Assembly (NCBI GenBank): GCA_964629395.1
Contig: CAZVTX010000115.1
Span: forward strand, 1 to 10,063
Direction: 5' to 3'
Length of the DNA: 10,063 nt
Source: an uncultured archaeon
GTDB taxonomy: Archaea > Asgardarchaeota > Lokiarchaeia > Sigyniarchaeales > SOKP01
Shown: in pieces, positions 1-10,063 of the stretch
Position numbering within the stretch: position 1 is the first letter of the stretch
Layout of the letters: the number at the start of each line of letters is the position of its first letter
Made by a program: the position numbers and the translations under genes
The notes under the pieces: model-generated
Databases searched by the model: none
What the model saw: only the letters and a program-made list of their open reading frames with translations
Told to the model about the DNA's origin: nothing

Positions 1-263
1 ATATTATTTGCACATAAAAAAAGAGACCAGATGAATATAAAAAAAGCAAGATAAAAGTCTAAAGCTCCTAAAACAACGATTATAGATTGCATTAGGATCA
101 TACCACGCCAGCCAACTTTTTGGGCAAGTTTATTCGTTTCCAATTTTAGATCTTTTGAAACATATCTCGTACTTAATATATCAAGAGATCGACCTAAAAT
201 AACAATAAAAGCATTAATTAAATATTGATACCATTCTACATTTTTTATAATTATCTGAAACAT
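1..263 (-). CDS. hypothetical small membrane protein; C-terminal end lies beyond the window edge, 87 N-terminal codons visible
   Basis: Absent from the ORF track because it runs off the window. The reverse complement from ATG (263-261) reads MFQIIIKNVEWYQYLINAFIVILGRSLDILSTRYVSKDLKLETNKLAQKVGWRGMILMQSIIVVLGALDFYLAFFIFIWSLFLCANN with no stop down to position 1. It has hydrophobic helix-like segments. No family is recognised with certainty. Confidence 0.4.
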   Translation of the reverse strand, partial: MFQIIIKNVEWYQYLINAFIVILGRSLDILSTRYVSKDLKLETNKLAQKVGWRGMILMQSIIVVLGALDFYLAFFIFIWSLFLCANN

Positions 264-351
264 CAAAGTTTTCATCCAAAACAAGTATTACTTTTAAACT
301 TAATGATTTTATTATAATAAAGTTTAATTATTAGTATTTATTATTACTTCT

Positions 352-372
352 TACTTATAATCATTATAAGTA
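352..372. repeat. perfect 10+1+10 palindrome tacttataat-c-attataagta, equivalent to two back-to-back copies of the octamer cttataat
   Basis: 352-361 is the exact reverse complement of 363-372. The octamer cttataat also occurs at 399-406. It lies in the divergent intergenic region between the minus-strand membrane-protein gene and the 5S locus. Confidence 0.6.
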
Positions 373-398
373 GGGATTTACCGAGTTAAACTCCCGAG

Positions 399-412
399 CT
401 TATAATAAAAAA
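399..412 (+). promoter_or_regulatory. candidate archaeal TATA box (cttataataaaaaa) upstream of the 5S precursor
   Basis: An A/T octamer with TATA-box-like composition lies about 20-30 nt upstream of the 5' arm of the precursor helix (424-436). The exact transcription start cannot be fixed from sequence. The palindrome at 352-372 is an alternative promoter. Confidence 0.3.
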
Positions 413-423
413 TTGCATTGGAA

Positions 424-606
424 TCTCAACCGCATAAAAGGCTATTACGCCTAAACGCCGGAAGTTAAACTTGTGTGCGTTGCTGATAGTACTGCATTTG
501 CGATATGCGGGAAACAGCAAACTGTGAGCTTGCTCACGGTCATAGCACACGAGGATATACCCGGTCCCATCCCGAACCCGGAAACGTTTAATATATGCGG
601 TTGAGA
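424..606 (+). other. pre-5S processing unit: 13-bp leader/trailer helix, 6-bp helix and BHB-like motif enclosing the permuted 5S rRNA
   Basis: 424-436 (tctcaaccgcata) is the perfect complement of 594-606 (tatgcggttgaga). 452-457 (taaacg) pairs with 585-590 (cgttta). 458-461 (ccgg) pairs with 578-581 (ccgg). These are flanked by the bulges a582-a584 (3' strand) and a462-a463(-g464) (5' strand). 464-466 (gtt) pairs with 575-577 (aac). Confidence 0.7.
464..583 (+). rRNA. rrf: 5S rRNA, circularly permuted gene order (3' part - CUUG cap - 5' part)
   Basis: Rotated to start at 533, the sequence reads CUCACGGUCAUAGCACACGAGGAUAUACCCGGUCCCAUCCCGAACCCGGAA|GUUAAACUUGUGUGCGUUGCUGAUAGUACUGCAUUUGCGAUAUGCGGGAAACAGCAAACUGUGAG. 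This is a textbook archaeal 5S. Helix I is 521-528/533-540. Helix II is 545-553/470-478. Helix III is 561-564/578-581 with the AA bulge. Loop C is UCCCAUCCCGAAC. Helix V is 480-485/515-520. A loop-E-like AUAGUA/GAAA is present. Helix IV is 492-497/505-510. Confidence 0.85.
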
Positions 607-607
607 A

Positions 608-640
608 TTTTTAAAAATTTTATTTTAAACGATATTTTTT
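608..640 (+). terminator. oligo-T tracts downstream of the 5S trailer (possible archaeal terminator)
   Basis: T5 at 608-612, T4 at 623-626 and T6 at 635-640 follow the trailer arm directly. The region is AT-rich, so specificity is low. Confidence 0.3.
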
Positions 641-698
641 ATTAAATGATCTATTAATTAAGAAATATACACAATCATTCTTAATTTTGAGTTTTATT

Positions 699-1214
699 AT
701 GCCGAAAAAGTATAAAGTGATTTTCAGAACTATCTATAGGAGCTTATTTTGGGTATTTATCATTATCATTCTTATTGTTTTTATATATAATCAAGAAATT
801 GCCATGTGGTTAACATTAATAGCAATAATTATTTACTCGATTACATATTTTCCTCCTCTAATTTCCAGAATTCGATTACTTCGGTTAATGAAACAATATT
901 ATATGATTGAAGATGATACTATAGCCCAAGAATTAAAAAAACCCTTAAGTAAAGTTCAATTAATGCTTTTTGAACTAATGCAGAAACAGCGTAAAAAAAA
1001 ATGGCTTATTGTATATCGTGAAAAACACTATACTTTTTATCATGCTGTTACAATTGAGAAGTTTTTAGATTTATATTCCCAAGGATATGGTGAAAAAGAG
1101 ATTTTGAAGGAATTACATGAGAATGACCTTAGAACAAGAGCGGAGATTAAAGCCATAAGAGAAACCCTCAAAAAAAATGAAAGACTTCCTGCAAGGAAAG
1201 AAATAAAAGAATAA
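699..1214 (+). CDS. hypothetical membrane protein: two N-terminal TM helices plus a charged, helical cytoplasmic domain
   Basis: ORF track 687..1214, which opens with TTG at 687; the first ATG is at 699 (MPKKYKV...). Hydrophobic stretches are LFWVFIIIILIVFIY and WLTLIAIIIYSITYF. The C-terminal half is Lys/Glu-rich. No family recognised. Confidence 0.6.
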   Translation: MPKKYKVIFRTIYRSLFWVFIIIILIVFIYNQEIAMWLTLIAIIIYSITYFPPLISRIRLLRLMKQYYMIEDDTIAQELKKPLSKVQLMLFELMQKQRKKKWLIVYREKHYTFYHAVTIEKFLDLYSQGYGEKEILKELHENDLRTRAEIKAIRETLKKNERLPARKEIKE

Positions 1215-1230
1215 AAAAAGAGGTTTGATT

Positions 1231-1704
1231 TTATTTTTTCTTTCTCCTTCTGCTTATTGACGCTTGAACCTCCAACATAAATCCCAATACATTATTGGTA
1301 TCAAAATAATAAAAATATCTATTTCCGATATTTCCCTCATGAGCGATTTCAAATCCAAGATCTTTTAAATAATTCACATATTTATCTAAATCATCAACAA
1401 AAAGACTAATATGTTGTAATCCCTCTTTTCCCTGGTCAAGAAATTCTTTATAGATGCAATCGCCCTCTATCCATTCAATTAATTCAATCTGTAGGTTAAA
1501 AAAGCGGCTCATGGCAATCTTTACAACAATTTCTGAATCTTTTCCACGATATTTTATTTTTTGTGAGCTTGGAGGTAAAAAAGTAAATTTTGGCATATTA
1601 AATACTTGTTCCATTATTTTTGCTTGTTTTTCTATGTCTTTATATACATAACCTAATTGATCAATCTTCAAATTTCTCAGGTCAATTCCAAATTTTTCAC
1701 TCAT
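1231..1704 (-). CDS. VOC-family protein (glyoxalase / methylmalonyl-CoA-epimerase-like fold)
   Basis: ORF track 1231..1716; position 1716 is a TTG and the ATG is at 1704 (MSEKFG...). It has a beta-alpha-beta-beta-beta type pattern: LGYVYKDIEKQAKIMEQVF ... IELIEW ... LQHISLFVDDLDKYVNYLKDLGFEI. This is typical of vicinal-oxygen-chelate proteins. Confidence 0.7.
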   Translation of the reverse strand: MSEKFGIDLRNLKIDQLGYVYKDIEKQAKIMEQVFNMPKFTFLPPSSQKIKYRGKDSEIVVKIAMSRFFNLQIELIEWIEGDCIYKEFLDQGKEGLQHISLFVDDLDKYVNYLKDLGFEIAHEGNIGNRYFYYFDTNNVLGFMLEVQASISRRRKKK

Positions 1705-1742
1705 TTTTAAAACCAAAAGATTTCTATAAATATTTTATTTAT

Positions 1743-3932
1743 TTAATTAAGCTTTCTTAAAAAGACTTTATAGCCATTCATTATAGGTTGTCCAGATAAT
1801 TTATCGAGTTTTGATGAATCTGTAAGGACATTTACATTTTCACCTGGATGCTGATTAGCAAGGGATAAAAATGGATTTTTATGGCCCCAACCATGCGGAT
1901 AACATACAACATTCTCTAAAATATCATCAGTAATGAAAACGGGAACAACAATTTTACCGAATTTATTTTCCACTATAATTTTTTCATTCTGTTTTAATTC
2001 TAATTTATTAGCATCATTACTATTTATGTATAATTTAGGTTCTTGCTTCCTCTTCCATAATAATTCTACATTATGCATCCAAGAATTCATGGTTTTCAAA
2101 TTACGTCTTCCTATCATTAAGAAAACGTTTTTTTCATGTATTATTTGCTGTATTTCTTTAATCTTTTCTTCAATTGAACTTTTACAAAGTTTTAATTGTT
2201 CAATCAAAAAATCATTTAATAACCTAATTTTTTTATCTTTAGTTCTAATGTATTTCTTCAAAACATTATATTCATTATTTCCTAAGACAATCGTCCCGCT
2301 TTTTTTCAATTTTTTTAAAGATAATTTTGGAAATTTTCCTTCAATTATTTGTCCGAGGAACAAAAATAAACTTATTAAAAAGTCGGGATCAAATTTTCCT
2401 TTAATGAATGAATACATTTTTATTAAGAAATCAAGAAATCTACTCCCAAACATCGGTTTTTCCAACAATCTTACCAAAGAAAGTAAAATTTCCCATTCTG
2501 ATTTTGGACCTTTTAAATTAGGTTCAATAACGCGGTGAGAATATTCAATATGGGGAAAGATTTGATAATTAAGAAGATAAATAGGTAAATTTGAATTTTC
2601 CATGGGGGTTCTTGTAGGAAGGATATAATCTGCGGCAAACATAGCAGTTTCATTAATATAAAAATCCAAAACAATACATAACTCAAGTTTTTCAAGTGCT
2701 TTTTTGAATTCATTTGAGTTTGGTGCACTTAATATAGGATTTCCTCCTGAAATTATAAGTGCTTTAACAGGATTCCTATCTGCTAAAATTTCCCTTGCAA
2801 GAGTTCCTAGCGGCAAAGCACCCATAACACTTGGATAATTGCCTATACGACTTCTCCATTCATTAAAGCCTCCCATACCTACTAAACTACCTAATTTAGC
2901 GATATTTATTATGTTTTTTCCGAAAATTGCTCCTCCCGGTCGATCTAATTTTCCGCAAATGATATTTAATAATTCAATAGCCCATGCATTTAGAGTTGCA
3001 AATGAAGATAAACATGTTCCGAGCCGTCCATAAATGACTGCTCTTTTTGTTTTGGCAAATTTAATTGTAAGATCATGAATTATTTGTGCAGGAATTCCCG
3101 TACATTTTTCCGCAATTTCTAAAGTAAATGGTTTTGTATATTTTTTTAAATATTCATAATTAATTGTGTTTTTCTTTAAAAAAGCCTCATCTTGTAAATT
3201 CTTTTTAAAAATACAATTAATCATACTTAATAAAAGGTAAATGTCTGTATCCGGATATATCGGAATATAATGTTCTTTATCGTTTTTATTAAATAAGATC
3301 TTCGCAGTTTCATTTCTCCGTGGATCAATTAAATATATTTCTCCATTTCTCTTTATAATATCTTTTAATACTTTCATAACATTTGAGCATGTTACAAGGC
3401 TAAGATTAGTAACAGCAGGATTAGTTCCAATTAGAATAAGTAAATCAGTATTATTTAAATCAGGAATAGGCATTACTGCAGAGCTTCCATAAAGAAAGTA
3501 TTGTGCTACGAATTTATTATTATTGTCTACAGAGCCCGCATTATACATATTTTTACTATTGATTGCCTTCATAAAGCCTACTGCAAACATACTGTGTGCA
3601 TATTGATGAACAGAATTGGTTCCTAAATAATACGCAATTGCTTGAGGTGAGCTTTTTTTGATAATCTGTTGGATTTTGTCGGAAATCTCTTCTAAAGCTT
3701 GCTTCCATGAGATTTTTATGAAATTTTTACCTTCTCTTTTTAAAGGATATAATACACGATCCTTATCATTAGCGATATAATCTAAAGCGATTCCTTTAGG
3801 GCAGCAATAGCCACCAGTTAAGGGATAATTAGGATCTGCTCTAACAGAAATAATTTTATTATTTTTTACCTCAACTAATAAACCGCATCCCGCATTGCAA
3901 ATCGGGCAATTAAATTTCTTAATTTCTGTCAT
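1743..3932 (-). CDS. molybdopterin (bis-MGD) oxidoreductase, formate-dehydrogenase/DMSO-reductase superfamily, with N-terminal 4Fe-4S motif
   Basis: 729-aa ORF. The N-terminus is CPICNAGCGLL...(x26)...CCPKG, matching the C-x2-C-x3-C-x(n)-C cluster of MopB enzymes. The C-terminus ...VCYPHGWGH... is typical of the molybdopterin-binding barrel. The frame is uninterrupted, so no in-frame TGA/Sec is needed. Confidence 0.85.
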   Translation of the reverse strand: MTEIKKFNCPICNAGCGLLVEVKNNKIISVRADPNYPLTGGYCCPKGIALDYIANDKDRVLYPLKREGKNFIKISWKQALEEISDKIQQIIKKSSPQAIAYYLGTNSVHQYAHSMFAVGFMKAINSKNMYNAGSVDNNNKFVAQYFLYGSSAVMPIPDLNNTDLLILIGTNPAVTNLSLVTCSNVMKVLKDIIKRNGEIYLIDPRRNETAKILFNKNDKEHYIPIYPDTDIYLLLSMINCIFKKNLQDEAFLKKNTINYEYLKKYTKPFTLEIAEKCTGIPAQIIHDLTIKFAKTKRAVIYGRLGTCLSSFATLNAWAIELLNIICGKLDRPGGAIFGKNIINIAKLGSLVGMGGFNEWRSRIGNYPSVMGALPLGTLAREILADRNPVKALIISGGNPILSAPNSNEFKKALEKLELCIVLDFYINETAMFAADYILPTRTPMENSNLPIYLLNYQIFPHIEYSHRVIEPNLKGPKSEWEILLSLVRLLEKPMFGSRFLDFLIKMYSFIKGKFDPDFLISLFLFLGQIIEGKFPKLSLKKLKKSGTIVLGNNEYNVLKKYIRTKDKKIRLLNDFLIEQLKLCKSSIEEKIKEIQQIIHEKNVFLMIGRRNLKTMNSWMHNVELLWKRKQEPKLYINSNDANKLELKQNEKIIVENKFGKIVVPVFITDDILENVVCYPHGWGHKNPFLSLANQHPGENVNVLTDSSKLDKLSGQPIMNGYKVFLRKLN

Positions 3933-3992
3933 TTTTCAAAAGAAAAAGTGATAATAGAATTAAAATAACAAAAAAATTAAAAATAAGAATAT

Positions 3993-4295
3993 TTAGATTT
4001 TATCGATTTCTCCAAACTCGAGGTCAAAAGAATAGTATTTCCTAATCGGTTTTTTCACGTTCCAAACGCATTTCAAACCCTTTTGGAATTGTACGAGGTC
4101 TCCTGCACCGAATTCCATTTTTTCTCCCGTTTCAGAATCAATAACCTCCACTTCTCCGTCAATTACATAACAGGTCTCTGTATCGCCGTATGACCAATCA
4201 AACTTACTGACTTCTTTTGACCAAGTTCCCCATGAGTCAACATTTAATTTTTTTAATTCTTCCTCACTTGGCTTCTTCTTTTTCATTTTCATCAT
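3993..4295 (-). CDS. small cupin, Cupin_3/DUF861-like
   Basis: WGTWSKEVSKFDWSYGDTETCYVIDGEVEV...FGAGDLVQFQKGLKCVWNVKKPIRKYY matches the characteristic DUF861 pattern (W..W......F.W.Y...E.CY...G...V......F.AGD.V.F..G..C.W.V...V.K.Y). Confidence 0.8.
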   Translation of the reverse strand: MMKMKKKKPSEEELKKLNVDSWGTWSKEVSKFDWSYGDTETCYVIDGEVEVIDSETGEKMEFGAGDLVQFQKGLKCVWNVKKPIRKYYSFDLEFGEIDKI

Positions 4296-4548
4296 TAATC
4301 ACTTCTTAAAAATTACTTTTTTCTTTAGATTTACAATGGTAAGGATTTTAAATAATTTTTATTTTTTCAAAAGAATTATTTGAAAATCAAATTACATTAA
4401 ACTTTCTAATTAGGAAACTATTTAATTTTTAATTAAATAACATAAATATAAGATATATAATTTAATCTTATAATAATATTAGAAAAAAAAATAGAAAGCT
4501 TTGATACGATCTTACTTTAATTAGCCCATTATCTTTCATAATACTAAT

Positions 4549-4557
4549 AGGAGTGAT
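4549..4557 (+). promoter_or_regulatory. Shine-Dalgarno-like site (aggagtgat) for GTPase 1
   Basis: Complementary to the conserved 16S 3' end (AUCACCUCC), with one position missing. It sits 3 nt upstream of ATG 4561. Confidence 0.5.
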
Positions 4558-4560
4558 GAT

Positions 4561-5082
4561 ATGCCCAAGAAGTTCATTTTAAAAATATTGACTGCGGGAG
4601 AGGGTGGTGTAGGCAAAACTACCTTACTCCATAGATATGTAGAGGGTAAATTCAGTACGGATACTAAAATGACTATTGGAGTGGAATTTTTCTTAAAAGA
4701 AATTACCATTGATGATAAACAGTGTACTTTACAACTTTGGGATTTTGGAGGACAAGAACGATTTCGCTTCTTATTGGAGAGCTATGTTTTAGGTGCTAAA
4801 GGAGCCTTATTAATGTTTGACTTAACCCGTCCTATGACACTTGACAATTTAGAAGAATGGGTTAATATATGCAGAAAATCGGATCCCGATTTACCAATTC
4901 TCTTTATAGGAACAAAATTAGATTTAGTCGATGAAATAATGGTAGATGACGATTATGCACTTCAATATAAAGAACATTTTAATCTATTCGATTACATGAA
5001 AGTATCGTCAAAAACAGGAGAAGGTGTTCAAGAGGCGTTTGAAAAATTAACGAGAAAGATTTTAGAGCGTCAGGCTTATTAG
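4561..5082 (+). CDS. Ras-superfamily small GTPase, Rab-like
   Basis: G1 is GEGGVGKT (4597-4620). The switch I region is TIGVEF (Rab-like). G3 is WDFGGQE followed by RFRFL. G4 is TKLD (4912-4923) instead of NKxD. G5 is SSK. There is no C-terminal Cys lipidation motif. Confidence 0.9.
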   Translation: MPKKFILKILTAGEGGVGKTTLLHRYVEGKFSTDTKMTIGVEFFLKEITIDDKQCTLQLWDFGGQERFRFLLESYVLGAKGALLMFDLTRPMTLDNLEEWVNICRKSDPDLPILFIGTKLDLVDEIMVDDDYALQYKEHFNLFDYMKVSSKTGEGVQEAFEKLTRKILERQAY

Positions 5083-5114
5083 AACAATATAATTTTCTTA
5101 AAAGGTTTGATAAT

Positions 5115-5534
5115 ATTATTATAATTGATGCAAATTTTATTCTACTCCCTTTTCAATTTAAAATAGACTATTTTAATGAAATAAATTATCTTTTAGAGGG
5201 GTCAAAAGCTTTCATTTTATTCCAACAAATAATAAATGAATTAAATGCTAAAAAATTAAGGGAATCTAATTCAGAAAAATTTTTGAGGCAATTAGATTCA
5301 GGGATATCCTATTTGAATAAAATGAAAAATAAATTCAATGTAATAAATATTAATTTAATAAAAGAAGAAAATGAAACTACAGATGATTTTCTTATAAAAA
5401 AATGTAAAGAATTTCGGGAAAATTTCAATCGTGTATATTTAGCAACTAATGATTCAGAATTGCGTAAAAAAGCAAAAAAATCAAATATAAATGTAATATT
5501 TTTAAGACAGAGGAAATTTTTGTCATTAGAATAA
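5115..5534 (+). CDS. Fcf1/Utp24-like PIN-domain nuclease; start codon unresolved (no ATG/GTG/TTG upstream of the catalytic Asp)
   Basis: The frame is open from 5043 (after TGA 5040-5042) to TAA 5532-5534. It encodes ...FDNIIIIDANFILLPFQFKIDYFNEI...FQQIINELNAK...TTDDFLIKKC...VYLATNDSELRKKAKKSNINVIFLRQRK. These are the DxNF, ELxxL, DD and ATxDxxLR elements of Fcf1-type PIN domains. The track reports only the TTG-initiated C-terminal 83 aa (5283..5534). 5115 (ATT) is a guess, placed 8 nt after an aaggt at 5102-5106. Confidence 0.55.
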   Translation: MIIIDANFILLPFQFKIDYFNEINYLLEGSKAFILFQQIINELNAKKLRESNSEKFLRQLDSGISYLNKMKNKFNVININLIKEENETTDDFLIKKCKEFRENFNRVYLATNDSELRKKAKKSNINVIFLRQRKFLSLE

Positions 5535-5549
5535 TTTAATTACCGCTAA

Positions 5550-6110
5550 TTGTGTATTTTTGTGTATAGCCCCGGAAAAAAATTTAAAAAACCCATCGTT
5601 CTAAAAATTTTAACATTAGGAGAGGGAGGGGTCGGTAAAACTACACTCCTACATCGATATGTAGAGGGTAGATTTATTGATGGAACAAAAATGACGATTG
5701 GCGTTGAATTTTTTCTTAAATATTTAGATATTGATAATGAAAATTATGTTCTTCAGATTTGGGATTTTGGAGGTCAAGATCAATTTCGTTTTATTTTAAA
5801 GCCATATGCTAAAGGGGCTAATGGCGCCGTTTTATTATTCGATTTAACAAGACCCTTAACTTTACATAAAATTGATGAATGGGTTGATATTGCAAGGTCT
5901 CACGATAAAGATTTACCAATCTTATTTATAGGAACAAAATTAGATTTAGAAGATGAGATAATGGTTCATGACGATTATGCCCAAGAATTAATGAAAGAGT
6001 ATCATTTATTTGATTATATTAAAGTTTCATCTAAAACAGGTTATAATGTAGAGGCTGCTTTCGAAAAACTTGCACAAGAAGTCGTAAAACATTTAAAAAA
6101 TAAAAATTAG
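5550..6110 (+). CDS. Ras-superfamily small GTPase, Rab-like; paralogue of 4561..5082
   Basis: It carries the same motif set: GEGGVGKT, TIGVEF, WDFGGQD, TKLD, SSK. By eye it is roughly two-thirds identical to GTPase 1. There is no ATG; the candidate starts are TTG 5550 and GTG 5562. GTG gives MYSPGKKFKKPIVLKIL, which compares better with MPKKFILKIL in the paralogue. Confidence 0.85.
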   Translation: MCIFVYSPGKKFKKPIVLKILTLGEGGVGKTTLLHRYVEGRFIDGTKMTIGVEFFLKYLDIDNENYVLQIWDFGGQDQFRFILKPYAKGANGAVLLFDLTRPLTLHKIDEWVDIARSHDKDLPILFIGTKLDLEDEIMVHDDYAQELMKEYHLFDYIKVSSKTGYNVEAAFEKLAQEVVKHLKNKN

Positions 6111-7303
6111 AGACGATTTAAGAGAATTTCTTTTATATCTTCTTTTGATAATTCAACGGGATTATTTTTTAAACCCGCTTTCTCTACGATTTTATCAATG
6201 TCTTTTTCAGTAATACCATAAGCACTTAATTTATCAATTTTTAAAACTTTTATCCAATGTTCAAGCGTGTCAACTAAAATTGTGCAATATTTTATTACTT
6301 CATGATCTTCTACTCTAGATTTTCCTGCTAAAAGAGCACCAATTTCCGCATGTTTTTTTAATAATAGAAAACCATCGGTTCCCTTTTCTTTTAATTTCTC
6401 AATATTTTTTTTAGTAGCTTCGGCTAATAATGTTCCGCATACAACCCCATGAGGGATATTAAAGAATCCCCCTATAGGTGAAGCTAGACCATGTACAATT
6501 CCAAGCCCAGCATTAGCTAATGCTATTCCGGACATTAAAGCACCATAAGCAATTTCTGCACGGGCATTTATATCATGTGCTTTTTCACCGCATACTTGTA
6601 CAATATTATTCTTCATATGTTTCATTCCGCTATAAGCTAATGCATCCGTCATGGGGCTCCCTGCAGGTGATACAAAGGCTTCTAAAAGCTGTGTAAATGC
6701 ATCTAAACCGCATGAAGCAGACACTTTGGGGGGACATGATAAGATTAACTCAGGATCAATTATAGCCGCATCGGGGACAAAATTATCATGTCTGAGGGAC
6801 TTTTTAAAACCATTAGGACCAACTTCACTGATAACTGCGTTTTTAGTCGCTTCTGAACCCGTTCCCGAAGTTGTAGGAACGGCAATATATGGGATTTTAA
6901 CTCCATCATGGGTTTTATTTCCAACACCTTCTAAATAATTTTTAATCCTATCTTCTTTTAAAATCATTGCTGAAATTGCTTTACCGGCATCTATTACACT
7001 TCCCCCGCCAATTCCAACAATTAAATCTAAATTTTCATCCTTATATTTCGCAGAATTTTCGTCAATAATTGCGGGAGAAGGTTCTCCTTCTATTTTTATC
7101 CTAAAATAATTTATTCCTAATTTTTCTAAATTTTCAGAAATCTCGTCCCATTTGCCACTTTTATCTAAAGAACTTGCACCAGTAACTATAAGCACTTTTT
7201 TTCCGTATTTCGGTATTAAATTATACAATTCTTTAAGCATACCCGCTCCGAAAAATATATTGGGAATTCTCGCAAATTTAAAAGGATTTATCAAATAAAT
7301 CAC
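6107..7303 (-). CDS. iron-containing (group III) alcohol dehydrogenase
   Basis: Fe-ADH signatures GIGGGSVIDAGKAI, VPTTSGTGSE and GIVHGLASPIGG...PHG are present. The start is GTG at 7303. Its stop overlaps the GTPase 2 stop by 4 nt in convergent orientation. Confidence 0.88.
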   Translation of the reverse strand: MIYLINPFKFARIPNIFFGAGMLKELYNLIPKYGKKVLIVTGASSLDKSGKWDEISENLEKLGINYFRIKIEGEPSPAIIDENSAKYKDENLDLIVGIGGGSVIDAGKAISAMILKEDRIKNYLEGVGNKTHDGVKIPYIAVPTTSGTGSEATKNAVISEVGPNGFKKSLRHDNFVPDAAIIDPELILSCPPKVSASCGLDAFTQLLEAFVSPAGSPMTDALAYSGMKHMKNNIVQVCGEKAHDINARAEIAYGALMSGIALANAGLGIVHGLASPIGGFFNIPHGVVCGTLLAEATKKNIEKLKEKGTDGFLLLKKHAEIGALLAGKSRVEDHEVIKYCTILVDTLEHWIKVLKIDKLSAYGITEKDIDKIVEKAGLKNNPVELSKEDIKEILLNRL

Positions 7304-7423
7304 CGAATTTTTAATATTTTTATATCATTTAAATTTAAATTTCGTTAAATATTTAATTCAATTATTAATATAAATTATTAATCAAAAGGATTATTTGATT
7401 TTTGGAATCAAAATATTAATTGG

Positions 7424-7771
7424 GTGTTCATCTTGAAAAAAGTACATGAAAACGATTTTGAATATAGAAATGGAGATTCGGGAGTAAAATATTTGATGAG
7501 AGGACCCAGTATTGATTGGGGTGTAATTTTATTAAAGCCGGGTCAATCTATGGGAGCAAAACCTCATGGTCATAATATTGTTGATGAAACTTTTTATTTT
7601 GTTGAAGGAGATGGTGTTATGATAATCGATGGTAAAGAATATCCCGCACCTCAAGGAAGTGTCTTTTTATGTGAACCTAAGGAACTTCATAATATAAGAA
7701 ATGATTCCGATAAAGACATTAAAATTATTTTTATAAAAAGTCAATATAAACCTGATGATAAATTTGAATAA
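7424..7771 (+). CDS. cupin-domain protein (Cupin_2 type, metal-binding motifs present)
   Basis: Motif 1 is GAKPHGHNIVDETFYFVEG, matching G-x5-H-x-H-x3,4-E-x6-G. Motif 2 is GSVFLCEPKELHNIRN. The start is GTG at 7424. Confidence 0.8.
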   Translation: MFILKKVHENDFEYRNGDSGVKYLMRGPSIDWGVILLKPGQSMGAKPHGHNIVDETFYFVEGDGVMIIDGKEYPAPQGSVFLCEPKELHNIRNDSDKDIKIIFIKSQYKPDDKFE

Positions 7772-7788
7772 GGAAAGTTGGATGTAAA

Positions 7789-8175
7789 ATGGCAAAAAAG
7801 AAAAAAGGTAAAAAAGGAAAAGGTGGAAGAAAAGGAGCTGGTCAAGAGGAAGAAATCACCCGTGTCAAAATGCCTAATAGAGAAATGGGAGAAATGTTCG
7901 GTAGAGTTATTGAAATCTTTGGAAATGATCGAATGCAAGTTTTTTGTGAAGATGGAAAGCATAGAATAGGAAGAATTCGGGGAAAAATTAAAAAAAGGGT
8001 TTGGATAAGGCGTGGAGACCTTATAATTTGCAATCCTTGGGATTGGGAAACACCCACTAAGGATGGAATGGGAAAATGCGAGATTACATGGAGATATATG
8101 AAAAATGAAGTTGCATGGTTAGAGAGAAATAATAAAATTCCCGAAATTCTTGATATTAATAATATCCCGTTATAA
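7789..8175 (+). CDS. eif1a: translation initiation factor aIF1A (eIF1A homologue), S1-like OB fold
   Basis: The core is ITRVKMPNREMGEMFGRVIEIFGNDRMQVFCEDGKHRIGRIRGKIKKRVWIRRGDLIICNPWDW...CEITWRYMKNEVAWLERNNKIP. It is collinear with the archaeal aIF1A / eukaryotic eIF1A consensus (RIPGK.RKRVWI..GD...V.PW......DI.WRY). Confidence 0.9.
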   Translation: MAKKKKGKKGKGGRKGAGQEEEITRVKMPNREMGEMFGRVIEIFGNDRMQVFCEDGKHRIGRIRGKIKKRVWIRRGDLIICNPWDWETPTKDGMGKCEITWRYMKNEVAWLERNNKIPEILDINNIPL

Positions 8176-8281
8176 AAATTAATTGCAAAATTTTAAATCT
8201 TTAAAAACCCTTATTATTCATAAGCTTCTTTTACTTATTTTAACAATAATTTTAAATTTAAGAATAATCTAAATAAGGTTT

Positions 8282-8287
8282 GGTGAT
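8282..8287 (+). promoter_or_regulatory. Shine-Dalgarno-like ggtgat upstream of the Spt5 TTG start
   Basis: Complementary to 16S 3' AUCACC and 5 nt upstream of TTG 8293. An in-frame TAA at 8287-8289 excludes a longer ORF. Confidence 0.45.
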
Positions 8288-8292
8288 AAAAA

Positions 8293-9057
8293 TTGGCAAA
8301 CACCGAAGAGAATGGAGAAGAAAAAACCGCATCGGACATTAAAATTGATGAGATTTCAAGTGATATTGAGGAATCAAAAGAGGATTTAACCACACTTTTT
8401 GCCGTAAGAACAACAATTAACCAAGAAAGCAATATCCTTAGGCAAATCTTTTACAGATTTAAAATTTTAGATGTCGTCCCCGATATTAAAGCAATGTTTT
8501 ATAGTCCTCAGTTACCTGGTTATATATTTCTTGAAGCACCCCAAAAGAGAGATGTTCAAATTGCAATTCAAAATATCCCTAAAATTAAAGGAAGAATTGT
8601 CCAAAATATCTCCTTAGATGAACTTAAGAATGTATTATTACCGAGAAAGATTACGGAATATGTTGAAGAAGGTGATACAGTCGAAATAATTTCCGGAGTT
8701 TTTGAAGGCTCTAAGGCTGTAGTTTTAAGAATGCCCCATGATTCTTCAAGTAGCGAAGAAGTTGTTTTAAGATTATTACAAGAAGAGACCCCAATTACAA
8801 TTAAATTACACGGTGATTATCTTAAATTAGTTGAGAAGAAGAAAGAAGAGGTACCTATGGAACCAATACCCGAAATTCAAGTAAAAGCTGAAGATACAGA
8901 GATGGATTTAGATAAAGCAATAAGTTTTGATGATGAATATGAAGAGTATGAAGAAGAAATAGGAACTTTTGAAGATGAAGAAGCCTCCGTAGAATATGAA
9001 GATGACGAAGAAGAGTGGGAAGAAGATGATGAATGGTCGAAATTTGATGGATTTTAA
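8293..9057 (+). CDS. spt5: transcription elongation factor Spt5 (NusG family): NGN + KOW core with acidic N- and C-terminal extensions
   Basis: The NGN domain is LFAVRTTINQESNILRQI...PGYIFLEAPQKRDVQIAIQNIPKIKG. The KOW domain is GDTVEIISGVFEGSKAVVLRM. The start is TTG; no other canonical start precedes the NGN domain. At 254 aa it is longer than the roughly 150 aa usual for archaeal Spt5. Confidence 0.85.
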   Translation: MANTEENGEEKTASDIKIDEISSDIEESKEDLTTLFAVRTTINQESNILRQIFYRFKILDVVPDIKAMFYSPQLPGYIFLEAPQKRDVQIAIQNIPKIKGRIVQNISLDELKNVLLPRKITEYVEEGDTVEIISGVFEGSKAVVLRMPHDSSSSEEVVLRLLQEETPITIKLHGDYLKLVEKKKEEVPMEPIPEIQVKAEDTEMDLDKAISFDDEYEEYEEEIGTFEDEEASVEYEDDEEEWEEDDEWSKFDGF

Positions 9058-9164
9058 GTAAAAATTTATTTTCTTAATAAAATTAAGCATTTTTAAATAT
9101 TCTAATAATTATTTATTTAATTATAAGAATTATAACAAAACCTTAGTAAGAATTTTTTCTCACT

Positions 9165-9917
9165 ATGATTAAAAACATATTTATAATGAAGCCACATACC
9201 GGTGAATTAATTTTCTATAAAGTTTATGAAGATATTTTTAATGTTAATCTAACGTGTCAATTTCTTAGTGCTATTTTTTCCTTCGTGAAGCAAACATTAA
9301 ATACAGAGAAATTATCTGAAATAGAAGTCGGACCTTTTAGATTTTTATTTGAAATTGAAAAAATTAATAATGAAGAGATTTTATTTGCAATATTTAGTGA
9401 TAGAAGTGATAATTTAATTGAATTAAGGAATCAATTACGAGAAATTAAAATTCAATTTTTAAATGAATATGATTTAGATAGTCTGACTTTTAATTTCAAC
9501 GGAGAGATTACCAGATTTTTAGATTTTGAGAGAAATGTTGAAGCCATCCTCGAAGAAGATAAAAAATTAATAGCAGAAGATATTAAACAAGATATTTTAA
9601 AAGAATTTAATGAACTTCATACATTTTCTACTTTTGTAATTTCTTCAGCATTATTAACCCAAACAGGAAGAGTAATTGTTTCCTTTCTAAACCCAAATGT
9701 GTTGTCCGAGATTATAAGGCTTCTTGAAGGCCGTTTTATTATTGGAAATATGCATGTTAAAGAATTAGTTACTTTAGAAAATTTTGGAATACTTAGTCTT
9801 GTTGGAATTGATGATAATTTTATTTCGGTAATTCAATTTAAAAAGAATTGTCCTTTCGAGACAGCTCTAATTATATCTAAGAAATTTTCGAATCGATTAA
9901 AAAGATTAATTTGTTAA
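9165..9917 (+). CDS. two-domain protein: N-terminal longin-like domain + C-terminal roadblock/LC7 (MglB)-like domain; candidate small-GTPase regulator
   Basis: The N-terminal half has a beta-beta-alpha-beta-beta-alpha pattern: IFIMKPHTGELIFYKVY / LTCQFLSAIFSFVKQTL / IEVGPFRFLFEI / ILFAIFSD / LIELRNQLREIKIQFLNEY. This resembles longin / adaptor-sigma folds. The C-terminal half (VISSALLTQTGRVIVSF...FGILSLVGIDDNFISVIQF...ALIISKKF) resembles roadblock domains. The assignment is by pattern recognition only. Confidence 0.5.
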   Translation: MIKNIFIMKPHTGELIFYKVYEDIFNVNLTCQFLSAIFSFVKQTLNTEKLSEIEVGPFRFLFEIEKINNEEILFAIFSDRSDNLIELRNQLREIKIQFLNEYDLDSLTFNFNGEITRFLDFERNVEAILEEDKKLIAEDIKQDILKEFNELHTFSTFVISSALLTQTGRVIVSFLNPNVLSEIIRLLEGRFIIGNMHVKELVTLENFGILSLVGIDDNFISVIQFKKNCPFETALIISKKFSNRLKRLIC

Positions 9918-9946
9918 ATTAAAAAAAATAAAAATGGTTTTTTTTG

Positions 9947-9954
9947 TAATAAAT
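9947..9954 (+). terminator. T8 tract downstream of the longin/roadblock gene (possible archaeal terminator)
   Basis: tttttttt lies 30 nt after the stop at 9917. The context is AT-rich, so specificity is low. Confidence 0.25.
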
Positions 9955-10063
9955 TTTGATAAAATTAAGCAAACTAATAATTGAAAATTATAAATTGAGT
10001 GTATCTTGAGATTTAAATAATGAATCGAAATTTAATAATCTATAAAATTAAGCCGATAAAAAT

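Follow-up and report, generated by a model that had tools for sequence, protein, structure and literature searches.

Identification of a rotated 5S rRNA gene

The locus at positions 464-583 of the forward strand of the window (the whole 10,063-nt stretch of DNA that was analysed, from an uncultured archaeon) raises the question of whether a 5S rRNA gene with its parts in rotated order can be functional, and by what route its transcript might become a normal 5S rRNA. 5S rRNA is universal, and the Asgard archaea are the closest prokaryotic relatives of eukaryotes. We consider it likely, from comparison of sequences, that in this archaeon, a member of the Promethearchaeota (Loki-type Asgard), the locus serves as the functional 5S rRNA gene in circularly permuted form, and that its transcript would mature through excision at a bulge-helix-bulge (BHB) motif and circularisation.

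The 120 nucleotides of 464-583 constitute a complete archaeal 5S rRNA, rotated in order, with helix I closed by CUUG. When 533-583 is joined to 464-528, the minimum free energy (MFE) fold is the textbook 5S three-way junction with helices I to V. In genomic order, the unit starts with GUUAAAC at 464 (recognised by sequence reading and in the fold), passes into the 3' strand of helix II (470-478, which pairs with 545-553), and continues through one strand each of helix V (480-485/515-520), loop E (AUAGUA/GAAA, 486-491/511-514) and helix IV (492-497/505-510), loop D (498-504) and the returning strands to the helix I hairpin (521-540). The latter is an inverted repeat, in which the 3' strand (521-528) and the 5' strand (533-540) form 8 bp, including one G-U pair (U523-G538), beneath the cttg cap at 529-532. 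There follow loop A (CAUA, 541-544), the 5' strand of helix II (545-553) and, in the region 558-583, helix III (561-566/574-581, with A576 and C577 bulged), loop C (567-573) and the AA bulge (582-583). Helices II, IV and V and loops A, D and E were assigned from the MFE fold (the 5' strand of helix II also from an alignment of homologs), and helix III, loop C and the AA bulge from a partial Rfam match described below. The coordinates given in the preliminary description all hold, by sequence reading and in the fold, and both confirm the helix I hairpin as it was first described; its placement of the gene ends between the AA bulge and the GUUAA of helix III has been borne out, positions 464 and 583 being those next to the predicted BHB cuts.

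A covariance model (R1) was trained on 16 canonical non-Asgard 5S rRNA genes (of haloarchaeal and bacterial origin, with one from an unidentified metagenome contig, L029) that were rotated in silico at the break point of the window and then closed with GAAA. In a covariance search of the window, R1 matched 464-583 from end to end (73.7 bits, E 5.9e-15), a score of which the loop C share is not independent, because the training genes had been found by searching for loop C patterns or for sequences similar to the window, while the shares of helices I, II, IV and V are independent of that retrieval. Together with the MFE fold, this full-length match upholds the rotated order that had been proposed for all the 5S elements. 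The matched control model (R2), consisting of the same 16 genes unrotated, detected only 561-583 (24.9 bits), although canonical genes score 92-125 bits under it. Likewise, on the unrotated window the Rfam model RF00001 gave only a partial match, in which 558-584 aligns with model positions 26-52; its 24.6 bits fall short of the 38 bits (the gathering score) at which a collinear 5S gene would be recognised. UACCCGGUCCCAUCCCGAACCCGGAA matches these model positions almost perfectly. Models in the normal order thus detect helix III and loop C alone (~25 bits), which agrees with the earlier expectation that the unrotated locus would score only partially, and the sub-threshold score is due solely to gene order.

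By blastn, the rotated sequence is collinear across the junction (query 6-85) with Rfam-confirmed 5S rRNA genes. Searches of the whole window with Rfam at the gathering threshold and with ARAGORN returned no match, and the Rfam family of permuted mitochondrial 5S rRNAs (mtPerm-5S) was not among the matches listed for the window. The correspondence of 464-583 to 5S rRNA is far beyond chance.

Conservation of the permuted gene

The preliminary description had suggested that orthologous loci be checked for the same permutation and for compensatory changes, and both were found in many Promethearchaeota genomes. The same locus, with conserved synteny, is present on about 28 contigs of Promethearchaeota (Asgard) metagenome-assembled genomes (MAGs) and metagenomes, which derive from independent assemblies (5 from genome contigs, 8 from metagenomes and about 15 from protein-guided searches) and comprise 16 distinct complete 5S sequences plus one that is truncated (L119). 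The metagenome pattern scan yielded about 90 loci, of which about 80 were discarded as tandem or chance canonical bacterial 5S rRNA genes; some of the discarded bacterial loci were reused to train R1 and R2. Across the homologs, the locus adjoins the same 175-aa open reading frame (ORF), the identity of which is only 35-59%. Synteny is not universal, for in five cases (L114-L118) a homolog of the flanking ORF is present with no 5S rRNA gene upstream.

In an alignment of 13 distinct homologs, 95% of pair cells are kept, as opposed to 33-39% when the partners are slid, and 17 of 37 pairs have changed on both sides (62 cells). Such double changes were observed in helix II (6 of 9 pairs), helix IV (4 pairs; 97.4% paired), helix V (3 pairs; 98.7% paired) and helix I (3 pairs; 100% paired in the 13 homologs). 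Helix III is also 100% paired in the homologs, and loops A, C and E are conserved. The loop of helix I has four nucleotides in all 16 complete sequences and in L119 (CUUG, UUCG, UUUG, UACG or UUAG). No 5S rRNA detectable by Rfam at the gathering threshold was found in 113 kb of homologous loci, a survey that covers about 2-19 kb around each locus. The conservation of the permuted layout, with compensatory changes and synteny, argues that this is not a rearranged pseudogene; judged by these comparisons, the locus is under selection and not a relic.

Processing signals in the flanking sequences

The flanks of the gene were found to contain two nested signals. The outer one is a processing stem, the 5' arm of which (UCUCAACCGCAUA, 424-436, 13 nt, forward strand) is 100% complementary to the 3' arm (UAUGCGGUUGAGA, 594-606, forward strand), forming 13 perfect base pairs that are also present in the MFE fold of the precursor. 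Analogous leader and trailer stems of different sequence occur at the other loci. The inner signal is a BHB motif, in which the flanking helix h joins the leader strand UAAACG (452-457) to the trailer strand CGUUUA (585-590), and the central helix H joins the leader strand CCGG (458-461) to the 3' strand CCGG (578-581), which doubles as the 3' strand of helix III in the mature fold. According to the rule that the cut falls between the second and third nucleotides of each bulge, bulge A (AA|G, 462-464) predicts a 5' cut at 463|464, and bulge B (AA|A, 582-584) predicts a 3' cut at 583|584. The polarity of the cuts was taken from the geometry of tRNA 37/38 introns, and the rule was validated in three independent contexts. 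The two predicted cuts free exactly the 120-nt unit, ligation of which restores helix III, and at loci broken in helix III as in the window (type A) the rule regenerates the junction GAA|GUUAAAC.

The motif was compared across 14 distinct contexts. The three pairs of helix h beside the bulge are standard pairs in all 14, including double changes from A-U to G-C, and all 4 bp of helix H are likewise paired in every context. At two loci (L003 and L112), the second pair of helix H has changed from C-G to U-A, and the leader base and the 5' strand of helix III have changed along with it. Bulge B is invariably 3 nt long, reading AA|A, AA|U, AA|G or UC|A in the 14 contexts, and its discarded third base is variable, as are the discarded positions of bulge A (AU|G in L112); in both bulges, the discarded bases vary and the retained bases do not.

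By the published definition (PMC3978253), a strict BHB consists of a 4-bp central helix with one 3-nt bulge on each strand and is flanked by helices h and h' that exceed 2 bp. In 14 of 14 contexts this description fits helix H, with 4 bp, helix h, with 3-6 bp, and bulge B, with 3 nt. Bulge A has three nucleotides only with G464 unpaired; in type A, G464 can pair with C577, which leaves a bulge A of 2 nt and an h' of 3 bp, so that this side is not strictly canonical. Helix h' has 2-3 bp in type A and is absent from loci broken in loop C (type B). Accordingly, type A loci have a near-strict motif, and type B loci a relaxed one (hBH/BHL-like). In the predicted MFE fold of the precursor (-74.0 kcal/mol), the leader CCGG pairs with the 5' strand of helix III and not with the 3' strand; the BHB conformer (-71.1 kcal/mol) differs from it by 2.9 kcal/mol and is, on these calculated energies, accessible.

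A simple BHB finder is unspecific, with dozens of weak candidates (4 bp plus 3 bp) per 200 nt in any sequence, and it is only the conservation and position of the present motif, and the fact that its product is exact, that make it convincing. The arrangement seen in archaeal pre-16S and pre-23S rRNAs, a long flank helix that holds a BHB, is found here at 424-436/594-606. Other registers were also considered. A central helix of AACG/CGUU, with bulges on the 5' sides of its strands, was rejected as its product would be 11 nt too long, and seven cut registers within CCGGAA, with the opposite bulge polarity, were checked by hand, none of which fits a BHB. The CCGG palindrome creates the mere appearance of a duplicated CCGGAA, for in L003 and L112 the leader reads CUGG and the 3' strand CCAG.

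Relocation of the break point and an additional intron

Three loci that are close relatives (L108, L123 and L119) are of type B, with the gene broken in loop C instead of helix III. The same cut rule yields an exact 5S rRNA from these loci, with the junction GGUC|CCAUC. L108 also contains a 30-nt BHB intron, the removal of which by the cut rule restores CUGCAU|UUGCGAU as found in the intronless homologs; no BHB was found around a 30-nt insertion in L124. The break point differs between the window and L108, and the mature sequence is unchanged. A break that has moved to loop C together with a matching BHB fits a process in which ligation erases the break. In a neighbour-joining tree of the flanking ORF, a short protein that gives a weak tree, the type B loci were not grouped, a suggestion that the break point may have switched repeatedly.

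Predicted maturation and alternative fates of the RNA

Maturation is proposed to begin with a precursor of about 250 nt, presumably transcribed from the upstream TATA-like element. The leader and trailer would pair into the long processing stem topped by the BHB, both of which are visible in the sequence, and the leader CCGG would temporarily replace the 5' strand of helix III within the BHB, as the pairing and covariation indicate. The tRNA-splicing endonuclease (EndA) would be expected to cut at 463|464 and 583|584, between the second and third nucleotides of the bulges, and the RtcB ligase to join A583 to G464. The 120-nt product would then refold, making helix III continuous together with the AA bulge and loop B, into a canonical 5S rRNA with a tetraloop on helix I, in the form of a covalently closed circle, an outcome that follows from the sequence if the EndA cuts and the RtcB ligation occur. 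It is most likely this circle that would be built into the 50S subunit. From the BHB we infer circularisation in preference to a linear permuted RNA, and it is as an inference from sequence that both the circle and its role as the mature ribosomal form are put forward.

A broader proposition has about an even chance of being correct: that the only 5S rRNA gene in one clade of Loki-type Asgard archaea is permuted, that the mature ribosomal 5S rRNA is a covalently closed 120-nt circle produced by the tRNA-splicing machinery, and that repeated shifts have carried the break point from helix III to loop C or back, with a BHB intron in at least one lineage. In two closed Heimdallarchaeum genomes, 5S rRNA genes "could not be predicted" (PMC8813620), and permuted genes may lie behind their absence from the annotation; if they do, annotators have systematically overlooked a universal rRNA in some of the Asgard archaea.

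The connector in helix I bears on the fate of the circle. If the circle were only an intermediate, the tetraloop would be opened and trimmed to give a linear 5S rRNA with its ends in helix I. Removal of a linker from a circular intermediate is an established pathway for permuted tRNAs (PMC3978253), and circular precursors of 16S and 23S rRNA in archaea are generally thought to be re-linearised (PMC12918454). However, the connector has exactly four nucleotides, mostly of the stable UNCG/CUUG type, and caps the helix without a spacer, a pattern suggestive of selection to keep the loop as part of the structure, and hence of a circle that is retained. The closest non-tRNA precedent, the SRP RNA of Thermoproteus, stays circular (PMC4731332), and circular 23S rRNA has been reported within ribosomes (PMC12918454). 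Trimming of the circle to a linear form therefore seems unlikely.

It is rather improbable that the RNA is cut or trimmed and left unligated, as a linear permuted 5S rRNA with its ends in helix III (or in loop C, in type B) held together by pairing. The mitochondrial 5S rRNA of brown algae does stay permuted in the mature RNA (PMC4267664, Valach et al. 2014), and helix III could form even with a nick behind the AA bulge, but archaeal BHB-excised tRNA introns, pre-rRNAs and SRP RNA are all ligated by the same machinery, and a type B nick would sit in loop C, the most conserved part of 5S rRNA. Moreover, a retained break ought to be constrained, yet it shifts between close relatives without change in the mature sequence.

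A further reading, of a rearranged 5S pseudogene or relic at this locus and a working collinear gene elsewhere in the genome (where a second copy could lie beyond the stretches examined), is scarcely credible in view of the 16 distinct complete sequences in divergent genomes with 95% of pairs kept in the 13 aligned, the flanks with their conserved covarying processing signal, conserved upstream motif and T-runs, the compensatory changes that would not be expected of a relic, and the unpredicted 5S rRNA of the two closed Heimdallarchaeum genomes, which fits a non-collinear gene in at least some Asgard archaea (PMC8813620).

Comparison with other permuted and circular RNAs

The closest precedent for a permuted gene with a circular product is the SRP RNA of Thermoproteus tenax, which is processed by the splicing endonuclease to a functional circle (Plagens et al. 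2015, PMC4731332). There, as here, a universal structured RNA of a ribonucleoprotein was "missed" by annotation with the halves of its gene swapped. The SRP RNA is about 300 nt long and belongs to the hyperthermophilic Thermoproteales, and its circle was demonstrated by RNA-seq and biochemistry, whereas that of the 5S rRNA is predicted; unlike the SRP RNA gene, the 5S rRNA gene has two alternative break points among relatives. The permuted tRNA genes of Cyanidioschyzon merolae, other algae and Thermofilum pendens also have the 3' part upstream of the 5' part, with a strict or relaxed BHB formed by leader and trailer at the junction and a circular RNA during maturation (Soma 2014, PMC3978253), and some of them contain an extra BHB intron, as L108 does (PMC3978253). 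In contrast to permuted tRNAs, the 5S rRNA has nothing but a tetraloop between its natural ends, and no processing signal is evident there. The mtPerm-5S rRNAs of brown algae and other stramenopiles resemble the present RNA in having a closed hairpin where helix I would otherwise be open, but they are organellar, have their ends at the alpha/gamma three-way junction, possess no BHB and stay linear and permuted (PMC4267664). The Promethearchaeota gene is chromosomal and its ends lie within helix III or loop C, which places it outside that family.

The processing stem and BHB in the flanks are shared with archaeal pre-16S and pre-23S rRNAs, which are excised and circularised by EndA and a ligase (PMC12918454, PMC7758197); a circular 23S rRNA may be kept in the ribosome, and a permuted 23S rRNA is known from Pyrococcus/Thermococcus (PMC12918454, PMC7758197, bioRxiv 10.64898/2026.03.23.713588). 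Those pre-16S and pre-23S genes are collinear and their natural ends are joined, whereas here the circle is needed to create a helix that is split by the gene order. The circular route has been stated to apply to the larger rRNAs "but not 5S rRNAs" (PMC12918454). Circular RNAs with 5S sequence do exist at low abundance in Sulfolobus, Pyrococcus abyssi and Halobacterium, where they arise from collinear genes (PMC12558985; bioRxiv 10.64898/2026.03.23.713588); unlike the product proposed here, they are heterogeneous and rare, lack a BHB, come from genes that are not permuted, and have been read as degradation or side products. In Escherichia coli, a circularly permuted 5S rRNA (cp5S) in which a 4-nt connector links the native ends, and loop C or D has been opened to make new ones, gives functional ribosomes (Huang et al. 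2020, PMC7283268), which indicates that closure of helix I is tolerated, although cp5S is artificial, bacterial, tethered into 23S rRNA and not circular.

Significance for rRNA biology and annotation

A search of the full-text literature found no earlier description of a permuted archaeal chromosomal 5S rRNA gene, in agreement with the suspicion voiced at the outset that the layout had not been described. To our knowledge, textbooks and recent reviews treat 5S as the sole archaeal rRNA without BHB circularisation. If the proposed reading is true, this would be the first permuted 5S rRNA outside organelles, the first rRNA that needs the tRNA-splicing machinery to restore its order, and probably the first naturally circular 5S rRNA in a ribosome. 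Searches of the RF00001, barrnap and RNAmmer type will report "no 5S" in such genomes, with consequences for Asgard annotation. The MIMAG "high quality" standard requires 5S rRNA, and so a missed permuted gene affects the quality calls of MAGs. Sister genomes differ in where this one gene is broken and in whether it has an intron, an unusually clean natural experiment in which one can directly test how permuted genes evolve and which substrates the Asgard EndA accepts.

Genomic neighbourhood and transcription signals

The neighbouring genes, which include those of aIF1A, Spt5 and aIF2-gamma, indicate a chromosomal Asgard context. No other rRNA was found by Rfam in the window or in the 19 kb of another locus (L105), and the locus is a stand-alone unit between protein-coding genes, outside a 16S-23S(-5S) operon. 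A T-rich tract (T5, T4, T4 and T6; 608-640, forward strand), which is a likely archaeal terminator, given that archaeal transcription is generally known to end at oligo-T runs, follows the 3' arm of the processing stem, and T-runs are present 3' of this arm at all loci examined. Upstream, the BRE/TATA-like sequence AAAGTTTAATTA (319-330, forward strand) is a candidate promoter: the motif AAA[AG]TTT[AT]AT occurs upstream, on the strand of the 5S rRNA gene, in 13 of the 13 loci examined, and in 11 of these its position relative to the 5' cut is between -137 and -149. The gene upstream is transcribed divergently, and 319-330 could serve that gene instead. A second TATA-like stretch, at 399-406, is also a possible promoter.

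A 5S rRNA gene in rotated order

Positions 464-583 on the forward strand of the window hold a complete archaeal 5S rRNA in rotated gene order. The window is AT-rich (~28% G+C) with a G+C island at ~440-600, and the elements of the RNA can be read directly: GUUAAAC, which opens the unit, the helix II 3' strand (470-478), helix V (480-485/515-520), loop E (AUAGUA 486-491/GAAA 511-514), helix IV (492-497/505-510), the helix I 3' strand (521-528), CUUG (529-532), the helix I 5' strand (533-540), CAUA (541-544), the helix II 5' strand (545-553), and helix III with loop C (561-581). The minimum-free-energy fold of 533-583 joined to 464-528 is the textbook 5S three-way junction, and with the direct reading it bears out the preliminary description, according to which every archaeal 5S element is present in rotated order.

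In genomic order, the window gave no match to the Rfam 5S model at the gathering threshold; under permissive settings only helix III/loop C was recognized (558-584, model positions 26-52; 24.6 bits, where the threshold is 38), the partial match that had been expected of the unrotated locus. Rotated and normal order were compared with two covariance models built from the same 16 canonical 5S genes (from three haloarchaea, one metagenome contig and twelve bacteria), all confirmed by Rfam at 73-103 bits. For model R1, the genes were rotated at AA^G in helix III (^ marks a cut), closed at helix I with GAAA and then aligned; for R2 they were left unrotated. R1 matched 464-583 end to end with 73.7 bits (E 5.9e-15), a score to which helices I, II, IV and V contribute independently and loop C does not, because the training genes were selected by their loop C patterns or their resemblance to the window. 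The R2 control, with which canonical genes score 92-125 bits, matched only 23 nt (561-583, 24.9 bits). In blastn searches, 5S genes from replicons that bear rRNA also aligned collinearly with the rotated sequence over the junction (query 6-85). The metagenome contig of the training set (L029, unrelated, from a sulfate-methane transition zone) has a canonical 5S gene whose helix IV/V region is unusual (5673-5792, forward strand), adjoining a 168-nt tRNA match (5339-5506, reverse strand) that implies a long intron.

A putative bulge-helix-bulge motif at the gene boundaries

A repeat search found a perfect 13-bp inverted repeat around the unit (processing stem, 424-436/594-606, forward strand), and the flanks have the layout of a putative bulge-helix-bulge (BHB), the motif that the archaeal tRNA-splicing endonuclease recognizes, as defined in PMC3978253. 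On the forward strand, UAAACG (452-457) pairs with CGUUUA (585-590) as a flanking helix, the leader CCGG (458-461) pairs with CCGG at 578-581, which is the helix III 3' strand, as the central helix, and two 3-nt bulges lie on opposite strands (A462 A463 G464 and A582 A583 A584). Cleavage between bulge nucleotides 2 and 3 is predicted at 463/464 and 583/584, which coincides exactly with the unit boundaries (464 and 583) previously assigned, and the predicted ligation of A583 to G464 would give ...CCCGGAA-GUUAAAC..., the canonical helix III, AA bulge and loop B. Enforcing both BHB helices gives the precursor a fold of -71.1 kcal/mol, compared with a minimum of -74.0. The leader-side bulge departs from the strict canon: pairing of G464 with C577 would reduce it to 2 nt and leave a 3-bp helix beside it. 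Loci broken in loop C lack the second flanking helix (h'). Both features place demands on the endonuclease. A conserved hairpin, ACUUAUAAU-C-AUUAUAAGU (repeat I5, 351-378), followed by GGAUUUA, lies between a TATA-like motif and the processing stem, where it would fall at or close to the precursor 5' end; it has equivalents in L108, L109, L111, L010 and L004.

Related loci and covariation

A pattern specific for the permuted order matched five species representatives in the GTDB genome collection (L003, L004, L005, L008 and L010, four labelled Promethearchaeota and one 'uncultured archaeon'), the other five matches being bacterial chance matches. A looser pattern yielded eight further loci from metagenomes, besides ~80 irrelevant bacterial tandem or chance matches. 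Promethearchaeota, which NCBI taxonomy places as a phylum within the kingdom Promethearchaeati, corresponds to the Asgard/Loki group. An ORF of 175 aa just downstream of the 5S unit (687-1214) is syntenic in all pattern-found loci (35-48% identity), and more divergent loci were retrieved through its homologs. Altogether the permutation is shared by ~28 contigs, with compensatory changes; the contigs yield 16 distinct complete 5S sequences plus the truncated L119, and 14 distinct BHB contexts. Across 113 kb of related loci there was no Rfam 5S match at the gathering threshold; those broken in helix III, as in the window, score 41-69 bits with R1. Chromosomal neighbours of the window's 5S locus include Ras/Arf-type GTPases, aIF2-gamma, aIF1A and Spt5. 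In the window, a small PIN-domain ORF lies between two paralogous small GTPases of Ras/Arf/Roc type (~60% identical) (4561-5082, 5283-5534, 5550-6110); the pair, which is typical Asgard gene content, is kept in L003, L005, L008 and L010.

Alignment of these loci demonstrates purifying selection on the predicted 5S structure and conservation of the processing stem and the putative BHB. Alignment A2, of 13 distinct sequences, has 95% pairing in the 37-pair 5S structure, compared with 33-39% when partners are slid by 1-3 columns, and changes on both sides affect 17 pairs (62 cells), values reached in 0 of 500 shuffles. Helix I is 100% paired in these sequences, with three pairs changed on both sides, and its closing loop is 4 nt without exception (CUUG, UUCG, UUUG, UACG or UUAG), in agreement with the earlier claim that CUUG closes helix I of the window. 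When each BHB context is anchored on its predicted cuts, the four central pairs and three adjoining flanking-helix pairs are standard in 14 of 14 contexts, and ten BHB pairs are 91% kept, compared with 11-48% when slid, or still 89% on a MAFFT alignment in which L003 is misplaced by one column. L003 and L112 have U-A in place of C-G as the second central pair, and their helix III 5' strand is altered too; such a joint change would be expected if this strand and the leader were rivals for one 3' strand. Variation in the bulges is confined to the positions that the cuts would discard, which are AA or AU in the leader and A, U or G in the trailer. The preliminary observation is confirmed, and its interpretation is supported and extended.

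Alternative break points and a candidate intron

Three loci (L108 2731-2881, L123 570-690 and the truncated L119 1-97) have the same leader and trailer, with the gene broken inside loop C. Their leader reads ...AAAGCG-CCGG-AA^C CAUCUCGAAC... and their 3' end ...ACCCGG-UC^A-CGCUUU, the helix III 5' strand being the pairing partner of the leader CCGG, and the same cut rule gives GGUC^CCAUCUCGAAC, the exact loop C. The L108 gene, located on a 225-kb contig (JGI Ga0366832_1000196) and nearly identical to the 5S of the window, also contains an insert of 30 nt (2782-2811) in helix IV/loop D, flanked by a strict BHB with 3-bp helices on both sides (hBHBh'; central CUGC/GCAG, bulges AU^C and AA^U); predicted splicing gives CUGCAU^UUGCGAU, identical to intronless homologs. 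We know of no BHB intron described in any 5S rRNA gene. The predicted product of the cut rule is exact in three contexts. An alternative rule, cleavage after bulge nucleotide 1, was rejected, with non-conserved products in L112, L108 and the intron. In this lineage, each 5S precursor appears to be processed by the splicing machinery at one or two sites, as are permuted tRNAs with introns (PMC3978253), which the L108 gene resembles. In a weakly supported NJ tree of the flanking ORF, the three loci broken in loop C do not cluster, which hints that the break point has shifted repeatedly.

Predicted maturation and relation to known systems

Transcription would start from a conserved AAAGTTTAATTA element (319-330), unless this element serves the divergent upstream gene; EndA would then cleave the BHB, RtcB would ligate the ends, and the circle would be used in the ribosome. 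A circular mature form is favoured over alternatives in which the circle may be re-linearised at helix I or the product may be a nicked linear 5S. It is favoured because helix I is closed by a bare tetraloop, in most cases of the UNCG/CUUG type, whose length is invariant and which comes with neither spacer nor processing signal, because the break point differs among close relatives with the mature sequence unchanged, because the nearest non-tRNA precedent stays circular (PMC4731332), and because a 4-nt helix I connector is compatible with E. coli ribosome function (PMC7283268).

No archaeal 5S gene that is permuted or BHB-processed was found described in a full-text literature search covering few subscription journals, consistent with the initial impression that this chromosomal layout is undescribed. 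The sole permuted 5S on record, that of brown algal mitochondria, differs in being linear (PMC4267664). Archaeal circularisation is stated in a 2026 paper to cover 16S and 23S 'but not 5S rRNAs' (PMC12918454), and the rare circular 5S species that have been seen derive from collinear genes without a BHB (PMC12558985; bioRxiv 10.64898/2026.03.23.713588). The mechanism, BHB-dependent maturation of permuted RNA genes, is already known; the RNA is new to it and universal, and the alternative break points and putative intron are new twists. Non-collinear 5S genes may reach beyond the Loki-type clade: for two closed Heimdallarchaeum genomes, Wu et al. 2022 state that 5S genes 'could not be predicted' whatever the approach (PMC8813620). 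In some other Asgard lineages 5S is detectable (PMC9723677).

Variant loci

In homologs of the 175-aa ORF from L114, L115, L116, L117 and L118, no 5S was found upstream, which places the 5S gene elsewhere in those genomes. L124 has a 30-nt insertion (933-962) directly 3' of GUUAAAC in an otherwise normal permuted 5S broken in helix III; no BHB was found for it in any of five possible registers, and candidate explanations are an expansion segment, an intron of a different type or an assembly artefact. In L109/L110, L123 and L124, loop C lacks one base (CCCAUCCGAAC versus CCCAUCCCGAAC), which is probably real rather than a sequencing error, since it is found in three separate lineages and several independent contigs. 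In L121/L122 (GCA_053584965.1; 816-936, reverse strand), the orientation of the permuted unit with respect to the syntenic ORF is reversed and the unit has diverged further (GCUAAGC, loop C GGACACAUUCCGAAC, trailer-side bulge AA^G), with BHB and processing stem intact. The gap between 5S and ORF is ~490 nt in L109 (~2530-2950), compared with ~115 nt in the window, and contains several CTCCC(G/A)GAGTC(C/A)ATAGG-like units, possibly the remnant of a leucine-rich-repeat gene.
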